Assembly (NCBI GenBank): GCA_031549365.1 | Contig: JAVBPX010000001.1 | Span: 130,417 to 194,416 of the forward strand | Source of the DNA: Alphaproteobacteria bacterium | GTDB taxonomy: Bacteria > Pseudomonadota > Alphaproteobacteria > Rs-D84 | Direction: 5' to 3' | DNA: 64,000 nucleotides | Part shown: piece by piece, positions 1 to 64,000 of the stretch | Numbering within the stretch: the first letter of the stretch is position 1 | Layout of the letters: each line of letters starts with the position of its first letter | Notes under the pieces: generated by a model | The model's database searches: none | What the model was told of the DNA's origin: nothing | The model's input: the letters and a program-made list of their open reading frames with translations, nothing else | Program-made: the position numbers and the translations under genes

Positions 1-625
1 ATATTTTCCCGATCCGGATTTATTGCCATTGATATTAACATCTGAATATGTTGAAAATATTCGCAAATCCATGCCTGAATTACCGGCCGCTAAACGCAAC
101 CGTTTCATATCCGAATATGGGTTATCCGAATATGATGCAAACATTTTAACAATGGACATGAACACTGCCGAATGGTTTGAAAAATCCGTTAATGGAAATG
201 CGAAATCTGCAAAACCAATTGCAAATTGGATGATATCTGAATTATTTGCGCATTTAAATAAATCAAACGAAACATTATTGGATTGCCCGATTAAACCGGA
301 ACATTTATCCGAACTGGTTGAATTGATTTCAACGGATGTAATATCCGGCAAAATCGCCAAAACCGTATTTGCAAAAATGTTGGAAGGCGACGGCGAACCA
401 TCAAAAATCGTTGAAAAACACGGATTGAAACAGGTAACCGACACATCTGCAATTGATGCGGTCATTGATGAATTGATTGCATCAAACCCGGATTCTGTTT
501 CGGCATATAAAAACGGTAAAACCGCTTTAATCGGTTGGTTTGTTGGCCAAGTAATGCAAAAAACCGGCGGCCGCGCAAACCCTGGCGTTGTAAACCAATT
601 ATTAACCAAAAAACTGAATGGATAA
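1..625 (+). CDS. gatB: Asp-tRNA(Asn)/Glu-tRNA(Gln) amidotransferase subunit B, C-terminal part. The gene starts upstream of the window.
   Basis: Translation 23..625 matches the GatB C-terminal helical/YqeY-like tail ('AKRNRFISEYGLSEYDANILT', 'IGWFVGQVMQKTGGRANP'). The ORF is open to the window edge. Confidence 0.8.
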   Translation, partial: YFPDPDLLPLILTSEYVENIRKSMPELPAAKRNRFISEYGLSEYDANILTMDMNTAEWFEKSVNGNAKSAKPIANWMISELFAHLNKSNETLLDCPIKPEHLSELVELISTDVISGKIAKTVFAKMLEGDGEPSKIVEKHGLKQVTDTSAIDAVIDELIASNPDSVSAYKNGKTALIGWFVGQVMQKTGGRANPGVVNQLLTKKLNG

Positions 626-841
626 AATCATGTATAAATTACACCAAGTATTACGTAAATTGTTTCCAAATGCCCCTGTTGCATTTTTCCTTTTTCCACA
701 AAACAAACGTTTGGAAAAAAGAAACAACAGCAAACAACTATCAAACAAAACAAATACTGTTTTAAAATTTCACAATCGCACACATCAAAACCGCAGCGGG
801 AAATAAATTGATTCTAAAACAGGTAAAAATTAAAAAATAAA

Positions 842-2161
842 ATGTCCAAGCCATCAACATTTTTTCTGCAAACTTTTGGATGCCAAATGAATGTGTATGA
901 TGGCAAACGCATATCATCAATGTTGATCCAACACGGATTAAAACATGTTGAAAATGCAGCGGATGCGGATGTCATCATTTTAAATACTTGTTCTGTCCGG
1001 GAAAAGGCATCGGAAAAAATATTTTCAGCACTCGGCCGATTGGAAAAAATAAAATCAAAACGACAGAAATTAACAAAAAGGCCGGTAATTATGGGTATTG
1101 TCGGCTGCGTCGCACGCGAATCCGGCGCGAATGCCTTTCGCCGCCAACGGGCACTAAATTTTGTTTTGGGCCCCCAGAGCTATCATAAATTACCCGAAAT
1201 ATTATTGGATCCCGAAACACCATATTTGGATATTGATTTATCAGGGTTGGAAAAATTTAATGCCCTGCCCGCCGTTCACGAAAGCACGGCTGTTGGTTAT
1301 GTCCCGATCCAAGAAGGTTGCGACCACGTATGCACGTATTGCATTGTTCCATACACTCGCGGCCGCGAATTATCACGCGATATGATGGATATAATGGCCG
1401 AGATTGAACACCTGGCCCACCTGGGCGCAATGGAAATTTGTTTTTTGGGACAAAATGTAAATGGGTATCGCGGGCCAAACGGAAAAACATTGGCCGATTT
1501 AATTCGTGAAACTGCAAAAATACCAGCAATTAAACGAATTTGGTATACATCATCATATCCAACCGAAATGACGGATGAATTGATTGCAATGCACGGGACT
1601 GAACCAAAATTGTTACCAATTGTCCATTTGCCGCTTCAATCTGGGTCGCCCGCCGTTTTAAAACGAATGAACCGTCCGTACGATTTAAATCAATACATAT
1701 CAATTATTGAAAAATTACGCGCTGCACGATCCGATTTACAAATTTCATCCGATTTTATTGTTGGATTTCCTGGGGAAACGGACGACGATTTTAATGAAAC
1801 TGTAAATATCGTTAATAAAATTGGATACATAAATTCGTTCAGTTTTAAATATTCCAAACGTCCGCATACTGCTGCGGCATTAATGATGGATCAAATTCCT
1901 GAAAATATAAAATCGGTTCGTCTAAAAACATTGGACGGGATTTTAAACGAACAACAACGCGCTTTTAATCAATCATTAATTGGAAAAACTTTTTCATGTT
2001 TAATTGATCAAAACGGCAAACTTCCGAACCAAGTTATTGCCCGCACACCATACATGCAGCCCGTGATTTTGGATAATGCGAAACATTTAATGGGCAAATT
2101 GGTTAACGTTAAAATCACATCCGGAAACAAGAGTGCGTTAAGGGGGGATATCATAGAATGA
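842..2161 (+). CDS. miaB: tRNA-i6A37 methylthiotransferase MiaB (radical SAM)
   Basis: 439 aa. N-terminal MTTase domain 'FLQTFGCQMNVYD'. Radical SAM CxxxCxxC motif 'CDHVCTYCIVPY'. C-terminal TRAM-like region. Stop overlaps the next start (ATGA at 2158-2161). Confidence 0.9.
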   Translation: MSKPSTFFLQTFGCQMNVYDGKRISSMLIQHGLKHVENAADADVIILNTCSVREKASEKIFSALGRLEKIKSKRQKLTKRPVIMGIVGCVARESGANAFRRQRALNFVLGPQSYHKLPEILLDPETPYLDIDLSGLEKFNALPAVHESTAVGYVPIQEGCDHVCTYCIVPYTRGRELSRDMMDIMAEIEHLAHLGAMEICFLGQNVNGYRGPNGKTLADLIRETAKIPAIKRIWYTSSYPTEMTDELIAMHGTEPKLLPIVHLPLQSGSPAVLKRMNRPYDLNQYISIIEKLRAARSDLQISSDFIVGFPGETDDDFNETVNIVNKIGYINSFSFKYSKRPHTAAALMMDQIPENIKSVRLKTLDGILNEQQRAFNQSLIGKTFSCLIDQNGKLPNQVIARTPYMQPVILDNAKHLMGKLVNVKITSGNKSALRGDIIE

Positions 2162-4164
2162 CAACAACACACATAACAATAAATGACACTCGCTGGAAAA
2201 ACGCCAAACTTGATTTTGGCACAATTGTTAATCAAACGTTAAAGTATATGGGGCATAAAAAACCCGGGGCCGAGGTTTCAATCCTACTTACCAATGATTC
2301 CGAAATCCAAAAATTAAATTCTGAATATCGCGGCAAAAACAAACCAACAAACGTATTATCATTTGAAACTGGTGATGATATGATGCTGGGCGATATTGTA
2401 TTATCATATGATACAGTTGAACGCGAATCTATATCTGAACACAAATCTTTTAAAAATCATGCGACTCATCTAATTATCCACGGGGTATTACATTTATTGG
2501 GTTACGATCATATTGATGAAAATCAAGCCAATGAAATGGAGGGGTTGGAACAAAAAATCCTTAATACCATGAAAATTGCTGACCCGTATTCTGATAAACA
2601 CCGCAAATTGCCAAAATGGTTGCGCGGTTCATTATTATCATTTGGATTAATGTTGCTGGGTGCATTTACATCCCTTGGGTTTGCTCCAACAAATTTTATT
2701 TGGGCGTCGATTATCGGAATGATTGTTTATTACATTGTAATTTTTCCAAAACACGGATTTATAAATGGAATGAAAACCGGCTTTTGGTTTGGCGCAGGAT
2801 ACGCATTAACCATGTTATCATGGATGACATCATCATTTTTTGTTGACGCAACGGCGGCTGCAACATTTGGTCCATTATTACCACTGGCGTTAATGGGGAT
2901 TGGAATTGGTGGCGGAATTATATTTGGATTGCCTGCGGCACTGACAGCTATGACGCGCGAAACATCCTGGCGACATGCCGTGTTTTTTGCAACATTTTCA
3001 ACATTAATATTATGGGCCCGCGGTTGGATTCTTACTGGATTTCCCTGGAACCCGTTCGGCTTGGTTTTAATGCCATATGCAGCGATCGCAAATTCAATGT
3101 CTTTGATTGGATCATTGGGGCTTTCATTTTTGTTGATCGGTTTGTGTTCAGCAATTGGATTTATAATCGCCAAACGCATATATAAAATACCAGCCCGCAC
3201 AATGGATCAATTAATGGTATCTGTGTTTGCAATATTATTGTTTGCTTGTTCTTGCTATGGGGCATACCGCTTGAATATGGAATTACCAAAACCAATTGCA
3301 AATGTCCGTTTGGTCCAGGCCGCAATCCCACAACAATTCAAATGGGACCCAGAAATGGCAACTGATCACGTAAATAAACACATCATGCTGTCGAATTTAC
3401 CATCAAAAAATCATTTGGATGCCATAATTTGGCCGGAAAGCGCATATCCATTCGTACAATCAAAACCGGTCTTTTTGCCCGCTACCCAAACAAAAATGCG
3501 TGATAATATTTTAATCAGTGGCGCAATATTAAAATCAGATTCAAATTACTATAACGGATTAATTGTTGCGAACACATCTGGCAATATTATCCAAACATAT
3601 CAAAAACATCACTTGGTCCCATTTGGAGAATATAATCCATTTGAAATTATTGGGATGGGCGCATTGGTTCCAATGCCCGGGTCTTTTGGTTCAGGGAATG
3701 GTGTTAAGACGATTGAAACACCAACCTTTTCATTTGCCCCAGCAATCTGCTATGAAATAATTTTTTCAGGCGGAGTTATTGGCGATATAAAACCAAAAAT
3801 GATTTTAAACATCACAAATGATGGTTGGTTTGGAACAACGTCTGGGCCATACCAACATTTAAACTTGGCCATTGCACATGCAATTGAAACTGGAACTTCG
3901 GTTACACGTGTATCATATTCGGGAATATCCGCTGTAATTGATCCTGTTGGATATTTGGTAAACGGAGAACGTACAACCATCACCGACAGCGTAATTTCAA
4001 ACGATGTATCAAACAATATCCCACTACAACAAATGGGCGTGTTGGATGTTTATGTGCCGGGACCAATGTATGCACCGTATTTATGGGTCGGCCCACATAA
4101 AATGATGATATTGATTTTGTTATTGGTATTAATTACGACAAAAATTCGATTTAATCGGAAATAA
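2158..4164 (+). CDS. lnt: In-frame fusion ORF of endoribonuclease YbeY (N-terminal ~140 aa) and apolipoprotein N-acyltransferase Lnt (C-terminal ~520 aa)
   Basis: The N-terminal part has the YbeY zinc motif 'HGVLHLLGYDH'. From 'LRGSLLSFGLMLLGAFTSLGFAP' onward the sequence is Lnt-like: multi-TM N-terminus, then a nitrilase-fold domain with 'WPESAYPF' and 'ICYEIIF'. There is no stop codon between the two parts. Confidence 0.75.
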   Translation: MTTTHITINDTRWKNAKLDFGTIVNQTLKYMGHKKPGAEVSILLTNDSEIQKLNSEYRGKNKPTNVLSFETGDDMMLGDIVLSYDTVERESISEHKSFKNHATHLIIHGVLHLLGYDHIDENQANEMEGLEQKILNTMKIADPYSDKHRKLPKWLRGSLLSFGLMLLGAFTSLGFAPTNFIWASIIGMIVYYIVIFPKHGFINGMKTGFWFGAGYALTMLSWMTSSFFVDATAAATFGPLLPLALMGIGIGGGIIFGLPAALTAMTRETSWRHAVFFATFSTLILWARGWILTGFPWNPFGLVLMPYAAIANSMSLIGSLGLSFLLIGLCSAIGFIIAKRIYKIPARTMDQLMVSVFAILLFACSCYGAYRLNMELPKPIANVRLVQAAIPQQFKWDPEMATDHVNKHIMLSNLPSKNHLDAIIWPESAYPFVQSKPVFLPATQTKMRDNILISGAILKSDSNYYNGLIVANTSGNIIQTYQKHHLVPFGEYNPFEIIGMGALVPMPGSFGSGNGVKTIETPTFSFAPAICYEIIFSGGVIGDIKPKMILNITNDGWFGTTSGPYQHLNLAIAHAIETGTSVTRVSYSGISAVIDPVGYLVNGERTTITDSVISNDVSNNIPLQQMGVLDVYVPGPMYAPYLWVGPHKMMILILLLVLITTKIRFNRK

Positions 4165-4552
4165 CTTTTTTCATATTAATGGCATCAACACCACTGTAAT
4201 ATCCGGGACGTCGCCCTATTTCAACAAAACCTGTTTTTTTGTATAACGATATTGCGGCAATATTTTCAACACTGACTTCTAAAAAAATTGATTTAACTCC
4301 GGCTGATTTTAATTCTTTTTCCATCAATGCTAACATTGTTTCAGCGATCCCGCTTCGACGAGAATTCGGACGAACGGCAATTGTTAATAATTCAGCCTCG
4401 TCCAAAACACTCCGCCATACAATTAATCCATTGTCGGATGCCAAAATCTCGGCCCCAGATTTTTTTAATTCATCAAAATCCGTGGCGCACCAACCATGAT
4501 CCCCAAATGATTCACGATGTAAATCTTCCAATAATTTTATGAATTCTGACAT
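4151..4552 (-). CDS. rimI: GNAT acetyltransferase, probably ribosomal-protein-alanine N-acetyltransferase RimI
   Basis: 133 aa. GNAT acetyl-CoA motif 'RRSGIAETMLALMEKE'. Sits next to tsaB, as in the usual tsaB-rimI arrangement. Confidence 0.7.
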   Translation of the reverse strand: MSEFIKLLEDLHRESFGDHGWCATDFDELKKSGAEILASDNGLIVWRSVLDEAELLTIAVRPNSRRSGIAETMLALMEKELKSAGVKSIFLEVSVENIAAISLYKKTGFVEIGRRPGYYSGVDAINMKKVISD

Positions 4553-5112
4553 GTGTTCTTCTCGGCATAATGGGGGCGCAAATACATGGGAATAACATCT
4601 AAAACACCGGCTTTTTTGTCCATTGCCATGAAACCAAATTTCATATCTGTTGGAATTTTTGTAATGACTTTTAATTCTGTATTTTTAATCTCTTGGTCGG
4701 TCATAGTTGATGGTTCAATTAAAACCGAGCCGTCAGAATTAATTCCGGATACAAAAAAATCTTCGCGACCCGAATTAATTTTGAATAATGCGGCATGCCC
4801 CGAATTTTCGGCCGCCATCATATCGAATACTGATACCGGGACAACCGGGATGTTTAATCCCAACCCAACGCCCTTGGCAAATGCGATTGACAAACGAATG
4901 CCGGTAAAAGAGCCCGGCCCTACAACGACGCCAACTTGGGATAATTCCTTAAATTTAACATCTGCATCATGCAAAACGTCATCGGTCATTTTGATTAAAT
5001 CGACGGCTTGGCGTTCTGCTGTAAATTCACGTGCAAAAATCTGGCCTTTTGTTTCAACGGCCACACGAATATTTTGTGTTGATGTATCAATAAACAATCT
5101 CTTCATTGCCAT
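4537..5112 (-). CDS. tsaB: tRNA threonylcarbamoyladenosine biosynthesis protein TsaB (YeaZ)
   Basis: 191 aa. N-terminal 'KRLFIDTSTQNIRVAV' matches the Kae1/YeaZ family beginning, and the length fits the inactive TsaB paralog. Confidence 0.75.
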   Translation of the reverse strand: MAMKRLFIDTSTQNIRVAVETKGQIFAREFTAERQAVDLIKMTDDVLHDADVKFKELSQVGVVVGPGSFTGIRLSIAFAKGVGLGLNIPVVPVSVFDMMAAENSGHAALFKINSGREDFFVSGINSDGSVLIEPSTMTDQEIKNTELKVITKIPTDMKFGFMAMDKKAGVLDVIPMYLRPHYAEKNTCQNS

Positions 5113-5180
5113 ATAATGGCACAGCTTTTTTACTAAATCAAGGCCTTGATTTCAGGCCCCCATCGCGCTATTATCCGGAT

Positions 5181-6263
5181 ATGATAATAACATTAACATT
5201 GACCAATTTTCGAAATCACCCAACAACCCGCATTCGGGTTGATGGCGCGCGGCACATTGTATTAACCGGCGAAAATGGATCGGGTAAAACAAACGTGATC
5301 GAGGCTTTATCCTTGCTCGCCCCTGGCACAGGACTTCGTCGTGCAAATTTATCGGAAATTTCTACCTTTAATTCATCATCCGGATTCGGAGTCGTTGCAG
5401 AATTGTCAAATGGGACATTGGTTGCAACGGCATTATCAAATGATTCTGAAAAGCGTGTTGCTACAATTGATAAACAAACATCCGCAATATCCCATTTTCC
5501 AAATGTGATACGTTTGGTTTGGATAACCCCGCGCGAGGATCGACTGTTTAACGATTCAGTATCCGATCGTCGTTCATTTTTTGATCAATTAATAACAACA
5601 TTTGATCCTGCACATTCTGGCCGAATTTCCAGATTATCCAAATTACTAAACGAACGTGCATACGCATTAAAATGTGGGGGCGATTCAATTTGGCTGGACG
5701 GAATTGAAAAACATTTATCTGAAACATCCGCATCAATTGCAGCCGCACGCGTGATGTATGCATCCGAAATTAATCATTTTTTTGGTGACGCATCATCCCC
5801 ATTTGGCCAAAACGCATTGACTGTTTCCGGTTGGTTCGAGGATCGAATTATTAAAAATAAAACGTCAATTGAAATCGAATCTGAATATATTGAATACCTG
5901 CGAAATAACCGGTTTTTAACCAATGATAAACAAATAATTGATGGGCCGAATAAATCGGATATTGTGACTTGGAATATAACATTGGACCGCCCTGCACACC
6001 TGTGTTCCACCGGCCAGCAAAAGATGATTTTATTATCTTTGATTTTATCCCATGCAAAATTGGTCATGACAAAAACTGGATCTGCGCCCGTTATATTATT
6101 GGACGAAGTCGTCGCACATTTGGATCCAAACACGCGCGCATCTTTGTTTAACGCATTGAACCAATTGAATGGGCAAACCTGGATGACGGGCGTTGATCCC
6201 AATTTATTTTCGGGACTGGACGGTGCATTAATTTTAAACGTTAATAATGGTAAAATTTCTTAA
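5181..6263 (+). CDS. recF: DNA replication and repair protein RecF
   Basis: Walker A 'LTGENGSGKTNVIEA'. SMC-like signature region 'LCSTGQQKMILLSL'. Walker B 'ILLDEV'. The start is set at the ATG at 5181 ('MIITLTLTNF'), not the upstream in-frame extension in the ORF track. Confidence 0.85.
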   Translation: MIITLTLTNFRNHPTTRIRVDGARHIVLTGENGSGKTNVIEALSLLAPGTGLRRANLSEISTFNSSSGFGVVAELSNGTLVATALSNDSEKRVATIDKQTSAISHFPNVIRLVWITPREDRLFNDSVSDRRSFFDQLITTFDPAHSGRISRLSKLLNERAYALKCGGDSIWLDGIEKHLSETSASIAAARVMYASEINHFFGDASSPFGQNALTVSGWFEDRIIKNKTSIEIESEYIEYLRNNRFLTNDKQIIDGPNKSDIVTWNITLDRPAHLCSTGQQKMILLSLILSHAKLVMTKTGSAPVILLDEVVAHLDPNTRASLFNALNQLNGQTWMTGVDPNLFSGLDGALILNVNNGKIS

Positions 6264-6598
6264 TCACAAACTTTTTGCTTGGCCAAAAACGGTTCAATTT
6301 CATCTGTGATATACCGAACTATGTAATCATAAATCTCGGGGTTTCCACCGGTTGATAATGCCAATTTTTCAAATCCAGAACGCACATTTTCGGTTTCGAC
6401 CAAAAAATCAATTGGATGACAATCACGCTCTTGGAACTTTTCATATTTATGAATCAGATCTGCAAAAAATTTATTATGTTGCATTGCGCGTTCCAACGTT
6501 ACTTTTTCGGGAACACCATCGGCATATAAATTCGGAAAAACATATAAAACACCGGCAAATAAAACAAAAATCAGAATAAATTTAATGAAATCTTTCAT
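6260..6598 (-). CDS. Small secreted or membrane-anchored hypothetical protein
   Basis: 112 aa. Hydrophobic N-terminal signal/anchor 'FIKFILIFVLFAGVLYVF'. Lies directly downstream on the same strand as the large secreted protein gene. Confidence 0.45.
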   Translation of the reverse strand: MKDFIKFILIFVLFAGVLYVFPNLYADGVPEKVTLERAMQHNKFFADLIHKYEKFQERDCHPIDFLVETENVRSGFEKLALSTGGNPEIYDYIVRYITDEIEPFLAKQKVCD

Positions 6599-6670
6599 GA
6601 TGTACCCCTTTGATGGTTACATCATTTTAACATATATTAAAACTTAATTCAACCCATGGTTGCATAAATA

Positions 6671-8686
6671 TTATTGACCAAACTGCTTATTTTGCTGACT
6701 GGATTGGGTGGTCTTTTTGTTCAATTCATCTTGGATCGATGATAATTTCATAGACATATTTGCAATACATGTATTGGCCTGGTTTGCATCTTTTATTTCA
6801 CTCTCTGAACATCCACTGACGGCACCAACACCAGTTACCCTGTTTGTTGAATAACTGTTAATTGATGACGCTAATTTTGCCAATTGTTTACGCGCCTTGT
6901 CCGACACAGTTTTACCAGAAATCAAACTCTTTGATTGCGACAATTGGTTGTTGAAACAATACATTCTGTCTGTATCAGTTGATTTGATTAAACAATCTTC
7001 GGATGAAACCGATCCCGATGCACCGGATGCGGACGCCGTTAAATCTTCGCCGGATTCAACCCTGGCAATTGCTTTTTGTAACTGCATTTGGAAACGCATG
7101 GTGGTTGATTCCAAATAATTATATTGGCGCTGCATTTCACGTGTTAATAATGTAACCTTGGACGCGATCAAACGATTTAATTCGGCCTTGGACGCTTCGT
7201 CCGTCACAAACTTCGTATCCAAATCTGCGGAATTATAAACTGCGGTTGAACATAATGCATAATACGGATTAACAGAACCTTTGATCCAACCTTTGGTTGG
7301 ATCGAGATCAGATTCCAAAATCCATTGAATTCCCGCTGTTGATATCTTTGCCAAATCCTTGTCCAATTCGATCTGTGTTGATTGACATTTATTCTTCGCC
7401 TTTTCTATGTCTGTTTCATTTCCAGCCTTGGCTGTGACGGTTCCATCAACTGCTAAAACTTTGCGTAATTTTGAAATCGACACACCCTGATCATTATCCA
7501 TAATACCTTCGAAAAAGCCGGAATTCATTGCCGTATCCGATACACATTTAACAACCGTTTTACCAGTTTTATCGATGCTGGACATAAATTTATCTTCTAC
7601 TTCTTGGTTATCTGTGAACAAACGCAACAACTGATCGGGCTTACCATCTTCTGTTTGATACAATCCCCAAACTGAACATGAATTGGTCAACATACGATAA
7701 ATATCATTAACATCAACACCCAATGCCTGGGCTGAAATCAATGCTTTGTAAACTTCGCGGCGCGCATTATCATACGGATCAAAAAATGCTTCGGCCTTTT
7801 GCTTGAAGGCAGCCACGCGTTTTGGCCCGGTACAATTGTCCCCGGTTGCGTTACAACCTGCGTATGTAAATGCATCCTGCATTGCTTTACGCACAGTTGC
7901 CAATGATGCATTAATATTATCCAATTTTGTTAACAATTCGCCGGACGGCGTTGCACGCGCCAATAAATCAGATTGCGATACGCTGGTTTGTTGTTGGGCG
8001 GCTTGAGCCGCCAATACTTCTTGGACCTGTGATGCGGCTTGTTGTTGAGCCATCTGAACTTGCTGATTCATTTGTTCCATTTGTTGCTGCATCATGGCCA
8101 TTTGCTGATTTGTTTGGGCGGATATTGCTGCGGCTTCGGCCTGTTGTGCTTTGCCTGCGGAATCGGCAGCCAATGCGGCGGCAACCGCACTTGAAATTGT
8201 TGGAAATTGTTTACAGCCAAACGCTATACGACCGGATAACGATGACATGCAACCATCGGCAATGCCTGTTGCAACCCCGGAATCCCCACAACCACCGGAT
8301 TTACATTTTGGGGACGCACAACGCAAAACCATTCCATAACAATTATTATAATTTACGCCGTCCGCTTCCAAACAGCCCCGAACCATATCGGTGCAACGTT
8401 GGGACCCAGCCTTGATAATACCGTTTGCAAATGAATTCATATCCAATGTTGCTGCACATTGATCAAAATATTGATCGCATTGGGATGATGCCGTACGTCC
8501 ACCGGATGTTCCCGATGTCCACATTGCATTGTTTGCCCCGCCAAAATTGCTGGACGCTGATGTTAAATTTCCACCGCCACCAAAAATCGCAGGCGCTGGT
8601 CCCGTTACCGGGTTCGCAGCATACAACAAAACCGGGCATAATAACATCCCACAAAAAACTGCCAATAAACCGGTTTTTTTAACCAT
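6671..8686 (-). CDS. Large secreted Cys-rich, Gly/Ser/Gln-rich hypothetical protein
   Basis: 671 aa. Signal peptide 'MVKKTGLLAVFCGMLLCPVLLYAANPV'. Gly/Ser-rich tract near the N-terminus. More than 25 Cys. Gln/Ala-rich coiled-coil-like tract 'MAMMQQQMEQMNQQVQMAQQQAASQVQEVLAAQAAQQQ'. I recognise no known catalytic motif. Confidence 0.6.
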   Translation of the reverse strand: MVKKTGLLAVFCGMLLCPVLLYAANPVTGPAPAIFGGGGNLTSASSNFGGANNAMWTSGTSGGRTASSQCDQYFDQCAATLDMNSFANGIIKAGSQRCTDMVRGCLEADGVNYNNCYGMVLRCASPKCKSGGCGDSGVATGIADGCMSSLSGRIAFGCKQFPTISSAVAAALAADSAGKAQQAEAAAISAQTNQQMAMMQQQMEQMNQQVQMAQQQAASQVQEVLAAQAAQQQTSVSQSDLLARATPSGELLTKLDNINASLATVRKAMQDAFTYAGCNATGDNCTGPKRVAAFKQKAEAFFDPYDNARREVYKALISAQALGVDVNDIYRMLTNSCSVWGLYQTEDGKPDQLLRLFTDNQEVEDKFMSSIDKTGKTVVKCVSDTAMNSGFFEGIMDNDQGVSISKLRKVLAVDGTVTAKAGNETDIEKAKNKCQSTQIELDKDLAKISTAGIQWILESDLDPTKGWIKGSVNPYYALCSTAVYNSADLDTKFVTDEASKAELNRLIASKVTLLTREMQRQYNYLESTTMRFQMQLQKAIARVESGEDLTASASGASGSVSSEDCLIKSTDTDRMYCFNNQLSQSKSLISGKTVSDKARKQLAKLASSINSYSTNRVTGVGAVSGCSESEIKDANQANTCIANMSMKLSSIQDELNKKTTQSSQQNKQFGQ

Positions 8687-8941
8687 TCCCTGTCCCTTAT
8701 CCTCTTATGCTTAATATTCTATCACATTTTTCATAAACCCCGCAACCAATATTTGTTATAAAAACATCAAGCCACATGTTAATTTCAGAACAATTAAAAA
8801 TTGTTTCCAAAATTAACATCAACAACAAAAATTTATGAACAAATATGTAAAATTTCATCTGGCCGCTGCCAATCAATTCGCGACCCAAATTGTCATCACT
8901 CGGCGGCTATGGGCCCGCGGCAATTTTTACGATTGAAAAAC

Positions 8942-8970
8942 CATCCTGGAAAATCAAAGATTTTTTGCAT
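8942..8970. repeat. Degenerate copy (5' arm only) of the dispersed palindromic repeat/terminator family
   Basis: 'catcctggaaaatcaaagatttt' shares 'ggaaaatcaaagatttt' with the copy at 11067-11112. It lies just downstream of the thrS stop. Confidence 0.3.
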
Positions 8971-9050
8971 AAAAAAATAAAACCCAGGGAAATATTAAAT
9001 TTTCTCTGGGTTTTATTCGTATAACAACAATAAAATTATTATAAAATATT

Positions 9051-10784
9051 TTATATGTCGCTGTGCGGCATTTTAACAGAATGCTTCATTAATTCGACAA
9101 AGTCGGACAATGACATTGTTTCTTGTTTTTCCACACCCAAACGTCGAATGGTGACAGTTTGGTCGGCTTTTTCCTTTTCCCCAACAATAACTGTGATTGG
9201 GGTTTTTGCCAACGCATGTTCACGAATCTTGTAATTAATTTTTTCATTACGCAAATCGGATTCTGCATAAATGCCGGCTTTTTTCAACAATTTAACAACA
9301 TCGGACGCATAATCATTAAATATATTGATAATTGGACAAACGACAACTGGATTTGGCGACAACCACAATGGCAAATGCCCCGCAGTATTTTCCAACAATA
9401 TGCCAAAAAACCGTTCGATTGATCCGAATAACGCACGATGCAACATAATTGGACGATGTTTGTCCCCATCTTCGCCAATGTATGAAATATCAAAACGTTC
9501 CGGCAAATTCATATCAACTTGGACCGTTCCACACTGCCAATCACGACCGATGGCATCACGCAGAACGAATTCCAATTTTGGCCCATAAAATGCGCCTTCA
9601 CCCTCGTTAATTTGATATTCAAAGCCGTGTTTGGTCAAAGCATTTTTCAAAGCATTTTCAGACAAATCCCAAACTTCGTCTGAACCAATTCGATGAATAC
9701 TGTCCGGCCTGGTTGATAATTTAATTAATACTTTTTCAAAACCAAAATCCTTGTAAATATCGATGATCAATTTCGTAGTATCAATAATTTCAGATTCCAT
9801 CTGATCCGGAGTACAAAAAATATGGGCATCATCCTGGGTAAATTCGCGAACACGCATCAAACCCATTAATGAACCAGATGCTTCGTAACGATGAACCTTG
9901 CCAAATTCAGCCATGCGAATTGGTAAATCGCGATACGATTTTAAACCCTGTTTGTATACCAACAATCCGCCCGGGCAATTCATTGGCTTGATACAAAACA
10001 CACGACCGTCTTCGGTTTCGCCGGAATAATTATGCTCACCATATTTATCCCAATGGCCCGAAGTTTCCCACAAACAACGATCCATAACGGCTGGCGTTGA
10101 CACTTCGGAATAATCATTTTGTTCCTGACGCATACGCATATATTCAATCAAACGACGGTATACGCGATATCCCAAATTATGCCAAAACACAGAACCAGGC
10201 GCATAATCAGGTTCAAAATGAAACAAATCCATTTCGCGTCCCAATTTGCGATGATCGCGCTTGGCTGCTTCTTCCAACATTTTTAAATGCTGTTCCAATT
10301 CTGCATCGGTAGCAAAAGCATCAACATAAATTCGTTGTAACATTTTGTTTTTGGAATCACCCTTCCAATATGCGCCTGCAATTTTTTGTAATTTAAACGA
10401 TTTTGGTAAATCTTTGGAACTTTCAACGTGTGGACCGCGACATAAATCAGTAAAATCACGAAATTTATAGATCGAAATTTCACCATCATTTAAATCGTTA
10501 ATCCATTCCAATTTGTATGGTTCGTTTTTGAAAATTTCCAATGCTTCCGGCTTGGATACAATGCTCTTTTCGAAACGACCGTTGGATTTAATTAAATCCC
10601 GCATTTCGCGTTCGATTGTTGGAAAATCATCCGGGGTAAATACGTGATCTGAATCAAAATCATAATAAAAACCGTTTTCGATGGATGGACCGCCTGCGAA
10701 TTTGACGCCTGGGTACAATTTTTGAATGGCCGCCGCCATAACATGAGCCAGAGAATGGCGAATAACTTCAATTGGATAAGACAT
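9051..10784 (-). CDS. thrS: Threonyl-tRNA synthetase (no N-terminal TGS domain)
   Basis: 577 aa. Begins at the ThrRS N2/editing-domain region ('EVIRHSLAHVMAAAIQKLYPGVKFAGGPSIENGFYYDFD'). Class II catalytic core and C-terminal anticodon-binding domain follow. The ORF cannot extend further upstream, so the TGS domain is absent. Confidence 0.9.
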   Translation of the reverse strand: MSYPIEVIRHSLAHVMAAAIQKLYPGVKFAGGPSIENGFYYDFDSDHVFTPDDFPTIEREMRDLIKSNGRFEKSIVSKPEALEIFKNEPYKLEWINDLNDGEISIYKFRDFTDLCRGPHVESSKDLPKSFKLQKIAGAYWKGDSKNKMLQRIYVDAFATDAELEQHLKMLEEAAKRDHRKLGREMDLFHFEPDYAPGSVFWHNLGYRVYRRLIEYMRMRQEQNDYSEVSTPAVMDRCLWETSGHWDKYGEHNYSGETEDGRVFCIKPMNCPGGLLVYKQGLKSYRDLPIRMAEFGKVHRYEASGSLMGLMRVREFTQDDAHIFCTPDQMESEIIDTTKLIIDIYKDFGFEKVLIKLSTRPDSIHRIGSDEVWDLSENALKNALTKHGFEYQINEGEGAFYGPKLEFVLRDAIGRDWQCGTVQVDMNLPERFDISYIGEDGDKHRPIMLHRALFGSIERFFGILLENTAGHLPLWLSPNPVVVCPIINIFNDYASDVVKLLKKAGIYAESDLRNEKINYKIREHALAKTPITVIVGEKEKADQTVTIRRLGVEKQETMSLSDFVELMKHSVKMPHSDI

Positions 10785-11066
10785 AAAAACAACTCCTGTT
10801 TTTCTTTTTTAATTTGCTTGATTATTATAAGTATTGTGCGAAAAAATCGCAATAGAAATTATAACCCCAACGGGGTTGTAGTTGTTGTAACAAAAAAGTT
10901 AAATTTGAATAACATATATTTATTATATAAATAACAATTCCAAAAATCAAGAGCAAACGATAATATTACTCTTTTTTATGTCATTACTCGGTACGGATAC
11001 ATAAAACGATTAATAATCGTTTTCTCAGTCCTCATCAGCAATAACAATCATTGTAATTAAAAAAAT

Positions 11067-11112
11067 CATCCGGGAAAATCAAAGATTTTCTCCGGATGCA
11101 ACATCAATAAAT
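11067..11112. repeat. Palindromic repeat element acting as an intrinsic terminator for the M3 peptidase gene on the minus strand
   Basis: 'catccgggaaaatcaaagattttctccggatgcaacatcaat' forms a hairpin of about 14 bp. On the minus strand it is followed by A then T7. A near-identical copy is at 57673-57719. Confidence 0.5.
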
Positions 11113-11125
11113 GATTGAATAAATA

Positions 11126-13129
11126 TTACTTTTTGAATCCCTGCAACCTCAAAAAGGCATCTTTGGATGGCCCCCGGCCCATAAATGCACGGAATGATTC
11201 TGCCATTGGACGGGATCCACCAACGGATAAAATTTCATCCAAATAATCATAACTACGTTCTGGGCTTTCAATCAAAACACTGGCCACATCGGATGATAAT
11301 ACACGGGACCACAAATAAGAATAATATCCCATTGCGTATCCGCCGGCAAATATATGACTGAATGCAGTTGGGAAACGTGTCCAATTTGGAGACGGAACAA
11401 CACCGTATTTTTCTCGAACTCGAAACCATTCATCCATTATGTTTATATCACCAGTCTTTGATTCATAAATTTTCATATCAAATATTCCGTATTCCAACTG
11501 GCGAACCCAAAATAATCCATTTTGAAAATGCTTGGCCGAAATTACCCGATCAACCAACGCTGCTGGGATTTTTTCATGCGTTTTGACATGTTCGCTCATC
11601 GCTATTAAAAAGTCGCGATTCCAAACAAATTCTTCCATCATTTGGCTCGGCAATTCAACGCCATCCCATTCGACGCTCGTCCCAGACACGTCTAACACAT
11701 CAATCGTTGTCATAATTTCATGCATCGTGTGACCCATTTCATGAAACAGTGTTTCTATTTCACCAATTTTTAATGTTGCTGGATTATCCGATGTTGGCGG
11801 GGTAAAATTTGCCACCAAATACGCCATCGGCAACTGAGTCTTTCCATCAAATACCCGGCGTTTTTGAAAACCGTTTTCCCAAGCACCCGATCTTTTACCA
11901 TCGCGCGCATATAAATCCACATAGATACCACCAATAACGTTCCCGTTTTTTACAACTTGGTAATATTTAACATCATCATGCCAAACTGGAACTTTTTTTT
12001 GAGCAAACGTAATTCCGTACATTTGGTTCAGCTTTTGAAATAATGCGTCAACAACACGATTGGTTGGGAAATATTGCTCGACCTCGGTTTCTGAAAAATC
12101 ATATTGGGATTTACGCATTTTTTCTGAAACATAATTTGCATCCCATGGATCAATTTTATCCATACCCATTTCAGTTCTTGCGTATTTTTGCAAATCTTTC
12201 CATTCCGATATCGCAATTGGACGCGCAGATGTCATGACATCCATTAACATAGCATCAACCTCGGATACGGATTTTGCCATTTTTGTAACCAGCGCGACTT
12301 CGGCGTAATTTTTATACCCTAAAATATTTGCTTTTTCAGCCCTCAATTTCAAAATTTTCTGCATGTTATTGGTGTTATCAAACGCCTGATTGCCTTGGTC
12401 GCTCGCTCTTGTTTGATACGCACGATAAATTTTATATCGCAAATCTTGGCTGTTCGCATACTTTAAAATGGCCCCAACTTCTGGTGCGGATAATCCAATG
12501 CGCCACCCGTCAATGCTGGCCTTTTTGGCGTTATCTGCGAATATAGCGACCATATTATCAGGAATGCCTGACAACTCATTAATATCTGATACATTCAATT
12601 TAAATTCATCCGTTGATTTTAAAATATTTTCTTCAAATTTTGATGTTAACACAGATAATTCGGAATTAATCGCGGCCAATTTTTCTTTTTTATCCTTTGG
12701 CAAATTAACACCTGATAATTCAAATGCTTGGATTGTCAAATCAATTGATCTGCGTTGCGCCGCCGAATATGTCTTGTATTCAGGTCCAAATTTTAATTGT
12801 TTAAATAATTCGTACAATTTTTCGTCCTGATTGATTTTCGTTGAAAAATCACTTAATTCAGGCAATAATTCCTGTTCAGTCGCCCTTAATTCCGACGTAC
12901 TTTTAACAGATGTTATATGTTCAATTAAACCAAATGAACGGGAAACCCTGTCGGTTGCTGACATCAAAGGTTCCGCAACATTATTCCAAGTCGGCACAAT
13001 AACTTGCTTAATTAATACTATTTGTTCACGACCTTGTTTAATCGCCAATCTGACCGCGGGCCCCATGTTTTCGGGTGTCACATATGAAAAATTTGGATTA
13101 TATTTAAAATCAATTAATTCTTTTTGCAT
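11126..13129 (-). CDS. M3-family zinc metallopeptidase (oligopeptidase A / peptidyl-dipeptidase Dcp-like)
   Basis: 667 aa. Thermolysin-like zinc motif 'HEMGHTMHE'. Length and overall pattern fit M3 oligopeptidases. Confidence 0.85.
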   Translation of the reverse strand: MQKELIDFKYNPNFSYVTPENMGPAVRLAIKQGREQIVLIKQVIVPTWNNVAEPLMSATDRVSRSFGLIEHITSVKSTSELRATEQELLPELSDFSTKINQDEKLYELFKQLKFGPEYKTYSAAQRRSIDLTIQAFELSGVNLPKDKKEKLAAINSELSVLTSKFEENILKSTDEFKLNVSDINELSGIPDNMVAIFADNAKKASIDGWRIGLSAPEVGAILKYANSQDLRYKIYRAYQTRASDQGNQAFDNTNNMQKILKLRAEKANILGYKNYAEVALVTKMAKSVSEVDAMLMDVMTSARPIAISEWKDLQKYARTEMGMDKIDPWDANYVSEKMRKSQYDFSETEVEQYFPTNRVVDALFQKLNQMYGITFAQKKVPVWHDDVKYYQVVKNGNVIGGIYVDLYARDGKRSGAWENGFQKRRVFDGKTQLPMAYLVANFTPPTSDNPATLKIGEIETLFHEMGHTMHEIMTTIDVLDVSGTSVEWDGVELPSQMMEEFVWNRDFLIAMSEHVKTHEKIPAALVDRVISAKHFQNGLFWVRQLEYGIFDMKIYESKTGDINIMDEWFRVREKYGVVPSPNWTRFPTAFSHIFAGGYAMGYYSYLWSRVLSSDVASVLIESPERSYDYLDEILSVGGSRPMAESFRAFMGRGPSKDAFLRLQGFKK

Positions 13130-13144
13130 ATTCCGCTCCGTCAG

Positions 13145-13858
13145 TCAATTTAATAAAATGCATCCGTATAAAACGGCAAAGAAATGTAACACCGTTCCAC
13201 CAATTACAAACAAATGCCAAATTGCGTGTGAAAATTTCAACCTGCGCCATAAATAAAATATAACACCAACGGTATATGAAATTCCGCCTAATAAAACAAA
13301 AATTAATCCGATTGTTGGGATTTTTGCAATCATTTGTGGCAATATAAATAACAACGCCCACCCCATTAACAAATATAATCCAACCGTCCATTTTGGTTGT
13401 TTGTCTTTGTAATAAAACTTTAATATGGTCCCAAATATCGCAACAGCCCATAAAATACCGAATACAGTCCAACCGACGGGGCCACGCAAATTCACTAATA
13501 AAAACGGGGTATATGTTCCAGCAATCAAAAAATAAATCGCAATGTTGTCCATCATTTCAAAACAGCGTTCACCCTTTTTCCCAGTGCGCCAATGGCAAAA
13601 AGTTGATGCAAAATACATAAATATTGCGGAACTTCCAAAAATAACTGTCGATACAATGGCCCATGGATCGCCCTTGATCCCAGCAAACACCGCCAACAAT
13701 GTTACCGCCGCAATCCCTAAACCTATGCCTATGCCATGTATTACGATATTCATAAACTCTTCGGCTTTGGTATGGCCACATTCCCAACGACAATCACCGA
13801 TTGTTTGTTTATTTTCTTTGATGATTTTTGATTTTATCTTTCTTATTACCTTTCCCAT
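13145..13858 (-). CDS. Hemolysin III / PAQR-family 7-TM membrane protein
   Basis: 237 aa with multiple TM segments. Conserved C-terminal 'WHLFVIGGTVLHFFAV' and N-terminal 'EEFMNIVIHGIG' regions are typical of HlyIII family proteins. Confidence 0.75.
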   Translation of the reverse strand: MGKVIRKIKSKIIKENKQTIGDCRWECGHTKAEEFMNIVIHGIGIGLGIAAVTLLAVFAGIKGDPWAIVSTVIFGSSAIFMYFASTFCHWRTGKKGERCFEMMDNIAIYFLIAGTYTPFLLVNLRGPVGWTVFGILWAVAIFGTILKFYYKDKQPKWTVGLYLLMGWALLFILPQMIAKIPTIGLIFVLLGGISYTVGVIFYLWRRLKFSHAIWHLFVIGGTVLHFFAVLYGCILLN

Positions 13859-13978
13859 ATTTTACTCCTCTGAATTGTTATTACAGCCAATTTATTAGCA
13901 CTGCAATCTTTGCAATATTATATTATTAATTTCAGGAAAATTGAAATTAATACTTAAACAACGTTTCATTAAATATGA

Positions 13979-15649
13979 CTATCCATTGATGATGTTGTTT
14001 AACCTGTCAATTACCCGGCTTTTACCCATAACTTGCATAATTGAATACAAGTCTGGGGTCATTTTACGTCCCGTTATTGCAACACGCAAAAAAGACGCGA
14101 CATCTGATACCGTCCCAATGTACTTATCGGGGGCAGCATCGTATTCCTTTTGATTTTTGGCAAAACCAAACCTTTCACCCAAATCGCGAACGCCGTTGAA
14201 CCAATCTGATGCGTCCAGCGCATCATCATAATTATCACGAAACTCGGATAAAACAGATATAATAACTTCATGGTTCAACCCATTGAATTCAGATTCAAAT
14301 TTTGATTTTGTTAATTTGAATAAATCGTCATAGAAATACGATACTTCATCTAAAGTCTGACGCCATGTAACAAAATCTTTTCTGATTCTTTTCGGATTAT
14401 CGCGTTCAATCGCCAACATATTTTTTAAATAATCCGGGGATTTGGCAATTCGTTCCGACCAATCAGCATCATATTTCATGGCAAATTCGTAAACGCTTGC
14501 AAACAAATCGTTAATCGACAATGTCGCAATCCATTCACGCGAAATGCTCTCTAATTTTTTCATATCAAATAATGCGCCTGATGGACTCATCTTTTTTAAA
14601 TTGATTGGATATGACCACATGTTAATTGATGAATTTTTTAATTTCGCATCTTCGTACCCAGATGCTGCAATATTAAACAAATATTCCAAAATTGCCTGAG
14701 GAGCAAAACCCTGCTCTAACATTAATGCAATTGATGCTTCGGGGTCGTGACGTTTTGAAATTTTACGGCGTGATTCGCCATCCATTTTATCAATTGTCCC
14801 CAAATGAGCATAAACAGGCACATCCCAACCCATCATTTGAAATAACGACACGTGCAAAGGCATTGATGACAACCATTCTCCGCCACGAACAACGTGCGTT
14901 GTGCGCATTAAATGATCATCAACCAAATGGGCAAAATGATATGTTGGCAAACCATCCGATTTTAAAATAACAATATCCGTGTCGTTTTGCGGAAATGCAA
15001 TTGATCCGCGGAGAGCGTCCTTACAATAAATTTTTTCATCATAATTACCGGTTGAATATAATCTAAAAATTGGTTTTTTCCCGGCGTCCAAACGCGTGAT
15101 AATTTCATCCTCGGCCAAATTACGATCACGGGCATATTCACCGTAAAAGCCGGGCCTCAACCCACTTTTCGTTTGAATGGATGTGATTTTTTCAATATCA
15201 TCTTCGGCCATAAAACATGGGTATGCCAAACCGCGCTCCAATAAATCAGCAACATATGTTTTATAAATTTCAACGCGATGACTTTGGGTATATGGGCCAT
15301 AATTACCGTGCTCGCCCCCACCCAGTTTTGGGCCCTCGTCAATCTTTAATCCGAATCTTGATTCAACCTCTAAAATAACATCTATTGAACCTGCGACCGA
15401 ACGTTTTGTGTCGGTATCTTCGATACGTATAAAAAATACACCATTTGATTGATGGGCCAAACGCTCGTTTATCATTAACATATTTAATGAGCCCAAATGC
15501 AAAAACCCGGTTGGGGATGGCGCGAAACGCGTAACCATTGCCCCGTCCAACAATTCTCGCTTTGGATACATTTCTTCCAATTGATTTGGGGTATATTTAA
15601 CATCCCCTAACAAACGTCCAATTAATGATTTTGATAGGCCTGATCTCAT
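13979..15649 (-). CDS. gltX: Glutamyl-tRNA synthetase
   Basis: Class I signature 'TRFAPSPTGFLHLGS' (HIGH-type) and 'KISKRH' (KMSKS-type). Start chosen at the ATG with an AGGA RBS ('MRSGLSKS...'). The canonical start may be further in at 'MVTRFAPSPTG' (15540). The ORF track extends to 15718. Confidence 0.85.
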   Translation of the reverse strand: MRSGLSKSLIGRLLGDVKYTPNQLEEMYPKRELLDGAMVTRFAPSPTGFLHLGSLNMLMINERLAHQSNGVFFIRIEDTDTKRSVAGSIDVILEVESRFGLKIDEGPKLGGGEHGNYGPYTQSHRVEIYKTYVADLLERGLAYPCFMAEDDIEKITSIQTKSGLRPGFYGEYARDRNLAEDEIITRLDAGKKPIFRLYSTGNYDEKIYCKDALRGSIAFPQNDTDIVILKSDGLPTYHFAHLVDDHLMRTTHVVRGGEWLSSMPLHVSLFQMMGWDVPVYAHLGTIDKMDGESRRKISKRHDPEASIALMLEQGFAPQAILEYLFNIAASGYEDAKLKNSSINMWSYPINLKKMSPSGALFDMKKLESISREWIATLSINDLFASVYEFAMKYDADWSERIAKSPDYLKNMLAIERDNPKRIRKDFVTWRQTLDEVSYFYDDLFKLTKSKFESEFNGLNHEVIISVLSEFRDNYDDALDASDWFNGVRDLGERFGFAKNQKEYDAAPDKYIGTVSDVASFLRVAITGRKMTPDLYSIMQVMGKSRVIDRLNNIING

Positions 15650-15800
15650 ACTTAAATCCTTTTTATAACGGCTTATATTATAATCCCCCTCCCCAATAAT
15701 GCAAGAGGATTTAACCATCCTGTTAATTCAAGCCCTTGAAATATTTTTATTGAACTGTTATAATTCGCCCAATACCAAAGGTATGCATTTGGGGAATAAC

Positions 15801-16466
15801 ATGGCAATAAAAAATATATTTTGGGATGTTGATGGGGTATTGGCGGATTTGAATTTCGCATACTTTAATTTTTTGAAAAACCATCCAAAATACCGGGAAA
15901 CATATAAAAATTTAAAGTGGGACGAGTTACCTAACGTTTTGCCAATCCAACCAAAATATGGGGCGTTGGAATTAAAAACACATCCAACGATGGGCGATGT
16001 TATGGATCATGATTTTTGTGCCGATTTAAACTTTTTCAATAACCGTCCATTGTATCCAGACGTTATCCAAACACTTAAAAAATTAAATGACTTGGGCTAT
16101 CACCAATTTACGATGTCGGCCACTTTTGATGTTGAAACCAAGAAAAAATTGTTAAATACCCTGCTTGCCGATGTAACTGATTTTTTAACAATTGAATGTG
16201 TACAACATGGAAAATTCATGCACGACACGGCCAAGCAAGACATGTTGCGCGAATGCTTTGAAAAATATGGTCTGAAACCAGACGAAACAATATTGGTTGA
16301 TGACCGGATTTATAACCTGGCCGCGGCTATTAATGTTGGGGCACATCCAATTCGCATGCGTTGCGAATTTACAACGGATGCCCCGGATGATTTGAAATGG
16401 GTTCCTGAAATACATAACGTTACTGAATTACATGATTATTTAATAAAAAATGGGGAAAAACTATGA
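15801..16466 (+). CDS. HAD-superfamily hydrolase (5'(3')-deoxyribonucleotidase-like)
   Basis: HAD motif I 'IFWDVDGVLADL' lies near the chosen ATG at 15801, which has a GGGGA RBS. The ORF track start at 15699 would overlap divergent gltX. Confidence 0.6.
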   Translation: MAIKNIFWDVDGVLADLNFAYFNFLKNHPKYRETYKNLKWDELPNVLPIQPKYGALELKTHPTMGDVMDHDFCADLNFFNNRPLYPDVIQTLKKLNDLGYHQFTMSATFDVETKKKLLNTLLADVTDFLTIECVQHGKFMHDTAKQDMLRECFEKYGLKPDETILVDDRIYNLAAAINVGAHPIRMRCEFTTDAPDDLKWVPEIHNVTELHDYLIKNGEKL

Positions 16467-17233
16467 AAACAGCCGTAATTATACCAACACGTTTAAAATC
16501 AACACGATTACCAAACAAACCATTAATTGATATTAATGGCAAAACCATGATCCAACATGTTTATGAAAATGTTGCCGCTATTTATGATCGTGATGATATT
16601 TATATCGCATCCGGGGACGCTGAAATAATTGATGTTGCGAATAAGTTCGGCGCAAAATGCTTGTTAACCGACCCAACTCTGCCATCTGGTACGGATCGAA
16701 TTGCTGCCGCATTAAAACAAATTGATCCGGACGGTTCCAAATACGATGTTATCGTTAATTTTCAGGGCGACGGCATAAACGTTGACCCAAAATTGAATAA
16801 TGAACTGGTTGCTATAATGCGCGAAACAAATGCAGACATTGTAACCGTTTGCCAAAAAATCACTGATGCTGATGAAATCCAAAACCCAAATTTGGTTAAA
16901 ATTGCGATGGGGTTAAGCAATAATGAAACCGTTGGCCGTTGTTTGTATTTTTCACGCGCCCCAATTCCATTTGACCGCGATTTGGACGGCACTCCCAAGC
17001 TTGCCTATTGGCACATAGGCATATATGTTTACAATGCAAAATCATTGCAGAGGTTTGTTGAATTACCTGTTGGGATATTGGAAAATACCGAAAAATTGGA
17101 ACAATTGCGCGCATTGGAAAATGGCATGACAATATACGCTAAATTGGTTGATGATGTCCGCTTGATTAAACAAGCACCTGCGGATATCAACACCCCGCAA
17201 GAATATGCAGAAGCATTAAAGTGGATAAAATAA
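16463..17233 (+). CDS. kdsB: 3-deoxy-manno-octulosonate cytidylyltransferase (CMP-KDO synthetase)
   Basis: 256 aa. N-terminal 'AVIIPTRLKSTRLPNKPLIDINGKTMIQHV' is the KdsB signature. Start overlaps the previous stop (ATGA). Confidence 0.85.
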   Translation: MKTAVIIPTRLKSTRLPNKPLIDINGKTMIQHVYENVAAIYDRDDIYIASGDAEIIDVANKFGAKCLLTDPTLPSGTDRIAAALKQIDPDGSKYDVIVNFQGDGINVDPKLNNELVAIMRETNADIVTVCQKITDADEIQNPNLVKIAMGLSNNETVGRCLYFSRAPIPFDRDLDGTPKLAYWHIGIYVYNAKSLQRFVELPVGILENTEKLEQLRALENGMTIYAKLVDDVRLIKQAPADINTPQEYAEALKWIK

Positions 17234-17252
17234 TCCGCCCTAATCTTTGTTG

Positions 17253-17290
17253 TTAATTCGGGGAAAATTAAAAATTTACTCCCGAATTAA
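17253..17290. repeat. Divergent member of the palindromic repeat family (hairpin 'ttaattcggg ... cccgaattaa')
   Basis: 10-bp perfect inverted repeat with loop 'gaaaattaaaaatttact'. The core 'cggggaaaattaaaaatttactccccg' parallels 'ccgggaaaatcaaagattttctccgg' of the copies at 11067 and 57673. Confidence 0.35.
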
Positions 17291-17365
17291 CAAAATAACA
17301 TCCAAATAATTATATAATATTTATCCTTGCACTTTTGTAAAAATCAACTTAATATACCCCCATTC

Positions 17366-17457
17366 GGAGAGGTGGCAGAGCCCGGTTGAATGCGCTCGAC
17401 TCGAAATCGAGTATACTGGCGACAGTATCGGGGGTTCGAATCCCCCCCTCTCCGCCA
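17366..17457 (+). tRNA. tRNA-Ser (anticodon CGA)
   Basis: Cloverleaf with acceptor GGAGAGG/CCTCTCC, long variable arm, anticodon stem ctcga/tcgag, loop 'ctCGAaa', T-loop GGTTCGAATCC. Discriminator G and CCA are encoded. Confidence 0.9.
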
Positions 17458-17512
17458 GACAAGATATTGATTTTACTACAATTTTTTACAAAATCGATAA
17501 CCCTTGAATTAT

Positions 17513-17535
17513 CCCCGGAATTCGGGGATTTTTTT
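17513..17535 (+). terminator. Rho-independent terminator downstream of tRNA-Ser
   Basis: 'ccccggaattcgggg' hairpin followed by a T7 run. Confidence 0.6.
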
Positions 17536-17672
17536 GATGCGATTTTAAGGTTATTGCAATGGTATGTGATTTAATATGTGAAAATACGGCGATATTTTGA
17601 TGTTTACATACAATGCCCGTTTTTGGCAGTGCACTGTTCATTGGTGCGAGGAAATTTTAAGGGAGTTTATTA

Positions 17673-17701
17673 TTGACTTTTTTGATGATTTGTGGTATAA
17701 T
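17673..17701 (+). promoter_or_regulatory. Consensus sigma70 promoter: -35 TTGACT, 17-bp spacer, extended -10 TGgTATAAT
   Basis: 'TTGACT tttttgatgatttgtgg TATAAT' at 17673-17701. Both hexamers match consensus perfectly with optimal spacing and a TG extension. Confidence 0.55.
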
Positions 17702-17714
17702 GCAGAGTATATTA

Positions 17715-17776
17715 GGACGGATTTTATCCGTCTTTTTTAATTTTAGTCCCGCTATTTTTGGCGGGGCTTTTTTTTA
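17715..17776 (+). terminator. Two tandem intrinsic-terminator hairpins in the leader (possible sRNA or attenuator)
   Basis: Hairpin 1 is 'gacgg attttat ccgtc' followed by T6. Hairpin 2 is 'gtcccgc tatttttg gcggggc' followed by T9. Both lie between the consensus promoter and the SD 'aagggag' of the ORF at 17795. Confidence 0.5.
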
Positions 17777-17794
17777 TATTTTTAAGGGAGTAAT

Positions 17795-18574
17795 ATGAAA
17801 AATAATTTTTTTAACGAACAATCTTTAAATTCTGATATTAAAACTCAGATTATCTTAGCTACATTTAAACTTTGGCTTCAAGACAATAAAAAGGAACAAA
17901 ATCTATCTTATATTGATCTATTTTCAGGGCCTGGCATATATGATGATGGAACATTATCTACACCGATATGTATTTTACAGGAAATTTGCAATAATAAGAG
18001 AATGGCACAGAGATTCAATGTGATCTTAAATGATTATAATGCAGAATTTATTGCAAAATTGCGTCGTATGATTTTGAATGTGAAAAATGCTAGGTTTATA
18101 AAAACTTTGGTTACTTCGATTGGTAATGCTGAAAGTTTTCAAAAGACCGTATCTAATAATGAACATATCTTCATGTTAATTGATCCTTGGGGATGGAAGG
18201 GTATAAATAGAAATTATATTAATAATATGTTATTAAATAAGGACTGTGATATTGCGGTGATGTTTAATTTTAATCAGTTTAATCGGTTTATGAATTTTGA
18301 TATCGCAGATGAATTGTTTAATGATTTGTTTGATAAAAAAACTTTGCACGAAATACGTAAATTTTGTAGCACAAATCCAAAATCGGAAAGAGAACAATTC
18401 GTGATAGATAAATTTGTGAAAATGGTTTGTAAAAATTGTGAAAATTGTAATTACACGCCATTTAAATTTAAGATGGAAAAATCGACGCGTACAAGCCATT
18501 ATATTATTTTTATAATTCGTGATAAAGATAGATTTCAAGCAACGAAAACTTTGTTAAATCAATACTTGGCTTGA
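17795..18574 (+). CDS. Hypothetical protein, candidate three-Cys-motif partner protein (TcmP-like) with a methyltransferase-like 'DLFSGPG' motif
   Basis: 259 aa. Good SD 'aagggag' 7 nt upstream. 'YIDLFSGPGIY' resembles SAM-MTase motif I and 'IDPWGWKG' is a possible motif-IV-like element. Directly upstream of a Gp37/Gp68 (DUF5131) gene. Confidence 0.5.
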   Translation: MKNNFFNEQSLNSDIKTQIILATFKLWLQDNKKEQNLSYIDLFSGPGIYDDGTLSTPICILQEICNNKRMAQRFNVILNDYNAEFIAKLRRMILNVKNARFIKTLVTSIGNAESFQKTVSNNEHIFMLIDPWGWKGINRNYINNMLLNKDCDIAVMFNFNQFNRFMNFDIADELFNDLFDKKTLHEIRKFCSTNPKSEREQFVIDKFVKMVCKNCENCNYTPFKFKMEKSTRTSHYIIFIIRDKDRFQATKTLLNQYLA

Positions 18575-18605
18575 AAAATAATATCGTTTCTGGCATAATG
18601 TGAAT

Positions 18606-19340
18606 ATGGCAGAAAAATCTAAACTTGAATGGACGGATGCAACGTGGAACCCAGTTGTTGGATGTACAAAGTACAGCGATGGGTGTATAAATTGTTATGC
18701 AAAACCAATTGCAGAACGTTTGTGTAGACAAGGAGTTTTTGGATACGAAAATGGTTTTAAAATGACATTGCGTCCAGAGCGTTTGGAAATTCCATTGCAT
18801 TGGAAAAAACCAAGATTAATATTTGTAGACTCCATGTGCGATTTATTTCACGATGATGTGCCATTAGAATATATTCAGAAAGTTTTTGCAATAATGAAGC
18901 GTGCAGATTGGCATGTTTATACCATATTAACAAAACGATCAAAGCGTTTGCGTGAATTGGCGTCAAACCTTGAATGGATGCCGCATGTTGTAATGGGTGT
19001 AACGATTGAATCCGATAAATATCGTGATAGGCTGGATGATTTGAAGGCTGTGCCTGCATATATGCGATATTTATCATTGGAGCCATTGTTGGGACCAATT
19101 AACCGATTGGATTTGGATGGAATTGATTGGGTTATTGCTGGTGGAGAATCCGGACCAAATGCACGGCAACTGGATACAAATTGGGTCAGAGAAATTCGCG
19201 ATTGGACATTGGAACAAAAAGCTGCGTTTTGGTTTAAACAGTATAGCGAGTATGGGGGACAGCATAAAGACCCTATTTTAGATGGGGAAAAATATAAGCA
19301 ATTTCCAGATTTTAAAACCGGAAAACCGAGTCTGTTTTAA
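18606..19340 (+). CDS. Phage Gp37/Gp68-family protein (DUF5131, three-Cys-motif protein)
   Basis: N-terminal 'KLEWTDATWNPVVGCTKYSDGCINCYA' matches the hallmark family start, a Cx6CxxC three-Cys motif right after 'WNP..GC'. The ATG at 18606 is preferred over the GTG at 18600. Confidence 0.6.
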   Translation: MAEKSKLEWTDATWNPVVGCTKYSDGCINCYAKPIAERLCRQGVFGYENGFKMTLRPERLEIPLHWKKPRLIFVDSMCDLFHDDVPLEYIQKVFAIMKRADWHVYTILTKRSKRLRELASNLEWMPHVVMGVTIESDKYRDRLDDLKAVPAYMRYLSLEPLLGPINRLDLDGIDWVIAGGESGPNARQLDTNWVREIRDWTLEQKAAFWFKQYSEYGGQHKDPILDGEKYKQFPDFKTGKPSLF

Positions 19341-19859
19341 TGGCAATGATTTATACAATCGGTTTTAGTGGAAAAACAGCGGACATTTTTACGGATGTTC
19401 TGGATGCTGTTGGTGTCAAAAAATTGATTGATATTCGTTTATGGCGGGCGTCACGATTTGTTCCATGGGCATCGGGTGCAAATTTGCAGAAACTTTTGGG
19501 TGACAAATATTGTTATATGCCGGAATTGACACCAACAAAATGAAGAAATTATTAAAAAGATAAATTATCGTCTGGGTACAAATGCGGATAAAATAAAACT
19601 CATTGAAAAAAACTATAATCGTCCGAATATTGAAGAATATTTGCAAATGTTTTCAAAAAACATGGATGGAGTAGATGAGACCAGAATTGCCCACTTTTAT
19701 TTGAAATATTGCGATTTCAAACATTCCAATGTACTGACGTGTTTAGAAGGACAAATACTTGATTTTCAGGTTGAACGCGTTATTACAGTAATGGTTATGC
19801 TTGTTACATATTTGAGTATGGCAAAATTAGAGCCCTATGTACATCCTGTCGGTATTTAA
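19340..19859 (+). pseudogene. DUF488 (YeaO-like) gene disrupted by a frameshift near 19525-19545
   Basis: ORF 19340-19543 encodes the DUF488 N-terminus ('MIYTIGFSGKT...LIDIRLWRASR...PELTPTK*'). The continuation is in another frame from about 19530 to 19859 ('EEIIKKINYRLG...LQMFSKNMDG...'). Confidence 0.5.
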
Positions 19860-19971
19860 ATATCAATTATCCAGTAGGAAAATACTATTATGGATCAATG
19901 CTGTTAGTGAGACTTTCTTGACTTTTTAACATTATAATAGTAGCATCCTTTGTGAGAAAAATGAGGTTTAA

Positions 19972-21564
19972 ATGTCGGATAACAATGCCATTCATTGGGC
20001 GGATTTTATTGCAGAGCGAATAATTCGTGAAAAAGGCGATAAAGATTTATATACTTTGGCCAGCGGAATTACCCCGTCTGGGACAATTCATATTGGAAAA
20101 TTTCGCGAGATTATAACCACCGAATTGGTGTCCCGGGCGTTGGTTCGCATGGGGAAAAAGGTACGTTTTATTTATTCTTGGGATGATTATGATACTTTTC
20201 GCAAAGTGCCGGGCGATATGCCACAGCAAGAGATGTTAAAAGAATTATTGTATCAGCCGATTGTCGATATTCCAGATGTTTACGGAACAGAAAGTTCTTA
20301 TGCTCGGCATAACGAAGTGTCGTTGGAACGTATTGCTCCGGTATTGGGCATAACAAATATTGAATTTATTTATCAAAGTCGGATGTATCGTAGTGGCGAA
20401 TATAATGATTTGATTATAAAGGTTATGGATTCGCGAGATAAAATTCGTGATATTTTACAGACATCTAAAAGCCAGGGGATGGATGAAGAGTTTTATCCTA
20501 TTGCAACTTATTGCAGCAATTGCAATCGTGACCGAATTGTTTTTTCAAATTATAATACATCAGATAAAACAGTTGATTATAAGTGTAAGTTATGCAACCA
20601 CACGGAAAAGTTAAATTTACGCGATTCAAGGCGGCTGAAATTGCCTTGGCGAATTGATTGGCCAATGCGTTGGGCATTTGAAAATGTTGATTTTGAACCA
20701 GGTGGGACAGATCATTCTTCGGCTGGGGGCAGTTTTGATACCAGCAAAGTAATCGTTAGTGAGATTTTTGGAGGGGCGTCTCCGGTTTATGCAAAATATG
20801 CATTTGTATTGCCAAAGGGTGAAAGCAAAAAGATGTCTTCGTCAATTGGTAACGGGTTTTCTGTGGAAAGCGTTTTGCAGGTTTATGAACCAGAAATGAT
20901 ACGTTGGTTTTTTGCTTCGTATAAACCAGATGCGCAGTTCAGTATGGCTTTTGACATTGATGTTTTGAAGAATTACGAAGCATTTGACCGAATGGAACGC
21001 GTGGTTTATGGATTGGAAGATGTGAATGATGACAGGCGTGCAGTGCAGCGGCGTATTTATGAAATGTCTCAGATAAATTTTGATGGAAAGATTCCGGAAC
21101 AGATGCCTTTTCAGCCGAGTTTTAGGCACCTGTGTAATCAGTTGCAAATAAACGAATTTGATATCGAAAAAACCAGAGCATATTACGCCCACCAAATCAA
21201 AAATGACATCGATGAACAACGGTATCAAGAAAGGTCCAAATGCGCAGTATTTTGGATACAAAATTGTGCTTCGGATGATTTCAAACTTATATTGAATTCC
21301 GAAAAACGCAATGACATGACATTGTCGACAGATGAAAAAAAGTTCGTGAATGACTTGCACAAAATGTTGGAGATTGATTGGGACAATTTAGATGACGAAC
21401 GCGTCTTACAAAGTAAGGTCGGTGAATTAATTAAGGCCAACGGATTGGAAGTACTAAATGCGTATAAACTGTTATATCAGTTACTGGTCAATCGGGACCA
21501 AGGACCAAAGCTGGCCGGATTTATTTTGGGTATTGGCAAGGATAAGATTCTGAATTTGTTGTAA
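19972..21564 (+). CDS. lysK: Lysyl-tRNA synthetase, class I
   Basis: 530 aa. HIGH-type motif 'PSGTIHIGKFRE' and KMSKS-type motif 'KMSSSIGNG'. Architecture is typical of class I LysRS as found in alphaproteobacteria and archaea. Confidence 0.85.
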   Translation: MSDNNAIHWADFIAERIIREKGDKDLYTLASGITPSGTIHIGKFREIITTELVSRALVRMGKKVRFIYSWDDYDTFRKVPGDMPQQEMLKELLYQPIVDIPDVYGTESSYARHNEVSLERIAPVLGITNIEFIYQSRMYRSGEYNDLIIKVMDSRDKIRDILQTSKSQGMDEEFYPIATYCSNCNRDRIVFSNYNTSDKTVDYKCKLCNHTEKLNLRDSRRLKLPWRIDWPMRWAFENVDFEPGGTDHSSAGGSFDTSKVIVSEIFGGASPVYAKYAFVLPKGESKKMSSSIGNGFSVESVLQVYEPEMIRWFFASYKPDAQFSMAFDIDVLKNYEAFDRMERVVYGLEDVNDDRRAVQRRIYEMSQINFDGKIPEQMPFQPSFRHLCNQLQINEFDIEKTRAYYAHQIKNDIDEQRYQERSKCAVFWIQNCASDDFKLILNSEKRNDMTLSTDEKKFVNDLHKMLEIDWDNLDDERVLQSKVGELIKANGLEVLNAYKLLYQLLVNRDQGPKLAGFILGIGKDKILNLL

Positions 21565-21568
21565 TTCA

Positions 21569-22333
21569 TTACCTTTCTTGTATGTGCTTTCCCATAATGC
21601 ACTGGCGAGCGATGATTTTTTTGATGTTACTGCCGACAAGTTGCGATGTTAGAGGGCAATGATAGCTTTTTTTGAAATTTTCAGTGCATTGTTGTAAAGT
21701 TTCTGTAAAATTTGGTTTATAAAATTTTCCAATTTCTATACCCACAGGGGTGTTTTCAAGATTTCCCTTTGCTATTTCGTTATCAAAATTTTGTTTTGTA
21801 GTCGCAATTATATGTTTATTATCAGTGGTATGCAAGTGTGGTTCAGCCCTCTCCCATTGCGGTTGTGTAGATACAAATTTATCGGCCTCTTGCTTGTATG
21901 TTGAGTGTAATAGTGGACTATCTTTTAGTATTATTTTAGGTAAGTGCAACACCCATAAAATAATTCGAGCATATTGAAATTGCGATAATATGCAATCAGT
22001 TAATACGCATGAAGAACTCATAATTGACGGTAGAGAATCTTTAATGTTATTTGCAATGTATATGAGATCTGAAAGGCATTCTTTGTCTAGGCAAAATCCA
22101 AGGTGGTCAAAATCCTTTTGAAGGTCGTAATGCAGTTTCTTCATGTATTCAAGAAATTTTTTTTCTTGTTCGTGGTTGGATTTTTTTAGTAATATAAAAG
22201 TGTCAACATCTGAATTTGTTTTATCTTCACCTCGAGCAGTTGAGCCACATATAAATGAAAACTCTAGATTGTCTCCGAATATCTCTCGGGTATCTAAGTC
22301 CAATTGTTTTATCTGTTTTTTTGTTATTTTCAT
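21569..22333 (-). CDS. Pol-beta-superfamily nucleotidyltransferase domain protein (ANT/MNT-like), function unknown
   Basis: 254 aa. N-terminal NTase signature 'FICGSTARGEDKTNSDVDTFILL' (G[GS]x9-13Dx[DE]). The extreme C-terminus has an Rx6H element ('ARQCIMGKH') reminiscent of HEPN. Codon usage differs from core genes. Confidence 0.6.
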   Translation of the reverse strand: MKITKKQIKQLDLDTREIFGDNLEFSFICGSTARGEDKTNSDVDTFILLKKSNHEQEKKFLEYMKKLHYDLQKDFDHLGFCLDKECLSDLIYIANNIKDSLPSIMSSSCVLTDCILSQFQYARIILWVLHLPKIILKDSPLLHSTYKQEADKFVSTQPQWERAEPHLHTTDNKHIIATTKQNFDNEIAKGNLENTPVGIEIGKFYKPNFTETLQQCTENFKKSYHCPLTSQLVGSNIKKIIARQCIMGKHIQER

Positions 22334-22355
22334 TATTATTTACCAGTTGCTGTTT

Positions 22356-23813
22356 TTATAAGTATCTTACGATTTCTCTCTGAGGTAGAATTGGTTGTGG
22401 AGTAAATATGCCTTTGTAATAGATTCCAGATGCATGCTTTCCTATACCGCCATATGGTTTGTATCCATGCTCGAAATTGTGTAGATGGTCATTCACAAGT
22501 ATAGAGTCCGGCATATGGATTTTTTCATCATAAAGTATGGCTATTGTTTCTTCTTTTAATTTTCCATAAACTGTCAAAAACATAGCTGATTCTTTATATT
22601 TTGTATTTTTGAAATAGTTTATAAGTTCATTTTCTGAATCATAAGGTTGTATAAAGAATATTGGACAGAACAATTCTTCGTAATTAGCTCCTTCAGAGAG
22701 ATCCTTTACTATTACCGTAGGATATATCATATTTTTTGAAGCGTCTATAAGACCTCCATAATAAATATTCTTCCGATTGTTATAAATTAGTTTTGCAGCA
22801 TTTAATGCGTATCCATCTTTTGTATTAGGCATTATTATCGTGGATTTTTCAGGATTTGAATTACAGTTTTCATGAATTTCTTTTAATTTATTTATTAAAA
22901 TTTCTTGAAAATCTGTTAAACAATCTCTTTTCACAAGTAATGCATTTGGGGCGGCACAGTCTTGTCCTTGGTTGTATGTTCCAAGCTCGATACATGCTTC
23001 GACGGCTTCTTTGATATTTGACCGAAGATTTATTATAACCGGGTTTTGTCCAGCACCACCAAAGAAACAATATAACTCTTTGTTATACGATCTTTTTACT
23101 TTCTTCATGTTTTCATATGTACCTGTAAATATAAATGCCTTTATTTCATTTCGTGTAATATTGAGAAAATCCTCTCTTCCTCCATAGAATATTTCTATAT
23201 TTGGCATACTTGATAAATTTAACAATTTATCTAGCTCTTTAAAAACGTCTTGAGAATCATTTGGATATCTAACATATACTTTCTTACAAATATACGATGG
23301 AACAAGAGCAAAACAAACAAAGGAATACAGCAATTGGTTTAAAGGCATAAATGACGCGATTGGTGCTTTCTCTTTTAAAAAGTATTCCTTATTTATGGTA
23401 AGATTTGTAAGAAGGTCTATTGATCTATCAATTTCATCACATATTGTATTATAGGTGGCATATGATGAAAGAGCTTTATAGATATCTTCTCTGCGCTGAT
23501 TTAATTGAAACGAAAAATTGAGCGCGTCTGTTAAAATTTTATCAAAGTCTAGATTATTTTCCACGTCTTTTTTAGAAATATTTGTTCTTTGTCCAAACCA
23601 AGAGCCAATTTCCTTTTTACTGAGTTTCTCTGTTTTTACTATAAGCCCTAAGTCATTTTTTTCATACTCCAGGCTGAGATTGTTAATATTGTGGAGTATA
23701 TTATCTTTAGCTTTTGTATCCATCTCATCAAATTTGAGGATAAAAGTCAGCCCATTTTTATCTTGTAAAATGGTTCCAATAGGCTGTTTCTTTTTCCTTA
23801 CTATGAAGTCCAT
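22356..23813 (-). CDS. Divergent aldehyde dehydrogenase superfamily protein (catalytic Cys kept, general-base Glu replaced)
   Basis: 485 aa. ALDH motifs present: 'FTGTYENMKKV' (NAD-binding F-T-G-S-T-like), 'NQGQDCAAPNALLVKRD' (Cys motif F-x-N-x-GQ-x-C), 'EELFCPI' (EEIFGPV-like). The 'ELGGKSP' position reads 'FFGGAGQNP', so the Glu is absent. Confidence 0.6.
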   Translation of the reverse strand: MDFIVRKKKQPIGTILQDKNGLTFILKFDEMDTKAKDNILHNINNLSLEYEKNDLGLIVKTEKLSKKEIGSWFGQRTNISKKDVENNLDFDKILTDALNFSFQLNQRREDIYKALSSYATYNTICDEIDRSIDLLTNLTINKEYFLKEKAPIASFMPLNQLLYSFVCFALVPSYICKKVYVRYPNDSQDVFKELDKLLNLSSMPNIEIFYGGREDFLNITRNEIKAFIFTGTYENMKKVKRSYNKELYCFFGGAGQNPVIINLRSNIKEAVEACIELGTYNQGQDCAAPNALLVKRDCLTDFQEILINKLKEIHENCNSNPEKSTIIMPNTKDGYALNAAKLIYNNRKNIYYGGLIDASKNMIYPTVIVKDLSEGANYEELFCPIFFIQPYDSENELINYFKNTKYKESAMFLTVYGKLKEETIAILYDEKIHMPDSILVNDHLHNFEHGYKPYGGIGKHASGIYYKGIFTPQPILPQREIVRYL

Positions 23814-23844
23814 ATTTTCTCCTTGATTAATGTGGACCTTAAGT

Positions 23845-25344
23845 TTATCTCAACTTTATTTTTTTTAACATGGGAAATGTTAAAACATCTCTGATATTAG
23901 ATGAGTTTGTTAACATCATGGCGAGGCGATCTGCACCTATTCCCATGCCTCCTGTAGGGGGCATACCGTATTCTAAAGCTGTAAGAAAGGCTTCATCCAT
24001 TTGCATTGCTTCAGGATCATCTGAAAGAGATGCTTGTTCTTCGAATTTTTTTCTTTGATCTATTGGATTTGATAATTCTGAGTAAGCTTCACCAAATTCA
24101 ATGCCGCCAACATAGAGCATAAATCTTTCAGAAAGACGTGGGTTTTGTCGATGTATTTTTGTCAGCGGAGATATATCATATGGAACATCCATTACGAAAG
24201 TTGGTTGAATAAGAGTTTTTTCGACTTTTTCTTCAAATATAGTTTCTACTACTTTACCCCAAGATTCAGTTCCCTTGAGTCGAATTTTGTGTTTTTGGGC
24301 AATGCTATGAATTTCCCTATCGCTCATGTTTATAAGATCTTCGTTCAGCGCTTCTGATGCTGCGTCTACCATTGGTAATCTTTTAAATGGTTTTTCAAGG
24401 TCTATTAAGGCATCTTTCCAAGTAATGTGGAGAGAGCTGTTGACAGCCATAGATGAATCTCGCAGCAATCTTTCTGCGAGAATCATCATGTCAAAATAGT
24501 CTTTATAAGAGCCATATATATCTAGCATTGTGAATTCTGGACTGTGGCGATTATCAATACCTTCATTGCGGAAATTTTTACCAATTTCAAACACTCGAGG
24601 AATGCCTCCAACAATGAGCCGCTTTAGTTCAAGTTCAGATGCTATCCTGAGATAAAAATCGTCTTTAAGAGAATTATAATGTGTAGTAAATGGAGCAGCA
24701 TTTGCACCGGCTTTTACTGGGTGAAGTATAGGTGTTTCTACCTCTATATATCCCTCATCGTGCATTACTTCGCGTATAGCATACATTGCTTTCGCCCTAT
24801 TGAGAACAACATCCCGAGAGTTTTTGTTTACTATAAGATCTACGGATTTATTGCGGTATCTTTCTTCGGAGTCTGTTAGACCGTGGTATTTTTCAGGAAG
24901 AATATTCAATGATTTTGACAGCATTGTTACTTCCAGAGGAGTAACAGAAACTGCTCCTCGCAAAGTTTTTTTAATTCCTCCCAAAACACCAATTATATCA
25001 CCAATGTCAAGATTTTTAAGCATGTTATTAAATTGTGTATCTGCTTTTGGATTTTCATTGCAAATTTGAATTTTTCCGGATTCATCTTCAACATCGATGA
25101 ACATTCCGGAATTTCGGATTGCCATAATTCTTCCTGCAATTTTTACAATGTCTTTTGTATCCGCTGTCTTTTCACCAGGTTGAAGGTGGCCAAATTCAGC
25201 TATTATATTACTGGCAAGATGCGTTGGTTTGTATATGTGTGGATATGCGTTTATTCCTTGAGATTCGATGTCTTTAAGTTTTTGAATCCTTATTTCTTTT
25301 AAAGAATTTATTGGTGTCTTATTATCTTTTTTTTGATTTTGCAT
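23845..25344 (-). CDS. lysS: Lysyl-tRNA synthetase, class II (full length, with N-terminal anticodon-binding OB fold)
   Basis: 499 aa. Class II motif 1 'RVFEIGKNFRNEG', motif 2 'HSPEFTMLDIY', motif 3 'GGMGIGADRLAMMLT'. N-terminal OB-fold region 'KIAGRIMAIRNSGMFIDVEDESGKIQICNE'. AGA/AGG/GGA/ACA-rich codon usage unlike neighbouring core genes. Confidence 0.85.
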   Translation of the reverse strand: MQNQKKDNKTPINSLKEIRIQKLKDIESQGINAYPHIYKPTHLASNIIAEFGHLQPGEKTADTKDIVKIAGRIMAIRNSGMFIDVEDESGKIQICNENPKADTQFNNMLKNLDIGDIIGVLGGIKKTLRGAVSVTPLEVTMLSKSLNILPEKYHGLTDSEERYRNKSVDLIVNKNSRDVVLNRAKAMYAIREVMHDEGYIEVETPILHPVKAGANAAPFTTHYNSLKDDFYLRIASELELKRLIVGGIPRVFEIGKNFRNEGIDNRHSPEFTMLDIYGSYKDYFDMMILAERLLRDSSMAVNSSLHITWKDALIDLEKPFKRLPMVDAASEALNEDLINMSDREIHSIAQKHKIRLKGTESWGKVVETIFEEKVEKTLIQPTFVMDVPYDISPLTKIHRQNPRLSERFMLYVGGIEFGEAYSELSNPIDQRKKFEEQASLSDDPEAMQMDEAFLTALEYGMPPTGGMGIGADRLAMMLTNSSNIRDVLTFPMLKKIKLR

Positions 25345-25366
25345 AGATATACCTTTTTATACTTTT

Positions 25367-25439
25367 TGGGGGGCGGTCCGGATTTGAACCGTACCTCTGA
25401 GGGAAAACTCAGCGTTCTGCCTAATTATACTACCCGCCC
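25367..25439 (-). tRNA. Aberrant tRNA-like element (degenerate cloverleaf, 6-nt anticodon loop TTTTCC). Either a pseudo-tRNA or a non-canonical tRNA.
   Basis: Minus-strand sequence GGGCGGGTAGTATAATTAGGCAGAACGCTGAGTTTTCCCTCAGAGGTACGGTTCAAATCCGGACCGCCCCCCA. Canonical T-loop GGTTCAAATCC. Acceptor 6/7 pairs. 3' C-CCA encoded. Anticodon stem CTGAG/CTCAG with only 6 loop nt. D-stem and T-stem each carry a mismatch. Confidence 0.4.
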
Positions 25440-25522
25440 TATAATTGTGATGAAGTGATCCCATCAACTTATCATTGTTTATGTCAAAAGCAATTTAAAT
25501 GTCAATAATTATTTTTTGTTAT

Positions 25523-26644
25523 TTATTTGTTATTTAATATAATTAATGGCACTTGCATTTCGGATGCTGTCCCGCCTGCATGTTCAGATGCTGGTGAGCC
25601 AAACTCTTCCCAAGCTTTTTGATTTTGATGCAATGATTTGTTTCCTATTCCAATTGCGACATAGTCCCCGATTGATTCATCTTCCAGCACTCTATTCTTG
25701 GCAGAATACCAGTGAAGGTAGTTTGTTTTAAAAGTTTCCTTATTGATCAGCAAAAAATCTTTCTCCGAAAATATTTCATAAAATATTCTTTCAAAGCTAT
25801 TTTTAGCCTCTGGTTTTACGAAAAATTGTGTACAACGCGCCTCACATGAAATCGGCATTATCAGAGTGTCAGCAATACCCGTAAAATCTTCGATAAATAA
25901 GGGCAAAGTATCAATATGACCGTGATCAGCAGTTATGATGAATAATGTATCTGGGCAATTATTTTGCAAATTTATTATTGCATCTCGTATATTGCAGATA
26001 CAATTTCTGGCTTCGCCAGACAAAATTCCGTGATCATGGTTAGTGCTATCTGGCTCCGGCCAATACGCGTATATGTAATTTTTATTGGCATTTTTTGTAT
26101 TTGCTATTTTTTCAATAGTTGAACACCATTTCTCAACTGTATTATGCTCTGGTGTAATAAACTGAGGCATAACCTCAAAAGCGCTCCATTCGGAAATATC
26201 ATTGATTTGGTCAACAAGTAATGCTGGCATTTTTTCCAACGGAGGCTTCGTAAGATGAGATGATTCACCACTATAAAAGTCACAATTAGTAAAATTTTCG
26301 ACAATCTCTCCAGATTCTTTATAATATTGCGACCATCCCAATAACCCATGTGATACAGGCAACAGCCCCGTGCGCAAAGTTGTTGTGGCGGCAACCGTAG
26401 TAGAAGGAACTATTGTATCAATAGTATCATATTTGTTTTTATAAAAATAGTCTGTCACAGAATCGCTTAATACATCCAGCTGTTCTGTCCCCATTCCGTC
26501 TAGGACTATAAGAGCTATGTTTTTGTACACTTCCGATGACCACGAATTTATGATCATTGGATGCGACTCATAATTTGGACATAGTCCAACAATTTTTTGT
26601 ATTGCAGATGTTATTGATGTTATATCGTATTTCATGAGGTACAT
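25523..26644 (-). CDS. Alkaline-phosphatase-superfamily protein (type I phosphodiesterase / nucleotide pyrophosphatase-like)
   Basis: 'IALIVLDGMGTEQLDV' metal-site region and 'FIITADHGHID' match the AlkP/NPP family. Start placed at the first ATG ('MYLMKYD'). The ORF track extends to a TTG at 26671. Confidence 0.7.
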   Translation of the reverse strand: MYLMKYDITSITSAIQKIVGLCPNYESHPMIINSWSSEVYKNIALIVLDGMGTEQLDVLSDSVTDYFYKNKYDTIDTIVPSTTVAATTTLRTGLLPVSHGLLGWSQYYKESGEIVENFTNCDFYSGESSHLTKPPLEKMPALLVDQINDISEWSAFEVMPQFITPEHNTVEKWCSTIEKIANTKNANKNYIYAYWPEPDSTNHDHGILSGEARNCICNIRDAIINLQNNCPDTLFIITADHGHIDTLPLFIEDFTGIADTLIMPISCEARCTQFFVKPEAKNSFERIFYEIFSEKDFLLINKETFKTNYLHWYSAKNRVLEDESIGDYVAIGIGNKSLHQNQKAWEEFGSPASEHAGGTASEMQVPLIILNNK

Positions 26645-27298
26645 ATTAGCAATGACATATCTTGAAGTCAACCGCGTATTTGGTTGAAAGTTGAGCGGAA
26701 TTCTAGTTTCGTGGGAATATTGGTTGTTTTTATGTTTTGGTAATGAATTTTCATTGTTATTTAAAATAAATTCCCTGTTAGGGTTTTAGGGAATTTGGGG
26801 TGATGTGGGTAGTGGATGCCGCGGTGTGGTTGGGGTTGTGAATTTGGGACCAATTGGTAAAATGCGATTTTAGGGGCAAAACCACAAAATTTCCCTGTAA
26901 ATTCCCTGATGTTGTTTGTGTGATTAATTTTGCTGTGTGGAATCGCGTAACCTTGCGATGCACACATCAATTCCGTGCTAATAACGCACGTCATTGTGTG
27001 TTTATATGCTCGGTTTCCCTGATAATCGGTTGGATGTTGGTGGGGTGTTGGATTATTCGGGGAAATAATCGGGATAAGTGATTTATGAGGTGTTTATCAT
27101 GTTTAGTATGCTCTACACCAATAACATTTACACCTCCGCCAGAATTGGCCGTTTTATTTTTATCCGCGCGCGGCCCCGAAAACTCGCGGCTTTACTTTTT
27201 ATTTTCACAGTGGTATGGTGATTTATATCAAAAATCTGCAGATTTGGTTCTCCTTACATACGATTACCATTTTTGCACTGTGAACTTTGGGGGCTGTT

Positions 27299-27790
27299 AT
27301 GACCGCAACAATACATTTAGTACATGGTTTTATTGGGTTTGGAAAAACTACGATTGCGAAAAGATTGGCGCATGAATTGCCTACGGTTATTCTGTCTGAT
27401 GATGAATTTATGGTAAAATTATATGGCAATAATCCTCCTGCTGATTTATTTCGTGATTATTATAATCGTATAGATAATTTAATTTGGAATTTAGCAAAAG
27501 AGATTGTAAAAACTGGCGCAGATGTAATTATTGATTCCGGTTTTTGGAGTAAAGAAAGTCGTGCAACTGCATATAATCGCGCAAAAAATATTACAAAAAA
27601 TGTAGTGTTTCACAACATTCAATGCAATATGGATATTGCCCGGCAACGAGCATTGGAACGGACAAAAATGAATTCCGGCGAATTGGCTGTGGATGAAAAT
27701 ACGTTTGATTTATTTAAAATTCAATTTCAACCAATTGATTCTGATGAAAATTATATAGTAATTAACCACGATAATAATATTAAAAAATGA
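27299..27790 (+). CDS. Small P-loop NTPase / predicted kinase (AAA_33 or zeta-toxin-like fold)
   Basis: 164 aa. Walker A 'HGFIGFGKTTIAKRL' near the N-terminus. Walker B-like 'DVIIDSGF'. Stop overlaps the tag start (ATGA). Confidence 0.6.
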   Translation: MTATIHLVHGFIGFGKTTIAKRLAHELPTVILSDDEFMVKLYGNNPPADLFRDYYNRIDNLIWNLAKEIVKTGADVIIDSGFWSKESRATAYNRAKNITKNVVFHNIQCNMDIARQRALERTKMNSGELAVDENTFDLFKIQFQPIDSDENYIVINHDNNIKK

Positions 27791-28353
27791 AACAAGTAAA
27801 ACGCTGTGAATGGTGCGGGACAGACCCACTATATGTTAAATACCACGATACCGAATGGGGACGTTTGGTAGATGACGACCAAACAATGTTTGAATTTTTA
27901 ACGTTGGAATCAGCCCAGGCCGGCTTATCATGGATAACCGTATTGCGCAAACGGGAAAATTATAGACAGGCTTTTGCAAATTTTGATGTGAATGCAGTTG
28001 CTAAATTTACTGACAAAGATGTCGAAAAATTAATGCAAAATAATGGCATCATTCGAAATCGCTTAAAAATCCGTGCAGCAATTACAAATGCACAAAAATT
28101 TATTGAAATACAAAGGGAATTCAAAAGCTTTTGTAATTATATTCGCGGCTTTTTACCAAACGAAAAACCCATTGTAAATAAACCGAAATCATTATCCGAC
28201 ATCCCTGCCCGCTCAGAACTCTCCGACGCGATTTCAACGGACATGAAAAAACGTGGTTTTAAATTTTTCGGATCAACCATATGTTATGCACATTTGCAAG
28301 CAACCGGATACATAAATGACCATTTGGCTCATTGCTCGTTCCGCAACAATTAA
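27787..28353 (+). CDS. tag: DNA-3-methyladenine glycosylase I
   Basis: 188 aa. 'CEWCGTDPLYVKYHDTEWGRLVDDDQTMFEFLTLESAQAGLSW' is the Tag signature, including the zinc-site Cys/His residues. Confidence 0.85.
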   Translation: MKQVKRCEWCGTDPLYVKYHDTEWGRLVDDDQTMFEFLTLESAQAGLSWITVLRKRENYRQAFANFDVNAVAKFTDKDVEKLMQNNGIIRNRLKIRAAITNAQKFIEIQREFKSFCNYIRGFLPNEKPIVNKPKSLSDIPARSELSDAISTDMKKRGFKFFGSTICYAHLQATGYINDHLAHCSFRNN

Positions 28354-28399
28354 TACAATGTGCTTTTATTTTGCCGCAACATAATGTATAATCGAGCCC

Positions 28400-28708
28400 A
28401 TGGGAATAAACAAAACATTATACATTATTATAACTTTTTTCGCTTTGTCCGCCTGTTCTCCATCGGTATTACAGGTTGGGAATCCCGAACAAAAGCCGAC
28501 CGAACCAACACACACCGAAACAATTCGCCATTATTTTTGGGGGGCAATTGGAACAAACACAATTGATGCCGAAAAAATTTGCACTGGGAATCATTTAAAT
28601 TCAATAGAAACCAGCGATAACTTTGTAAATGGAATTTTAAACTTTTTCACTGGCGGAATTTACATGCCTGTTACTTATTCATTTTATTGCAATGCTGTAA
28701 AAATTTAA
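28400..28708 (+). CDS. bor: Bor/Iss-family lipoprotein (phage lambda Bor-like)
   Basis: 102 aa. Lipobox 'LSAC'. The conserved blocks 'TIRHYFWGAIG...IDAEKICTG' and 'FVNGILNFFTGGIYMPVTYSFYC' parallel Bor 'THHFFVSGIG...VDAAKICGG...FVNGLLGFITLGIYTPLEARVYC'. Confidence 0.7.
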   Translation: MGINKTLYIIITFFALSACSPSVLQVGNPEQKPTEPTHTETIRHYFWGAIGTNTIDAEKICTGNHLNSIETSDNFVNGILNFFTGGIYMPVTYSFYCNAVKI

Positions 28709-29340
28709 TTTTTTTGTTGTTTTTCTTTTGTTTTTTTAATTATTTTATTACAGGAAATGTATGTAATATCTGCAAAAACCATACCTATGAATGCACCAAC
28801 AATTACGTCGGACGGATAATGAGCCCCCACAATAACGCGCGATACACCCATTAATACAGCCAGAGTCCAGGTCAATGGTTTAAATTTTTTGAATAATAAT
28901 CCCAACATTACCATCCCTGCAAACGTTGCAACCGTGTGCCCAGAAGGAAAAGAATGGAACGCGTCCGAAAAAGTAAATGGATAAAAACCCGATTGCCCCA
29001 ACGCATCGTAAAACATTGGTCGCATACGACCAAATCCAAATTTTAAAATCCATGCAAACGCAGACGCCGAAATCAATGACATCATCACAAAAAATGCTGT
29101 TCTGGTTATTTTTTTGTTTTTTAAAATCCAACCAGCGATAAAACAAGACCCAACCACCAAAAACCAAATTTTGGCTGCGCCCATTTGCGTACCTCTGTCC
29201 CATAAAATATTTTGATGTTCAATCATCCAAACATGTACCGGCAAATCCAGCCAAAATATACCCAAAACAGCCAAAATGCCGGAAATCACAAACCCAACAA
29301 CTATGTTTTTTATAGATAATTTATCATTTTTGATAAACAT
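28705..29340 (-). CDS. PAP2-family phosphatase (PgpB/LpxE-like)
   Basis: 211 aa membrane protein with PAP2 motifs 'KFGFGRMRP', 'PSGHT' and 'SRVIVGAHYPSD'. Confidence 0.8.
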   Translation of the reverse strand: MFIKNDKLSIKNIVVGFVISGILAVLGIFWLDLPVHVWMIEHQNILWDRGTQMGAAKIWFLVVGSCFIAGWILKNKKITRTAFFVMMSLISASAFAWILKFGFGRMRPMFYDALGQSGFYPFTFSDAFHSFPSGHTVATFAGMVMLGLLFKKFKPLTWTLAVLMGVSRVIVGAHYPSDVIVGAFIGMVFADITYISCNKIIKKTKEKQQKN

Positions 29341-29359
29341 GGGATTCCCCTTCTCTCTA

Positions 29360-30889
29360 TTATGGAATCAATTTAATTAACGCGTCATAAACCTTTGGGT
29401 TTGAAAATATTTGCGCAACAACACCCTGGGTTAACAAATCTTCATCTTGGCCATTTGCAACTTCGGGACAACCACGACGAATTTTTTCAATACGCGATTG
29501 ATCTGTTTCCGAATACCACGTTTCCAATCCTGTTTTGAAATCTTTGTTTAAAATGTTAACAAACATAACTTCTTGCTGCTTTTGGGAACGAATGCTGGAA
29601 GTACAAATCACCGGCAAAACCCCGCGGTTCGACAAATCACGACCGCCCCCCGTTTTCATTTGACGATTTGTAATTTTTAATTGCCCGCCATTTTTCAATG
29701 GTATGGTTTTTGATAATTTCGCATCCCCAGCAGTTGGTGTTCCGACAACCAACCCACGATGATTTTCTTCGAATGCCGCGGCCAGCGCTTCGCCCAATTT
29801 GTGTGTTTGACGGGATGTTAAAACAATCACCGGGATGTTTGAATCAACAATTGCCTCGCCCCCTGGGACCATTTCGAATGCCTTGTCCGAACCAACATTT
29901 ATCACCTGTAAAACAGGCACTTTGCCCATAAAAAGACCGGCGATTTGGGTCATTGCCTCTTCATCATCACCATCGGTGGTACGCAAATCCAGTACAATCC
30001 CCGATGTTGCTTGGGTAATTTTTTCACTCAATGTTTCAGCAATTAATCCAACAGATTTTTTAGTTAATTGATGAATAACAATTTCAATAATTGTATCACG
30101 TTTAATAACGTCTGCATCCGCCATCATAATGGTTGCACGACGCAATACAACGTTTCGTTCGGCCTTGGTAACGGGATCAAAAACATCCAGTTTAACCAAT
30201 GATGTCGTAAAGCCTTCCAATATATCAATTATTTCTTCGTCACTCATCCCGGTTGCTTGGCGACCATTAATCGATAAAACTATGTCTTGATTTTTTAATC
30301 CAGCATTGTCGGCCATAGAGCCTTGGATCACAGATGTGATTCTGTAATAACCATCCTCGTTTCTGACGCCAGCCAATCCCAAACTGGTCAATACCCGGCC
30401 CTGTTGTTTTACTTGGATCATTTCCGGATAAATGTATCCACCCGATGGATCCAATTCATTCATCATGGCACCAACAACTGCAAAATAAATTTGTTGATCA
30501 TTTGCTTTGGCCAAATTTGGTAATTTTTCACGTAAATTTAAAATTATTGCCGTGGTTAATTCACCCCAATCATTCCATTTACCAATTTTTGGCAATTCAT
30601 AATTACCGGCAATTGTATCATCATACACAATAACCATACGCGGTCCAGTTACACTGATCCCAACTCGTGGATCAATTGTTTCAATTGATTGAATTATCCT
30701 GGTCATGCCGTTGGCTGCTTGGTCGTTGTTCCAATTATTCTGATCCAGCTTTTCGTAAACATCCGCAAAGAAAGCGCTCATCTCTGGGACATTAATCCCA
30801 TCCACCATAACGTCTTCGTCATCGAAATACAGGCCCGCATTCAAAGCAAACGGCCATAAAATTGCTGTAATCAGTAATAATTTTCTCAT
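29360..30889 (-). CDS. ctpA: Carboxy-terminal processing (tail-specific) protease, S41 family with PDZ domain
   Basis: 509 aa. Signal peptide. PDZ region 'GLAGVRNEDGYYRITSVIQGSMADNAGLKNQDIVLSING'. S41 catalytic region 'VIVLTSRQTHKLGEALA'. Confidence 0.8.
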   Translation of the reverse strand: MRKLLLITAILWPFALNAGLYFDDEDVMVDGINVPEMSAFFADVYEKLDQNNWNNDQAANGMTRIIQSIETIDPRVGISVTGPRMVIVYDDTIAGNYELPKIGKWNDWGELTTAIILNLREKLPNLAKANDQQIYFAVVGAMMNELDPSGGYIYPEMIQVKQQGRVLTSLGLAGVRNEDGYYRITSVIQGSMADNAGLKNQDIVLSINGRQATGMSDEEIIDILEGFTTSLVKLDVFDPVTKAERNVVLRRATIMMADADVIKRDTIIEIVIHQLTKKSVGLIAETLSEKITQATSGIVLDLRTTDGDDEEAMTQIAGLFMGKVPVLQVINVGSDKAFEMVPGGEAIVDSNIPVIVLTSRQTHKLGEALAAAFEENHRGLVVGTPTAGDAKLSKTIPLKNGGQLKITNRQMKTGGGRDLSNRGVLPVICTSSIRSQKQQEVMFVNILNKDFKTGLETWYSETDQSRIEKIRRGCPEVANGQDEDLLTQGVVAQIFSNPKVYDALIKLIP

Positions 30890-31758
30890 TCTTCTCCCTT
30901 CCTTATGTCAAAGTTAATTAACAAAGAATTCGAAATAAATATTGAAGTGATTGTGCCCAAAACAATGCTGAACATCATCGCCAATGAAAAAGTACGTAGT
31001 GCAGCCCCACCAAAGAAATACAATGCCAACACCGCCAAGAAAGTAGACACAGAGGTTAAAATCGTACGAACCAACATTTCATTTATAGATTTGTCGACCA
31101 ATTCTATTACGTCCATTTTATGATATTTTTTTGCATTTTCTTGGATACGGTCATAATTAACTACTTTGTCATTAACGGAATACCCAATACCCATTAATAT
31201 AACAGCAATTGATGTTAAATTGAATTCCAACCCCAATACCGAGAAAAATCCAAACAACAAAATAAAATCATGCGCCATGGATGCCAGTGCGCCAAACGCA
31301 TAACCGCCACTATATCGAACCCAGATATATAATGACATTCCCAAAAACGCGAATATAATCGCCAAAATACCGCCGCGAATTAATTCACCCCCGATTTTTG
31401 GCCCAACAATTTGAACCTGACGATATTCGACTGAATCACCTAATGAGCTCTTGATTTCTTTGACCATTTGGTTTTGCGCTGCTTCGTCAGCACCAACGTC
31501 CAAACCAATTTTAATCAATACGGTCCCTGTTTGTTCAACGCTCTGTAATTCGGGTGAATATTTTGCCAAAATCGACCTCATTTTATCCATGGTCATATCG
31601 GCGTTTGTTGGTTTTGCTTCGATTGAAATACCACCGGCAAAATCAATCCCGTAATTTAATCCGCGTGTCGACAATGAAAAGATTGATGCAGCAATCATAA
31701 TCGCCGAAATAATATACATTACATGACGATATTTCATAAAATGGAATTTAAAATTCAT
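30886..31758 (-). CDS. secF: Protein translocase subunit SecF
   Basis: 290 aa, 6-TM. Conserved 'LNYGIDFAGG' N-terminal motif. Directly downstream of secD. Confidence 0.85.
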   Translation of the reverse strand: MNFKFHFMKYRHVMYIISAIMIAASIFSLSTRGLNYGIDFAGGISIEAKPTNADMTMDKMRSILAKYSPELQSVEQTGTVLIKIGLDVGADEAAQNQMVKEIKSSLGDSVEYRQVQIVGPKIGGELIRGGILAIIFAFLGMSLYIWVRYSGGYAFGALASMAHDFILLFGFFSVLGLEFNLTSIAVILMGIGYSVNDKVVNYDRIQENAKKYHKMDVIELVDKSINEMLVRTILTSVSTFLAVLALYFFGGAALRTFSLAMMFSIVLGTITSIFISNSLLINFDIRKGEE

Positions 31759-31762
31759 CGTA

Positions 31763-33319
31763 CTATCCCCTTATATATGATATTTTTTTATTTTTACCGT
31801 TTGCCCACATTTCAATAATAACGCGCGACAGCGGCACACAAGTGAACAAAGTGGTCAAAACACCGATTGATAACGTTACCGCAAATCCACGGATTGGACC
31901 TGCTCCGAATTGGAATAAAACCAATGAACAAATTAATGTGGTTAAATTCGCATCCATAACTGTTTTCATTGCGCGTTTGAACCCGGCGTCAATTGCTTTG
32001 ATTGTTGATGCTCCTGCCTTTTTTTCCTCGCGGATTCGTTCATATACCAATATGTTTGCGTCCACAGCAACACCCAGCGTTAATATAATACCCGCAATAC
32101 CCGGCAAAGTTAAAGTTGCGCCGAATAATGCCAAAACGCCCAGCATCATTAATAAATTCACAACCAAAACGATGTTTGCAAACATCCCAAAAGTCCGGTA
32201 AATTAACAACATAAATATCATAATCAGCGCAACACTGACGATGGCCGCTGTTTGCCCCGCAGCAATTGAATCGTCCCCCAATCCCGGCCCAATGGTGCGT
32301 TCTTCGATTACATTTAATGGCGCAGGCAATGCCCCAGATCGCAATAACACCGATAAATCTTTGGCCGATTCAACGGTGAAATTACCGGATATTTGACCGC
32401 GCCCACCTGGGATTGGTTCACGAATCGTTGGGGCTGATAAAATCTTGTTATCCAAAACAATTGCAAAACGTTCGTTAACGTGTTCCGTTGTTAAACGTGC
32501 AAATCTTTTTGCGCCCATTGAATCAAACACAGTCGTTACAACCGGCATATTGTTTTGATCAAACGAAGCCTGGGAATCGGTCAAGCTTTCGCCAGAAACT
32601 TCAACCCGCTTGAACACAGGAACAACAACGCCTGGATTTTCGGCCAATTCCAAAAATTCGGTTCCGGACGGTGCGCGTCCTGACATTAATTGCTCGTTTG
32701 TAACACCTTCATTAACCAAATGGAAAGTCATTTTGGCGGTTTGGCCAATTAATTCTTTGATACGTTCTGGATTATCAACGCCAGGCAATTGAACTACTAT
32801 ATATTTGGACCCCTGTTGTTGAATTGATGGTTCACGCGTTCCCAGCGCGTCAATACGACGACGAACAATTTCAATTGAACGCGACATAGCGTCCGATTTC
32901 ATTAATTCTTGTTGTGTTTCGTTATAACGAATTATTAATTTTGGTCCGTTTTGTTCAACATCAACACCCGCGCCCAATTCCGAACGAATTCGACCCTTGG
33001 CCTTGGACATATCGTTTGAATCACGAATTACAACAGACACAACCCCATTTGCGTTTTGCAAATCCTGAAAGCGGATTAATCCTTTGTCGCGATTAATTAA
33101 TGCAGTACGAGTCAAATCATATAATTGCGATGATTTTTCACGCATCATAATGTCGGTATCAACCTCCATCAATAAATGGGCCCCGCCCTTTAAATCCAAC
33201 CCCAATGAAATCGGATGCATAAATGATGGTAAAAAACTTTGACTTGCCGGCCAAATGGTTGGCAACGACAAAACCATACCAAAAATCGCAATTACGATAA
33301 TACCAATCTTTTTCATCAT
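31763..33319 (-). CDS. secD: Protein translocase subunit SecD
   Basis: 518 aa. 'LGLDLKGGAHLLMEVD' N-terminal signature, large periplasmic domain and C-terminal TM bundle. Confidence 0.9.
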   Translation of the reverse strand: MMKKIGIIVIAIFGMVLSLPTIWPASQSFLPSFMHPISLGLDLKGGAHLLMEVDTDIMMREKSSQLYDLTRTALINRDKGLIRFQDLQNANGVVSVVIRDSNDMSKAKGRIRSELGAGVDVEQNGPKLIIRYNETQQELMKSDAMSRSIEIVRRRIDALGTREPSIQQQGSKYIVVQLPGVDNPERIKELIGQTAKMTFHLVNEGVTNEQLMSGRAPSGTEFLELAENPGVVVPVFKRVEVSGESLTDSQASFDQNNMPVVTTVFDSMGAKRFARLTTEHVNERFAIVLDNKILSAPTIREPIPGGRGQISGNFTVESAKDLSVLLRSGALPAPLNVIEERTIGPGLGDDSIAAGQTAAIVSVALIMIFMLLIYRTFGMFANIVLVVNLLMMLGVLALFGATLTLPGIAGIILTLGVAVDANILVYERIREEKKAGASTIKAIDAGFKRAMKTVMDANLTTLICSLVLFQFGAGPIRGFAVTLSIGVLTTLFTCVPLSRVIIEMWANGKNKKISYIRG

Positions 33320-33663
33320 TTTTTTGCCTTTTCATTAACAACCGATACTATTGATCCGCGCAATGCTTCGACCACAACGCCCTTGGCAATTTCGACCATC
33401 AAATTGCTGTCATCCAATTTTTTAACCAAACCAATTAATCCATTTGCAAATATAACACGATCCCCAACCTTGATTTCGGATTGCATTTTTTGAATGGCAT
33501 CGATTCTTTTTTTGTTTGGCCGTATCATCATAAAATAAATCACCGCAAACAATAACGCACAATAAATTAACAAGCCCCACACAGAACCACCAGTTGCCAC
33601 AGCATCGCTTGTGGATGGCACGGTTGTTTCCACGACGGGAACTATTTCCATTAATGCTAACAT
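33316..33663 (-). CDS. yajC: Preprotein translocase subunit YajC
   Basis: 115 aa. Single TM followed by the 'IKVGDRVIFANGLIGLVKKLDDSNLMVEIAKGVVV' YajC domain. Forms a yajC-secD-secF operon. Confidence 0.75.
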   Translation of the reverse strand: MLALMEIVPVVETTVPSTSDAVATGGSVWGLLIYCALLFAVIYFMMIRPNKKRIDAIQKMQSEIKVGDRVIFANGLIGLVKKLDDSNLMVEIAKGVVVEALRGSIVSVVNEKAKK

Positions 33664-33765
33664 CTTTCACTCCTTGGGTTTATAACGGTATTCTAGGAAA
33701 TTTTCCGATACCGCGTCAATGGTTTTATTGCACAAAATGGCTTGACGATTATACCGGCATGACGT

Positions 33766-34485
33766 ATGATTCAAATCATGAATAAACTGCACTTAATTCG
33801 CACTTTTGGGCGCCGCCACGGCAAATCGTTACGGGAACACCAACAAAATTTGGTTGATGCCCTGTTGCCACGTATTTTGGCGGACGGAAAACCACACAAA
33901 ATGCCGGTATCGGTGTTGGAAATCGGATTTGGCGCAGGCGAACACGTTGCCCATATTGCGTCCATTAACCCGGCTTTTCACGTGATTGGCGCCGAACCAT
34001 TTATGAATGGCGTTGCATCGTTATTGTCGCGATTGGAACGTGAACACCCGGATTTGATAAATGATGAACGTGTTAAAATTTGGCCCGACGATGTTCGATT
34101 GCTATTGGATAAAAACCCAGGAATTAAATTTGATTTAATATATGTATTACATCCAGACCCCTGGCCCAAGGCCAGACATGAAAAACGTCGATTATTACAA
34201 ACTGAATTTTTGAATAAATTGGCCGATCATTTGACACCAAATGGCGTAATTGTTGTTGGCACAGATCATACTGATTATTTTAATTGGATGCTTGGAACCA
34301 CCTCTAAATCCAAACTGATTAATATTTATAAAAATACAAATGCGGCCCCATCATCCGGGTTGAATACACGCTATAAAAACAAAAATATGTTTGGATCAGT
34401 TCGTCCACATTATGCAATTTTGGCATTGCGCGGGAATTTGCCCAGCCCGGAATTTCTGGCTACTTTGGACCTCAGCCTGGCATAG
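33766..34485 (+). CDS. trmB: tRNA (guanine-N7)-methyltransferase
   Basis: 239 aa. SAM-binding 'VLEIGFGAGEHV' and 'IYVLHPDPWPKARHEKRRL' TrmB motifs. Confidence 0.8.
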   Translation: MIQIMNKLHLIRTFGRRHGKSLREHQQNLVDALLPRILADGKPHKMPVSVLEIGFGAGEHVAHIASINPAFHVIGAEPFMNGVASLLSRLEREHPDLINDERVKIWPDDVRLLLDKNPGIKFDLIYVLHPDPWPKARHEKRRLLQTEFLNKLADHLTPNGVIVVGTDHTDYFNWMLGTTSKSKLINIYKNTNAAPSSGLNTRYKNKNMFGSVRPHYAILALRGNLPSPEFLATLDLSLA

Positions 34486-34805
34486 GATCTCGCCACCATG
34501 GGATAGTCATCCGGCAAACCCCATTTTTGCTTGTATTGTTCGGGCGTCATATTATATTTACGCTTGATATAACGACGCAACATGACGTGTTCGGTCCCGT
34601 CTTCCAAACAGACCAAAATATCTGGCTTTATTGAATCCGCGATTTGCTTTTGACTGATTGCAGTATCCGCCGCCTCTTTTTGAATGGCTTTTAATGACGC
34701 AACAGCTTCACGTAAAACTTCCGCTATATCCAATGCCGGATTGCCAGCAATTTTTGCAGCTGCGATTTGGGCTGCTGCGGTTATTAATGCATCATTATCT
34801 TTCAT
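34410..34805 (-). CDS. MucR/Ros-family transcriptional regulator (zinc-finger Cys/His partly substituted)
   Basis: 131 aa. The C-terminal domain 'ILVCLEDGTEHVMLRRYIKRKYNMTPEQYKQKWGLPDDYPMVARSYARLRSKVARNSGLG' is highly similar to Ros/MucR. The second Cys and the His residues of the C2H2 site are replaced. Confidence 0.7.
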   Translation of the reverse strand: MKDNDALITAAAQIAAAKIAGNPALDIAEVLREAVASLKAIQKEAADTAISQKQIADSIKPDILVCLEDGTEHVMLRRYIKRKYNMTPEQYKQKWGLPDDYPMVARSYARLRSKVARNSGLGKFPRNAKIA

Positions 34806-34943
34806 GTTCTTGCCTTTTTCAAACTTTGTGCTATATTATGTCGGTAATCTGATTTTACTTGAATCGATATTGAATCTAGTTTTTGTAAAATCCCGATTAC
34901 AACATGTATACTATAAATCAAAACCAAATAAAATGCAAGTCAA

Positions 34944-36242
34944 ATGAAAAATCAAAACTTGTTTGAATCGAACGAATCTAATATCAAAAAACCCCTGGCC
35001 GACATATTGCGGCCACGAACTTTGTCCGATATTGTGGGCCAAGACAGCTTGCTGGGACCAAATGGTTTAATAACCCAAATGGTATTAAATGACCATTTAT
35101 CCAGCTTGATTTTATGGGGGCCTCCTGGATGCGGAAAAACAACAATGGCGCGGGCATTGGCCGGACGATCCGATATGGAATTTATTCCAATGTCCGCCGT
35201 GTTTTCAGGTGTCGCCGACATTAAAAAAGCAATGGACGTTGCATCAAAACACCGGGAAATTGGACGTCAAACATTGCTATTCATTGATGAAATTCATCGC
35301 TTTAATAAAACGCAACAGGATACCTTGCTACCGTATTTAGAGGATGGGACCGTAGTATTTATTGGAGCCACTACCGAAAATCCCAGTTTTCATTTGAATA
35401 ACGCGTTATTATCCCGTTGCCATGTTTGCGTGTTATCCCCTCTAAATACCGAAAGTTTGATGATTTTAATGGATCGCGCAGAACAGCATTTAAATATCAA
35501 ATTGCCGCTAAACGATGCCGCACGAATTCATTTGGCACAAATGTCTGATGGCGACGCTCGTTTTTTGTTAAACACAATTGAATATTTATCACACACATCA
35601 TTTTCAGAGCCCCTGGACCCGGAAACACTGGTTTCAACAATTCAAAAACGCGCCCCATTATCCGATAAATCCGGGGACGAACATTATAATTTAATATCCG
35701 CTGTTCATAAATCATTGCGCGCATCGGATACGGACGCCGCGTTATATTGGGTTGCTCGAATGATGACATCAGGCCAGGATCCAATGTATATTTTCCGGCG
35801 TTTAACCAGATTCGCAGTCGAAGATATTGGTTTGGCCGATCCAATGGCAGCCGTCCATGCTTTGAATGCCTGGCAAATTTATGAACGAATGGGATCGCCC
35901 GAAGGGGATTTGGCCCTGACACAATTGGTTATATATTTGGCCACCGCCCCCAAGAGCACAGGGAATTACCGCGCACAAAAGGCGGCATACCAATCTGCAT
36001 CTGAAAACGGCAGTTTAATGCCGCCAAAAAACATTTTAAATGCCCCGACAAAAATGATGAAAAATTTGGGATATGGCGCAAATTATGTTTATGAACCCGA
36101 TACAGAATCCGGCTTTTCTGGGCAAAATTGCTTTCCCGATAAAATGAAGCGTCAAACATATTATGTCCCGCGCGATATCGGATTTGAACGCGAAATCAAA
36201 AAACGTTTGGATTATTGGGAAACACTCCGCAAAAAATCTTAA
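34944..36242 (+). CDS. rarA: Replication-associated recombination protein A (MgsA/RarA AAA+ ATPase)
   Basis: 432 aa. Walker A 'GPPGCGKTT'. Walker B 'LFIDEIHRF'. C-terminal MgsA helical domain. Confidence 0.85.
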
Positions 36243-36250
36243 TCTCTTTT

Positions 36251-36291
36251 GTTGAAACCTGAAATAATTGTAAATTGTTTCAGGTTTCAAC
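36251..36291. promoter_or_regulatory. Perfect 14-bp inverted repeat (hairpin) immediately after the rarA stop, with no U-tract
   Basis: 'gttgaaacctgaaa' (36251-36264), then a 13-nt loop, then 'tttcaggtttcaac' (36278-36291). The two arms are exact reverse complements. Confidence 0.4.
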
Positions 36292-36400
36292 AATTCACAA
36301 TAAAAAACAAATCATACATTTATAATTTATCTGTTTTATGTTTGCATTTTTACCGGGTTTGTTTATAATTTATTACAGCTTATAAAACAAAGGAATGATT

Positions 36401-37843
36401 ATGGCAAAAACAGCTATTACACCCACACGTGCTGAAAATTTTTCTGAATGGTATCAAAACGTTATATCCGCCGCAGATTTGGCTGAAAATTCACCGGTTC
36501 GCGGATGCATGACGATCAAGCCGTATGGATTTGCCATTTGGGAATTGTTGCGCGATGATATGGATCGGCGCATAAAATCAGCTGGTGTAACAAATGCCTA
36601 TTTCCCGTTATTGATTCCATTGGATTACATGACGCGCGAGGCCGAACACGTCGACGGCTTTGCCCAAGAATGCGCGGTTGTAACGCATTACCGTTTAAAA
36701 AATGTTGATGGTAAAATTATACCAGACCCTGATGCAAAATTAACCGAACCGTATATTATTCGGCCAACTTCTGAAACAATTATTGGCGAAGCAATGTCCC
36801 GCTGGATTCAATCATATCGGGATTTGCCATTGAAATTAAATCAATGGGCAAACGTTATGCGTTGGGAAATGCGTCCACGCGTATTCTTGCGCACTTCGGA
36901 ATTCTTGTGGCAAGAGGGGCACAACGTATTCGCAACCCAAGCTGACGCCCACGAAGACGCGCGCAAAATGCATCGTGTATATAATGAATTTTGCCGGGAA
37001 ATTTTGGCAATTCCATCAATTATGGGTAAAAAAACACCAGATGAACGATTTGCCGGCGCAGACCACACATACACAATTGAACAAATGATGCAGGACGGCA
37101 AGGCATTACAGGGTGGAACCAGCCATGATTTGGGTCAACATTTTTCCAAATCATTTAATATTCGATTTTTAGGGGCTGCCGGCCAATTGGAACATGCTTG
37201 GACCACATCATGGGGCGTATCAACACGTTTAATGGGTTCATTAATTATGTCCCATTCCGATGATGACGGATTGGTTTTGCCGCCAAATGTTGCCCCACAC
37301 CAAATTGTAATTATCCCTATTATTCGTGATGAATCCAAAACGGATGCAATTATTCAGTATGCCACCAAATTGGGTAACGATTTGCAAAAATCTGGCGTCC
37401 GCGTATTGGTTGATAAATCTGAAATGCGTTCGGCCGATAAAATGTGGCATTGGATTAAACGCGGTGTGCCGGTTCGTATCGAAGTTGGAGAACGTGAAAT
37501 GGATGCGAATGTTGCAACATTTACACGACGTGATTTGGGCAAGCCATCCCTGGCAACAAAAAATTATGCAGATGTTGTTTCTGAAATGCCTGAATTATTG
37601 AAAACAATTCAATCTGATTTATTGGCCACTGCTGAACAGAGGATTCAAAACATGATGCACCATGTTTCAACATTGGACGAACTACAATCCGGACTGGCGT
37701 CACAAAAAGCCGGCTTTTATCGCATGCCATATTCAGAAACATTAAAACCGGAATTTGATGAATTAATCTCAACATACAAAATTTCGCGTCGTTGTTTGGA
37801 CGATCGCGATCCTACATTTGTGTTTGTTGCAAAATCATATTAA
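36401..37843 (+). CDS. proS: Prolyl-tRNA synthetase, archaeal/eukaryal-type (no insertion editing domain)
   Basis: About 480 aa. Class II motifs, including the 'PTSETIIGE' motif-2 region. Short architecture typical of alphaproteobacterial ProRS. ATG at 36401 chosen for 6-nt spacing from the AAGGA RBS. Confidence 0.85.
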   Translation: MAKTAITPTRAENFSEWYQNVISAADLAENSPVRGCMTIKPYGFAIWELLRDDMDRRIKSAGVTNAYFPLLIPLDYMTREAEHVDGFAQECAVVTHYRLKNVDGKIIPDPDAKLTEPYIIRPTSETIIGEAMSRWIQSYRDLPLKLNQWANVMRWEMRPRVFLRTSEFLWQEGHNVFATQADAHEDARKMHRVYNEFCREILAIPSIMGKKTPDERFAGADHTYTIEQMMQDGKALQGGTSHDLGQHFSKSFNIRFLGAAGQLEHAWTTSWGVSTRLMGSLIMSHSDDDGLVLPPNVAPHQIVIIPIIRDESKTDAIIQYATKLGNDLQKSGVRVLVDKSEMRSADKMWHWIKRGVPVRIEVGEREMDANVATFTRRDLGKPSLATKNYADVVSEMPELLKTIQSDLLATAEQRIQNMMHHVSTLDELQSGLASQKAGFYRMPYSETLKPEFDELISTYKISRRCLDDRDPTFVFVAKSY

Positions 37844-37853
37844 TGGGGGAAAT

Positions 37854-38468
37854 ATGAAAAAAATATTAACCGTACTCTTGGCATTGGTAATGACACCTGC
37901 ATTTGCTGAAATCGATAAACAGTTGGTTGATCGCGCCGAAAAATATTTAAACGGAATCGCTGGGATGGATGGTGATTTCACACAAAAAACATCCGATGGA
38001 CAAAAAGATTCCGGGAAATTTTCATTAATGCGTCCGGGCAAAATTCGATTGGATTACAAAAAAGCCCCAATCCAATTAATATCTGATGGGGATGATGTTT
38101 ATTTTTACGATCAATCACTGGATCAAATTACAACAATTGCAGTATCGGCAACACCGGCCAGCGTTTTGGTCCGAAAAACAATTGATTTAACCAATGCCGA
38201 CTTGAAAGTTGTTGATACCAAAATGAACGGATCATCGTATGATGTAACATTGGTTATGCGTGAAAACCCCGGTTTGGGCAAAATGACCGTAACATTTGAT
38301 CTGGGCAACAATACCATGTTGGGCTGGGTTGTAAATGACGCCACAGGATTGGTTACAACTGTTAATTTGAAAAATTTAAAAACTGTAAAATCATTTCCAA
38401 AAAATTTCTTTGAATTAAAACGCCAAAAGACATATGGACATGAACAAAGGGATTCATACTATGACTAG
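37854..38468 (+). CDS. lolA: Outer-membrane lipoprotein carrier protein LolA
   Basis: Signal peptide 'MKKILTVLLALVMTPAFA'. About 200-aa LolA-like beta-barrel with 'GKFSLMRPGKIRLDY'. Confidence 0.65.
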   Translation: MKKILTVLLALVMTPAFAEIDKQLVDRAEKYLNGIAGMDGDFTQKTSDGQKDSGKFSLMRPGKIRLDYKKAPIQLISDGDDVYFYDQSLDQITTIAVSATPASVLVRKTIDLTNADLKVVDTKMNGSSYDVTLVMRENPGLGKMTVTFDLGNNTMLGWVVNDATGLVTTVNLKNLKTVKSFPKNFFELKRQKTYGHEQRDSYYD

Positions 38469-39468
38469 ACCAATGTACACATTTTCAGGCATTAAACCAA
38501 CCGGGGATTTACACCTGGGTAGTTTGATTGGATCAATATTATTAAATGTTGATTACGCCAATCGTGCCGACAAATCTTTGTTAATGTTGGCGGATTTACA
38601 TGCGATCACAGTCCCCCAGAATCCCACAGAATTACGCCAACACAGTTATGAAATTTTATCCGCATATATTGCGGCTGGCGCAAATCCGGATAAAACAATA
38701 TTGTTTGCTCAGTCCCATATTTCGGAACACGCTGAATTGGCCTGGGTTATGAACTGTATGGCATCAATTGGACAGATGGAACGCATGACCCAATACAAGG
38801 ACCAGGTCGCAAAAAAAGAAGACTTTATATCAATGGGAATTTTGGCATACCCTGCATTAATGGCCGCCGATATTCTGTTGTATGACGCAACACACGTGCC
38901 GGTTGGCGAAGATCAAAAACAACACGTTGAACTGGCCCGCGATTTGGTTGGTCGCATTAATCATCGTTATAGTAAAACAGTATTTACAATGCCTGAACCA
39001 ATTATGCGATCTGTTGGCGCACGCATTATGTCATTAAAGGATGGAACCAAAAAGATGAGCAAATCCGATCCATCCAGTTGCCTGTTTTTAATGGATTCAG
39101 ATGATGAAATCATTAATAAAATCAAACGCGCAAAAACGGATACCGATCCGATTCCAGATAATGTCGAAGCATTAAAAAATCGGCCCGAAGTATATAATTT
39201 GATTTCTATTTATTCAGCATTATCCGATACGGATATGTCAAAAACTTTGTCTGAATTCTCTGGCGGCGGGTTCGGCGTCTTTAAACCAAAATTGGCGCAA
39301 TTGGTTGTTGACCATGTTGCCCCAATCCGCGAACGCATGAAAATCATGTTGAACGACACAAATAAATTGGACCAGATTTTGAAAAACGGATATGAATTGG
39401 CAAAGCCGATGGCCAAACAAAAATTGGAATTTGTTTATGATACTGTCGGCTTTTTGAAAAAGGCGTAA
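38461..39468 (+). CDS. trpS: Tryptophanyl-tRNA synthetase
   Basis: Class I motifs 'TFSGIKPTGDLHLGS' (HIGH-type) and 'KMSKS' ('KKMSKSD'). Confidence 0.9.
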   Translation: MTRPMYTFSGIKPTGDLHLGSLIGSILLNVDYANRADKSLLMLADLHAITVPQNPTELRQHSYEILSAYIAAGANPDKTILFAQSHISEHAELAWVMNCMASIGQMERMTQYKDQVAKKEDFISMGILAYPALMAADILLYDATHVPVGEDQKQHVELARDLVGRINHRYSKTVFTMPEPIMRSVGARIMSLKDGTKKMSKSDPSSCLFLMDSDDEIINKIKRAKTDTDPIPDNVEALKNRPEVYNLISIYSALSDTDMSKTLSEFSGGGFGVFKPKLAQLVVDHVAPIRERMKIMLNDTNKLDQILKNGYELAKPMAKQKLEFVYDTVGFLKKA

Positions 39469-39470
39469 AC

Positions 39471-39791
39471 ATGTTTGGGATCAGCTCGGTCGAACTTTTG
39501 ATAATTTTGGTTGTCGCAATGATTGTGATACCCGCCAAGAATTGGCCAGATGTGTTTAAATTCTTTGCCAAATTGATTCGAATGATTCGCGGATTTGTAT
39601 ATCAGATCCAGGACAAAGTATCCGAATGGGAAACGGAAATTGATAAGCACAATCCCATTGATGATTTAACCAAAAATACATTTAACGATATGATGGACAC
39701 ATTTGCAGAACCCGTAAAAAAACCGGCAAAGTCTTTAAAAATTATCAAAACCAAGAAGCCCGTGAAAAAATCCAGGACAACGAAAAAATGA
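39471..39791 (+). CDS. tatB: Sec-independent translocase subunit TatB (TatA/B family)
   Basis: 106 aa. N-terminal TM 'MFGISSVELLIILVVAMIVIPAKNWPDV', then an amphipathic helix and a charged tail. Immediately upstream of tatC. Confidence 0.6.
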   Translation: MFGISSVELLIILVVAMIVIPAKNWPDVFKFFAKLIRMIRGFVYQIQDKVSEWETEIDKHNPIDDLTKNTFNDMMDTFAEPVKKPAKSLKIIKTKKPVKKSRTTKK

Positions 39792-40522
39792 CCACATTAA
39801 AAATGCGTTTAATTGATCATATTATGGAATTACGTCGCCGTATTATTTATGTTTTATCGTGCTTTGTTATTACTTTCATTATTGGATACTCTGTATCGCC
39901 CCAAATCCAGGAATTATTAATGTTGCCTTTATCCAAAACATGGGGAAATGGTTTTATGATTTACACCCAATTGTCCGAAGGTTTTTTTATTAAAATGAGT
40001 CTGGGTAGCTTTTTCGCCTTGCTCTTCACGATCCCGATGTTTTTATATCAGGCTTGGTCTTTTATTGCCCCAGGGCTGCGTGAAAACGAACGCAAATTTG
40101 TTATGCCAATTTTAATTATTTCACCATTATTGTTTTTATTTGGCGCCGCGTTTGCATATTTATTTTTGATTCCAATTATGTTTGAATTTTTTATTTCATT
40201 GGATCAAAGCGCTGGCTCTATACAAACCGTATTAATGCCACACCTCTCTACGTATTTAGAGCAAACAATTAATATGATGAAAATGTTTGGTGTTGCGTTC
40301 CAATTTCCATTGGTTTTGGTTTTGTTAAATAAAATCGGTATTTTACAAAAGTCAACTTTGAAAAAACATCGCCGTCACGCAATCGTTGTTGCATTCATTG
40401 TTGGGGCCATTTTAACGCCTTCACCTGATGTAATATCACAAATTGGCTTGTCCATTCCGTTGGTTTTAATGTATGAAATTGCGATGTGGTTCATGTCGGA
40501 TGAATCCCCTATAAACAAATAG
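39788..40522 (+). CDS. tatC: Sec-independent translocase subunit TatC
   Basis: 244 aa, 6 TM. N-terminal 'LIDHIMELRRRIIYVL' is the TatC signature. ATGA overlap with tatB. Confidence 0.85.
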   Translation: MTTLKMRLIDHIMELRRRIIYVLSCFVITFIIGYSVSPQIQELLMLPLSKTWGNGFMIYTQLSEGFFIKMSLGSFFALLFTIPMFLYQAWSFIAPGLRENERKFVMPILIISPLLFLFGAAFAYLFLIPIMFEFFISLDQSAGSIQTVLMPHLSTYLEQTINMMKMFGVAFQFPLVLVLLNKIGILQKSTLKKHRRHAIVVAFIVGAILTPSPDVISQIGLSIPLVLMYEIAMWFMSDESPINK

Positions 40523-40554
40523 ATTTTGCCCCATAAATGCGGTATAATGCGGGT

Positions 40555-42078
40555 ATGAAATTATATACCCCCATTATTTTTGTCGCCCTGTTGTCGGGAT
40601 GTGATTTGCATCCTATGATTGTTGGCATACCCGGGGATATAGCGGATGCAATATCTGGCGAACCAGCAACATCTTCGGCCAAAGTCCCAACCGATACCAT
40701 CACACATAGGGAAACAAAATCGGACGATTTATACGGACCAACCGGCGAACGAGGCAACCCGAATGATTATGGAAACGCGTCCCGATTTGAAAAACATGAA
40801 TCGGCCCCGGCAAAAAAATCCGAACCACAGGCCAAAGAAAAAATATTAAACGATACTCCAATTGATGAACAAATTGAAATGGTGGTGGAAGAACCGAAAT
40901 CCGAACCAATACCCAAAGACACATTAATGGTGCCGGAAAAAACACAACCATCAGAACCAAAATTGGTACCCGCGCCGGACGAAGATTCAAAATCAACCAT
41001 CACCGAAAAAAACGCTGACACCGAAACTGATGATATTTTAATTGTTCCTAAAAAGAATCAAACCCCCATCAAGCCGATTATAGCAAAACCAAAACAAGAT
41101 ACTATTATTGTAGAAGCTGGCAATACGCTATACAATTTATCCAAAAAGCATGATGTCCCGTTACGTGATTTGATTTCTGTGAATCATTTGGATGCGCCGT
41201 ATACATTAAAACCTGGAATGTCATTACAAATTCCATCAAAAAATTTCCATATTGTTACAGTCGGAGACACGCTGTATTCAATATCACGAATGTATGGGAT
41301 GGACGTAAACAGTCTTGCGAACACGAATAACATTAAACCTCCGTACGCATTATCAATCGGTCAAAAATTACAATTATCCGCATCGATTTCAATTATGGAT
41401 CAAACTGTTAAATCCGCGCCGAAAATAGAAATTGTGGAAAAGAAAACCGATCAAAAACCAGAAACAAAACCCGCCAAAACACCGGATATTAAATCGGGCA
41501 AACCTGATGATACGCCAAAAACCCCAGTTGTGATTACGGGAAAACCATCCAAACCGGAAACCATGTATGGCCGTGTTGAACCGAAAAAAGCCGAACCAAA
41601 ACCGACTGTTAAAACAACAACCGCCCCAAAGCCCGAGGTTAAAACATCAACCAAGGCCAGTCCCGCTGTTATCCGCGCAATTCCGGCCGCCGGGTCGCGC
41701 GCATCATCATCGTTTGCGTGGCCAGTTCGCGGTAAAATTATTTCGCCATTTGGCGCAAAATCAAACGGATTATATAATGACGGAATTAATATTTCAGCCA
41801 AAGCCGGCACAACTGTCAAAGCATCCGAAAACGGGGTTGTTGCATACGCCGGGAATGAATTAAAAGGATTGGGCAATTTGGTAATTATTCAACATGCTGG
41901 CGGTTGGATGACGGTTTATGCACACATGCATTCGTTGGAAGTTTCCCGTGGGGACAAGGTAAAATTGGGTGAAAAAGTCGGAACGATTGGGCAAACGGGC
42001 CGGGTTACATCGCCACAATTGCATTTTGAAATCCGCAAGGGCACCAAAGCATTTGATCCAACAAAACAATTACGATAA
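40555..42078 (+). CDS. LysM-domain M23 peptidase lipoprotein (NlpD-like murein DD-endopeptidase)
   Basis: Lipobox 'LLSGC'. Low-complexity Pro/Lys/Thr linker. LysM repeats ('IVEAGNTLYNLSKKH', 'VTVGDTLYSISRMYG'). C-terminal M23 domain 'GINISAKAGTTVKASENGVVAYAG...IIQHAGGWMTVYAHMH'. Confidence 0.8.
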   Translation: MKLYTPIIFVALLSGCDLHPMIVGIPGDIADAISGEPATSSAKVPTDTITHRETKSDDLYGPTGERGNPNDYGNASRFEKHESAPAKKSEPQAKEKILNDTPIDEQIEMVVEEPKSEPIPKDTLMVPEKTQPSEPKLVPAPDEDSKSTITEKNADTETDDILIVPKKNQTPIKPIIAKPKQDTIIVEAGNTLYNLSKKHDVPLRDLISVNHLDAPYTLKPGMSLQIPSKNFHIVTVGDTLYSISRMYGMDVNSLANTNNIKPPYALSIGQKLQLSASISIMDQTVKSAPKIEIVEKKTDQKPETKPAKTPDIKSGKPDDTPKTPVVITGKPSKPETMYGRVEPKKAEPKPTVKTTTAPKPEVKTSTKASPAVIRAIPAAGSRASSSFAWPVRGKIISPFGAKSNGLYNDGINISAKAGTTVKASENGVVAYAGNELKGLGNLVIIQHAGGWMTVYAHMHSLEVSRGDKVKLGEKVGTIGQTGRVTSPQLHFEIRKGTKAFDPTKQLR

Positions 42079-42140
42079 TTCAAAAAATACTTGCAAAACG
42101 AACAAACAGACATTATACTGCGTCGGCATTGTGAATAAGA

Positions 42141-42215
42141 GCGAGTATAGTTCAAGGGCTAGAATGCCAGCCTTCCAAGCTGGAAATGAGGGTTCGAATC
42201 CCTCTACTCGCACCA
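42141..42215 (+). tRNA. tRNA-Gly (anticodon TCC)
   Basis: Acceptor GCGAGTA/TACTCGC. Anticodon stem CCAGC/GCTGG with loop 'ctTCCaa'. T-loop GGTTCGAATCC. CCA encoded. Confidence 0.9.
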
Positions 42216-42424
42216 AAAAAATTATGAAAATGTGCGCCTGGGCGCGTTTTTGGAACCAACTCGTCGCGATCATGTACCATGTGTACACTCACGCTCCTCG
42301 GATCCCAAACAACACTCCCAATCATCACATTTTGATAATTTTTCATATTTATATGTGATTGGGGGTTTGTATTTTATTACGGGTTCGCTTATAATCCCTC
42401 TCCCTCAAATCATCAATATTATTT

Positions 42425-42510
42425 GGGCGTGCGCCGGAGTTGGAGAGCCGGGGCAGACTGTAAATCTGTTGGCTATGCCTGAGCTGGTTCGAATCCAGCC
42501 ACTCCCACCA
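42425..42510 (+). tRNA. tRNA-Tyr (anticodon GTA), type II with long variable arm
   Basis: Anticodon stem GCAGA/TCTGT with loop 'cTGTAaa'. Variable arm 'TGGCTATGCCTGA'. T-arm GCTGG-TTCGAAT-CCAGC. CCA encoded. The acceptor has one C4:U69 mismatch and position 8 is C. Confidence 0.8.
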
Positions 42511-42519
42511 AAATAAAAA

Positions 42520-42543
42520 AACACCCTTTACGGGTGTTTTTTT
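42520..42543 (+). terminator. Rho-independent terminator after tRNA-Tyr
   Basis: 'caccc tttac gggtg' hairpin followed by T7. Confidence 0.65.
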
Positions 42544-42641
42544 ATTTTGACAAGATATTGTTTTGCTATTTAAACATTATTTGTGAAAATTAAAAATTTT
42601 CTTTGAAAAGATAACAATAAATACATTTAAGTAATTAAACT

Positions 42642-44420
42642 TTACGCACAAACATCTTCCAAAATTAATTGGACGGATGTACGGCCCATATGTTCATTTT
42701 CTTTTAATTTTCCGCATAATGTAACGGCACGACCGACATTTGATTCATCCAATAAAAATTGTCCAACCGGCGTGTCCGCCAAATTAAATCCGATTACTTG
42801 GACTGTGGTGCCAGCGCTGGTTTTGAATGCCGCGCGAACATGACCATGTCCGACGATATTCGCCCATGATAACATTGCGCCAGTTAATGCAAATGTTGGT
42901 TCGGAGTTATCTTGGCCAAATGGTTCCAGGCGCGAAAACGATCGGACCAACGACATTGATGCCCCGCCCGCATCCATTAATACGTCGATTTTAATTAATG
43001 GTTTTAAACAAATTTCACCCAATTGTTTTTTAACCTGAATTCGAACAAATTCGATAAATTTATCGGCCATTGATTCATGCAATGTAAATCCTGCGGCGGC
43101 GGAATGCCCGCCCCCCTCGACCAATAATCCTGCCGACATCGCGTCCAGAATGATACGGCCCAAATCGACCTCGGGGATTGACCGGCCGGATCCATTAATT
43201 GTGCCGTCCGCGGATTTTGTTGCAACACATGTTGGGCGATAATACCGGTCTTTTAAGCGTCCGGCGATAATTCCCATAACACCACCATGCCAATTTTCAT
43301 CACATAAAAATATGAACGGATCAAATGCATCCGGATTTGATTCAATCATTTCAATTGCATGCATTAATGTTCCGGATTCGATGTCTTTTCTCTGCTCATT
43401 TAATGATGTTAAATCAGTTGCCAATTCGCGTGCGACACGCATATCATCACATAACAATAATTCCAAACTCTTATCCGCCGAAGTCAATCGCCCGGCAGCA
43501 TTCAAACGCGGTCCCAAAACAAATCCCAAAACATAAACGGATATTGATTTAACATTGGATACTTCCATCAAAGCGCGCAATCCAATATTTTTCCGACCCT
43601 CCAAAACCCGTAATCCGGTTGCAACAAACGCCCGATTCAATCCAATTAATGGCATGGTATCACACACCGTACCCAATGCCACCAAATCCAAAGATTCCAT
43701 TAATTTTGGTTCATCACGATCGTCGAAAAAACCGGATTCACGCAACGCGCGGTTCAATCCAACCAAAAACAAAAATGATACACCAACGCCAGCCAAATAT
43801 GTCAATCCGGATTCATCATCATGACGCTTTGGATCAACAACCGCGTCAGCGGATGGTAATATATCCTCGGGTTCGTGATGATCCAAAATCACAACATCCA
43901 TTCCCAAACTTTTGGCGTGGCTCACTTCGTTAACGGCACTGATCCCACAATCAACTGTTATTAAAACACGTGCGCCACGGGCATACAAATCATCAATTGC
44001 ATTAATGTTTAATCCATACCCCTCGCCATCGCGTGATGGTAAATGCCACAAAATATCATTTATTCCCAAATCCCGAAAATACCGAACCATATTCGCAGTC
44101 GACGTAATCCCATCAACATCATAATCCCCGAAAACAGATAATTTTTTACCATCCCGTACAGCATTTACAATACAGCCAATTGCCATATCCATATCACGCA
44201 TTACGAATGGATCCGGCATTTGTTCTTTGATGCTGGGATTTAAAAATTGTTCAATATTCGATACACCGCGGGAAATCAATAATCCAGATAACGCCACCGG
44301 CAAATCAAAGTTTTTCGACACTTCGTTTATCCGATTTTCATCAATCGGGCTATACACCCAGGTTTTCCCCAACAATGATTGTTCGCATAGCGTCTTCAAT
44401 ATATTCTCTTTTTTTATCAA
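42642..44420 (-). CDS. recJ: Single-stranded-DNA-specific exonuclease RecJ
   Basis: 592 aa. DHH motifs 'VFGDYDVDGITS' and 'ITVDCGI' and 'DHH'. DHHA1 domain 'GGGHSAAAG'. Confidence 0.9.
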   Translation of the reverse strand: MIKKENILKTLCEQSLLGKTWVYSPIDENRINEVSKNFDLPVALSGLLISRGVSNIEQFLNPSIKEQMPDPFVMRDMDMAIGCIVNAVRDGKKLSVFGDYDVDGITSTANMVRYFRDLGINDILWHLPSRDGEGYGLNINAIDDLYARGARVLITVDCGISAVNEVSHAKSLGMDVVILDHHEPEDILPSADAVVDPKRHDDESGLTYLAGVGVSFLFLVGLNRALRESGFFDDRDEPKLMESLDLVALGTVCDTMPLIGLNRAFVATGLRVLEGRKNIGLRALMEVSNVKSISVYVLGFVLGPRLNAAGRLTSADKSLELLLCDDMRVARELATDLTSLNEQRKDIESGTLMHAIEMIESNPDAFDPFIFLCDENWHGGVMGIIAGRLKDRYYRPTCVATKSADGTINGSGRSIPEVDLGRIILDAMSAGLLVEGGGHSAAAGFTLHESMADKFIEFVRIQVKKQLGEICLKPLIKIDVLMDAGGASMSLVRSFSRLEPFGQDNSEPTFALTGAMLSWANIVGHGHVRAAFKTSAGTTVQVIGFNLADTPVGQFLLDESNVGRAVTLCGKLKENEHMGRTSVQLILEDVCA

Positions 44421-44464
44421 GTTTATAATAACAAAAAAGAGAGCCCCCGGTCAAGTTAAACCGA

Positions 44465-46168
44465 TTAAATTCTTTCGAACATTGAATCTAATTCAGATTG
44501 TGTAATTGCTTTAAAAACCGGACGACCATGATTACATTGGCCTGCGCGTTCTGTTTCTTCGATTTGTCGCAATAATGCATTCATTTGATCCAAATCCAAG
44601 CGCTGCCCCGCGCGGACAGAATGATGACATGCATACGTTGCCAATATATGATGCAATTTTTCAGACAATGCGGTCGTTGCGTTATTATCGTGCAATTCTC
44701 GGGACATATTTTTAAATGATTCATCCCAATTTATTTTGATTCCGGCTGGGACCTCGCGCACGACAATTGTATTATCTCCAAAAGATTCAATAATTAACCC
44801 GCATTGCTCCAATTCGGATGACATTTCCAAAATCGCATCCGCATCATCCAATTCAATAACGTGCGGAACCAATAATGGCTGACGTTTAATATCGCGGTTT
44901 CGCAATTGTTCATAAACAATTCTTTCATGGGCAGCATGCTGATCAACAATAATTAAACCAGAATCAGATTCAGCCAATATATATTTATTCATAATTTGCG
45001 CCAATGCGCGGCCCAATGGACGATGTTCTGTTTCGGATAACATATATCCAGGCACTTGATTTTCTGAATTTTTTGAAAACAATAATGGCTCTGCCACATG
45101 GGTCATATTTACCGGTATTTTTGGCCTTTCACGATCAAAATAAAATTGAATCTTTTGCTGATTATTGGGTTGTGAAATTTGGGTAAAATTTTCATCCCTA
45201 TCTTTCATAGACGCCGAAATCGCACGACGCAAACCGCCAACAATAATTGATCGAATTCGTGACGGTTCCAAAAAATGAACCTCTGTCTTGGCTGGATGAA
45301 CATTAACATCAACCATATTTGTTGGCACATCCAAATACAATACACATATTGGATATTCACGTGCTGACATAACATCGAAATACGCCGCGCGCAATGCTGC
45401 CAACAATAATTTATCCCGAACCGGACGATTATTTACAAATAAATATTGATCGGATGCCGTTGGCCGACGCATTGTTGGTTCGGACACCCAGCCGGACAAC
45501 TTTATATCACCATCCACGACATCAATTGGCAATAAACGGCCCCGCACATCATCACCAATCACAGAATAAATTCTTTCGATTGGATTATCGTTCGACTTTT
45601 GATAAAAATGCTTTTTATTAACATAAAATCCGACATCCATGCGCGACAGAGCCAATCGTTTAACAATATCAATAACCGCAGACGTTTCGGCACGATCGGA
45701 CCGTAAAAATTTTAAGCGAGCCGGTGTTTTTTGAAATAAATTATTAACCATAATACGCGTACCAACGGTCCAGGAGCTGGGGCGCAATTTTTTATTATCC
45801 GACACATCAATCGACCAGGATTCACCACCATGCGCAGTATCAATCACAACGTCCGATACAGATGCGATTGACGGCAATGCTTCGCCCCTAAAACCCATAG
45901 TGTTAATGTTTAATAAATCATCCGATTTTAATTTGGATGTAGCATGGCGTTCCACACACGAAATCAAATCATCCCGAGTCATTCCAGATCCATTATCCGT
46001 AACACAAATTAATGTACGACCACCGTCAACAACATCGACAACAATATTATCAGCCCCAGAATCCAATGAATTTTCAACCAGTTCTTTGACCACACTGGCG
46101 GGTCGCTCCACCACCTCGCCCGCGGCAATTTGGTTTATTAAATGATCTGGTAAAATTCGGATCGTCAT
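44465..46168 (-). CDS. mutL: DNA mismatch repair protein MutL
   Basis: 567 aa. GHKL ATPase N-terminus 'INQIAAGEVVERPASVVKELVENSLDSGA' and 'DNGSGM'. C-terminal dimerisation domain. Confidence 0.9.
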   Translation of the reverse strand: MTIRILPDHLINQIAAGEVVERPASVVKELVENSLDSGADNIVVDVVDGGRTLICVTDNGSGMTRDDLISCVERHATSKLKSDDLLNINTMGFRGEALPSIASVSDVVIDTAHGGESWSIDVSDNKKLRPSSWTVGTRIMVNNLFQKTPARLKFLRSDRAETSAVIDIVKRLALSRMDVGFYVNKKHFYQKSNDNPIERIYSVIGDDVRGRLLPIDVVDGDIKLSGWVSEPTMRRPTASDQYLFVNNRPVRDKLLLAALRAAYFDVMSAREYPICVLYLDVPTNMVDVNVHPAKTEVHFLEPSRIRSIIVGGLRRAISASMKDRDENFTQISQPNNQQKIQFYFDRERPKIPVNMTHVAEPLLFSKNSENQVPGYMLSETEHRPLGRALAQIMNKYILAESDSGLIIVDQHAAHERIVYEQLRNRDIKRQPLLVPHVIELDDADAILEMSSELEQCGLIIESFGDNTIVVREVPAGIKINWDESFKNMSRELHDNNATTALSEKLHHILATYACHHSVRAGQRLDLDQMNALLRQIEETERAGQCNHGRPVFKAITQSELDSMFERI

Positions 46169-47031
46169 TTATTTTCCCCCAAACATTTCAACACCCAATT
46201 ATTTATCACAGATTCAGAAATTTTATACGTTTTTCCCGGCTTTTTAGGTGGATATAACTTTGATATTGCATTTTTAATTTGATCGCACGCGGCCATAAAC
46301 AATCCCATAAATTCCGCAACTGATTTATTCGGCGAAACCAACATTAATGATGTTTGATCCGATAAATTTGATACCGCATCCAACATACGATCGTCACGAT
46401 TTGTAATCAAAATTTGTGGACGATCCATATTTGATACCGTATCCCAAATTAAATCGGAATCCGACATCGAGTGCATTAATAATTGGCACGCGCCAGGCAT
46501 TCCATTTAAGCGAACGGACGAATTTCGATTAATATCAATTTCCCATAAAACGAATTGTAATATACGTTTTGCCAATATATGATTTTCTGAATTTGCACCA
46601 ATCATCACAGAATCCACGAACATATTGGATGATGCCAATTCAATTAAAAACATATGAATATCGAGTTCCAAACATTCGATAATTTTGTCGGCCTTTTTTT
46701 GAAATTGTAAAAATTCATCACTTTTCGGGCCCAAAACCAAAATATGGTTGTGCGCCATGCCCTGGGCCGTTTTATGCAGCCAATCATATACCATTTGATA
46801 CATTGGGTTTGTTGATGGATTTGAATCTGATAACATTAAAACCAATGTATTCTCGGGTCGGCAACGTGCACGCACCAAATCAAAATCCGCCAAATTATGC
46901 CCGATAAAATATATCGGCATTATATTTTTTTGATTATTAGGGATCATTGAAACCACATGATTTGTCCGATCACGAATCATATGACCAATAACAACGATGT
47001 CTGTAAAACGTCGCCCACCCATGCCGGCCAT
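46165..47031 (-). CDS. Hypothetical protein, translationally coupled upstream of mutL
   Basis: 288-aa ORF whose stop overlaps the mutL start. I recognise no motifs. Confidence 0.45.
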   Translation of the reverse strand: MAGMGGRRFTDIVVIGHMIRDRTNHVVSMIPNNQKNIMPIYFIGHNLADFDLVRARCRPENTLVLMLSDSNPSTNPMYQMVYDWLHKTAQGMAHNHILVLGPKSDEFLQFQKKADKIIECLELDIHMFLIELASSNMFVDSVMIGANSENHILAKRILQFVLWEIDINRNSSVRLNGMPGACQLLMHSMSDSDLIWDTVSNMDRPQILITNRDDRMLDAVSNLSDQTSLMLVSPNKSVAEFMGLFMAACDQIKNAISKLYPPKKPGKTYKISESVINNWVLKCLGENK

Positions 47032-47360
47032 ATTCCCGCGATTAATATCATTTGCAATTTTTGATAATAATTCGTTTTTAATGTATTTTTTTGGAGTCGA
47101 TAAATTTTAGTCCATCACAGAATCCAAAACTTCAAAAACATTATCGTCCGCAAAAATCCAAGTGCGATCACAATACAGACCCAAACTCCGATCGCATATA
47201 TATGGCGACCCCTGACGCGATTGCATAACCGCATCCCTAGACATATCGGAAATGTATTCCGCCCTCTTTTTTAAACGGACAAATTCAGAATTTTTTTCAA
47301 TCATCAATGTATCTTTATGCTTGGTTATAATTGGACCATAGCATAAAAAAAGACATCAAA

Positions 47361-47837
47361 TCAAGCGCCATAATTAACGCAAATAATTTCCCATGATTTT
47401 TTGCCCGCTGGCGATGCAACATCAACAACATCACCGGCTTTTTTACCAATTAACGCCCGGCCCATTGGACAAGTATTTGCAATGATTCCACATTTAATAT
47501 CTGCTTCTATATCCGATAAAATTTGATATTTGGCACATTCGCCCGTATCGACATTTTCCAAGTCAACGCAAGCGCCAAACATAACAGTATCGCCGCATAA
47601 TTTTTTTATATCAATAACTTCGGCATGCGATAAAATTGATTCCAATTCTTGGATACGCCCTGCGATATATCCTTGACGTTCGCGGGCGGAATGATATTCC
47701 GCATTTTCCGACAAATCCCCCAAATCGCGCGCAGCTTGGACGGCGGCAATTATTGCTGGGCGTTCAACTTCTTTCAGTTGTTTTAATTCTGCCATTAATT
47801 TATCGAACCCTGCTTGGGTCATTGGTTTTTTATCCAT
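47361..47837 (-). CDS. greA: Transcription elongation factor GreA
   Basis: 158 aa. N-terminal coiled-coil 'MTQAGFDKLMAELKQLKEVERPAII' and 'DLSENAEYHSARERQ' are GreA hallmarks. Confidence 0.9.
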   Translation of the reverse strand: MDKKPMTQAGFDKLMAELKQLKEVERPAIIAAVQAARDLGDLSENAEYHSARERQGYIAGRIQELESILSHAEVIDIKKLCGDTVMFGACVDLENVDTGECAKYQILSDIEADIKCGIIANTCPMGRALIGKKAGDVVDVASPAGKKSWEIICVNYGA

Positions 47838-47998
47838 TGTAACCTCGGTTTGTTTGGTGGCCTGTCACTGGCCTGACAATACTTTTGCCTTGTGGCCTAA
47901 ATATAGCAAATTTACCTCGAAAATCAAGCCTTTTGTTTTTCTTTGCAATTTTTCGCATCTTTTGTATAATATAGCCTTGATACAACCAAGGAAACATC

Positions 47999-48733
47999 AT
48001 GTATAACGCAACAGTCAAAAGTATTCGAGAATTACATCCAGATTTACGCGTATTTAAAATCGCAATGAATGATGGGGCATCGTTAAATTTTACTCCTGGC
48101 CAGTTCAGCACATTGGGATTAATCGGGAATGATGGTAATATGATTATGCGGGCTTATTCAATCGCGTCAAATCCGGCCAATGCGGAAGTCGAATTTTTCA
48201 TTGTTAAAAAACACGATGGTCTATTTACCCCAAAATTATTTGAATTAAAAGTCGGCGACCAAATATTTATGAATCCACGCTGTGTTGGGCACATGTCTTT
48301 GTCCCACGTGCCAGAAACCACGGATATGTTGTGGGTTGCCACGGGAACTGGCATTGTGCCGTTTATGTCATTATTGCGTTCGGTCCCAAATATCTGCGAG
48401 AACCGCAAGGTTGTATTAATTTATGGAGCGCGCCAAGTTCACGATTTGGGATACATGGACGAATTAAATAAATTCCAAAAGGATTTTCCGAATTTTCACT
48501 TTTTCCCAATCGCATCCCGCGAAGAATTAAATGGCCGCATTGGACGCGTAAATATTATATTTGATTTGCCCGAATTTAAATCGATTTTTCCGGTTATTTC
48601 GCCCGATTCCATGCATATTTTCATGTGCGGATCGGTTGCAATGATTAATGATCATGCTGATAATTTTCAAAAAATCGGATTTGTTTTGGATACCCCGATA
48701 AACCCAGGTCAATTACACATAGAGAAATATTAA
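47999..48733 (+). CDS. fpr: Ferredoxin--NADP+ reductase (FNR family flavoprotein)
   Basis: 244 aa. FAD-binding 'RAYSIAS' and NAD(P)-binding 'GTGIVPFMSLL' motifs. Confidence 0.75.
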   Translation: MYNATVKSIRELHPDLRVFKIAMNDGASLNFTPGQFSTLGLIGNDGNMIMRAYSIASNPANAEVEFFIVKKHDGLFTPKLFELKVGDQIFMNPRCVGHMSLSHVPETTDMLWVATGTGIVPFMSLLRSVPNICENRKVVLIYGARQVHDLGYMDELNKFQKDFPNFHFFPIASREELNGRIGRVNIIFDLPEFKSIFPVISPDSMHIFMCGSVAMINDHADNFQKIGFVLDTPINPGQLHIEKY

Positions 48734-48742
48734 AAATAAAAC

Positions 48743-49822
48743 ATGCGATTAAAACCCAGAATTTTAACCAGATTTCTTGCATCCCATTTCATGCGGAGCT
48801 TTTTTGGCGTCGTCGGCGTTGTGTGCGGAATAACACTAACAATTGCATTTATTGAAAACTTGAATCGAATTGATACTTTTACCGACGCCCTGCAATTCAG
48901 CATTTTGCAGCTGTTGGAATGGACCCCTATATTTTTACCGTTGGTAGTATTTATGGCTACATTAATGACGACATGGAAATTAACGCGATCATCTGAAATT
49001 CCAATTATTCAGGGCGCCGGACTGTCCCCTTTTCAATGGATGACTCCTTTTATATATTCGGCATTATTTTTAGGGCTATTTGCCAGCATGATTTTAAATC
49101 CAATGACTGTTCGTTTGGGAAAAACTTGGCAAACACACGATAACGAAATGACCCAACAAATGATGTTGATTGATGATGCGATCTGGATTCGTGAACAAAC
49201 CCCAACGTCCAGCTTGGTTTTACAGGCGAAAAGCGCAACAACTAAAAAAAATCAGATGACCTTCCGCAATGTATTAATGTTAGTCCAGGACGAAAATGCC
49301 GCACTGATAAACCGCATCGAAGCAAAAAGTGTGATATTGGATAATGGAAAATTCACAGCAAATAATCCAACTGTGTATGACACAAAAAACAATATTCAAA
49401 ACCCAAAAACATGGACCATTCCTTCTGTTATGACGCCCGATCATATTTATGACAGATATTTAAAGCCAACCGAAGTTGATTTCTGGAAATTACCAAAATT
49501 CATATCTGGGCTGCAAATGACCGGCATTAATACTCGCGCACACTTGGTTCATTTTTATACTTTGTTGTTCCAGCCGTTAATGTTTATTTCGATGGTAATT
49601 CTTGGGATGGCGTTTTCCATGACACGATCAATGCGATCACACGCATTCGGCATTAAAATCAGCGCCGGAGTTTTAACCAGTTTTATATTATATTTTTTAA
49701 CAAATGTGTTCAGCGCGTTGGGAATATCGGGCATAATGCCTGAAATTTTGGCGGTTATGGCGCCTCCGTTAATTGTTTCATTCTTTGCAGGCGCATTTAT
49801 ATTGTATTTCGATGATTTATAA
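48743..49822 (+). CDS. LptF/LptG-family LPS export permease (YjgP/YjgQ)
   Basis: 359 aa. N-terminal 'ILTRFLASHFMRSFFGVVGVVCGITL' TM pattern. Central periplasmic domain and C-terminal TM segments, typical of LptF/G. Confidence 0.7.
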   Translation: MRLKPRILTRFLASHFMRSFFGVVGVVCGITLTIAFIENLNRIDTFTDALQFSILQLLEWTPIFLPLVVFMATLMTTWKLTRSSEIPIIQGAGLSPFQWMTPFIYSALFLGLFASMILNPMTVRLGKTWQTHDNEMTQQMMLIDDAIWIREQTPTSSLVLQAKSATTKKNQMTFRNVLMLVQDENAALINRIEAKSVILDNGKFTANNPTVYDTKNNIQNPKTWTIPSVMTPDHIYDRYLKPTEVDFWKLPKFISGLQMTGINTRAHLVHFYTLLFQPLMFISMVILGMAFSMTRSMRSHAFGIKISAGVLTSFILYFLTNVFSALGISGIMPEILAVMAPPLIVSFFAGAFILYFDDL

Positions 49823-49892
49823 TAAAAAGATTGCAACCCCCGCCAAATTCAGGTATAATAGCCTGGTTAGGAAGTAAACAAGGGAGACACCT

Positions 49893-50642
49893 ATGCCAAA
49901 CGATTTCGAAACGTTAAACGACAACGATCTGTTGGATTTGGACGACACTTTTGCCACCGATGCAAATGATGATTTATTCCAAGACGATCCATTCCAACCT
50001 GCATGCAAACCGGAAAAACAAAAATCTGGGCCACGTCGTCCTTGGGTTTTAGTATTGATTTGTTTAATCGTTGGCGCACTGGTCAGTTATATTGTGTTCA
50101 AGGTTGCAACTCCATCACATCATTCTGAATCCGCCACAATTTCAGTTACAAATCCTGAACCGACTGCTGATTCTCAAACTTTTGGTGATCAGGCTGAAAA
50201 TTTATTGGTTCAGCCAAAAGATTCTGATGGGATTCCACAACGTGTCGTTAACGATGTAAAACCTGTTGAATTTAAACCAGACGCCGCACCAGTTGTAACA
50301 AAGCCGAAACCATTGCCAACGACTACGACGACATCAGCCACAACAACAGCGACATCAACTGTAAAGGCCGCGACAGCAACAATATCAGGCAAATGGCAAG
50401 TTCAGCTGATTTCATTGTCCAGCCAAAAAGCTGTGGAACAAGAACGCGCCCGCTTACAATCAAAACATCCGAATTTATTCAGTGGTAAAAATTTGACCAT
50501 TACGGAAAAAACATTGCCTGGTGGCAAAATCACATACAGACTGCGCGTTGATGGATTCGCGGAACAATCTTCGGCTGACGCATTTTGTAGACAAGCAAAA
50601 CAAAACGGAATTGACTGTTATGTCGTTCCACAAAACAGATAA
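49893..50642 (+). CDS. SPOR-domain protein (FtsN/DedD-like)
   Basis: 249 aa. Single N-terminal TM, Thr/Ala/Pro-rich linker, C-terminal SPOR domain 'GKWQVQLISLSSQKAVEQERARLQ...YRLRVDGFAEQSSADAFCRQAKQNGIDCYVV'. Confidence 0.6.
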   Translation: MPNDFETLNDNDLLDLDDTFATDANDDLFQDDPFQPACKPEKQKSGPRRPWVLVLICLIVGALVSYIVFKVATPSHHSESATISVTNPEPTADSQTFGDQAENLLVQPKDSDGIPQRVVNDVKPVEFKPDAAPVVTKPKPLPTTTTTSATTTATSTVKAATATISGKWQVQLISLSSQKAVEQERARLQSKHPNLFSGKNLTITEKTLPGGKITYRLRVDGFAEQSSADAFCRQAKQNGIDCYVVPQNR

Positions 50643-50653
50643 GCGAGGATAAA

Positions 50654-50899
50654 ATGAGACCTGGATTTTGGGAACTATTATTAATAATTGTATTGGTATT
50701 ATTATTGTTTGGGCATAATAAAATTCCAGCGATGATGAAAAACATCGCCGAGGGTTTAAATGTGTTCAAATCCGAATTAAACAAAGATAAAAAACCGGCT
50801 GAAAAACAGGTTGTTGCTGAAAAAAAAGTTGCGACCAAAGCTGTTAAACCGGCCGTAAAAAAAACAGTTAAAAAAACAACTGCGAAAAAAAGAAAATAA
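50654..50899 (+). CDS. tatA: Sec-independent translocase subunit TatA/E
   Basis: 81 aa. 'FWELLLIIVLVLLLFGHNKIP' TM followed by an amphipathic helix and a Lys-rich tail. Confidence 0.7.
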   Translation: MRPGFWELLLIIVLVLLLFGHNKIPAMMKNIAEGLNVFKSELNKDKKPAEKQVVAEKKVATKAVKPAVKKTVKKTTAKKRK

Positions 50900-50914
50900 T
50901 TGGGGGATTGTCTG

Positions 50915-53200
50915 GTGCAGGAACGTCAACCGTTTTTCCCACCCGAGCTTGCTCTATTTCTCCGCCAACTGATTACCAGGATTGGCGGACTTTTTTTCAT
51001 GCTGATGGGAATTTTCTTTTTTGTTGCGTTAATCGGATATGACTCGACGATTGCATCATTGGATGTTGCATCAACATGGACACACCGTGCGATTATGGGA
51101 CAGTTTTGGAATTCCACTGTTGAATTATGTTTGCAGAGTTTTGGCGTACTATCATCCGTTTTTTTTGGATTTGTTTTAATTCGCATGGGATATATGCTGT
51201 TACGTTTACGCGAATGGGCTATGCCAGAATTCACTTTGATGTTAACATTGTTAACTATATTTTTTGGCGCAACCACTGTCGGATTAATTTCTCCAGATGG
51301 ATTTGGCGGCGGATTAATTGGACATATTGTTGCAGCAGATATTGGTCAAATACTGCCATCTATTTTTTTAATCGTTTTGGGATTAGTGTCGTTTGGATTG
51401 TTTTGCTATACCGGATTTTACGCATTACATTTACGCCGCGATCATATTGTAAAAACAATTGGATTAATTGCATCATCATATCGTTGGATTGTAAATTCAT
51501 TTAAACCAATCGATTCTAATTTTAATCCGATGAACATTGATGAAAACGAAATCATCGAACAAGACCAAGAAACCTCCGAAAACGTCGATAAAAAGCCATC
51601 ATTGTTATCCCGACTGGTTGATAAAAAAGCCAAAGAGCCCGTTAAAAAAACCGAACCGAAAAAAGAACCAATAACAATTAAACCGAAACCTGGTAAAAAT
51701 TTCCAATTTCCACCTTTGTCATTATTGGTGCGCGGGGAAAATGCCAAGCAAAACATAACCGCCCAACATAAACAGAGCGCCGAAATGTTGGAAACATTTC
51801 TGGAAGAATTCGGCGTCCGAGGATCTGTCAAAAGAATCAAACCCGGGCCTGTTGTTACATTATACGAATTCGAACCCGCGCCTGGGACAAAAACATCAAA
51901 AATCGTTGCTTCCGCCGAAGATATTGCCCGTTCAATGGCGTCGTCCAGCATTCGTATGGCTGTTATCCCCGGCACAAACGTTATCGGTGTTGAATTGCCA
52001 AATTTAAATCGCCAGACCGTATATTTTCAACGATTAATTGCGAACCCAATATTTCAACAGTCAAAAATGGCAATGCCTATTGCATTGGGGGATGATATTG
52101 GTGGGGAATCTGTTTATGTTGATTTGGCAAAAATGCCGCATTTAATGATTGCGGGACGTACGGGTTCCGGGAAATCAGTGTTTATGCGTTCTATTATTTT
52201 GTCGCTATTGTATAAATTCACGCCCGATGAATGTAAATTAATTATGATTGATCCAAAAATGCTGGAATTCGCAGACTGGAACGACATTCCGCATTTATTA
52301 ACTCCTGTTGTAACCGATCCGCAAAAGGCCGTAAATACATTGAAATGGGCCGTGCGCGAAATGGAGGATCGCTATCGTAAAATGTCTAAGCTCGGGGTCA
52401 AAGATTTGGCTGGATACAATGAAAAAACCGCTGAATTGCGTCAAGAAGGCAAAGTTGTTACAACACGCGTTCAAACTGGAATTGATCCGGAAACCGGGGA
52501 TATTTTATTCGAAGATCGCCCGATTGATTTATCGCCAATGCCTTATTTGGTTGTGATCATCGATGAAATGGCTGATTTAATGCTGGTTGCCGGCAAAGAA
52601 GTCGAAGCTTCCGTTCAACGTTTGGCCCAAATGGCGCGTGCCGCCGGAATCCATGTTGTTATTGCAACACAACGTCCATCCGTCAACGTTATTACCGGTG
52701 TTATCAAGGCCAATTTCCCAACACGTATCAGTTTCCAAACCACATCTGCAATCGACAGCCGCACGATTTTGGACCGCCAAGGGGCCGAATTATTATTGGA
52801 TCATGGAGATATGTTATATATGGCCGCGGGTCGAAATCCAATCCGCGTTCACGCCGCGTTCATCAGCGAAAAGGAAGGCCAAGCCGTTGCAACATTTTTA
52901 CGGGATCAAGAAAAACCCGAATACCGTATGAATATTGGTGATGATGATAATGAAATGGAGCCATCGCTGGTTGATAAAACGTTGCGCTCTGGATCATCAG
53001 AATCACGCGATGATGATTTATACCGCCAAGCAATCGAATGTGTTGTCAAGAGCAATAAGCCCAGTATCAGTTACGTTCAACGCTGTTTACGTATCGGCTA
53101 TAATCGTGCAGCCACATTGATTGAAAGAATGGAAGCCGAGGGAATTATTTCCCCGCCCGATGCGACCCAAAAACGGCATGTCCTACGCAAGGATGGTTAA
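50915..53200 (+). CDS. ftsK: DNA translocase FtsK
   Basis: N-terminal 4-TM domain, Pro/Lys-rich linker, AAA+ motor with Walker A 'IAGRTGSGKS', and C-terminal gamma (winged-helix) domain. GTG at 50915 is preferred over the TTG at 50900, given the GGGGGA RBS. Confidence 0.9.
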   Translation: MQERQPFFPPELALFLRQLITRIGGLFFMLMGIFFFVALIGYDSTIASLDVASTWTHRAIMGQFWNSTVELCLQSFGVLSSVFFGFVLIRMGYMLLRLREWAMPEFTLMLTLLTIFFGATTVGLISPDGFGGGLIGHIVAADIGQILPSIFLIVLGLVSFGLFCYTGFYALHLRRDHIVKTIGLIASSYRWIVNSFKPIDSNFNPMNIDENEIIEQDQETSENVDKKPSLLSRLVDKKAKEPVKKTEPKKEPITIKPKPGKNFQFPPLSLLVRGENAKQNITAQHKQSAEMLETFLEEFGVRGSVKRIKPGPVVTLYEFEPAPGTKTSKIVASAEDIARSMASSSIRMAVIPGTNVIGVELPNLNRQTVYFQRLIANPIFQQSKMAMPIALGDDIGGESVYVDLAKMPHLMIAGRTGSGKSVFMRSIILSLLYKFTPDECKLIMIDPKMLEFADWNDIPHLLTPVVTDPQKAVNTLKWAVREMEDRYRKMSKLGVKDLAGYNEKTAELRQEGKVVTTRVQTGIDPETGDILFEDRPIDLSPMPYLVVIIDEMADLMLVAGKEVEASVQRLAQMARAAGIHVVIATQRPSVNVITGVIKANFPTRISFQTTSAIDSRTILDRQGAELLLDHGDMLYMAAGRNPIRVHAAFISEKEGQAVATFLRDQEKPEYRMNIGDDDNEMEPSLVDKTLRSGSSESRDDDLYRQAIECVVKSNKPSISYVQRCLRIGYNRAATLIERMEAEGIISPPDATQKRHVLRKDG

Positions 53201-53618
53201 TTCGGTGATTGGCACGAAACCAATCGGCTGAATCCCACACAATATAATCCGACATTGTTTTAAAAAATCCAATGTTTTTCAAATGCTTGACTTTTGACCA
53301 ATCAATTTCAATTTTTGTATTCGGTTCGCCAAAACGCATATTGTCATACGCACATTTCATTGAAATACCTCGCCCGGCATCAACCAATTTTAAATCAACT
53401 TTTTCGCAATTTTTATTTTTTAAACGATTTTCGTAATTTGTACATTTTTTGGTTTTTAAGTCCAAACTATCACATGCTAGTGTTGTCATGAACAGCAAAC
53501 CTGTGCTGGCGTCACGAATTTTGCACAGGCAACAAATGCCGCATGCATTGCAAATACTCTCCCATTCAATATCAGATAAATTTTCCATATTTAAATTTTT
53601 TATATTAATGTTTTCCAT
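53145..53618 (-). CDS. YcgN/UPF0260-family Cys-rich protein, paralog 2 of a tandem pair
   Basis: 'DIEWESICNACGICCLCKI' and 'LACDSLDLKTKKCTNYENR' match YcgN 'EWESLCDGCGQCCLHKL...VACRQLNIKTCQCRNYERR'. The 3' end overlaps convergent ftsK by 56 bp. Confidence 0.65.
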   Translation of the reverse strand: MENINIKNLNMENLSDIEWESICNACGICCLCKIRDASTGLLFMTTLACDSLDLKTKKCTNYENRLKNKNCEKVDLKLVDAGRGISMKCAYDNMRFGEPNTKIEIDWSKVKHLKNIGFFKTMSDYIVWDSADWFRANHRINHPCVGHAVFGSHRAGK

Positions 53619-54046
53619 TATATCCCTCGAAAATAATCAACACGATCAATTACAAAATCCACCAACGTTTTCCCATGCGGGATATCCCGCTCATGAATCA
53701 CCCGTCCCCAATCAATTTTTGGAGATGCGCTAGATTTCCCCAACCGACGTTCAGAATAAGGACATGAACGCGGAACCAACGAACAATTATCAATCGTTTC
53801 ACAACATAAATTACCACATCCTGCCTTTTGTTTGCGGCGCTCATTTTTATATGCAATACATTTTTTGGTTTTTAAATCCAAATAATTGCATGCAACCGTT
53901 GTTAAATAAACAGAATGCTCGATCGTTTTATCAAACGGATCCGATAACAAGGTTTTGTTTAAACAACATGTACCGCAACCAACGCAAATGGTTTCCCATT
54001 CGGGGCTCCCCTTTTTTGGCATTGGATTGTGTTCAAAATTTTGCAT
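53618..54046 (-). CDS. YcgN/UPF0260-family Cys-rich protein, paralog 1 of a tandem pair
   Basis: 'SPEWETICVGCGTCCLNKT' and 'VACNYLDLKTKKCIAYKNERR'. Same family as the downstream paralog. Confidence 0.65.
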   Translation of the reverse strand: MQNFEHNPMPKKGSPEWETICVGCGTCCLNKTLLSDPFDKTIEHSVYLTTVACNYLDLKTKKCIAYKNERRKQKAGCGNLCCETIDNCSLVPRSCPYSERRLGKSSASPKIDWGRVIHERDIPHGKTLVDFVIDRVDYFRGI

Positions 54047-54190
54047 GATTCCCCCTATTGTTCACACATATAACATAGCAAAATATTTTTATTTGTCAAG
54101 AACTAAATTAATAGATATAACATGCTCTCCACCCCTTGCACTTTCCGTAAAATGCGCTATATTGGGTTAACGAAAAACCGAGGAATAATT

Positions 54191-56533
54191 ATGAAATATT
54201 ATGTTTTACCACTCCGCGATGTTGTGATTCAGCCTGGAATTACGATCCCATTGTTTATTGAACGCCCAACATCCATTAAAACCCTGGAATCCGCGATGGC
54301 TGACGGCGGACGTATTTTGCTGGTAACACAAAAAGATGCCGCCACTCAACGCCCCCGAGATGTTGATTTATATGGGACCGGCACCATTGCAAATATTATG
54401 CAATTGATGAAATTACCAGACCAAACTATTAAAATTTTAGTAGAAGCAATTCAGCCTATCGAATTATTGTCCGTAGACCCGGTTGATGGCATTTTAGTTG
54501 GAACTGGGAATCCAATACAATTAATTGATGATACTGGCGACAAAACAAACGGGTTGCGCGACCGCATTATGGATGCATTAAAAATGTATGCAAAAATGCG
54601 TCGTTTTGGTGGGGACCGTTTGCGCACATTGGCAAATATGTCCAATTTATCATTATTTATTGATGCCGTAATTTCCGTATTGGGCTTATCAACTGATGCT
54701 GCAATGGAAATTTTGTCATTGCAATCATTTGAACAAAAATTGGAATTATTGCTGATTAAAATAAACACTGAAATCGAATTGGCCCAATTGGATGAAAACA
54801 TTAAAAATCGGGTCAAAGATCAAATTGAAAAAAATCAGCGAGATTTTTATTTGTCCGAAAAAATGAAGGCCATTCAAAAAGAAATGGGCGGCGATGAAGA
54901 ATCCGATTTTTCAGATTTGGCTGATAAAATCGAAAAGGCAAATATGCCAAAATCCGTTCGGGACAAAGCAATGGCCGAATTAAAGAGATTGCGCCACATG
55001 CCAATGTTAAGTGCCGAGAGTTCAGTAATTCGAAATTATTTGGAAGAATTAATTTTAATCCCATGGAATAAATCCAGCGACGCTGAATTTGACATTGATA
55101 ATGCCGAACAAATTTTAAATGCTGATCATGACGGTCTGGAAAAAATCAAAGACCGCATTTTAGAGCATTTAATGGTTTTGAAAAAAACAGGCAAGAGCCA
55201 CGGCAGCATTTTATGCTTCGTTGGGCCTCCTGGGGTTGGAAAAACATCATTGGGTCAATCAATTGCCCGCGCAATGGGACGTGTGTACACTCGAATTTCA
55301 TTGGGCGGAATCACGGACGAGGCCCATTTCCGAGGCCACCGCAAAACATACATCGGATCCCAACCGGGTCGTATAATGGATGCAATTAAACGCGCCACCG
55401 TTAACAACCCATTAATTATGTTGGATGAAATCGACAAAATGGGACGCGATCATCGTGGGGATCCTGCATCTGCATTATTGGAAGTATTGGATCCAGAACA
55501 AAACAAATCATTCCGCGACCATTATTTAGAAGTTGATTTTGATTTATCAAATGTAATGTTCATTGCAACTGCAAATTCTTTGGATATACATCCTGCGTTG
55601 GCAGATCGTATGGAAATTATTGAATTGTCCGGTTATATCGAAGATGAAAAAATCAAAATCGCAAAAAATCATTTGATTCCTCGCGCTCTGGAACAAACCG
55701 GGTTAAAAGCTGATGATGTTAAATTCGATGACGATGCATTACGCCATATGATTCGTTATTACACATCCGAAGCCGGGGTTCGCGAATTACAACGCCAAAT
55801 TTTAACAATGTTGCGCAAATCATTACGCAATCACGTTGATGGCATTATTAATTTTGATATTGATACGGTTGAAAAGTTATTGGGTGTTCGCAAATACAAA
55901 TTCGGCATAGCCGAAGAACATGACACAATCGGCGTTGCGAATGGGTTGTCTTGGTCCGTTGTTGGCGGAGATTTATTACAAATCGAAGCAATTACCATGC
56001 CTGGCAAGGGAAACATTCAATTAACCGGCCAATTGGGTGATGTTATGAAGGAATCTGTTCAGATTGCAAAATCATATATCCGCGCAGGATCCACCACATT
56101 GGGAATTCATCCGGATGTATTTGAAAAAACAGATATTCACGTTCATGCGTTAGAGGGTGCAGTCCGCAAAGACGGACCATCCGCAGGCATCACATTAACA
56201 ACCGCGTTGGTGTCCAGTTTGACTGGAATTCCAATTCGTCGTGATGTTGCGATGACAGGGGAAATTTCATTGCACGGTCGCGTATTACCAATCGGTGGAT
56301 TGCGCGAAAAATTATTGGGTGCACGTCGTGCCGGCATGAACATGGTATTGATTCCGTCTGAAAATAAAAAAGATATTGCGGATATACCGGAATATATTTA
56401 TTCGGGAATGGAATTGGTATTTGTTGATCATGTTGATGATGTTTTAAAAAACGCATTGGTCCGCATGCCAGAACCAATTAATTCGTTTGTAAATACATCA
56501 AATGATGTTGCGGATAAAATATCTGCGAATTAA
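54191..56533 (+). CDS. lon: ATP-dependent protease Lon
   Basis: LON N-domain. AAA+ Walker A 'GPPGVGKTS'. Protease domain 'DGPSAGIT' with the catalytic Ser and downstream Lys. Start at ATG 54191 with GAGG RBS. The ORF track extends upstream to 54122. Confidence 0.9.
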   Translation: MKYYVLPLRDVVIQPGITIPLFIERPTSIKTLESAMADGGRILLVTQKDAATQRPRDVDLYGTGTIANIMQLMKLPDQTIKILVEAIQPIELLSVDPVDGILVGTGNPIQLIDDTGDKTNGLRDRIMDALKMYAKMRRFGGDRLRTLANMSNLSLFIDAVISVLGLSTDAAMEILSLQSFEQKLELLLIKINTEIELAQLDENIKNRVKDQIEKNQRDFYLSEKMKAIQKEMGGDEESDFSDLADKIEKANMPKSVRDKAMAELKRLRHMPMLSAESSVIRNYLEELILIPWNKSSDAEFDIDNAEQILNADHDGLEKIKDRILEHLMVLKKTGKSHGSILCFVGPPGVGKTSLGQSIARAMGRVYTRISLGGITDEAHFRGHRKTYIGSQPGRIMDAIKRATVNNPLIMLDEIDKMGRDHRGDPASALLEVLDPEQNKSFRDHYLEVDFDLSNVMFIATANSLDIHPALADRMEIIELSGYIEDEKIKIAKNHLIPRALEQTGLKADDVKFDDDALRHMIRYYTSEAGVRELQRQILTMLRKSLRNHVDGIINFDIDTVEKLLGVRKYKFGIAEEHDTIGVANGLSWSVVGGDLLQIEAITMPGKGNIQLTGQLGDVMKESVQIAKSYIRAGSTTLGIHPDVFEKTDIHVHALEGAVRKDGPSAGITLTTALVSSLTGIPIRRDVAMTGEISLHGRVLPIGGLREKLLGARRAGMNMVLIPSENKKDIADIPEYIYSGMELVFVDHVDDVLKNALVRMPEPINSFVNTSNDVADKISAN

Positions 56534-56583
56534 TATTTAATTAACATTTGTTTTTAATACGGGTTTCTTGTATAATTGATTAC

Positions 56584-57081
56584 ATGAAACCCGAACTTAA
56601 ACCACTTATCTTTGCATTGGTCGCCATGATTGTCGTGGTGGTTTTTAATTTGCAAATTGATAGTATAAAACCAGTTCATCCTTTGGCCGAAAATTTGGCG
56701 GCCCAGGCATTATACGTATGTCCCGTGGCCAGCAATTTTTTCGACGGATTTGCCGCCGGCATTGCACCGATGGTCAAATATTTACCAATGTTTTTATTGT
56801 TCATGGTTTTATTTATTATGTTATTGGCTGGATACGCTTTCTATCAAAATTTGGTCAAGGACAAGTTTGTCCAAAAGGATTTTGATAACGTAAAAAGCAT
56901 GACTTATATTGTAATTTTCCTTGGAATTCTGGGACTTTTGCTGGTTAAAACACCAAATCATTACAGAACCGTTTATGTGGACGGCTTGACAACAAAATTT
57001 GTTTTGTGCGAGGAAAATGACCCAAAATCCCGCCCCGTTTATTCCAATAAAATAATTCAAAATATCCCCAGAAATCCTTGA
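56584..57081 (+). CDS. Hypothetical membrane protein
   Basis: Three to four predicted TM segments. No recognisable motifs. Start placed at the first ATG ('MKPELKPLIF'). Confidence 0.4.
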   Translation: MKPELKPLIFALVAMIVVVVFNLQIDSIKPVHPLAENLAAQALYVCPVASNFFDGFAAGIAPMVKYLPMFLLFMVLFIMLLAGYAFYQNLVKDKFVQKDFDNVKSMTYIVIFLGILGLLLVKTPNHYRTVYVDGLTTKFVLCEENDPKSRPVYSNKIIQNIPRNP

Positions 57082-57163
57082 CTTAATATGACCGATTCGC
57101 TATTATTAAGTCATACCAAGCATTGTGGTTGGTACTCTTTAAACTCTAACAAGGAGACTAAAA

Positions 57164-57436
57164 ATGAATAAAGCAGAATTGATTGAAGCTATTGCTAATA
57201 GCGCTGATATGACAAAAGCATCCGTTGCAAACGTATTGGATTCTTTCGTTGAACAAGTAACAAAAACTCTGAAAAAGAAAGGCGAAGTTCGCTTGGTTGG
57301 TTTCGGAACATTTACAACTTCGAAACGCAAAGCAACAACTGGCCGTAACCCACGCACAGGCGCTGCAATTAAAATTCCAGCTTCTGTTCAGCCAAAATTC
57401 AAAGCTGGTAAAGCTTTGAAAGATGCTTTGAACTAA
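57164..57436 (+). CDS. hupB: DNA-binding protein HU
   Basis: 90 aa. 'MNKAELIEAIA' start and the 'GFGTFTTSKRKATTGRNPRTGAAIKIPAS' HU arm. Confidence 0.85.
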   Translation: MNKAELIEAIANSADMTKASVANVLDSFVEQVTKTLKKKGEVRLVGFGTFTTSKRKATTGRNPRTGAAIKIPASVQPKFKAGKALKDALN

Positions 57437-57463
57437 TAGTTTTTGCAACTTATAAAATAAAAG

Positions 57464-57485
57464 CCCGCCAATTGGTGGGTTTTTA
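57464..57485 (+). terminator. Rho-independent terminator after the HU gene
   Basis: 'cccgcc aatt ggtggg' hairpin (one G:U pair) followed by T5. Confidence 0.6.
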
Positions 57486-57672
57486 TTTGCTCAATCTCTG
57501 GGGCATGTCATTTCTGTATATGTTGGAATTCCGGCTAATAATCTCTTGCCTCACGACATCATCATTGTTAATTGCAGGAAAACATTCTGTTTGCTCCGAA
57601 ATTAACAAACAAAGTAACAATCATATATCGGAAAATATTTAGAGAGTGCACACAATCATTACGATTAAAAAA

Positions 57673-57719
57673 CATCCGGGAAAATGTTAAATTTTCGCCG
57701 GATGCAACATCAATTAAAT
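57673..57719. repeat. Palindromic repeat element acting as an intrinsic terminator for the DUF2147 gene on the minus strand
   Basis: 'catccgggaaaatgttaaattttcgccggatgcaacatcaattaaat' is near-identical in its arms and 3' flank to 11067-11112. On the minus strand it is followed by G then T6. Confidence 0.5.
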
Positions 57720-57735
57720 TAAATAAATTTTTTAT

Positions 57736-58251
57736 TTACTTTTCTTCGGGGATCGCAGGAACAAAAGTCTTGTAATCAACGTTTTTGATTTCGGATGGCA
57801 ATGATTTTTTATCCAATTCATGCCAAACCTGGGTGCGACCGAATGGTCCGATTTTTCCACGAACATTTAATGTATCGTTTTCGCCTTCCCATAATTCGCA
57901 TTTATAAATTGATCCTTTTTTTGGATCCATAATGCGGCCACCGGAATAACGATCATCGTCATCTTTCTCTACCATATCCCAAATGATATCCAAACCAACC
58001 ATGAATGGTTCGCCCTTGACCTTGTCCGCGCGATGTGTTGGTTTTTTAATTGTATCTTTGATTGTGCCGTCGGTATTATAAGTTAACAAAATACGACCAT
58101 ACACTTTGTTTTGATATTCATATACCGCAACGATTGATTTTGGGGAATTTGTTTCGTCATCGATTGTTTGATAAAATCCGTCGATGGCAAACGCTGGCAT
58201 TGCCAAAACAGTCGCCAATGCAATCCCGCCAATTAATGATTTATATGTCAT
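57736..58251 (-). CDS. DUF2147-like periplasmic protein
   Basis: 171 aa. Signal peptide 'LIGGIALATVLAMPAFA'. 'GFYQTIDDETNSPKSIVAVYEY...GRIL' pattern resembles DUF2147. Confidence 0.55.
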   Translation of the reverse strand: MTYKSLIGGIALATVLAMPAFAIDGFYQTIDDETNSPKSIVAVYEYQNKVYGRILLTYNTDGTIKDTIKKPTHRADKVKGEPFMVGLDIIWDMVEKDDDDRYSGGRIMDPKKGSIYKCELWEGENDTLNVRGKIGPFGRTQVWHELDKKSLPSEIKNVDYKTFVPAIPEEK

Positions 58252-58319
58252 TATATACTCCTTTTGTGTTATAATTGACGGGTTCAGTTTACAAAATTAA
58301 AACCATGGAATCAATATAA

Positions 58320-59369
58320 ATGCAGAAAATAATCCTGTTTCAAAAAACGCTATCCGAAATCGAATCATTGGCGGCCCCATTGGGCGGACCAAAGTTTCGC
58401 GCCAAACAATTATACGAATGGGTTTCCCGTGGGGCGCCATCGTTTGACGATATGACCAATTTGTCTGCTGAATTTCGAAAAAAATTGGCGGAATTGTTTC
58501 AGCCAATGCCTTGCGTTATTGAACGAGAATTAACATCAAACGACAAAAAGACAACCAAATTTTTATTACGCTTTTCTGATAACGTTTTAATTGAAACAGT
58601 TTTAATGCATACAAATTACGGGGCTTCTGTTTGCGTATCATCACAGGCGGGCTGTGCCATGGGATGCAAATTTTGCGCATCAACATTATTGGGCGTTACA
58701 CGCGATTTGACCGATATTGAAATGTTGGCACAAACATATATTGCTTCGTTTGTTGCGTCACGTAATGATACGCGTTTATCACACATGGTTGTTATGGGTT
58801 CGGGCGAACCATTAATGAATACAAAAAATGTGATTTCATTTTTGGAAATGGCGCATGATCCGGACGGATTAAATATCGGATACCGGCATATGACTGTGTC
58901 GACATGTGGCATCGTGTCGGGCATGAATGAATTGATTGCATGGGGAAATCCGATTAATTTGGCAATTTCTCTGCATGCTCCGACCGATGAATTGCGTTCA
59001 AAAATAATGCCAATTAATCAAAAATATCATTTGAACGAAATTTTGGCGACGGCCGACAAATGGGTCAACAAAACCAACCGATTGGTAACATACGAATATA
59101 TTTTATTGGGCGGCGTCAACGACAGCGCGGACGATGCAATTAAATTATCAAAATTATTACACGGGAAATTGGCCATGGTAAATATTATCCCATGGAACCC
59201 AGTTGATGAACGCGACTTTAAATCTGTTGCAAGAAACACAATTCATGAATTTGTAAATATTTTGGAACAAAATAATATAAACGTAACTGTTCGTCGTGAA
59301 CGCGGATCGGATATTGATTCTGCGTGTGGGCAATTACGTCATCAAACCATCAAAAAATCCGGGAATTAA
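58320..59369 (+). CDS. rlmN: 23S rRNA (adenine2503-C2)-methyltransferase, dual-specificity radical SAM enzyme RlmN
   Basis: 349 aa. Radical SAM motif 'CAMGCKFCAST'. Conserved 'MGSGEPL' and 'ISLHAPTDELR' blocks. Confidence 0.9.
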   Translation: MQKIILFQKTLSEIESLAAPLGGPKFRAKQLYEWVSRGAPSFDDMTNLSAEFRKKLAELFQPMPCVIERELTSNDKKTTKFLLRFSDNVLIETVLMHTNYGASVCVSSQAGCAMGCKFCASTLLGVTRDLTDIEMLAQTYIASFVASRNDTRLSHMVVMGSGEPLMNTKNVISFLEMAHDPDGLNIGYRHMTVSTCGIVSGMNELIAWGNPINLAISLHAPTDELRSKIMPINQKYHLNEILATADKWVNKTNRLVTYEYILLGGVNDSADDAIKLSKLLHGKLAMVNIIPWNPVDERDFKSVARNTIHEFVNILEQNNINVTVRRERGSDIDSACGQLRHQTIKKSGN

Positions 59370-59372
59370 ATC

Positions 59373-59600
59373 ATGAATGCATTTATTCAAATAATGATTT
59401 TCGCATGTGGCGCTGGTTCAATTTATTTGTTAAATCGCCACGATAAATATTCAAAATATGGCGCAATCATCGGAATGATCGGGCAACCATTTTGGTACAT
59501 ATCCACATGGGAAACCGCGTCATGGGGCATATTTTTTGCAAATTTTATATATACATATTCATATGCGATTGGAATTTATAATTTTTGGTTAAAAAAATAA
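59373..59600 (+). CDS. Small hypothetical membrane protein
   Basis: 75 aa with two hydrophobic segments. No motifs. Confidence 0.3.
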   Translation: MNAFIQIMIFACGAGSIYLLNRHDKYSKYGAIIGMIGQPFWYISTWETASWGIFFANFIYTYSYAIGIYNFWLKK

Positions 59601-59670
59601 AATCCTACTTGCAAAATTATTTTTTGATTATAGACTGTCGGATTATAATCCCAAAACCCAGGGGCGGCAA

Positions 59671-60291
59671 ATGAGTTTTATAAAACAACAATTAAAACGC
59701 TTGGATTTTAAATTTTATCCAACCAGCATTATTTGTGCCGTAATGTTCCCAATCGCTTTGTTATGCGGAATTTATATGCCGGAACGTTATGCTTATGAAA
59801 ATTCCGCCGTTGAAATTATACAGATAATAATTTTGATTACTTGTGTTATTTTTCCACTAACTATCAAGCATCATAAATATTTATTCCGCTTTGTATCTTT
59901 GGTCGCATTTATATTGTTGTTACGAGAAATCAGCATGGGCCGAGTATTTTTCCCAATTTCTGGAAAACTGGACACATACAAAAAGTGGTCTGAAATTGGG
60001 GTTAATTCATTAATCCCAAATGCTATTTATGTTATAATAATTGCATATTCTGTAATATATTTTTTCCAAAAAAAACTGTGGAATCCTGTTTATGATTATG
60101 CAAAAAACGCGCGCATCGCAATTTGGGATTTTTCTTTTATGGTGATTTCGGTGGTTATTTCTGAAATTTCAGAAAACAAATATCATGCCTTTGTAACCGA
60201 AGAATGCTTTGAAACCATCCTGTACATCGCGGTATTGGGAATAATATATAAATACGGATTTCGTCCAGAATTTAAATTAAAATCAAAATAA
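59671..60291 (+). CDS. Hypothetical multi-pass membrane protein
   Basis: 206 aa with about 5 hydrophobic segments. No motifs. Confidence 0.4.
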   Translation: MSFIKQQLKRLDFKFYPTSIICAVMFPIALLCGIYMPERYAYENSAVEIIQIIILITCVIFPLTIKHHKYLFRFVSLVAFILLLREISMGRVFFPISGKLDTYKKWSEIGVNSLIPNAIYVIIIAYSVIYFFQKKLWNPVYDYAKNARIAIWDFSFMVISVVISEISENKYHAFVTEECFETILYIAVLGIIYKYGFRPEFKLKSK

Positions 60292-61509
60292 TTATTGGCG
60301 ATACCAACTGGACCCAAATACGATATACCAACCGAATTCTCCGTCGGAACCAACCGCAACGTCAACACCTGCGCGCAAATTTAATAAACGCGACAACAAG
60401 TAACGCCCGCCAACACCATAACTGTATGCCCAAGGTGTTTTTGAAAATTCATCAAATTCATCGAAACCTTTGCCCACGCCTCCGAATGCAACCAAGCTCC
60501 ACCGTTTGGTTTCACCGAAATCAAAACGCTCTTCCAATTCAATCAATCCTGTATAATTACCCTGATAACGCAATGCTGCAATACCGCGCATATCAATATA
60601 CGGCTTCATATAAAACGGAGCATTTCCATACAACTGTTGAAAATCAATTCGCAATCCATTGATCCAACGATCCGTTAATGGGATATACCAATATAACGCC
60701 TCTTCCATTTGTTGGAAATTTTGATCGCTGCCAATTAAATCAGAACTGAATTTGGCATTAACATACGCCTTGATTCCATCATTCGGGGTAAAGGTATTAT
60801 CACGTGTATCGTATTCAGCAATGATTCCAATTTTTGACTGAACTGAGTCAAAATCACGAATCCAATCGTCTGGAATGTTTGGATTGTCAATCCTGGGCTT
60901 TACATCAACATCAGAAAACATATAATCCAGCGCGATTGTAAATCTTGGATCGGATAATCGTTTTCCGATGTATAAATACGCCGGGATAACACGCATATTC
61001 ATACCGAATTTCGCGGTTTTATCAATATTTGGAAAATATTTATAAAAATCCAAATTGGCATCGGCATAACCCGCCCCCACCTTGTATTTAATTCCCCAAT
61101 CATTGATTTCGCCAATACGCCCACCACCAATTGCCCAGGTGTCATTGGCCGTATATGCCGCCATAATTGCAGTCATTGTTGGTTGCGTTGGATATGTTTT
61201 TCCATCACGAACCACTGGGGGATTTCTTTGAATAAATACTGGAACAAAACCCAAACCGAAACTGCCCACTGCGGGTTCGGTTATAATAATTGGCACAGGA
61301 ATAAATCCATGCGCATTTAAAACAAATTCAGACAAATCCAAATAACCATCGGTTGGATCGAAAAAAGACAAACTTTTTTCGACCGGCTTTGCTTCCGATT
61401 TTTCGGATGATTGTAATGTTGATTTTTTTACATCGGGTCCCGATACTTCCGCGGCAAATAATTGCGTGGTTAAAAAAATTGATAAAATTGCAAATGCAAA
61501 TTTTTTCAT
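60292..61509 (-). CDS. Putative outer-membrane beta-barrel protein
   Basis: 405 aa. Signal peptide 'MKKFAFAILSIFLTTQLFA'. Alternating aromatic/Gly-rich beta-strand-like pattern throughout, C-terminal 'WYIVFGSSWYRQ'. Confidence 0.45.
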   Translation of the reverse strand: MKKFAFAILSIFLTTQLFAAEVSGPDVKKSTLQSSEKSEAKPVEKSLSFFDPTDGYLDLSEFVLNAHGFIPVPIIITEPAVGSFGLGFVPVFIQRNPPVVRDGKTYPTQPTMTAIMAAYTANDTWAIGGGRIGEINDWGIKYKVGAGYADANLDFYKYFPNIDKTAKFGMNMRVIPAYLYIGKRLSDPRFTIALDYMFSDVDVKPRIDNPNIPDDWIRDFDSVQSKIGIIAEYDTRDNTFTPNDGIKAYVNAKFSSDLIGSDQNFQQMEEALYWYIPLTDRWINGLRIDFQQLYGNAPFYMKPYIDMRGIAALRYQGNYTGLIELEERFDFGETKRWSLVAFGGVGKGFDEFDEFSKTPWAYSYGVGGRYLLSRLLNLRAGVDVAVGSDGEFGWYIVFGSSWYRQ

Positions 61510-61562
61510 GCTAAAATTATATCATAAATATTCAAAAAGGCCACAGGCTTTTATTCCGCACT

Positions 61563-62309
61563 CTATTTTTCACCATTTGCCAGTTTACGCAATTTGTCTT
61601 GGTCCGGGTATCCATTAAATATCAATCCATGATCCACAAATTGTCCCGTCGCATCGCGACCAATATGACGGATTGATGCATTATCTGGATTTGGCTCGTC
61701 TTCGAACCAATCAACAGGATGATGCAACCACATCATAACAAAAGCACGCAAGACCGTCCCATGCGCAATAATAAAAATATTTTTGATTGGATTGTTGTCG
61801 CGTTCTGCATCACGTGTAAATGACCCAAATGTTTGTTGCACGCGGGCACAGGTATCAAAACGGCTCTCTCCTCCTGCGGGACGGGCATAAAACTTTCCCT
61901 TGTGCTGAACACATAATTGAAATTGTTTGTATTCATTTGGATACTGTTCCATTTTTTCAACATCAGTCAATCCGCTGAACACACCAAAATTTTGTTCCGC
62001 CAATAAAATGTTTTCACGCTTACGTTCAAAACAATCGGCTAAATCCCCCATTCCTTCGATTAAACCGTGCATTGTTTGACGCGTACGTAAATATGGACTG
62101 AACCATAAACGCATTTGCCCGGTCAAAATTTCTGGATTGGATTTTAAAAAACGCGCGAATACTTCGCCCCCTTCGACCGCCTGGGCATGACCATGTGGGG
62201 CCAATGGTATCGCATGATCCGGCAAATCCAAATAAACCGTCCGATCCGCATTAGCCATAGAATTTGCATGCCGCATTAAAAATATGTTTTCCAACCTGTT
62301 TTTCGTCAT
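61563..62309 (-). CDS. Histidine phosphatase (phosphoglycerate mutase-like) family protein
   Basis: 'FLMRHANSMAN' RHG-type catalytic motif and a downstream 'HG' motif. Start at ATG 62309 with GGGGGA RBS. Confidence 0.7.
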   Translation of the reverse strand: MTKNRLENIFLMRHANSMANADRTVYLDLPDHAIPLAPHGHAQAVEGGEVFARFLKSNPEILTGQMRLWFSPYLRTRQTMHGLIEGMGDLADCFERKRENILLAEQNFGVFSGLTDVEKMEQYPNEYKQFQLCVQHKGKFYARPAGGESRFDTCARVQQTFGSFTRDAERDNNPIKNIFIIAHGTVLRAFVMMWLHHPVDWFEDEPNPDNASIRHIGRDATGQFVDHGLIFNGYPDQDKLRKLANGEK

Positions 62310-62424
62310 ATAATCCCCCAATTTTTCGGATGCATTATACCCGAAATCGAAATTTTAATCAAGCCATGCACTTTTTTATTGCAATTTGAAAATTTATCCG
62401 TAAAATGCGGTTTACGACATATAC

Positions 62425-62500
62425 GGGTGATTAGCTCAGTTGGTAGAGCATCTCGTTTACACCGAGAGGGTCGGGAGTTCGAGTCTCTCATCACCCACCA
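62425..62500 (+). tRNA. tRNA-Val (anticodon TAC)
   Basis: Acceptor GGGTGAT/ATCACCC. Anticodon stem TCTCG/CGAGA with loop 'ttTACac'. T-loop GGTTCGAGTC. CCA encoded. Confidence 0.9.
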
Positions 62501-62510
62501 TGAAACACTG

Positions 62511-62534
62511 ACCGCCCGTTTTGGGCGGTTTTTG
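62511..62534 (+). terminator. Rho-independent terminator after tRNA-Val
   Basis: 'accgccc gtttt gggcggt' 7-bp hairpin followed by T4-5. Confidence 0.65.
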
Positions 62535-62713
62535 CTTGGATTTGCATACTCTTGGGCTGGTTCGATAATGCGTTTTTTGAAAAGAGTTGTTTTTTACCCA
62601 TTATCGAACTTTTTGGACGATAAACCTTGGTTTCTATGCTCTGCATTTATTTTGAAACTAGTTAAAGTGTGATTTGTTCTGTTGAACATCTATGCATAAA
62701 GGCATGCAAGTTT

Positions 62714-63577
62714 TTATTTAGTATTAGGTTTTATGGATTTTAATTTATTAAGCAAAATATATGAAAGAATTTTATTCTTTACATCATACCAAGGTTTGTC
62801 CGAATCTTTGATTGCAGATTCATCTTGCTGGCAATAATAAGCTTCTTTAAAAACTAATTCAAAGCCATCATTTTTCTTTATAAAAAATTCATTTTCTTCA
62901 CGACCCCATTCTGAAACAGTTTTGAACTTGAAGACATTATCGATAGCGTATGTTTCAATAATAGCATCGCCGAACCCCCGCTTATCCGAGACTACAGAGC
63001 TTTTATCATTTATTGCGTCAAACAGTTTTAAAATGGATTTTTCATCGTATCCAGTAGAACAGGTTATATGACTGCTGATTGGCTCTTTGTATCTATATGG
63101 GCAAGATTTGCAATATTTTTGATTTATGTGAAAATGAACCTTATCAAACAATTCATCAATGCGTTCATTGCGTTTTAAATCTTTCTGGGCTTTCTCTGTT
63201 ATGCGTTCCGTTTCGCAACGTTTATTCATCTGTTTTTCGATATTTGCATCCATTTCAGAAATAATGGTGTCAGATATATCTGGTTCCAATGCACGAAATA
63301 TCTTTTCGATATTATCTGCACGGAATCGGAACATCGGAAATTTTCTGTCCAATCTGACGTGTTCATATTCGCGTGGCGAACCATTAGAGGTATCGTTTTT
63401 AACAAGTAAATTGCTAATTATTTGGAAAGGCTTGCAATCTTTTTCGTAATTTATATTCTCGGAGCGAGAACACTTGCGGCCAGATGGCGAATTATATGTG
63501 CTTTCGCCATGATAACAATAAAAGTCGCACGGTACAATGTCCGGCGCAAAATCTAAAAATTCTTTTATGTAATACAT
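62714..63577 (-). CDS. Hypothetical Cys-rich protein in a foreign-looking region next to tRNA-Val
   Basis: About 287 aa. N-terminal Cys cluster 'CDFYCYHG...C'. Second pair 'CKSCPYRY' near the middle. AGA/ATA-rich codon usage. No recognisable family. Confidence 0.45.
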   Translation of the reverse strand: MYYIKEFLDFAPDIVPCDFYCYHGESTYNSPSGRKCSRSENINYEKDCKPFQIISNLLVKNDTSNGSPREYEHVRLDRKFPMFRFRADNIEKIFRALEPDISDTIISEMDANIEKQMNKRCETERITEKAQKDLKRNERIDELFDKVHFHINQKYCKSCPYRYKEPISSHITCSTGYDEKSILKLFDAINDKSSVVSDKRGFGDAIIETYAIDNVFKFKTVSEWGREENEFFIKKNDGFELVFKEAYYCQQDESAIKDSDKPWYDVKNKILSYILLNKLKSIKPNTK

Positions 63578-63686
63578 GGTTAATATATAACACAAATATA
63601 CAAAATGTCAACCTATTCTGTACTCTTTAAATTTTCTAATTTGTCTCACCAAATTCAAAAAATCACCCGGGAAATTAGTTCGATAA

Positions 63687-63938
63687 TTGTGTAATATCCC
63701 CCACCAGTATTCTGATGTGTCAGATACATATACCTTAACGCCCGCAGACCGCGGGCTTTTTCAATGCATTGACTGTGGTATGGCGATATTTATCGCCGTT
63801 TACCCCCAATCTATATCCCTTTCTATACAATGCCCGTTTTGCCATAGTCAATCGGTAAAAAAAATAGACTTTTCAGAATTTAATGCTATTATCGCTAATA
63901 ACGACAGGGGTATAAAAAATGGATTTCAAAGAAGATAA
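63687..63938 (+). CDS. Possible small zinc-ribbon protein
   Basis: 83 aa with 'CIDCG...CPFC' (CxxC ... CxxC). Weak start context. Low confidence. Confidence 0.25.
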   Translation: MCNIPHQYSDVSDTYTLTPADRGLFQCIDCGMAIFIAVYPQSISLSIQCPFCHSQSVKKIDFSEFNAIIANNDRGIKNGFQRR

Positions 63939-64000
63939 TACACGTAATAAACTTTTATTGTTCGAATATTTTCTTATTAAATGGAATGAATTTGAAAATA

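What the first reader, a model, noticed from the sequence alone, without database searches (positions are those of the whole stretch)
17795..19340. TcmP-like protein plus phage Gp37/Gp68 three-Cys-motif protein inserted directly downstream of tRNA-Ser
Seen in sequence:
- ORF 18606-19340 starts with the hallmark 'WNPVVGC...C..C' block of the Gp37/Gp68 (DUF5131) family.
- The preceding 259-aa ORF carries 'IDLFSGPGIY', which resembles SAM-methyltransferase motif I of DNA MTases.
- It also carries 'IDPWGWKG', a loose (D/N/S)PP(Y/F/W)-like motif IV.
- Both are very AT-rich and sit between tRNA-Ser and the native lysK.

Established knowledge, as far as I recall, is that Gp37/Gp68 three-Cys-motif proteins occur with a conserved partner protein (TIGR 'TcmP') in phages and genomic islands, with no assigned biochemical function. 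tRNA 3' ends are classic island integration sites.

Inference: a mobile two-gene module, possibly involved in DNA modification or defence.
Basis: partly seen in the sequence, partly recalled or inferred. Interest (0 to 1): 0.6.

Follow-up and report, generated by a model that had tools for sequence, protein, structure and literature searches.

The report
TcmP–radical SAM cassette beside tRNA-Ser
This is a real but already catalogued two-enzyme cassette of unknown function (a methyltransferase-like protein plus a radical-SAM enzyme resembling a DNA-repair lyase) that travels between bacteria and phages and probably modifies nucleic acid; here it sits next to a tRNA gene with its own conserved control region and a decayed third gene.

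Summary
ORF 17795-18574 is a TcmP protein (TIGR04474, 88.8 bits, cutoff 53). ORF 18606-19340 is a DUF5131/Gp37-Gp68 protein (PF07505, E 5e-83). PADLOC already lists the pair as the untested defence candidate PDC-M30.

New here:
- The TcmP model (pLDDT 88.7) has a class I SAM-methyltransferase fold closest to RlmJ. Motif I is intact and motif IV reads D-P-W-G.
- The DUF5131 model (pLDDT 92.5) is a radical-SAM barrel closest to spore photoproduct lyase. It has an invariant CX6CX2C and a GGE motif.
- The cassette has more than two genes. It carries a conserved promoter and a two-hairpin leader, shared by five independent loci (six sequences).
- It also carries a translationally coupled DUF488 gene that is now a pseudogene.
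- The pair recurs behind three different tRNA genes, in prophages and in defence islands.

No integrase or att repeat was found, and no relative with an empty site was available. Only TcmP is AT-rich. So the pair is mobile as a family, but insertion at this site is not shown.

The most likely function is SAM-dependent nucleic-acid modification, which is inferred and untested. Verdict: a new member of a known, uncharacterised kind, of moderate interest.

The parts
17366..17457 (+). tRNA-Ser(CGA). Upstream landmark; not part of the cassette.
   Evidence: ARAGORN; Rfam RF00005, 57.7 bits. An independent Logan contig (L108) ends exactly at 17457.
17502..17536 (+). Intrinsic-terminator-like hairpin plus T-run after the tRNA.
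   Evidence: Terminator scan. A similar hairpin followed by 'TTTTTTGATGC' follows tRNA-Ala in L231/L002. Similarity in this distal part is modest, z 2.7-3.8.
17673..17701 (+). Cassette promoter: TTGACT, 17 nt, TATAAT with an extended -10 TG.
   Evidence: 11 of 12 consensus matches. The -35 and the 'TTTGTGGTAtAAT' block are conserved in L002, L231, L086, L088 and L090, in different genomic contexts.
17714..17740 (+). Leader hairpin 1 plus T-run.
   Evidence: the whole leader folds at -30.3 kcal/mol, z -5.25. A hairpin at the same position has a different sequence in every homologous leader. RNAalifold recovers it, with 3 pairs changed on both sides.
17745..17776 (+). Leader hairpin 2 (GC-rich) plus a T8 run. 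The U-tract can pair with the Shine-Dalgarno AAGGGAG before the ATG.
   Evidence: The CCC...GGG core is invariant across six leaders.
17795..18574 (+). TcmP, short form (259 aa). Class I SAM-methyltransferase fold; lacks the C-terminal GMT-like wHTH of the usual ~375-aa form.
18606..19340 (+). DUF5131 / phage Gp37-Gp68 protein (244 aa). Radical-SAM-superfamily partial TIM barrel.
19340..19859 (+). DUF488 pseudogene. The N-part 19340-19543 (67 codons) overlaps the DUF5131 stop. There is a +1 frameshift at the A-run near 19540. The C-part 19548-19859 has lost the C-H-R motif.
   Evidence: PF04343, 1.3e-06 on the N-part. PDC-M45C, 1.8e-09. Three-frame translation. Alignment to the L088, L090 and L235 copies shows 'QVERV' where they have 'QCHR(R/S)'. 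The same split appears in an independent assembly.
19972..21564 (+). Class I lysyl-tRNA synthetase (lysK). Downstream flank; not part of the cassette.
   Evidence: TIGR00467, 478 bits. GC 39.1%, typical of the window.

Best explanation
The region 17673-19859 is a horizontally spread cassette of the TcmP/DUF5131 type (PADLOC candidate PDC-M30), lodged between tRNA-Ser and lysK in an uncultured Rickettsiales-like alphaproteobacterium.

Its parts, in order, are:
- its own near-consensus promoter;
- a leader of about 75 nt with two terminator-like hairpins;
- TcmP;
- DUF5131;
- a translationally coupled DUF488 gene that has decayed.

Proposed mechanism:
1. DUF5131 binds a [4Fe-4S] cluster through CX6CX2C and cleaves SAM to a 5'-deoxyadenosyl radical. 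The radical attacks a nucleobase or sugar in a nucleic acid, most likely DNA, as its nearest structural relative spore photoproduct lyase does.
2. TcmP is an RlmJ-like Rossmann protein with an intact SAM-binding motif I, an invariant acidic D80 and an altered motif IV (D-P-W-G). It binds SAM and the substrate. It either transfers a methyl or other SAM-derived group, or presents the target. In most family members a C-terminal wHTH adds DNA binding.
3. The product would be a covalent mark used in phage-host conflict, either protecting DNA or marking self.
4. The leader probably keeps expression low by premature termination, so the enzymes are made only on read-through.

What is shown: family identities, folds, conserved residues, gene linkage and fusion, purifying selection, contexts, and the leader architecture.
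What is inferred: cluster binding, SAM cleavage, the substrate, the product, the defence role, and attenuation.
For: - Identity.
- The two genes work together: DUF5131 lies immediately downstream of TcmP in 18 of 21 loci. They are fused in P0078, with DUF5131 at residues 4-238 of 549 aa. They are adjacent in cultured Gordonia phages and in Rhodococcus and Rhizobium plasmids.
- Both are functional: all invariant residues are retained. dN/dS is about 0.11 (TcmP) and 0.09 (DUF5131) for L002 against L231.
- Conflict context: GmrSD_N + HEPN and SRA-HNH neighbours; Wadjet-like genes and a zeta toxin; a type ISP R-M enzyme, a DEAD helicase and DUF262; next to the validated defence gene hna in S. meliloti; T7-like and P2-like prophage modules.
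- Mobility: different flanks in every lineage, and placement behind tRNA-Ser, tRNA-Ala and tRNA-Asn.
- Leader: conserved promoter and two hairpins in five independent loci (six sequences).
Against: - No experiment on any member was found. PDC-M30 is only a guilt-by-embedding prediction.
- The best structural relatives of TcmP are RNA methyltransferases, not DNA ones.
- TcmP does not hit the RlmJ Pfam model. hhalign to RlmJ gives only a 22-column motif I match at 6% probability.
- Motif IV lacks the catalytic P-Y, so methyl transfer to an exocyclic amine is doubtful.
- This clade lacks the wHTH.
- 174 of 180 DUF5131-bearing cultured-phage records have no TcmP, so DUF5131 does not need TcmP.
- No nuclease or other effector is in the cassette, which is odd for a defence system.
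- The hairpins could simply be stabilising 5' structures or a small RNA. Leader statistics are uneven: z ranges from -0.4 to -5.3, and there are only five independent examples.
Confidence: 0.5

Rival explanations
1. The pair makes an antiviral small molecule. Like viperin, DUF5131 would act on a free nucleotide, and TcmP would methylate or otherwise tailor it. The product would poison phage replication, and no polymer would be modified.
Confidence: 0.15
2. It is a DNA-repair module. DUF5131 would be a lyase that reverses a DNA lesion, as spore photoproduct lyase does, and TcmP and DUF488 would be accessory factors.
For: SPL is the top structural hit. One phage annotator already called a homologue 'spore photoproduct lyase' (H15). 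In actinophages DUF5131 sits among DNA-metabolism genes such as polymerase, exonuclease and AAA-ATPase.
Against: Identity to SPL is only 11%. The Cys motif is CX6CX2C, not the canonical CX3CX2C. An obligatory SAM-methyltransferase-fold partner, and fusion to it, has no parallel in SPL (own knowledge). Repeated embedding among restriction and toxin genes is not typical of repair genes.
Confidence: 0.1
3. It is an RNA (tRNA or rRNA) modification pair, possibly native. TcmP would be an RlmJ/Trm1-like RNA methyltransferase and DUF5131 an RNA-acting radical-SAM enzyme.
For: The top TcmP fold matches are the rRNA and tRNA methyltransferases RlmJ and Trm1. The locus lies among translation genes: tRNA-Ser, two LysRS genes and GluRS.
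Against: The distribution is patchy, with different flanks in every lineage, and includes phages and plasmids. None of 11 related genomes has the pair near lysK. TcmP has the lowest GC in the window. Housekeeping modification enzymes are not usually carried in prophage immunity regions.
Confidence: 0.12
4. The cassette is a decaying remnant in a reduced symbiont genome and is no longer functional here.
For: The coupled DUF488 gene is frameshifted and has lost its conserved motif. Expression must pass two terminator-like hairpins. No mobility gene remains.
Against: TcmP and DUF5131 are full length and retain every invariant residue. pN is far below pS against homologues. The promoter is near consensus. 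The same leader is conserved in loci where the genes are intact, so the hairpins are a feature and not damage.
Confidence: 0.08

Closest known systems
PADLOC phage-defence candidate PDC-M30 (TcmP TIGR04474 plus DUF5131 PF07505; also PDC-M41, whose B component is DUF5131)
   Same: Both components hit the models and are adjacent on one strand. The family sits in defence islands and prophages.
   Different: The window's TcmP is a short form without the GMT-like wHTH. The cassette also carries a conserved two-hairpin leader and a DUF488 pseudogene, which I did not find described. No anti-phage activity has been reported for PDC-M30.
Spore photoproduct lyase (radical-SAM DNA repair enzyme; PDB 4fhc)
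   Different: Identity is 11%. DUF5131 has CX6CX2C where SPL has CX3CX2C (the SPL motif is from my own knowledge). DUF5131 is about 100 residues shorter, works with a methyltransferase-fold partner, and is mobile.
RlmJ (23S rRNA m6A2030 methyltransferase, PF04378) and its Legionella homologue 2oo3
   Different: There is no Pfam hit, and hhalign gives 6% probability. Motif IV is D-P-W-G, not D-P-P-Y. TcmP has extra invariant residues (E200, S234, H235). It is always linked to a radical-SAM gene.
Radical SAM mobile pair protein A (TIGR04471)
   Same: DUF5131 matches it weakly (E 2.3e-19). It is likewise a radical-SAM protein named as part of a mobile gene pair.
   Different: The score of 69.7 bits is far below the cutoff of 355, so DUF5131 is not a member.
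tRNA-adjacent genomic or defence islands
   Same: The cassette lies 3' of a tRNA gene here and in other lineages. One gene has atypical GC.
   Different: There is no integrase and no direct repeat of the tRNA 3' end. The unit is only about 2.2 kb.

Membership tests
TcmP (NCBIfam TIGR04474) | HMM score above the curated cutoff | tested here: met
   88.8 bits against cutoff 53, E 5.3e-25, model positions 22-258 of 263.
TcmP (NCBIfam TIGR04474) | Encoded next to a three-Cys-motif (PF07505) protein | tested here: met
   DUF5131 starts 31 nt after the TcmP stop on the same strand. The same holds in 18 of 21 loci.
DUF5131 / phage Gp37-Gp68 (PF07505) | HMM score above the gathering cutoff, over the full model length | tested here: met
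   278.7 bits against 28.9, model positions 1-243 of 243.
DUF5131 / phage Gp37-Gp68 (PF07505) | Conserved N-terminal Cys triad | tested here: met
   C20, C27 and C30 are invariant in 54 sequences.
Radical SAM superfamily | Partial TIM-barrel fold with the Cys cluster at the N-terminus and a GGE-type SAM-binding motif | tested here: met
Radical SAM superfamily | Canonical CX3CX2C motif | tested here: not met
   The motif is CX6CX2C. Variant spacings are known in the superfamily (own knowledge), so this lowers but does not exclude membership.
Radical SAM superfamily | [4Fe-4S] binding and reductive cleavage of SAM | not testable with these tools
   Needs anaerobic biochemistry.
PADLOC PDC-M30 | Both component HMMs hit and the genes are adjacent | tested here: met
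   PDC-M30A 9.4e-15 and PDC-M30B 4.9e-92.
PADLOC PDC-M30 | Confers resistance to phage | not testable with these tools
   No report was found. PDCs are guilt-by-embedding predictions, and M30 was not among those tested.
Class I SAM-dependent methyltransferase | Rossmann-like seven-strand fold | tested here: met
Class I SAM-dependent methyltransferase | Gly-rich motif I and an acidic residue after strand 2 | tested here: met
   D41-L-F-x-G45-P-G47 and D80 are invariant in 63 sequences. D80 follows strand 74-79 of the model.
RlmJ family (PF04378) / amino-methyltransferases | Pfam HMM hit | tested here: not met
   No Pfam family at E up to 0.01. Authentic RlmJ hits PF04378 at 2e-127. hhalign probability is 6%.
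RlmJ family (PF04378) / amino-methyltransferases | Catalytic motif IV (D/N/S)-P-P-(Y/F/W) | tested here: not met
   TcmP has D130-P-W-G133. D and G are invariant, and P and W nearly so. RlmJ has D-P-P-Y.
tRNA-targeted integrative island | Lies at the 3' side of a tRNA gene | tested here: met
   337 bp after tRNA-Ser. Homologous cassettes lie 283-291 bp after tRNA-Ala(GGC) in L002 and L231, and behind tRNA-Asn in L090.
tRNA-targeted integrative island | Integrase or recombinase gene | tested here: not met
   None between kdsB and lysK, nor in the flanking ORFs.
tRNA-targeted integrative island | Direct repeat of the tRNA 3' end at the far boundary | tested here: not met
   No repeat family involves the tRNA. 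Best local alignments score 17-20, within the shuffle range (maximum 22-24), at all three tRNA-adjacent loci.
tRNA-targeted integrative island | Presence/absence polymorphism among close relatives | tested here: inconclusive
   The organism is on record from one sample only. The nearest genomes (LysK 68-72% identical) share no synteny. Logan assembly breaks at 17457 and 17619 are suggestive only.
DUF488 (PF04343) | HMM hit and an intact reading frame with the conserved C..E......CHR block | tested here: not met
   Only the N-terminal 67 codons hit (29.4 bits). The gene has a frameshift, and 'QVERV' replaces 'QCHR(R/S)'. It is a pseudogene.

The most novel reading that the evidence does not exclude
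TcmP, DUF5131 and DUF488 together form a widespread, uncharacterised nucleic-acid chemistry. In this reading a radical-SAM enzyme of the photoproduct-lyase lineage installs or processes a new DNA (or RNA) modification. It would do so with either of two alternative partners: the RlmJ-like TcmP or the Cys-His protein DUF488. In one alphaproteobacterial clade the cassette would be gated by a conserved double-terminator leader. The pattern seen here fits partner exchange or incompatibility. DUF488 is intact only where TcmP is absent (L235). It is independently inactivated four times where TcmP is present (window, L088 twice, L090).
Probability: 0.25. Interest if true: 0.75.

Novelty: new member of a known kind. 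Interest (0 to 1): 0.4.

Why it matters
The two families are large. More than 6,000 TcmP and more than 7,800 DUF5131 clusters were found, in searches capped at 8,000 candidates. They occur in bacteria, archaea, plasmids and phages, yet have no assigned activity.

A radical-SAM enzyme closest to a DNA lyase, tied to and sometimes fused with a methyltransferase-fold protein, is a plausible source of a new nucleic-acid modification or a new defence or counter-defence principle.

This window does not answer that question. The analysis does give testable handles:
- the residues to mutate;
- the likely substrate class;
- a conserved regulatory leader;
- DUF488 as a third player.

For the genome in hand, the finding marks a small acquired cassette in a variable, tRNA-flanked stretch of a termite-gut-type symbiont.

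Tried and rejected
1. **Empty-site test.** I scanned representative genomes with LysK. The 80 loci returned reached at most 72% identity, and none of the 11 closest shared kdsB, tRNA-Ser or the cassette, so the test was uninformative.
2. **Strain-level polymorphism.** Exact LysK, KdsB and TcmP proteins occur in only one sample, SRR23967709.
4. **att sites.** Nothing exceeded shuffled controls.
5. **Known RNA families in the leader.** Only sub-threshold terminator-like hits appeared (GcvB 27.6 bits against 42, and others). No SAM riboswitch was found. I rejected a riboswitch.
6. **Sequence-level link of TcmP to solved structures or to RlmJ.** None was found. The link is by fold only.
7. **DUF5131 and DUF488 against PDB by sequence.** Nothing significant.
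8. **Literature.** No paper characterises TcmP, DUF5131, PDC-M30, the GMT-like wHTH or the DUF488-N3 subclade.
9. **Programmed +1 frameshift in DUF488.** I considered it because the shift occurs at 'AAA TGA'. I rejected it because the downstream catalytic motif is also lost and the other copies carry plain nonsense codons.
10. **Genetic code 4.** I considered TGA read as Trp to explain the in-frame stops in L088 and L090. The codons are TAG and TAA, so I rejected it.
11. **Homology of the whole tRNA-to-TcmP spacer between tRNA-Ser and tRNA-Ala sites.** Upstream of the -35 it is only weakly supported (z 2.7-3.8), so I do not rely on it.
Full report

Yes. ORF 17795-18574 (259 aa) and ORF 18606-19340 (244 aa) are present on the + strand. 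The quoted motifs are there.

Family assignments:
- The downstream protein matches PF07505/DUF5131 end to end (E 5.3e-83).
- tRNA-Ser(CGA) is at 17366-17457.
- A class I lysyl-tRNA synthetase follows at 19972.

Three corrections:
- Only TcmP is AT-rich. It is 27.6% GC, the lowest of 41 long ORFs (mean 38.9%, sd 3.6). DUF5131 is 38.9%.
- The tRNA and TcmP are 337 bp apart, and that spacer is structured.
- A third gene was missed. A DUF488 ORF (PF04343) starts on the DUF5131 stop codon, is frameshifted about 200 nt in, and continues in the +1 frame to 19859. The same split is present in an independent Logan assembly.

**2. Organism and neighbourhood**

The exact proteins are on record from a single sample, SRR23967709. 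The closest LysK sequences (68-72% identity) come from termite-gut Rickettsiales and Alphaproteobacteria MAGs. The closest TcmP and DUF5131 sequences (58-83% identity) come from the same kind of MAGs.

None of the 11 nearest LysK loci has kdsB, tRNA-Ser, TcmP, DUF5131 or DUF488 nearby. So the pair is not conserved at this site, but there is also no syntenic 'empty site' to compare with.

**3. What the two proteins are**

TcmP:
- The family is large: 6,124 hits at E up to 1e-5 among a capped 8,000 candidates.
- Its usual form is about 375 aa with a C-terminal GMT-like wHTH (PF22560). The window protein belongs to a small short-form clade (256-288 aa) without that domain.
- An AlphaFold2 model built on 63 sequences is confident (pLDDT 88.7, pTM 0.89).
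- Invariant residues map to the expected places: D41-L-F-x-G-P-G47 (motif I), D80 after strand 2, and D130-P-W-G133 after strand 4.
- Set beside authentic RlmJ, three blocks are collinear: the N-terminal Lys (K16 against K18), 'YIDLFSGPGIY' against 'YLDTHAGAGRY', and 'MLIDPWG' against 'LILIDPPY'.
- The resemblance is at fold and motif level only. Pfam finds nothing, the PDB profile search finds nothing, and hhalign gives 6% probability.
- The catalytic P-Y of amino-methyltransferases is replaced by W-G. So I describe TcmP as working like a SAM-binding Rossmann enzyme, but I do not file it as an RlmJ-family or DPPY methyltransferase.

DUF5131:
- It is very well conserved: 7,818 hits at E up to 1e-10, and over 50% identity across phyla.
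- C20, C27 and C30 (CX6CX2C), 'LTKR', 'EPL' and G-E-x-G (within 'GGESG') are invariant.
- The model (pLDDT 92.5) is a radical-SAM partial TIM barrel.
- RadicalSAM.org independently lists DUF5131 as Megacluster-5-2 and spore photoproduct lyase as Megacluster-5-3 (PMC9477430).
- It also matches 'radical SAM mobile pair protein A' weakly, far below that family's cutoff.

**4. Do they work together?**

- In 21 loci carrying TcmP (5 from the alphaproteobacterial clade, 16 IMG/VR viral contigs), DUF5131 is immediately downstream in 18.
- In P0078 the two are fused, with DUF5131 at residues 4-238 of 549 aa.
- In cultured material the genes are adjacent but in varying order and orientation: Gordonia phage Jablanski, Rhodococcus pUSK13_1 and Rhizobium pC6.5b.
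- Both genes are under purifying selection where divergence is unsaturated. For L002 against L231, dN/dS is about 0.11 and 0.09.
- The dependence is not symmetrical. Of 180 cultured-phage records with DUF5131, only 6 have a TcmP relative.

**5. Context**

PADLOC models call the two proteins PDC-M30A and PDC-M30B; DUF5131 equally matches PDC-M41B. PDCs are 'guilt-by-embedding' predictions. PDC-M30 was not among the candidates tested in the one validation study I found, and other papers only list it.

The contexts I retrieved agree with a role in conflict:

| Locus | Neighbours |
|---|---|
| L090 | GmrSD_N + HEPN on one side, SRA-HNH on the other |
| Rhodococcus pUSK13_1 | zeta toxin and a Wadjet-like DUF3375/DUF4194/ATPase trio |
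| Rhizobium pC6.5b | type ISP R-M enzyme, DEAD helicase, DUF262 |
| S. meliloti | a TcmP gene (SMa2243) listed next to the validated defence gene hna (SMa2245) and up-regulated with it |
| L004, L229 | T7-like phage modules |
| L235 | P2-like tail module |
| Gordonia phage Jablanski | integrase, RelBE and immunity-repressor region |

**6. The cassette is more than two genes**

*(a) Leader.* Upstream of TcmP there are:
- a near-consensus promoter (TTGACT, 17 nt, TG-n-TATAAT; 17673-17701);
- two terminator-like hairpins, each with a T-run (17714-17734 and 17745-17768);
- the ribosome-binding site.

The same layout precedes TcmP in L002, L231, L086, L088 and L090, whose flanking genes all differ (L002 and L231 are orthologous). 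The -35 and extended -10 are conserved in sequence. The hairpins are conserved in position but not in sequence.

RNAalifold recovers both hairpins, with three pairs changed on both sides in hairpin 1. L231 differs from L002 by changes that create G-U pairs, which points to an RNA-level structure. The window leader folds much better than shuffles (z -5.25); the others range from -0.4 to -3.1. No Rfam family fits.

I read this as an attenuator-type leader belonging to the cassette. This is inference from five independent examples.

*(b) DUF488.* The gene is translationally coupled to DUF5131 in the window (TAATG). Related copies lie next to the pair in L088 (two copies) and L090, in other orientations. 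All four copies are inactivated, each differently:
- the window copy has a frameshift and has lost the 'QCHR' block;
- L088 has TGG changed to TAG;
- L090 has TAY changed to TAA;
- the second L088 copy is truncated.

In L235 an intact DUF488 (150 aa; PF04343 plus PF22751, 'Active DUF488-N3 subclade'; PDC-M45C at 3e-38) sits 8 nt upstream of DUF5131, where TcmP normally is, and TcmP is absent. So DUF488 is linked to DUF5131 and may be an alternative partner. With four loci this is a lead, not a result.

**7. Is it an insertion at the tRNA?**

Evidence for acquisition:
- TcmP's extreme GC.
- Different flanks in each lineage.
- Presence in phages and plasmids.
- Recurrence just 3' of tRNA genes: tRNA-Ser here, tRNA-Ala(GGC) in L002 and L231 (283-291 bp upstream of TcmP), and tRNA-Asn at the head of the L090 island.

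Evidence lacking:
- No integrase.
- No att-like repeat above shuffled controls at any of the three loci.
- No empty site.

An independent assembly breaks exactly at the tRNA 3' end (17457) and again at 17619. The first break is what a de Bruijn assembler does at a tRNA shared between genomes. The second is unexplained. Neither proves polymorphism.

The spacer similarity between the tRNA-Ser and tRNA-Ala sites is strong over the promoter and leader (z about 7) but weak upstream of them (z 2.7-3.8).

In the L002/L231 lineage the cassette is stably inherited at one site. So it is mobile on evolutionary time, not demonstrably so now.

**8. Mechanism**

The best-supported reading is a SAM-dependent two-enzyme system acting on nucleic acid. 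DUF5131 would generate a 5'-deoxyadenosyl radical, like its nearest relative SPL, which acts on DNA. TcmP would bind SAM and the polymer, with a wHTH in most members, to transfer a group or present the target.

Rivals are:
- viperin-like nucleotide-analogue synthesis;
- SPL-like repair;
- RNA modification;
- a dead remnant.

Each is weighed in its own section. My confidence is about 0.95 in the identities and folds and about 0.8 that the two proteins act together. It is about 0.35-0.4 that the substrate is DNA and the product a modification used in phage-host conflict.

**9. Novelty**

Both families are named. NCBI's pipeline annotates TcmP routinely, and the pair is in PADLOC. So this is a new member of a known, uncharacterised kind.

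The following appear not to be described in the literature I could search:
- the fold assignments;
- the short-form clade;
- the conserved leader;
- the DUF488 link.

They make the open question of what this pair does more testable.

Noticed in passing
window 25368-25440 (-): ARAGORN calls a 'tRNA-???' with an abnormal anticodon loop, and Rfam does not confirm it at gathering score. It is a tRNA-like fold (acceptor GGGCGGG/CCGCCCC, T-arm GGTTCAAATCC). It lies about 24 nt upstream of the class II lysS start, on the same strand. It may be a tRNA-mimic leader.
   Followed up: partly
window 19972-21564 (+) and 23845-25344 (-): The window encodes both a class I and a class II lysyl-tRNA synthetase, 2.3 kb apart. 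The class II gene and its neighbours have low GC (GC3 25-29%), so one of the two may be acquired.
   Followed up: no
window 21569-22333 (-): A 254-aa nucleotidyltransferase (NTP_transf_2/Polbeta) hits the PADLOC candidate PDC-S09 (9.5e-10) and weakly the MntA antitoxin model. It is next to a divergent aldehyde-dehydrogenase-like gene (22356-23813) with 31% GC.
   Followed up: no
window ~15500-16000: Cumulative GC skew reaches its minimum here, at the divergent gltX(-)/HAD(+) junction. This could be a replication-related strand switch.
   Followed up: no
window 17457 and 17619: The independent Logan assembly of the same sample breaks exactly at the tRNA-Ser 3' end and again 176 nt upstream of TcmP, leaving 161 nt unassembled. 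The second break has no repeat in the window to explain it.
   Followed up: partly
L102 3900-6504 and L106 4986-7590 (IMG/VR): TcmP is split into two HMM-matching pieces by an insert of about 1.1 kb, directly upstream of DUF5131. The insert could be an intron, an intein or a mobile element.
   Followed up: no
L002 against L231, TcmP and DUF5131 genes: The adjacent genes show discordant divergence: dS is 0.14 for TcmP and 0.97 for DUF5131. This suggests recombinational replacement of one gene within the cassette.
   Followed up: no
L235 7541-8741: An intact DUF488 (Pfam 'Active DUF488-N3 subclade') lies directly upstream of DUF5131 in place of TcmP, at the end of a P2-like tail module. An Abi_2 gene and an integrase are nearby.
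   Followed up: partly
L086 2566-2700: Two GC-rich repeats of about 60 nt ('TCCCGCCTTCC...CGCGG') lie upstream of the TcmP promoter. They are reminiscent of the palindromic repeat elements of Rickettsiales.
   Followed up: no
L233 6574-7866 / L234 4931-6169: A 412-430-aa protein with no Pfam or PADLOC hit occupies the TcmP position upstream of DUF5131. It may be a further, unrecognised partner family.
   Followed up: partly

What the first reader, a model, noticed from the sequence alone, without database searches (positions are those of the whole stretch)
19972..25439. Class I and class II lysyl-tRNA synthetases side by side, the class II copy inside a codon-usage-foreign cassette with its own aberrant tRNA-like element
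Seen in sequence:
- ORF 19972-21564 is a class I LysRS ('TIHIGK' and 'KMSSS' motifs), the type expected in an alphaproteobacterium.
- About 2.3 kb downstream on the opposite strand, ORF 23845-25344 is a complete class II LysRS (motifs 1-3 plus the N-terminal OB-fold anticodon-binding domain). It is not the shorter EpmA/PoxA paralog.
- Two more genes, an NTase-fold protein and a divergent ALDH-superfamily protein, follow it on the same strand.
- A degenerate tRNA-like element (25367-25439) sits just upstream of it on the same strand.
- The stretch 21569-25344 uses AGA/AGG/GGA/ACA/ATA-rich codons, unlike the CGC/CGT/CCG/GCG usage of flanking housekeeping genes.

Established knowledge:
- Genomes normally carry only one LysRS class.
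- Extra aaRS copies are typically antibiotic self-resistance or resistance genes (mupirocin IleRS2, indolmycin TrpRS2, borrelidin ThrRS), stress-regulated alternatives (class I LysRS in the B. cereus group), or halves of dedicated tRNA/synthetase pairs.

Inference: a horizontally acquired module whose function is unknown. It could be an orthogonal tRNA/LysRS pair, resistance to a LysRS inhibitor, or a tRNA-dependent amino-acid transfer system. I do not know of this four-part combination as a described system.
Basis: partly seen in the sequence, partly recalled or inferred. Interest (0 to 1): 0.8.

Follow-up and report, generated by a model that had tools for sequence, protein, structure and literature searches.

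The report
Acquired lysyl-tRNA-linked reductase gene cassette
Next to its own lysyl-tRNA synthetase this Rickettsiales-like bacterium carries a foreign five-part operon (phosphodiesterase, odd tRNA-like gene, second synthetase of the other class, aldehyde-dehydrogenase-like enzyme, nucleotidyltransferase) that belongs to a widespread but apparently undescribed module which probably diverts activated lysine into a small aldehyde-type molecule instead of into protein.

Summary
Class I LysRS (19972-21564) is the native enzyme. These four genes have the worst codon fit of 47 window genes, and relatives lack the block beside lysK.

The ALDH-like protein is the key. Of 152 evaluable loci encoding relatives, 139 have a LysRS-derived element fused or adjacent. 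These are class I LysRS, its C-terminal domain alone, or complete class II LysRS. The order ALDH-like, LysRS, NTase recurs with either class, and ALDH-like/NTase fusions exist. Five loci place a tRNA(Lys)-like gene with a non-decoding anticodon loop at the operon start.

The enzyme keeps the ALDH catalytic Cys and Asn but lacks the hydrolytic Glu. My best reading is inferred, not shown: activated lysine, probably on a dedicated tRNA, is reduced to an aldehyde-level product. This is GluTR-like logic on an ALDH fold. The NTase and PDE roles are unknown. I found no published description.

The parts
19972..21564 (+). Native class I lysyl-tRNA synthetase (lysK). It is a neighbour of the cassette, not part of it.
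   Evidence: TIGR00467 gives 478 bits. Codon usage is typical of the window. The best homologues are 73-74% identical; named hits in the list (68-72% identical) are 'MAG Rickettsiales/Alphaproteobacteria bacterium'. In two relatives' contigs examined, lysK is followed by a PBP1A-type gene without the cassette.
21569..22333 (-). Pol-beta-superfamily nucleotidyltransferase (254 aa), the last gene of the cassette. Its stop codon lies 4 nt from the lysK stop codon.
22356..23813 (-). ALDH-superfamily, LuxC-like enzyme (485 aa). It is the defining component of the module and the proposed thiol-dependent reductase of activated lysine.
   Evidence: Pfam Aldedh gives 68 bits. The AF2 model has pLDDT 90.8 and an ALDH fold, with TM about 0.65 and 13-20% identity to solved ALDHs. 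The catalytic Cys (N-Q-G-Q-D-C) and Asn (P-x-N-Q-P) are invariant. The general-base Glu of ELGGKSP is replaced: LNGAGHNP in the family, FGGAGQNP here. In 139 of 152 evaluable homologous loci a LysRS-derived element is fused or adjacent. Codon z is -2.6.
23845..25344 (-). Complete class II lysyl-tRNA synthetase (499 aa), foreign to this host.
   Evidence: TIGR00499 gives 540.8 bits, above the 427.6 cut-off. The OB domain and catalytic core are present. It scores 427 bits against solved LysRS over its full length. The closest relatives are only 59-62% identical. Codon z is -3.5.
25368..25440 (-). Aberrant tRNA(Lys)-like element about 23 nt upstream of the class II LysRS start. It has a 6-nt anticodon loop (UUUUCC), a weak D stem and a one-base register problem between the acceptor and T stems.
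   Evidence: ARAGORN reports 'tRNA-??? (tt)'. Rfam tRNA gives 28.6 bits against GA 29. It scores 51.4 bits with my tRNA(Lys) model R1, but it was in the seed of that model. A positionally equivalent aberrant tRNA lies 21 nt upstream of the class II LysRS in L172. The cloverleaf is supported by covariation across five such elements.
25523..26671 (-). Alkaline-phosphatase-superfamily phosphodiesterase / nucleotide pyrophosphatase-like protein (382 aa from the listed TTG; the same gene is called at 370 aa in contig L001). It is the first gene of the cassette.
   Evidence: Pfam Phosphodiest gives 48.3 bits. Codon z is -2.2 and AGA+AGG make up 57% of Arg codons. Its homologue (33% identity, E 3e-51) lies directly upstream of the closest NTase homologue (34% identity) in L174. 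No terminator-like site lies between it and the tRNA-like element.

Best explanation
The stretch 21569-26671 is a horizontally acquired operon: phosphodiesterase, tRNA(Lys)-like RNA, class II LysRS, ALDH-like enzyme and nucleotidyltransferase.

It is one arrangement of a widespread module that I could not find described. In that module a LysRS of either class works with an ALDH-fold thiol enzyme and often with a Pol-beta NTase.

Proposed mechanism:
1. The cassette's LysRS activates lysine and loads it on the co-encoded non-decoding tRNA(Lys)-like RNA, or on cellular tRNA(Lys).
2. The ALDH-like enzyme takes the lysyl group onto its catalytic cysteine as a thioester.
3. Because it lacks the water-activating glutamate, it does not hydrolyse the thioester. 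It reduces it with NAD(P)H to lysine aldehyde (2,6-diaminohexanal) or a cyclised form.
4. This is the chemistry of glutamyl-tRNA reductase, carried out on an unrelated fold.
5. The cationic product is then elaborated or exported.

The NTase and phosphodiesterase act on the same pathway in a way not yet defined. One possibility is O-nucleotidylylation of the product and its reversal.

Shown here: the gene identities, the foreign origin, the conserved association and fusions, the aberrant tRNAs and the active-site pattern. Inferred: tRNA as the acyl donor, the direction and product of the reaction, and the roles of the NTase and PDE.
For: Foreign origin:
- The four cassette genes are the worst codon-usage fits of 47 genes.
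- Relatives with a 73-74% identical lysK lack the cassette at that position.

Link between the ALDH-like family and LysRS:
- Of 164 loci, 80 encode an ALDH-like protein with a fused C-terminal tail. That tail is homologous to residues 413-530 of class I LysRS (hhalign probability 96.7%, E 3.6e-10).
- 51 loci have a class I LysRS(-like) gene within 2 kb. Several are fused, for example the Photorhabdus luminescens 962-aa protein, which has intact HIGH-like and KISKS motifs.
- 7 loci have a class II LysRS and 1 has both classes. These include two fusions of the ALDH-like enzyme with a class II LysRS: L081 (936 aa, complete LysRS) and L098 (889 aa, OB domain plus a partial catalytic-core match).
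- Swapping the two unrelated LysRS classes within one module indicates that the shared product matters, not the protein.

Link to tRNA:
- Aberrant tRNA(Lys)-like genes sit on the same strand at the head of the operon in the window, L172, L004, L087 and L092.
- Four of them share N34-U35-U36-U37-R38. They keep the Lys identity bases U35 and U36, but carry a pyrimidine at position 37, where canonical tRNA(Lys) genes in the other loci have A.
- 8 of the 34 tRNAs in these loci are Lys, and 4 of the 6 within 1 kb are Lys.
- Across the five elements the cloverleaf is 91% paired and 12 of 21 pairs show compensatory changes.
- The fused class II enzymes keep the OB anticodon-binding domain.

Reductase chemistry:
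- Cys and Asn are invariant and the Glu is absent.
- Homologues give weak LuxC (acyl-CoA reductase) hits.
- Distant homologues on Bacillus cereus-group plasmids sit near an adenylate-forming enzyme.

Aldehyde-using or amine-forming neighbours:
- Octopine-DH-like genes in L081 and L085.
- Aminotransferases and an SDR in L002, L086 and the contig of P0008.

Exporters:
- An MFS gene in 22 loci and an SMR-like small membrane protein in 47 loci.

NTase and PDE:
- ALDH-like+NTase fusions exist.
- The operon order ALDH-like, LysRS, NTase occurs in L037, L056, L100, L107, L166 and L081.
- A PDE+NTase pair occurs in L174.
Against: - No biochemical data exist for any family member. The direction of the reaction and the product are inferred from active-site residues and neighbours only.
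- The window's own tRNA-like element is the most deviant of the five. It has a 6-nt loop, a discriminator C and a stem register shift, and it scores below the Rfam threshold. It may be non-functional.
- 13 evaluable loci have no LysRS-derived element.
- Distant homologues pair with an ANL adenylating enzyme. The family may therefore accept acyl-adenylates or thioesters rather than tRNA esters.
- NAD(P)-binding motifs are only partly conserved. The second Gly of the GxxxxG motif is absent here.
- The N-terminal ~90-residue domain of this subfamily has no detectable relation to any tRNA-binding domain.
- The roles of the NTase and PDE are unexplained by the simple reductase model.
- No integrase or att repeats delimit the insertion.
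Confidence: 0.5

Rival explanations
1. LysRS-coupled but tRNA-independent reductase. The ALDH-like cysteine takes lysine directly from enzyme-bound lysyl-adenylate, as a carboxylic-acid-reductase-like relay. The tRNA-like element would then be a cis-acting leader that mimics tRNA(Lys) to regulate the operon, or a decayed relic.
For: - Distant homologues lie near an ANL adenylate-forming enzyme rather than an aaRS.
- The window element is sub-threshold for tRNA and irregular.
- In L087 the Shine-Dalgarno sequence of the ALDH-like gene lies inside the tRNA's 3' acceptor strand, which would suit a translational switch.
- In L172 the class II LysRS lies between tsf and folB and could be that organism's housekeeping enzyme with a regulatory leader.
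Against: - 80 loci fuse only the C-terminal, non-catalytic domain of class I LysRS to the ALDH-like enzyme. That arrangement makes sense for tRNA binding, not for adenylate hand-over.
- The fused class II enzymes retain the OB anticodon-binding domain.
- In L087, L004 and L092 the aberrant tRNA precedes the ALDH-like gene rather than a synthetase gene.
Confidence: 0.2
2. The class II LysRS is a self-resistance or immunity copy. The cassette would make, or protect against, a lysyl-adenylate mimic. For example, the reduced lysine product could be O-adenylylated by the NTase to give an aminoalkyl-adenylate-type LysRS inhibitor, with the phosphodiesterase hydrolysing it.
For: - Extra aaRS copies in producers of aaRS inhibitors are well known (from memory: mupirocin, agrocin 84, albomycin).
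- The NTase most resembles enzymes that O-adenylylate cationic antibiotics.
- PDE+NTase is a conserved pair in L174.
- The closest LysRS2 and NTase relatives have NUDIX and Peptidase_S66 (the MccF family) genes nearby.
- NTase relatives lie next to a plasmid-borne gltX.
Against: - The host's essential LysRS is class I, so a resistant class II copy gives it no obvious protection.
- LysRS-ALDH-like fusions and the interchange of classes point to a catalytic partnership.
- The enzyme shows no unusual divergence in its motifs.
- No step of the proposed chemistry has been tested. A two-electron ALDH-type reduction yields an aldehyde, not the alcohol that adenylylation would need.
Confidence: 0.15
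3. The ALDH-like protein is a non-redox lysyl transferase. It would move lysine through a Cys-thioester from Lys-tRNA to an amine or hydroxyl acceptor such as a cell-envelope or small-molecule target, as other aminoacyl-tRNA transferases do.
For: - Catalytic Cys and Asn without the Glu is also what an acyl-transfer enzyme would need.
- The NAD-binding glycine motif is incomplete.
- Near-universal presence in CPR bacteria, next to membrane proteins, could suit an envelope function.
Against: - The cofactor-side residues equivalent to ALDH E399 and to the K192 position (here Arg) are conserved.
- The recurrent neighbours (octopine-DH-like, aminotransferase, SDR) use carbonyl or amine chemistry.
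- No acceptor-specific partner recurs.
Confidence: 0.08
4. The cassette is a passenger that is inactive or decaying in this host, or the second LysRS is simply a stress-time alternative as in the Bacillus cereus group. The neighbours would be unrelated hitch-hikers.
For: - The tRNA-like element is degenerate.
- The locus is a variable spot: relatives carry a zeta-toxin pair there, and a candidate defence pair lies 2 kb away.
- B. cereus carries both LysRS classes (PMC2916919).
Against: - All four ORFs are intact, tightly spaced and co-oriented.
- The same gene set recurs across phyla, including as fusions.
- An identical 9.5-kb contig was recovered independently in a read-level assembly.
Confidence: 0.07

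Closest known systems
Glutamyl-tRNA reductase (HemA/GluTR) of the C5 pathway
   Same: The proposed logic is the same: an aminoacyl-tRNA ester is attacked by an active-site cysteine and the thioester is reduced by NADPH to an alpha-amino aldehyde. In both cases the substrate is recognised through a specific tRNA, and there is a physical or genetic link to the cognate synthetase (established knowledge of GluTR).
   Different: The fold is unrelated: the ALDH superfamily here. The amino acid is lysine instead of glutamate. tRNA recognition appears to be borrowed from LysRS domains by fusion. Extra NTase and PDE components are present. The reaction itself is untested.
LuxC-type acyl-CoA/acyl-protein reductases and CoA-acylating aldehyde dehydrogenases (ALDH superfamily)
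   Same: They share the ALDH fold and a catalytic Cys with an oxyanion Asn. The hydrolytic Glu is absent here (general ALDH enzymology; I recall this of the acylating/reductase branches but did not check it). Homologues give weak Pfam LuxC hits.
   Different: Sequence identity to any solved ALDH is 13-20%. The window protein itself gives no LuxC hit. The partner that activates the acid is an aminoacyl-tRNA synthetase rather than an acyl-CoA or acyl-ACP system.
Bacillus cereus group: co-existing class I and class II LysRS with tRNAOther
   Same: Both LysRS classes occur in one genome, and an aberrant tRNA-like RNA that does not serve translation is linked to the LysRS system (PMC2916919, PMC3399842).
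   Different: - In B. cereus the accessory enzyme is class I, T-box regulated and expressed in stationary phase. Here the accessory enzyme is class II and foreign.
- tRNAOther is described as part of a regulatory RNA at an island border. Here the tRNA-like gene heads an operon with an ALDH-like enzyme and an NTase.
- The papers I read do not describe such a module for B. cereus.
Dedicated non-proteinogenic tRNAs for tRNA-dependent non-ribosomal reactions (e.g. staphylococcal tRNA-Gly for Fem transferases; from memory)
   Same: These are tRNA isoacceptors that are still charged by the normal synthetase but carry sequence features that keep them out of ribosomal decoding.
   Different: Here the deviation is in the anticodon loop (U37, or a 6-nt loop) rather than in EF-Tu contact pairs. 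The consuming enzyme is proposed to be a reductase, not a transferase. Charging has not been shown.
Minimal NRPS A-T-R (ATRed) and carboxylic acid reductases that release amino aldehydes
   Same: An amino acid is activated with ATP, bound as a (thio)ester, and released by two-electron reduction as an aldehyde that condenses to pyrazines and similar products. An example is ATRed of Xenorhabdus indica (PMC7586950, abstract seen).
   Different: The cassette has no adenylation (ANL), carrier-protein or SDR-type R domains. Activation is by a genuine aaRS, and the carrier is proposed to be a tRNA.
Aminoglycoside/lincosamide O-nucleotidyltransferases (AAD(9), ANT(4'), LinB) and MNT antitoxins
   Same: These are the best structural matches of the cassette NTase. 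They share the two-domain size of about 250 aa and the GS...DxD catalytic motif.

Membership tests
Class II lysyl-tRNA synthetase (LysS) | Score above the curated equivalog cut-off | tested here: met
   TIGR00499 gives 540.8 bits against a cut-off of 427.6. NF001756 gives 596 bits against 468.
Class II lysyl-tRNA synthetase (LysS) | N-terminal OB-fold anticodon-binding domain plus a class II core with motifs 2 and 3 | tested here: met
   PF01336 covers residues 67-141 and PF00152 covers 159-493. FRNEGID..H.PEFT and GGMGIGADRL align with solved LysRS.
Class II lysyl-tRNA synthetase (LysS) | Lysylation of tRNA(Lys) | not testable with these tools
   This needs an aminoacylation assay.
EpmA/PoxA (EF-P lysine ligase) | About 325 aa with no OB domain, and a score above the EpmA cut-off | tested here: not met
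   The protein is 499 aa and has the OB domain. TIGR00462 gives 209.6 bits, below the 286.9 cut-off.
Class I lysyl-tRNA synthetase (LysK), ORF 19972-21564 | Equivalog score, and host-like composition and phylogeny | tested here: met
   TIGR00467 gives 478 bits against a cut-off of 147.55. Codon usage is typical. The closest hits (73-74% identical) are unnamed; named hits at 68-72% identity are Rickettsiales/Alphaproteobacteria MAG proteins.
Hydrolytic aldehyde dehydrogenase (ALDH, PF00171) | Catalytic Cys (Cys302 equivalent) and oxyanion Asn (Asn169 equivalent) | tested here: met
   C286 and N159 are invariant in alignment A1. They align to the GQxC and PxNxP motifs of solved ALDH.
Hydrolytic aldehyde dehydrogenase (ALDH, PF00171) | General-base Glu (Glu268 in ELGGKSP) for thioester hydrolysis | tested here: not met
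   The family has LNGAGHNP and the window protein FGGAGQNP at the aligned position.
LuxC-type acyl reductase (PF05893) | Significant match to the LuxC profile | tested here: inconclusive
   The window protein gives no hit. Homologues give 23-27 bits against a cut-off of 21.
Glutamyl-tRNA reductase family | GluTR fold or sequence | tested here: not met
   Pfam, the AF2 model and Foldseek place the protein in the ALDH fold only. The resemblance is functional and hypothetical.
Aminoacyl-tRNA reductase activity (works like GluTR) | tRNA-dependent, NAD(P)H-dependent formation of an amino aldehyde | not testable with these tools
   Only genomic association and active-site pattern are available.
Transfer RNA (Rfam RF00005) | Score at or above the gathering threshold | tested here: not met
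   The score is 28.6 bits against 29, E 0.017.
Transfer RNA (Rfam RF00005) | Cloverleaf with a 7-nt anticodon loop, U33 and a purine at position 37 | tested here: not met
   The loop is 6 nt (UUUUCC). The cloverleaf helices themselves are supported across five related elements.
tRNA(Lys) identity for LysRS | U35 and U36 (and A73 for class II enzymes), as summarised in PMC9976931 | tested here: inconclusive
   The loop contains a run of four U, but its register is undefined and the discriminator is C. The four related elements have U35-U36. Three of those four have A73 (L004, L087, L092); L172 has U73.
Pol-beta-superfamily nucleotidyltransferase | hG[GS]...DxD motif and the NTase fold | tested here: met
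Alkaline-phosphatase-superfamily phosphodiesterase (PF01663) | Profile match above the cut-off | tested here: met
   The score is 48.3 bits against 23. No relative with a solved structure was found by sequence.
aaRS self-resistance gene of an inhibitor gene cluster | Location in a recognisable inhibitor biosynthetic cluster, and reduced inhibitor sensitivity | not tested
   No known inhibitor pathway was recognised among the neighbours. Sensitivity needs an assay.
Genomic island / horizontally acquired cassette | Deviant composition and absence from close relatives | tested here: met
   
Genomic island / horizontally acquired cassette | Integrase, flanking direct repeats or a tRNA attachment site | tested here: not met
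   There is no integrase in 17-28 kb. There are no flanking repeats. tRNA-Ser at 17366 lies 4 kb away with other cargo.
Known anti-phage defence systems (PADLOC) | Match of cassette proteins to a defence-system model | tested here: not met
   Only generic minimal-NTase hits were found for the NTase, and none for the other three proteins.

The most novel reading that the evidence does not exclude
The ALDH-like family is a second, independently evolved class of aminoacyl-tRNA reductase: a lysyl-tRNA reductase. It uses dedicated non-decoding tRNA(Lys) variants with U37 or shortened anticodon loops as acyl carriers. It recruits either class of LysRS, or only a LysRS tRNA-binding domain. It is nearly universal in CPR/Patescibacteria and is also present in Photorhabdus, Xenorhabdus, Pseudomonas and actinomycetes. 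In the version seen here, the aldehyde-level product is further nucleotidylated by the partner NTase, and the modification is reversed by the partner phosphodiesterase. The result would be a previously unknown lysine-derived nucleotide conjugate, possibly a lysyl-adenylate mimic.
Probability: 0.3. Interest if true: 0.9.

Novelty: new variant of a known kind. Interest (0 to 1): 0.8.

Why it matters
- Only one enzyme family, GluTR, is known to reduce an aminoacyl-tRNA. A second family on a different fold, for a different amino acid, would widen the known uses of charged tRNA outside translation.
- It would assign a function to an ALDH-like family present in well over a hundred lineages. These include most CPR bacteria, whose metabolism is poorly understood, and several natural-product-producing genera.
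- The co-encoded tRNA(Lys)-like genes with non-decoding anticodon loops would be natural examples of tRNAs reserved as acyl carriers.
- The free interchange of class I and class II LysRS in one module is a clean natural experiment on functional equivalence of the two classes.
- For this genome, it explains why a class I organism carries a class II LysRS. The second enzyme is not redundancy for translation but part of an imported small-molecule module.

Tried and rejected
- **Literature.** Searches for aminoacyl-/lysyl-tRNA reductase, lysinal, LysRS with aldehyde dehydrogenase, LysRS-like paralogues, and aaRS-like enzymes with amino aldehydes found nothing relevant. A paper on tRNA deacylases in gene clusters was read and is unrelated.
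- **EpmA/PoxA reading of the class II gene.** Rejected on length, the OB domain and model scores.
- **Known defence system.** Rejected: PADLOC gives only generic NTase hits.
- **Mobile-element borders.** No direct or inverted repeats flank the block. The promoter and terminator scans were no better than shuffled sequence.
- **Hidden tRNA-like genes in other loci.** A covariance model search over 73 sources found none beyond those ARAGORN had already called. L172 was found only after it was fetched later.
- **N-terminal ~90-residue domain of this ALDH-like subfamily as a LysRS-derived domain.** Rejected: hhalign probability 0.3%.
- **Phage origin of the ALDH-like gene.** Only two weak Staphylococcus phage matches.
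- **PDE relatives.** None on plasmids and none among solved structures.
- **RNAfold of the element alone.** It does not return a cloverleaf and is not clearly more stable than shuffles, z -1.6. The single-sequence fold is therefore uninformative.
- **Organism name.** The window's proteins are singletons without names in the protein collection. The genome was not among the species representatives scanned.

Full report
**1. What is in the window**

- 19972-21564(+) is a class I LysRS: TIGR00467 gives 478 bits against a cut-off of 147.55.
- 23845-25344(-) is a complete class II LysRS.
  - It has the OB domain and the catalytic core. TIGR00499 gives 540.8 bits against 427.6.
  - It is below the cut-off for EpmA.
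  - It aligns over its full length to solved bacterial LysRS with motifs 2 and 3 intact.
- 22356-23813(-) is a divergent ALDH-superfamily protein.
- 21569-22333(-) is a Pol-beta-type nucleotidyltransferase.
- ARAGORN calls a 'tRNA-???' with a two-base anticodon at 25368-25440(-).
  - Rfam's tRNA model gives 28.6 bits, just under its threshold of 29.
  - The element ends about 23 nt before the class II start codon.

One gene was missed. Directly upstream on the same strand, 25523-26671 encodes an alkaline-phosphatase-superfamily phosphodiesterase (Pfam Phosphodiest, 48 bits).

**2. Native and foreign parts**

- A leave-one-out codon model over 47 ORFs puts the NTase, ALDH-like, class II LysRS and phosphodiesterase genes as the four worst fits.
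  - Their z-scores run from -2.2 to -3.5.
  - AGA+AGG make up 33-71% of their Arg codons, against about 10% pooled over the other window genes.
  - GC3 is 0.25-0.31 against about 0.36.
  - The class I gene is typical of the window.
- The closest homologues of the class I enzyme are 73-74% identical. Named hits in the list (68-72% identical) are labelled 'MAG Rickettsiales/Alphaproteobacteria bacterium'.
- On the two relatives' contigs I examined, lysK is followed by a PBP1A-type gene. In one, a zeta-toxin pair lies between them. Neither has the cassette.
- The class II enzyme has no close relative. Three proteins are 59-62% identical, and the rest are about 50%.

The block 21569-26671 is therefore an insertion. 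It abuts lysK closely: the two stop codons are 4 nt apart. I found no integrase and no flanking repeats. An identical 9.5-kb contig exists in an independent read-level assembly.

**3. The ALDH-like protein is the key component**

A search of the large protein collection gave 76 relatives at 22-43% identity (32-43% for all but the weakest hit).
- Many are Patescibacteria proteins of about 600 aa that JGI names 'lysyl-tRNA synthetase class 1'.
- A Xenorhabdus protein carries both Pfam class I LysRS and Aldedh domains.

Scans of species-representative genomes and of metagenomes with the family alignment gave 160 further loci. I searched them with the window's proteins. Of 164 loci:

| Loci | LysRS-derived element |
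|---|---|
| 80 | ALDH-like protein with a fused C-terminal tail |
| 51 | class I LysRS or LysRS-like gene within 2 kb |
| 7 | class II LysRS |
| 1 | both classes |
| 12 | contig too short to judge |
| 13 | none |

So 139 of 152 evaluable loci carry a LysRS-derived element.

- The fused tail was compared as a 48-sequence alignment with a class I LysRS alignment. It matches residues 413-530 of the window's class I enzyme, with hhalign probability 96.7% and E 3.6e-10.
  - This is the non-catalytic C-terminal region. From memory and from the titles cited, that region holds the anticodon-recognition domains. I could not resolve which sub-domain it is.
- Many class I neighbours are directly upstream and fused. 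Examples come from Photorhabdus, Xenorhabdus, Pseudomonas, Brenneria, Saccharothrix and Kibdelosporangium.
  - The P. luminescens 962-aa fusion keeps HIGH-like and KISKS motifs.
- Among the class II cases, two are fusions of the ALDH-like enzyme with a class II LysRS that keeps the OB domain: 936 aa with a complete LysRS in Aliiroseovarius conchicola (L081) and 889 aa with only a partial catalytic-core match in L098.
- The closest ALDH-like homologue (P0002, 40% identity) lies directly after a class II LysRS in L172, in the same order as in the window.

The two LysRS classes are unrelated in fold. Their interchange within one module means that their common product is what the ALDH-like enzyme needs. 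That product is lysyl-adenylate or lysyl-tRNA.

**4. tRNA involvement**

tRNA(Lys) genes are enriched in these loci. ARAGORN finds 34 tRNAs, and the commonest type is Lys, with 8. Of the six tRNAs within 1 kb of the ALDH-like gene, four are Lys, all upstream on the same strand.

Three of those four are abnormal:

| Locus | Anticodon loop |
|---|---|
| L004 | UUCUUUA |
| L087 | UUUUUUG |
| L092 | CUCUUUA |

- All three have U at position 37. The canonical tRNA(Lys) genes in these loci (L038, L104, L131, and L164, which lies within 1 kb) have CUUUUAA or CGUUUAA, with A37.
- After L172 was fetched, my covariance model found a further element 21 nt upstream of its class II LysRS. Its loop is UCAUUUG. 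ARAGORN calls it 'Asn, att', with C33 and A34, and it encodes CCA.
- These four share N34-U35-U36-U37-R38.
  - U35 and U36 are identity determinants for both LysRS classes (PMC9976931).
  - A pyrimidine at position 37 cannot carry the t6A modification normally present in tRNA(Lys) (my own knowledge). These RNAs therefore look chargeable but unfit for decoding.
- Across the five elements, including the window's, the cloverleaf is 91% paired. 12 of 21 pairs show compensatory changes, and slid controls give 56% or less.

The window's element is the most deviant.
- It has a 6-nt loop (UUUUCC) and a D stem with an A-A mismatch.
- There is a one-base register conflict between the acceptor and T stems. 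This gives either an A1-C72 mismatch or a 4-bp T stem.
- The discriminator is C.
- It occupies the same position as the L172 element. It may be functional in an unusual way, or it may be decaying. I cannot tell which.

**5. Active site and fold of the ALDH-like enzyme**

- The AlphaFold model built on the family alignment is confident, with pLDDT 90.8.
- It matches ordinary ALDHs at TM about 0.65 and 13-20% identity.
- The catalytic Cys (NQGQDC) and the oxyanion Asn (PxNQP) are invariant.
- The general-base Glu of the ELGGKSP motif activates water to hydrolyse the thioester. It is replaced in the family by LNGAGHNP and in the window protein by FGGAGQNP.
- An ALDH that can form a Cys-thioester but cannot hydrolyse it is expected to run as an acyl reductase or an acyl-transferring enzyme (general ALDH enzymology).
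- Homologues give weak LuxC hits.
- Distant relatives on Bacillus cereus-group megaplasmids lie in a cluster with an ANL adenylate-forming enzyme.

**6. Other recurrent partners**

NTase:
- NTase-like genes follow the pair in the order ALDH-like, LysRS, NTase.
  - Five Saccharibacteria loci have a class I LysRS: L037, L056, L100, L107 and L166.
  - L081 has the fused class II enzyme.
  - NTase-like genes also follow the ALDH-like gene in L002 and L086.
- A search of 1.8 billion representatives shows the NTase family is small: 39 proteins at E<1e-10.
- Five of its members are ALDH-like+NTase fusions. Their ALDH part is 28-35% identical to the window protein.
- In L085 the NTase is fused to an octopine-dehydrogenase-like protein next to the ALDH-like gene.
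- On Kitasatospora and Nocardia plasmids, NTase relatives sit with two radical SAM genes, a plasmid-borne gltX and NUDIX genes. The family may therefore be tied to accessory aaRS genes more generally.

Phosphodiesterase:
- The closest NTase homologue (34% identity) lies directly after a homologue of the window's phosphodiesterase (33% identity) in L174.
- PDE+NTase is thus an adjacent pair in at least one other contig, and the window's layout reads PDE-[tRNA-like-LysRS2-ALDH-like]-NTase.

Other neighbours:
- Octopine-DH-like genes (L081, L085).
- Aminotransferases and an SDR (L002, L086, the contig of P0008).
- MFS exporters, in 22 loci of proteobacteria and actinomycetes.
- In CPR bacteria, a 114-aa SMR/TMEM234-like membrane protein directly upstream in 47 loci, and a histidine kinase downstream in 71 loci.
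- Carbonyl- and amine-handling enzymes together with exporters of small, probably cationic, molecules fit an aldehyde-level lysine product.

**7. Best explanation and its limits**

I propose that the cassette diverts activated lysine away from translation.
1. LysRS makes lysyl-tRNA on the dedicated tRNA-like RNA or on cellular tRNA(Lys).
2. The ALDH-like enzyme takes the lysyl group onto its cysteine and reduces it with NAD(P)H to lysine aldehyde.
3. This parallels glutamyl-tRNA reductase on an unrelated fold.

Shown here:
- the components and their foreign origin;
- the conserved associations and fusions;
- the aberrant tRNAs;
- the active-site pattern.

Inferred:
- tRNA, rather than adenylate, as the donor;
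- the reductive direction of the reaction;
- the product;
- any role for the NTase and PDE.

A tempting extension is that the NTase O-nucleotidylates the reduced product to give an aminoalkyl-adenylate-like LysRS inhibitor, with the PDE reversing the step. This fits the ANT-like fold and the NUDIX and S66 genes near relatives. It is untested, and it would need an alcohol rather than an aldehyde.

The main rivals are:
- a tRNA-independent hand-over from lysyl-adenylate, with the tRNA-like element acting as a regulatory leader. In L087 the Shine-Dalgarno sequence of the ALDH-like gene lies inside the tRNA;
- a self-resistance role for the class II enzyme;
- a non-redox lysyl transferase;
- an inactive passenger.

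**8. Comparison with known systems and novelty**

- In function, the closest known system is GluTR. By family, the enzyme is an ALDH/LuxC-like protein that fails the hydrolytic-ALDH test.
- The co-existence of two LysRS classes with a pseudo-tRNA recalls the Bacillus cereus group (PMC2916919, PMC3399842). Those papers do not describe this module.
- Five literature searches found no description of a LysRS/ALDH-like/NTase system or of any aminoacyl-tRNA reductase other than GluTR. The library is incomplete, so absence is not proof.
- I rate it a new variant of a known kind, namely aaRS/tRNA-dependent diversion of an amino acid into small-molecule chemistry.
- There is a substantial chance that it represents a new enzyme class.

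Noticed in passing
window 17366-19543: tRNA-Ser(CGA) at 17366-17457 is followed by a TcmP-like protein (17795-18574) and a DUF5131 protein (18600-19340). These match PADLOC candidate defence pair PDC-M30 A/B, at 52 and 306 bits. A short DUF488-like ORF follows (19340-19543). This looks like separate island cargo just upstream of lysK.
   Followed up: partly
L082 11579-12621; L084 9874-10211: In relatives, the gap between lysK and the PBP1A gene is variable. One contig carries a zeta-toxin pair there and another carries nothing. The window's cassette therefore sits in an insertion hot spot.
   Followed up: partly
L088 8001-13887; L090 8001-14475; L091 8001-11567: The closest relatives of the window's class II LysRS (59-62% identity) are followed by a radical SAM gene, a second class II aaRS-like gene, a Peptidase_S66 (MccF-family) gene and, in one case, a methyltransferase. 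Another is followed by a NUDIX gene. This may be an EpmA/EpmB-like set or a different accessory LysRS system.
   Followed up: no
L176 5962-10577; L177 4514-10398: On Kitasatospora and Nocardia plasmids, relatives of the cassette NTase sit in a conserved cluster. The cluster has an FAD monooxygenase, two radical SAM proteins, a plasmid-borne glutamate-tRNA ligase (gltX), a GNAT or amidase gene, and NUDIX genes.
   Followed up: no
L173 6998-15146: Bacillus cereus-group megaplasmids encode a distant ALDH-like relative (29% identity). It lies in a cluster with a TPP-binding protein, an ANL adenylate-forming enzyme, a KS-like protein and a cyclic-peptide export ABC transporter.
   Followed up: no
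L087 7129-7204: The aberrant tRNA(Lys) ends 3 nt before the ATG of the ALDH-like gene. The only Shine-Dalgarno-like sequence (AGGAGG) is part of the tRNA's 3' acceptor strand. tRNA folding or processing and translation of the enzyme should therefore be coupled.
   Followed up: no
L164 4000-11565: This locus has almost no ORFs of 90 aa or more under table 11. Even so, tblastn finds an ALDH-like gene, a class I-like LysRS and a class II LysRS in a row behind a canonical tRNA(Lys). It probably comes from a lineage with a reassigned stop codon.
   Followed up: no
L092 9824-12114: Downstream of tRNA(Lys,U37)-ALDH-like-class II LysRS lie an SLOG/LOG-like protein and a phosphoribosyltransferase. A 372-aa NTase-domain protein lies on the opposite strand. 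These are further nucleotide-handling neighbours.
   Followed up: no
CPR loci, e.g. L043 9657-10001 and L063 11837-13327: In Patescibacteria the ALDH-like gene with the LysRS-tail fusion is flanked by a 114-aa four-helix SMR/TMEM234-like membrane protein directly upstream (47 loci). A membrane histidine kinase lies downstream (71 loci).
   Followed up: partly
window 26672-27286: A non-coding, G/T-rich stretch lies between the cassette and the next gene. It contains a 20-nt direct repeat (26767-26786 and 26898-26917). There is no recognisable mobile-element signature.
   Followed up: partly
window 27287-27790: The AAA_33 kinase-like gene just beyond the cassette has the lowest GC3 in the window (0.217), yet its codon preferences are typical. 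It overlaps the start of a 3-methyladenine glycosylase gene (27787-28353).
   Followed up: no
window 17695-17775: Sub-threshold Rfam hits (GcvB at 27.6 bits against 42; toxic sRNA; anti-hemB) pile up on one A/T-rich spot after tRNA-Ser. They are probably chance matches.
   Followed up: no

What the first reader, a model, noticed from the sequence alone, without database searches (positions are those of the whole stretch)
21569..22333. Stand-alone Pol-beta-type nucleotidyltransferase with a possible C-terminal HEPN-like Rx6H, first gene of the foreign cassette
Seen in sequence:
- A canonical minimal-NTase signature 'GSTARGEDKTNSDVDTFILL' within the first 50 aa of a 254-aa protein.
- The last 10 residues contain 'RQCIMGKH', an R-x6-H spacing like the HEPN RNase motif.

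Established knowledge says proteins of this size and signature include aminoglycoside and lincosamide nucleotidyltransferases, MNT-HEPN toxin-antitoxin fusions, and minimal CBASS/SMODS-like NTases.

Inference: the protein is either a resistance- or defence-type NTase, or an enzyme that nucleotidylates a small molecule or a tRNA/aaRS-related substrate alongside the adjacent LysRS-II.
Basis: partly seen in the sequence, partly recalled or inferred. Interest (0 to 1): 0.5.

Follow-up and report, generated by a model that had tools for sequence, protein, structure and literature searches.

The report
Cysteine-rich nucleotidyltransferase in a lysyl-tRNA cassette
The gene is a real nucleotide-transferring enzyme of a rare, unstudied family that sits in many bacteria beside a spare tRNA-charging enzyme and an enzyme likely to reduce the charged amino acid, which points to an undescribed tRNA-dependent pathway and not to a toxin-antitoxin or resistance gene.

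Summary
The 254-aa ORF at 21569-22333 (-) is real. It carries a true Pol-beta nucleotidyltransferase (NTase) core: G30-S31 and D42-x-D44, Pfam NTP_transf_2 and Polbeta above threshold.

The HEPN reading fails. In 41 family members R243 and H250 are each kept in 3 of 41, whereas the enclosed Q244-C245 is invariant. No HEPN fold, Pfam hit or partner gene was found.

The protein belongs to a rare family: about 45 full-length representatives among 1.84 billion. The family has three invariant Cys, a fourth Cys in 37 of 41, and two invariant His, so a metal site is likely. The confident model (pLDDT 91.7) is closest, weakly, to small-molecule NTases (ANT(9), ANT(4'), LinB).

Family members nearly always follow a thioester-type aminoacyl-tRNA reductase gene and lie near a matching tRNA synthetase:
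- In actinomycetes, Vibrio and metagenomes the partners are a glutamyl-tRNA reductase (GluTR)-like gene and GluRS.
- In this window they are an ALDH/LuxC-like gene with class II and class I LysRS and a tRNA-like gene.

Fusions link the ALDH-like protein to both NTases and class I LysRS. The closest NTase relative shares a homologous phosphodiesterase neighbour.

Best reading (inferred, not shown): the last enzyme of a tRNA-dependent lysine-reduction pathway, nucleotidylating the product. The chemistry is untested.

The parts
21569..22333 (-). NTase gene, 254 aa. Member of a rare Cys-rich family of Pol-beta-type nucleotidyltransferases.
   Evidence: ORF. Pfam NTP_transf_2, Polbeta and DUF294 core, residues 22-91. 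80 relatives at E<1e-3 among 1.84 billion representatives, about 45 of them full length. Alignment A1. AF2 model pLDDT 91.7, pTM 0.89.
22193..22255 (-). Catalytic NTase signature, residues 27-47 (FICGSTARGEDKTNSDVDTFI): G30-S31 and D42-x-D44.
   Evidence: G30, S41, D42 and D44 are 41/41 and S31 is 40/41 in A1.
21992..22009 (-). C109-x4-C114-x-L-S117 motif. Two of the invariant cysteines of the probable metal site.
   Evidence: C109, C114 and S117 are 41/41. H68 and H77 are also 41/41.
21584..21607 (-). RQCIMGKH, residues 243-250. Only Q244-C245 is conserved; the Rx6H spacing is incidental.
   Evidence: Q244 and C245 are 41/41. R243 is 3/41 and H250 is 3/41. C226-P227 (21653-21658) is 37/41.
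22356..23813 (-). ALDH/LuxC-like protein, 485 aa. It keeps the catalytic Cys (NQGQDC286AAPN) and the oxyanion Asn, and has NGAG in place of the general-base Glu. Predicted thioester-forming reductase acting on activated lysine (Lys-tRNA or Lys-AMP).
   Evidence: Pfam Aldedh 7.7e-19 on the C-terminal half only. Family alignment A3 with invariant C286 and N159. Fusions to NTase and to class I LysRS.
23845..25344 (-). Class II lysyl-tRNA synthetase, full length, 499 aa.
   Evidence: NCBIfam NF001756 596 bits (cut-off 468), TIGR00499 541 bits. PDB LysRS matches up to 427 bits.
25368..25440 (-). tRNA-like gene with a 6-nt anticodon loop UUUUCC, a short T stem and an encoded CCA, 23 nt upstream of the LysRS-II start codon.
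   Evidence: ARAGORN 'tRNA-???'. Rfam tRNA 28.6 bits against gathering 29, E=0.016. Sequence. Alignment to tRNA-Lys genes.
25523..26671 (-). Alkaline-phosphatase-superfamily phosphodiesterase (NPP/PglZ-like), 382 aa from the TTG start; 370 aa from 26635 in the public gene call. First gene of the minus-strand row.
   Evidence: Pfam Phosphodiest 1.5e-12. 33% identical over full length, E=4e-52, to the gene immediately upstream of the closest NTase relative in L012.
19972..21564 (+). Class I lysyl-tRNA synthetase, full length, 530 aa. Convergent with the NTase; the stops are 4 nt apart.
   Evidence: TIGR00467 478 bits (cut-off 148), Pfam tRNA-synt_1f 2e-114. PDB 1irx 327 bits. Class I LysRS is fused to the ALDH-like family in many genomes.

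Best explanation
The gene encodes an NTase of a rare, uncharacterised family. The family has a Pol-beta core plus a helical C-terminal half carrying three to four conserved Cys and two His, probably a metal site.

It is the last enzyme of a tRNA-dependent amino-acid reduction module. The proposed steps are:
1. LysRS (class II in the operon, class I next door) activates lysine onto tRNA-Lys or onto the cassette's own non-decoding tRNA-like carrier.
2. The ALDH/LuxC-like enzyme takes the lysyl group onto Cys286 as a thioester and reduces it with NAD(P)H to the alpha-amino aldehyde, possibly on to the alcohol. This is the chemistry glutamyl-tRNA reductase performs on Glu-tRNA.
3. The NTase transfers an NMP from an NTP to a hydroxyl of that reduced product, or of a close derivative. 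This would give a nucleotide-conjugated lysine derivative, for instance a lysinol-AMP-type mimic of lysyl-adenylate.
4. The AlkP-type phosphodiesterase processes or detoxifies the phosphodiester, and the extra LysRS copies supply substrate and/or self-resistance.

Shown: NTase family membership, the conserved residues, the gene neighbourhoods and the fusions. Inferred: every chemical step, the substrate and the product.
For: (1) True NTase core.

(2) Genomic coupling.
- In three actinomycete plasmids and two actinomycete genomes, plus related metagenome contigs of unnamed origin, the family member follows a GluTR_N-like gene and a FAD oxidoreductase, precedes two radical-SAM genes, and faces a convergent GluRS.
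- In Vibrio a GluTR_N-like gene overlaps the NTase start, and a divergent GluRS paralogue lies 2.4 kb upstream.
- L016 has GluTR-like - Pyr_redox - NTase - rSAM.
- L098 has GluTR-like - short NTase - convergent GluRS.
- The GluTR-like partners keep the catalytic TC[NQH]RxE cysteine motif and a Rossmann GxGxxA.

(3) In the window a non-homologous but mechanistically analogous thioester enzyme, the ALDH/LuxC-like protein, occupies the GluTR-like position: Cys and Asn kept, general-base Glu lost. The synthetases are LysRS.

(4) Rosetta-stone fusions.
- ALDH-like + NTase in P0041, P0055, P0060, P0070, P0073 and in L078, L090, L092, L096.
- FAD oxidoreductase + this NTase family in P0014.
- Full class I LysRS + ALDH-like, about 960 aa, in Photorhabdus, Xenorhabdus, Pseudomonas, Brenneria and Saccharothrix. 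In 17 loci, mostly Xenorhabdus, Pseudomonas and Brenneria, an MFS transporter gene follows it.
- ALDH-like + LysRS-I C-terminal domain in Patescibacteria.

(5) A tRNA-Lys gene lies 26 nt before the ALDH-like gene in L020.

(7) The closest relative, P0002, is paired with a homologous phosphodiesterase, with NUDIX and S66 hydrolase genes nearby.

(8) Aminoalkyl adenylates are established tight aaRS inhibitors (PMC4695845).
Against: - No biochemical data exist, and no paper on these cassettes was found.
- The window protein and P0002 have lost three residues that are near-invariant in the rest of the family: E80 to F (the probable third catalytic carboxylate, E in 35/41), R120 to Q and K121 to Y. 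Catalysis may be altered or lost.
- The NTases next to ALDH-like genes in other genomes share only the N-terminal domain. The Cys-rich half is otherwise seen with GluTR-like cassettes, so the window combination is unique.
- In L012 the phosphodiesterase-NTase pair has no reductase or aaRS on the 7.7-kb contig.
- In 17 loci, mostly Xenorhabdus, Pseudomonas and Brenneria, the LysRS-I/ALDH-like fusion is followed by an MFS transporter and has no NTase. The NTase is therefore accessory.
- One of the two LysRS genes may simply be the housekeeping gene.
Confidence: 0.4

Rival explanations
1. Regulatory protein nucleotidyltransferase. The NTase AMPylates or UMPylates its partner enzyme (ALDH-like reductase or LysRS) to switch the pathway, and the AlkP-type phosphodiesterase removes the mark. 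This would be a writer/eraser pair, as in GlnE/glutamine synthetase or MntA/HepT.
Against: MntA model 21 bits against a cut-off of 60. The extra 160-aa helical, Cys-rich domain resembles the substrate-binding half of small-molecule ANTs, not MNTs. Fusion of a regulator to its target is unusual. No Tyr/Ser target motif is known.
Confidence: 0.2
2. RNA 3'-end nucleotidyltransferase acting on the tRNA-like RNA or on tRNA-Lys. It would repair, extend or block the acceptor end, in the manner of a CCA-adding enzyme or a MenT-type toxin, and so control which tRNA feeds the reductase.
For: A tRNA-like gene lies in the same operon. There are weak Pfam matches to the poly(A) polymerase palm (MTPAP-like_central 17 bits). 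The pathway is tRNA-centred.
Confidence: 0.12
3. Antibiotic-resistance NTase (aminoglycoside ANT or lincosamide Lnu type) that happens to lie beside tRNA synthetase genes.
Against: NCBIfam ANT(9) scores 19.8 bits against 340, and ANT(4')-I 13.2 against 350. Sequence identity to the structures is 9-16%. The conserved Cys/His set is absent from ANTs. The recurrent synteny with aa-tRNA-reductase-like genes and aaRS across phyla is not a resistance context.
Confidence: 0.04
4. MNT-HEPN fusion or toxin-antitoxin or defence NTase, the first reader's HEPN idea. The C-terminal Rx6H would be an RNase site.
For: An R-x6-H string exists at residues 243-250. The PADLOC candidate PDC-S09 (minimal NTase) matches the N-domain, E=9.5e-10. 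A candidate defence pair, PDC-M30, lies 2 kb away.
Confidence: 0.02

Closest known systems
Small-molecule O-nucleotidyltransferases: ANT(9)/AAD(9), ANT(3'')(9) AadA, ANT(4') kanamycin NTase, LinB/Lnu
   Different: 9-16% identity. NCBIfam scores are far below the cut-offs. The conserved Cys/His set and the Q-C motif have no counterpart. The genomic context is tRNA synthetase plus reductase, not resistance. In the window protein the usual third carboxylate position (E80) is Phe.
MntA/MNT minimal NTase antitoxins (type VII toxin-antitoxin, HEPN partner)
   Different: MNTs are about 100-140 aa and need an adjacent HEPN toxin. Here there is a 160-aa extra domain and no HEPN gene, and the MntA model scores 21 bits against a cut-off of 60.
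Glutamyl-tRNA reductase (HemA) step of the C5 pathway. This is a system-level analogue, not a homologue of the NTase.
   Same: An aminoacyl-tRNA made by an aaRS is attacked by an active-site Cys and reduced to the alpha-amino aldehyde. Truncated HemA-like proteins with the TCxRxE motif are the usual upstream neighbours of this NTase family.
   Different: The C5 pathway hands the aldehyde to an aminomutase (HemL) and has no NTase. In the window the reductase is an unrelated ALDH/LuxC-type enzyme and the amino acid is lysine.
LuxC/LuxE fatty-acid reductase and CoA-acylating ALDHs
   Same: An ALDH-fold enzyme with catalytic Cys but no general-base Glu, which takes an acyl group from an adenylate-forming partner and releases an aldehyde. 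Several ALDH-like family members hit Pfam LuxC.
   Different: The partner here is a tRNA synthetase, fused in many genomes, not an acyl-protein synthetase. The substrate is an amino acid.
Bacillus cereus LysRS1 + LysRS2 charging the tRNA-like tRNA-Other, and M. barkeri LysRS1/2 with tRNA-Pyl
   Same: [quoted passage not shown]
   Different: Those systems have no ALDH-like reductase, NTase or phosphodiesterase. Whether the window's tRNA-like RNA is charged is untested.

Membership tests
Pol-beta-type nucleotidyltransferase superfamily (Pfam NTP_transf_2 / Polbeta) | hG[GS] motif and DxD metal-binding dyad on the core beta-sheet; profile score above the gathering cut-off | tested here: met
   G30-S31 and D42-x-D44. 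NTP_transf_2 31 bits (cut-off 21), Polbeta 28.8 (cut-off 26.9). Invariant in 41 homologues.
Pol-beta-type nucleotidyltransferase superfamily | Third acidic residue on the following beta-strand (catalytic base or second metal ligand) | tested here: not met
   The family column is E in 35/41 and Q in 4/41. The window and P0002 have F80. D76 or D83 might substitute; this was not testable.
HEPN domain | Conserved Rx4-6H motif in a four-helix HEPN fold | tested here: not met
MNT-HEPN type VII toxin-antitoxin | Small MNT next to (or fused with) a HEPN toxin; MntA model above cut-off | tested here: not met
   The neighbours are the ALDH-like gene and class I LysRS. MntA scores 21.2 bits against 60.
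Aminoglycoside/lincosamide NTases (ANT(9), ANT(4'), Lnu) | Family model above cut-off; resistance phenotype | tested here: not met
CD-NTase / SMODS (CBASS) and other defence NTases (Hailong HalB) | Cyclase model match and an adjacent effector gene | tested here: not met
   PADLOC cyclase E=0.042. HalB scores 15.9 bits against 190. No effector gene is present.
CCA-adding / poly(A) polymerase RNA NTases | Palm plus RNA-binding domains; model above cut-off | tested here: not met
   MTPAP-like_central scores 17.1 against 27. No close structural match was found.
DUF294 / GlnE-like NTases | Full DUF294 domain, usually with CBS/cNMP domains, or GlnE architecture | tested here: inconclusive
   DUF294 scores 25.2 bits (cut-off 21) but covers only profile positions 50-106 of 138, the shared core. 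No CBS or cNMP domain is present.
New Cys-rich NTase family (alignment A1) | About 250-270 aa; invariant H68, H77, G79, C109, C114, S117, G198, Q244-C245; C226-P227 in 37/41; placed after an aa-tRNA-reductase-type gene and near an aaRS | tested here: met
   All invariant residues are present. Profile E=1e-73 on the same gene in L001. The context is ALDH-like + LysRS. The protein deviates at E80, R120, K121 and W204.
ALDH superfamily, reductase (LuxC/CoA-acylating) type. This row tests the partner gene 22356-23813. | Catalytic Cys and oxyanion Asn present; general-base Glu absent | tested here: met
   C286 and N159 are invariant. NGAGHNP replaces ELGGKSP. The ELGGKSP comparison motif is from memory. 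Activity is not testable with these tools.

The most novel reading that the evidence does not exclude
The cassette would represent an unrecognised class of tRNA-dependent small-molecule pathways. A dedicated aaRS charges a tRNA, here perhaps a non-decoding tRNA-Lys-like carrier. An aminoacyl-tRNA reductase (ALDH/LuxC-type for Lys, truncated HemA-type for Glu) makes the amino aldehyde or alcohol. The Cys-rich NTase then adenylylates it to a natural aminoalkyl-adenylate, a built-in mimic of the aminoacyl-adenylate that poisons the cognate synthetase of competitors or phage-infected cells. The extra synthetase copies would give self-resistance and the phosphodiesterase immunity.
Probability: 0.18. 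Interest if true: 0.9.

Novelty: new variant of a known kind. Interest (0 to 1): 0.62.

Why it matters
If the inference holds, glutamyl-tRNA reductase is not a one-off. Aminoacyl-tRNA reduction would be a recurring biosynthetic entry step, invented at least twice (HemA-type for Glu, ALDH/LuxC-type for Lys), each time coupled to a dedicated synthetase and often to this NTase lineage.

It would give a function to:
- hundreds of proteins currently named 'lysyl-tRNA synthetase class 1' or 'aldehyde dehydrogenase' in Patescibacteria, Photorhabdus, Xenorhabdus and Pseudomonas;
- the spare GluRS/LysRS copies on actinomycete plasmids.

It could also uncover a natural nucleotide-conjugated amino-acid analogue. 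All components are small soluble proteins, so the hypothesis can be tested directly in vitro.

Tried and rejected
- Single-sequence AF2 gave pLDDT 38.6 and was unusable. It was redone with alignment A1.
- The word-index search with the NTase alone found only itself.
- The search for related loci with A1 and A2 failed because no stretch was conserved enough.
- The metagenome scan with window + P0002 gave one weak locus. The IMG/VR scan and the phage tblastn gave none.
- The afdb50 fold library was unavailable.
- The lookup of P0134 was not on record.
- Organism identification failed. The genome is not among the GTDB representatives, and all window proteins are unnamed singletons.
- No att-type direct repeat of the tRNA-Ser end was found at the right edge of the low-GC block.
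- The AAA_33 kinase at 27287-27790 is not homologous to the P-loop kinases beside the L010/L011 cassettes, so it was not counted as a part.
- My by-eye guess that P0060 and P0073 end in a GNAT domain got no Pfam support and is dropped.
- No tRNA-like elements were found in five other cassettes searched, and no tRNA genes in the actinomycete loci.
- Eight literature searches found nothing on LysRS-ALDH fusions, GluTR-like + NTase cassettes or aminoacyl-tRNA reductases other than HemA. The Nat Chem 2026 tRNA-deacylase paper proved unrelated.
- The HEPN, MNT-TA, ANT/Lnu, CBASS and CCA-adding assignments were each tested and rejected (see membership tests).

Full report
**1. Observation**

The minus-strand ORF 21569-22333 encodes 254 aa beginning MKITKKQIKQ. 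Residues 30-49 read GSTARGEDKTNSDVDTFILL. Pfam places residues 22-91 in NTP_transf_2 (E=3.4e-7, 31 bits, cut-off 21) and Polbeta (28.8 bits, cut-off 26.9), and weakly in the shared core of DUF294. RQCIMGKH is at residues 243-250.

**2. A rare family, not an orphan**

The word-index search found only the protein itself. An exhaustive HMMER scan of 1.84 billion cluster representatives found 80 relatives at E<1e-3 and 39 at E<1e-10. About 45 of them are 240-280 aa and match end to end; the best is P0002 at 35% identity.

In a 41-sequence alignment (A1; column counts):
- Invariant residues are G30, S41, D42 and D44 (the NTase GS/DxD signature), together with H68, H77, G79, C109, C114, S117, G198, Q244 and C245.
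- C226-P227 is present in 37 of 41.
- R120, K121, K133, P196 and W204 are nearly invariant.

Three invariant Cys, a fourth Cys in 37 of 41, and two invariant His suggest a structural or redox metal site. This is inference. The model coordinates could not be inspected.

**3. The HEPN idea fails**

- R243 is kept in 3 of 41 sequences and H250 in 3 of 41. What is conserved in RQCIMGKH is Q-C.
- With the alignment, AlphaFold gave a confident model (pLDDT 91.7, pTM 0.89).
- No HEPN gene is adjacent.
- NCBIfam scores for MntA, ANT(9), ANT(4')-I and HalB are 13-21 bits, against cut-offs of 60-350.

**4. Local anatomy**

On the minus strand, with gaps of 82, 23, 31 and 22 nt, the row is:
- an AlkP-superfamily phosphodiesterase, 25523-26671 (Pfam Phosphodiest 1.5e-12);
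- a tRNA-like gene, 25368-25440;
- a full-length class II LysRS, 23845-25344 (596 bits);
- an ALDH-like protein, 22356-23813;
- the NTase.

A full-length class I LysRS (19972-21564, 478 bits on TIGR00467) converges on the NTase. Their stop codons are 4 nt apart.

The block 17619-27130 has 35.1% G+C, against 38.8% and 39.5% in the flanks. It starts after a tRNA-Ser gene and coincides exactly with a separate public contig, L001. It also holds a candidate defence pair, PDC-M30A/B, at 17795-19340. In the direction of transcription the NTase is the last gene, not the first.

**5. What travels with the NTase elsewhere**

- Actinomycetes: Kitasatospora and two Nocardia plasmids, Streptomyces tubercidicus and Saccharopolyspora, plus related metagenome contigs of unnamed origin (L007-L009). 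The order is a GlutR_N-like gene (about 300 aa), a FAD oxidoreductase, this NTase, two radical-SAM genes, then a convergent GluRS. The DNA is plasmid- or ICE-like.
- Vibrio chromosomes L014 and L015. A GlutR_N-like gene (Pfam 5.6e-9) overlaps the NTase start. A divergent GluRS paralogue lies upstream; it scores 274 bits, just under the gltX cut-off of 290.
- Metagenome contigs L016/L017. The order is GluTR-like, Pyr_redox, NTase, rSAM.
- Low-GC contig L098. The order is GluTR-like, a short NTase, then a convergent GluRS.

The GluTR-like proteins keep the HemA catalytic motif TC[NQH]RxE, the GE...Q substrate motif and a Rossmann GxGxxA. One protein, P0014, fuses the FAD oxidoreductase to this NTase family.

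**6. The window's partner is an analogue, not a homologue, of GluTR**

The 485-aa ALDH-like protein keeps the ALDH catalytic Cys (NQGQDC286) and the oxyanion Asn159. It has NGAGHNP where hydrolytic ALDHs have the general-base Glu motif (the ELGGKSP comparison motif is from memory). This is the pattern of thioester-forming reductases such as LuxC, and several relatives hit Pfam LuxC.

Its family is tied to lysyl-tRNA metabolism by fusions:
- a full class I LysRS plus ALDH-like, about 940-985 aa, in Photorhabdus, Xenorhabdus, Pseudomonas, Brenneria and Saccharothrix. In 17 loci, mostly Xenorhabdus, Pseudomonas and Brenneria, it is followed by an MFS transporter;
- ALDH-like plus the C-terminal (tRNA-binding) part of class I LysRS, in about 600-aa Patescibacteria proteins that databases name 'lysyl-tRNA synthetase class 1'.

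It is tied to NTases as well:
- ALDH-like + NTase fusions: P0041, P0055, P0060, P0070 and P0073, and L078, L090, L092 and L096;
- a separate NTase gene directly downstream in Cytophagales and Saccharibacteria.

In Saccharibacteria contig L020 a tRNA-Lys(CUU) gene lies 26 nt before a 485-aa ALDH-like gene, next to a LysRS-II. That is the window's layout.

**7. Caveats on the coupling**

- The NTases next to ALDH-like genes elsewhere share only the N-terminal domain, about 90 residues. The Cys-rich C-terminal half is found with GluTR-like cassettes, in the window, and in L012.
- The window protein and its nearest relative P0002 differ from the rest of the family at E80 (F), R120 (Q), K121 (Y) and W204 (F). 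E80 is probably the third catalytic carboxylate.
- In L012, P0002 is preceded with a 1-nt gap by a phosphodiesterase 33% identical over its whole length to the window's (E=4e-52). NUDIX and S66 hydrolase genes lie downstream. No reductase or aaRS is on that 7.7-kb contig.
- In the window's own clade the constant partner is therefore the phosphodiesterase.

**8. Mechanism**

The best-supported reading is a tRNA-dependent reduction pathway.
1. LysRS loads lysine.
2. The ALDH/LuxC-like Cys takes it as a thioester, and NAD(P)H reduces it, as GluTR does with Glu-tRNA.
3. The NTase, whose fold is nearest to small-molecule O-nucleotidyltransferases and whose family is acidic to neutral (median pI 6.1), nucleotidylates the reduced product.

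A concrete and attractive product would be an aminoalkyl adenylate. This is a classic tight-binding mimic of the aminoacyl-adenylate (PMC4695845). It would explain the spare synthetase genes as self-resistance or supply, and the phosphodiesterase, NUDIX and S66 genes as immunity or processing.

All chemistry here is inference. The rivals are a protein-AMPylating regulator with the phosphodiesterase as eraser, and an RNA 3'-end NTase acting on the tRNA-like RNA. Neither is excluded.

**9. Known or new**

Eight full-text searches found no description of these cassettes or fusions. The only precedent for class I plus class II LysRS with an odd tRNA is B. cereus tRNA-Other and M. barkeri tRNA-Pyl (PMC2916919), and those systems have none of the other parts. 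The protein is a new, context-defined variant within the Pol-beta NTase superfamily. The system around it may be a new kind of pathway.

**10. Verdict**

The 'aaRS-related substrate' branch stands. The HEPN, resistance and CBASS branches are rejected.
- Interest is moderately high because of the cross-phylum pairing of aaRS, aminoacyl-tRNA-reductase-type enzymes and this NTase lineage. It is tempered by the lack of any functional data and by the atypical active-site residues in the window's copy.

Noticed in passing
window 25368-25440 (-): tRNA-like gene with a 6-nt anticodon loop (UUUUCC), a 3-4 bp T stem, a G-A mismatch at the base of the acceptor stem and an encoded CCA. It lies 23 nt before the LysRS-II start. 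ARAGORN calls it 'tRNA-???', and Rfam tRNA gives 28.6 bits against a gathering score of 29. It could be a non-decoding lysine carrier or a tRNA-mimic leader that regulates lysS.
   Followed up: partly
window 19972-21564 (+) and 23845-25344 (-): Full-length class I and class II lysyl-tRNA synthetases lie 2.3 kb apart. LysRS-I has flank-like G+C (0.391). The ALDH-like gene (0.31) and the NTase (0.336) are much lower. Which LysRS is the housekeeping enzyme is unknown.
   Followed up: partly
window 17795-18574 (+) and 18600-19340 (+): This gene pair matches the PADLOC phage-defence candidate PDC-M30A (E=9e-15) and PDC-M30B/M41B (DUF5131, E about 1e-92-1e-94). It sits just after tRNA-Ser(CGA) at 17366-17457, and is followed by a 67-aa DUF488 fragment at 19340-19543.
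   Followed up: no
L028-L050, L087, L089 (Photorhabdus, Xenorhabdus, Pseudomonas, Brenneria); L019-L027 (Saccharothrix, Kibdelosporangium, Crossiella and others): A fusion of about 940-985 aa joins a complete class I LysRS to the ALDH/LuxC-like domain. In 17 loci, mostly Xenorhabdus, Pseudomonas and Brenneria, it forms a two-gene unit with an MFS transporter. Apparently uncharacterised.
   Followed up: partly
L051-L097 (Patescibacteria/CPR); proteins P0136-P0193: Proteins of about 600-620 aa consist of the ALDH-like domain plus the C-terminal domain of class I LysRS. JGI and NCBI sources label them 'lysyl-tRNA synthetase class 1', although the catalytic LysRS domain is absent. They often lie a few kb from the class II lysS gene.
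   Followed up: partly
L020 9855-9933 (+), Saccharibacteria MAG CAYQRB010000002.1: A 79-nt tRNA-Lys(CUU) gene lies 26 nt upstream of a 485-aa ALDH-like gene and beside a divergent 655-aa LysRS-II. This mirrors the window's layout.
   Followed up: partly
L002-L009, L014-L017, L098: Truncated HemA-like proteins of about 300 aa have the catalytic Cys motif and a Rossmann domain but no dimerisation domain. They are encoded with a spare GluRS on actinomycete plasmids or ICEs, in Vibrio chromosomes and in metagenomes. NUDIX, GNAT, amidase and Abi genes are often nearby.
   Followed up: partly
window 26672-27286: A 600-nt non-coding, G/T-rich stretch lies at the right edge of the low-GC block, with a short repeat TAAATTCCCTG (26767 and 26898). 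The public contig L001 ends inside it, at 27130.
   Followed up: no
window 17695-17775 (+): Two strong terminator-like hairpins lie here, with sub-threshold Rfam sRNA matches (GcvB 27.6 bits, sX4 28.2 bits), between tRNA-Ser and the PDC-M30A gene. This may be a small RNA or just terminators.
   Followed up: no
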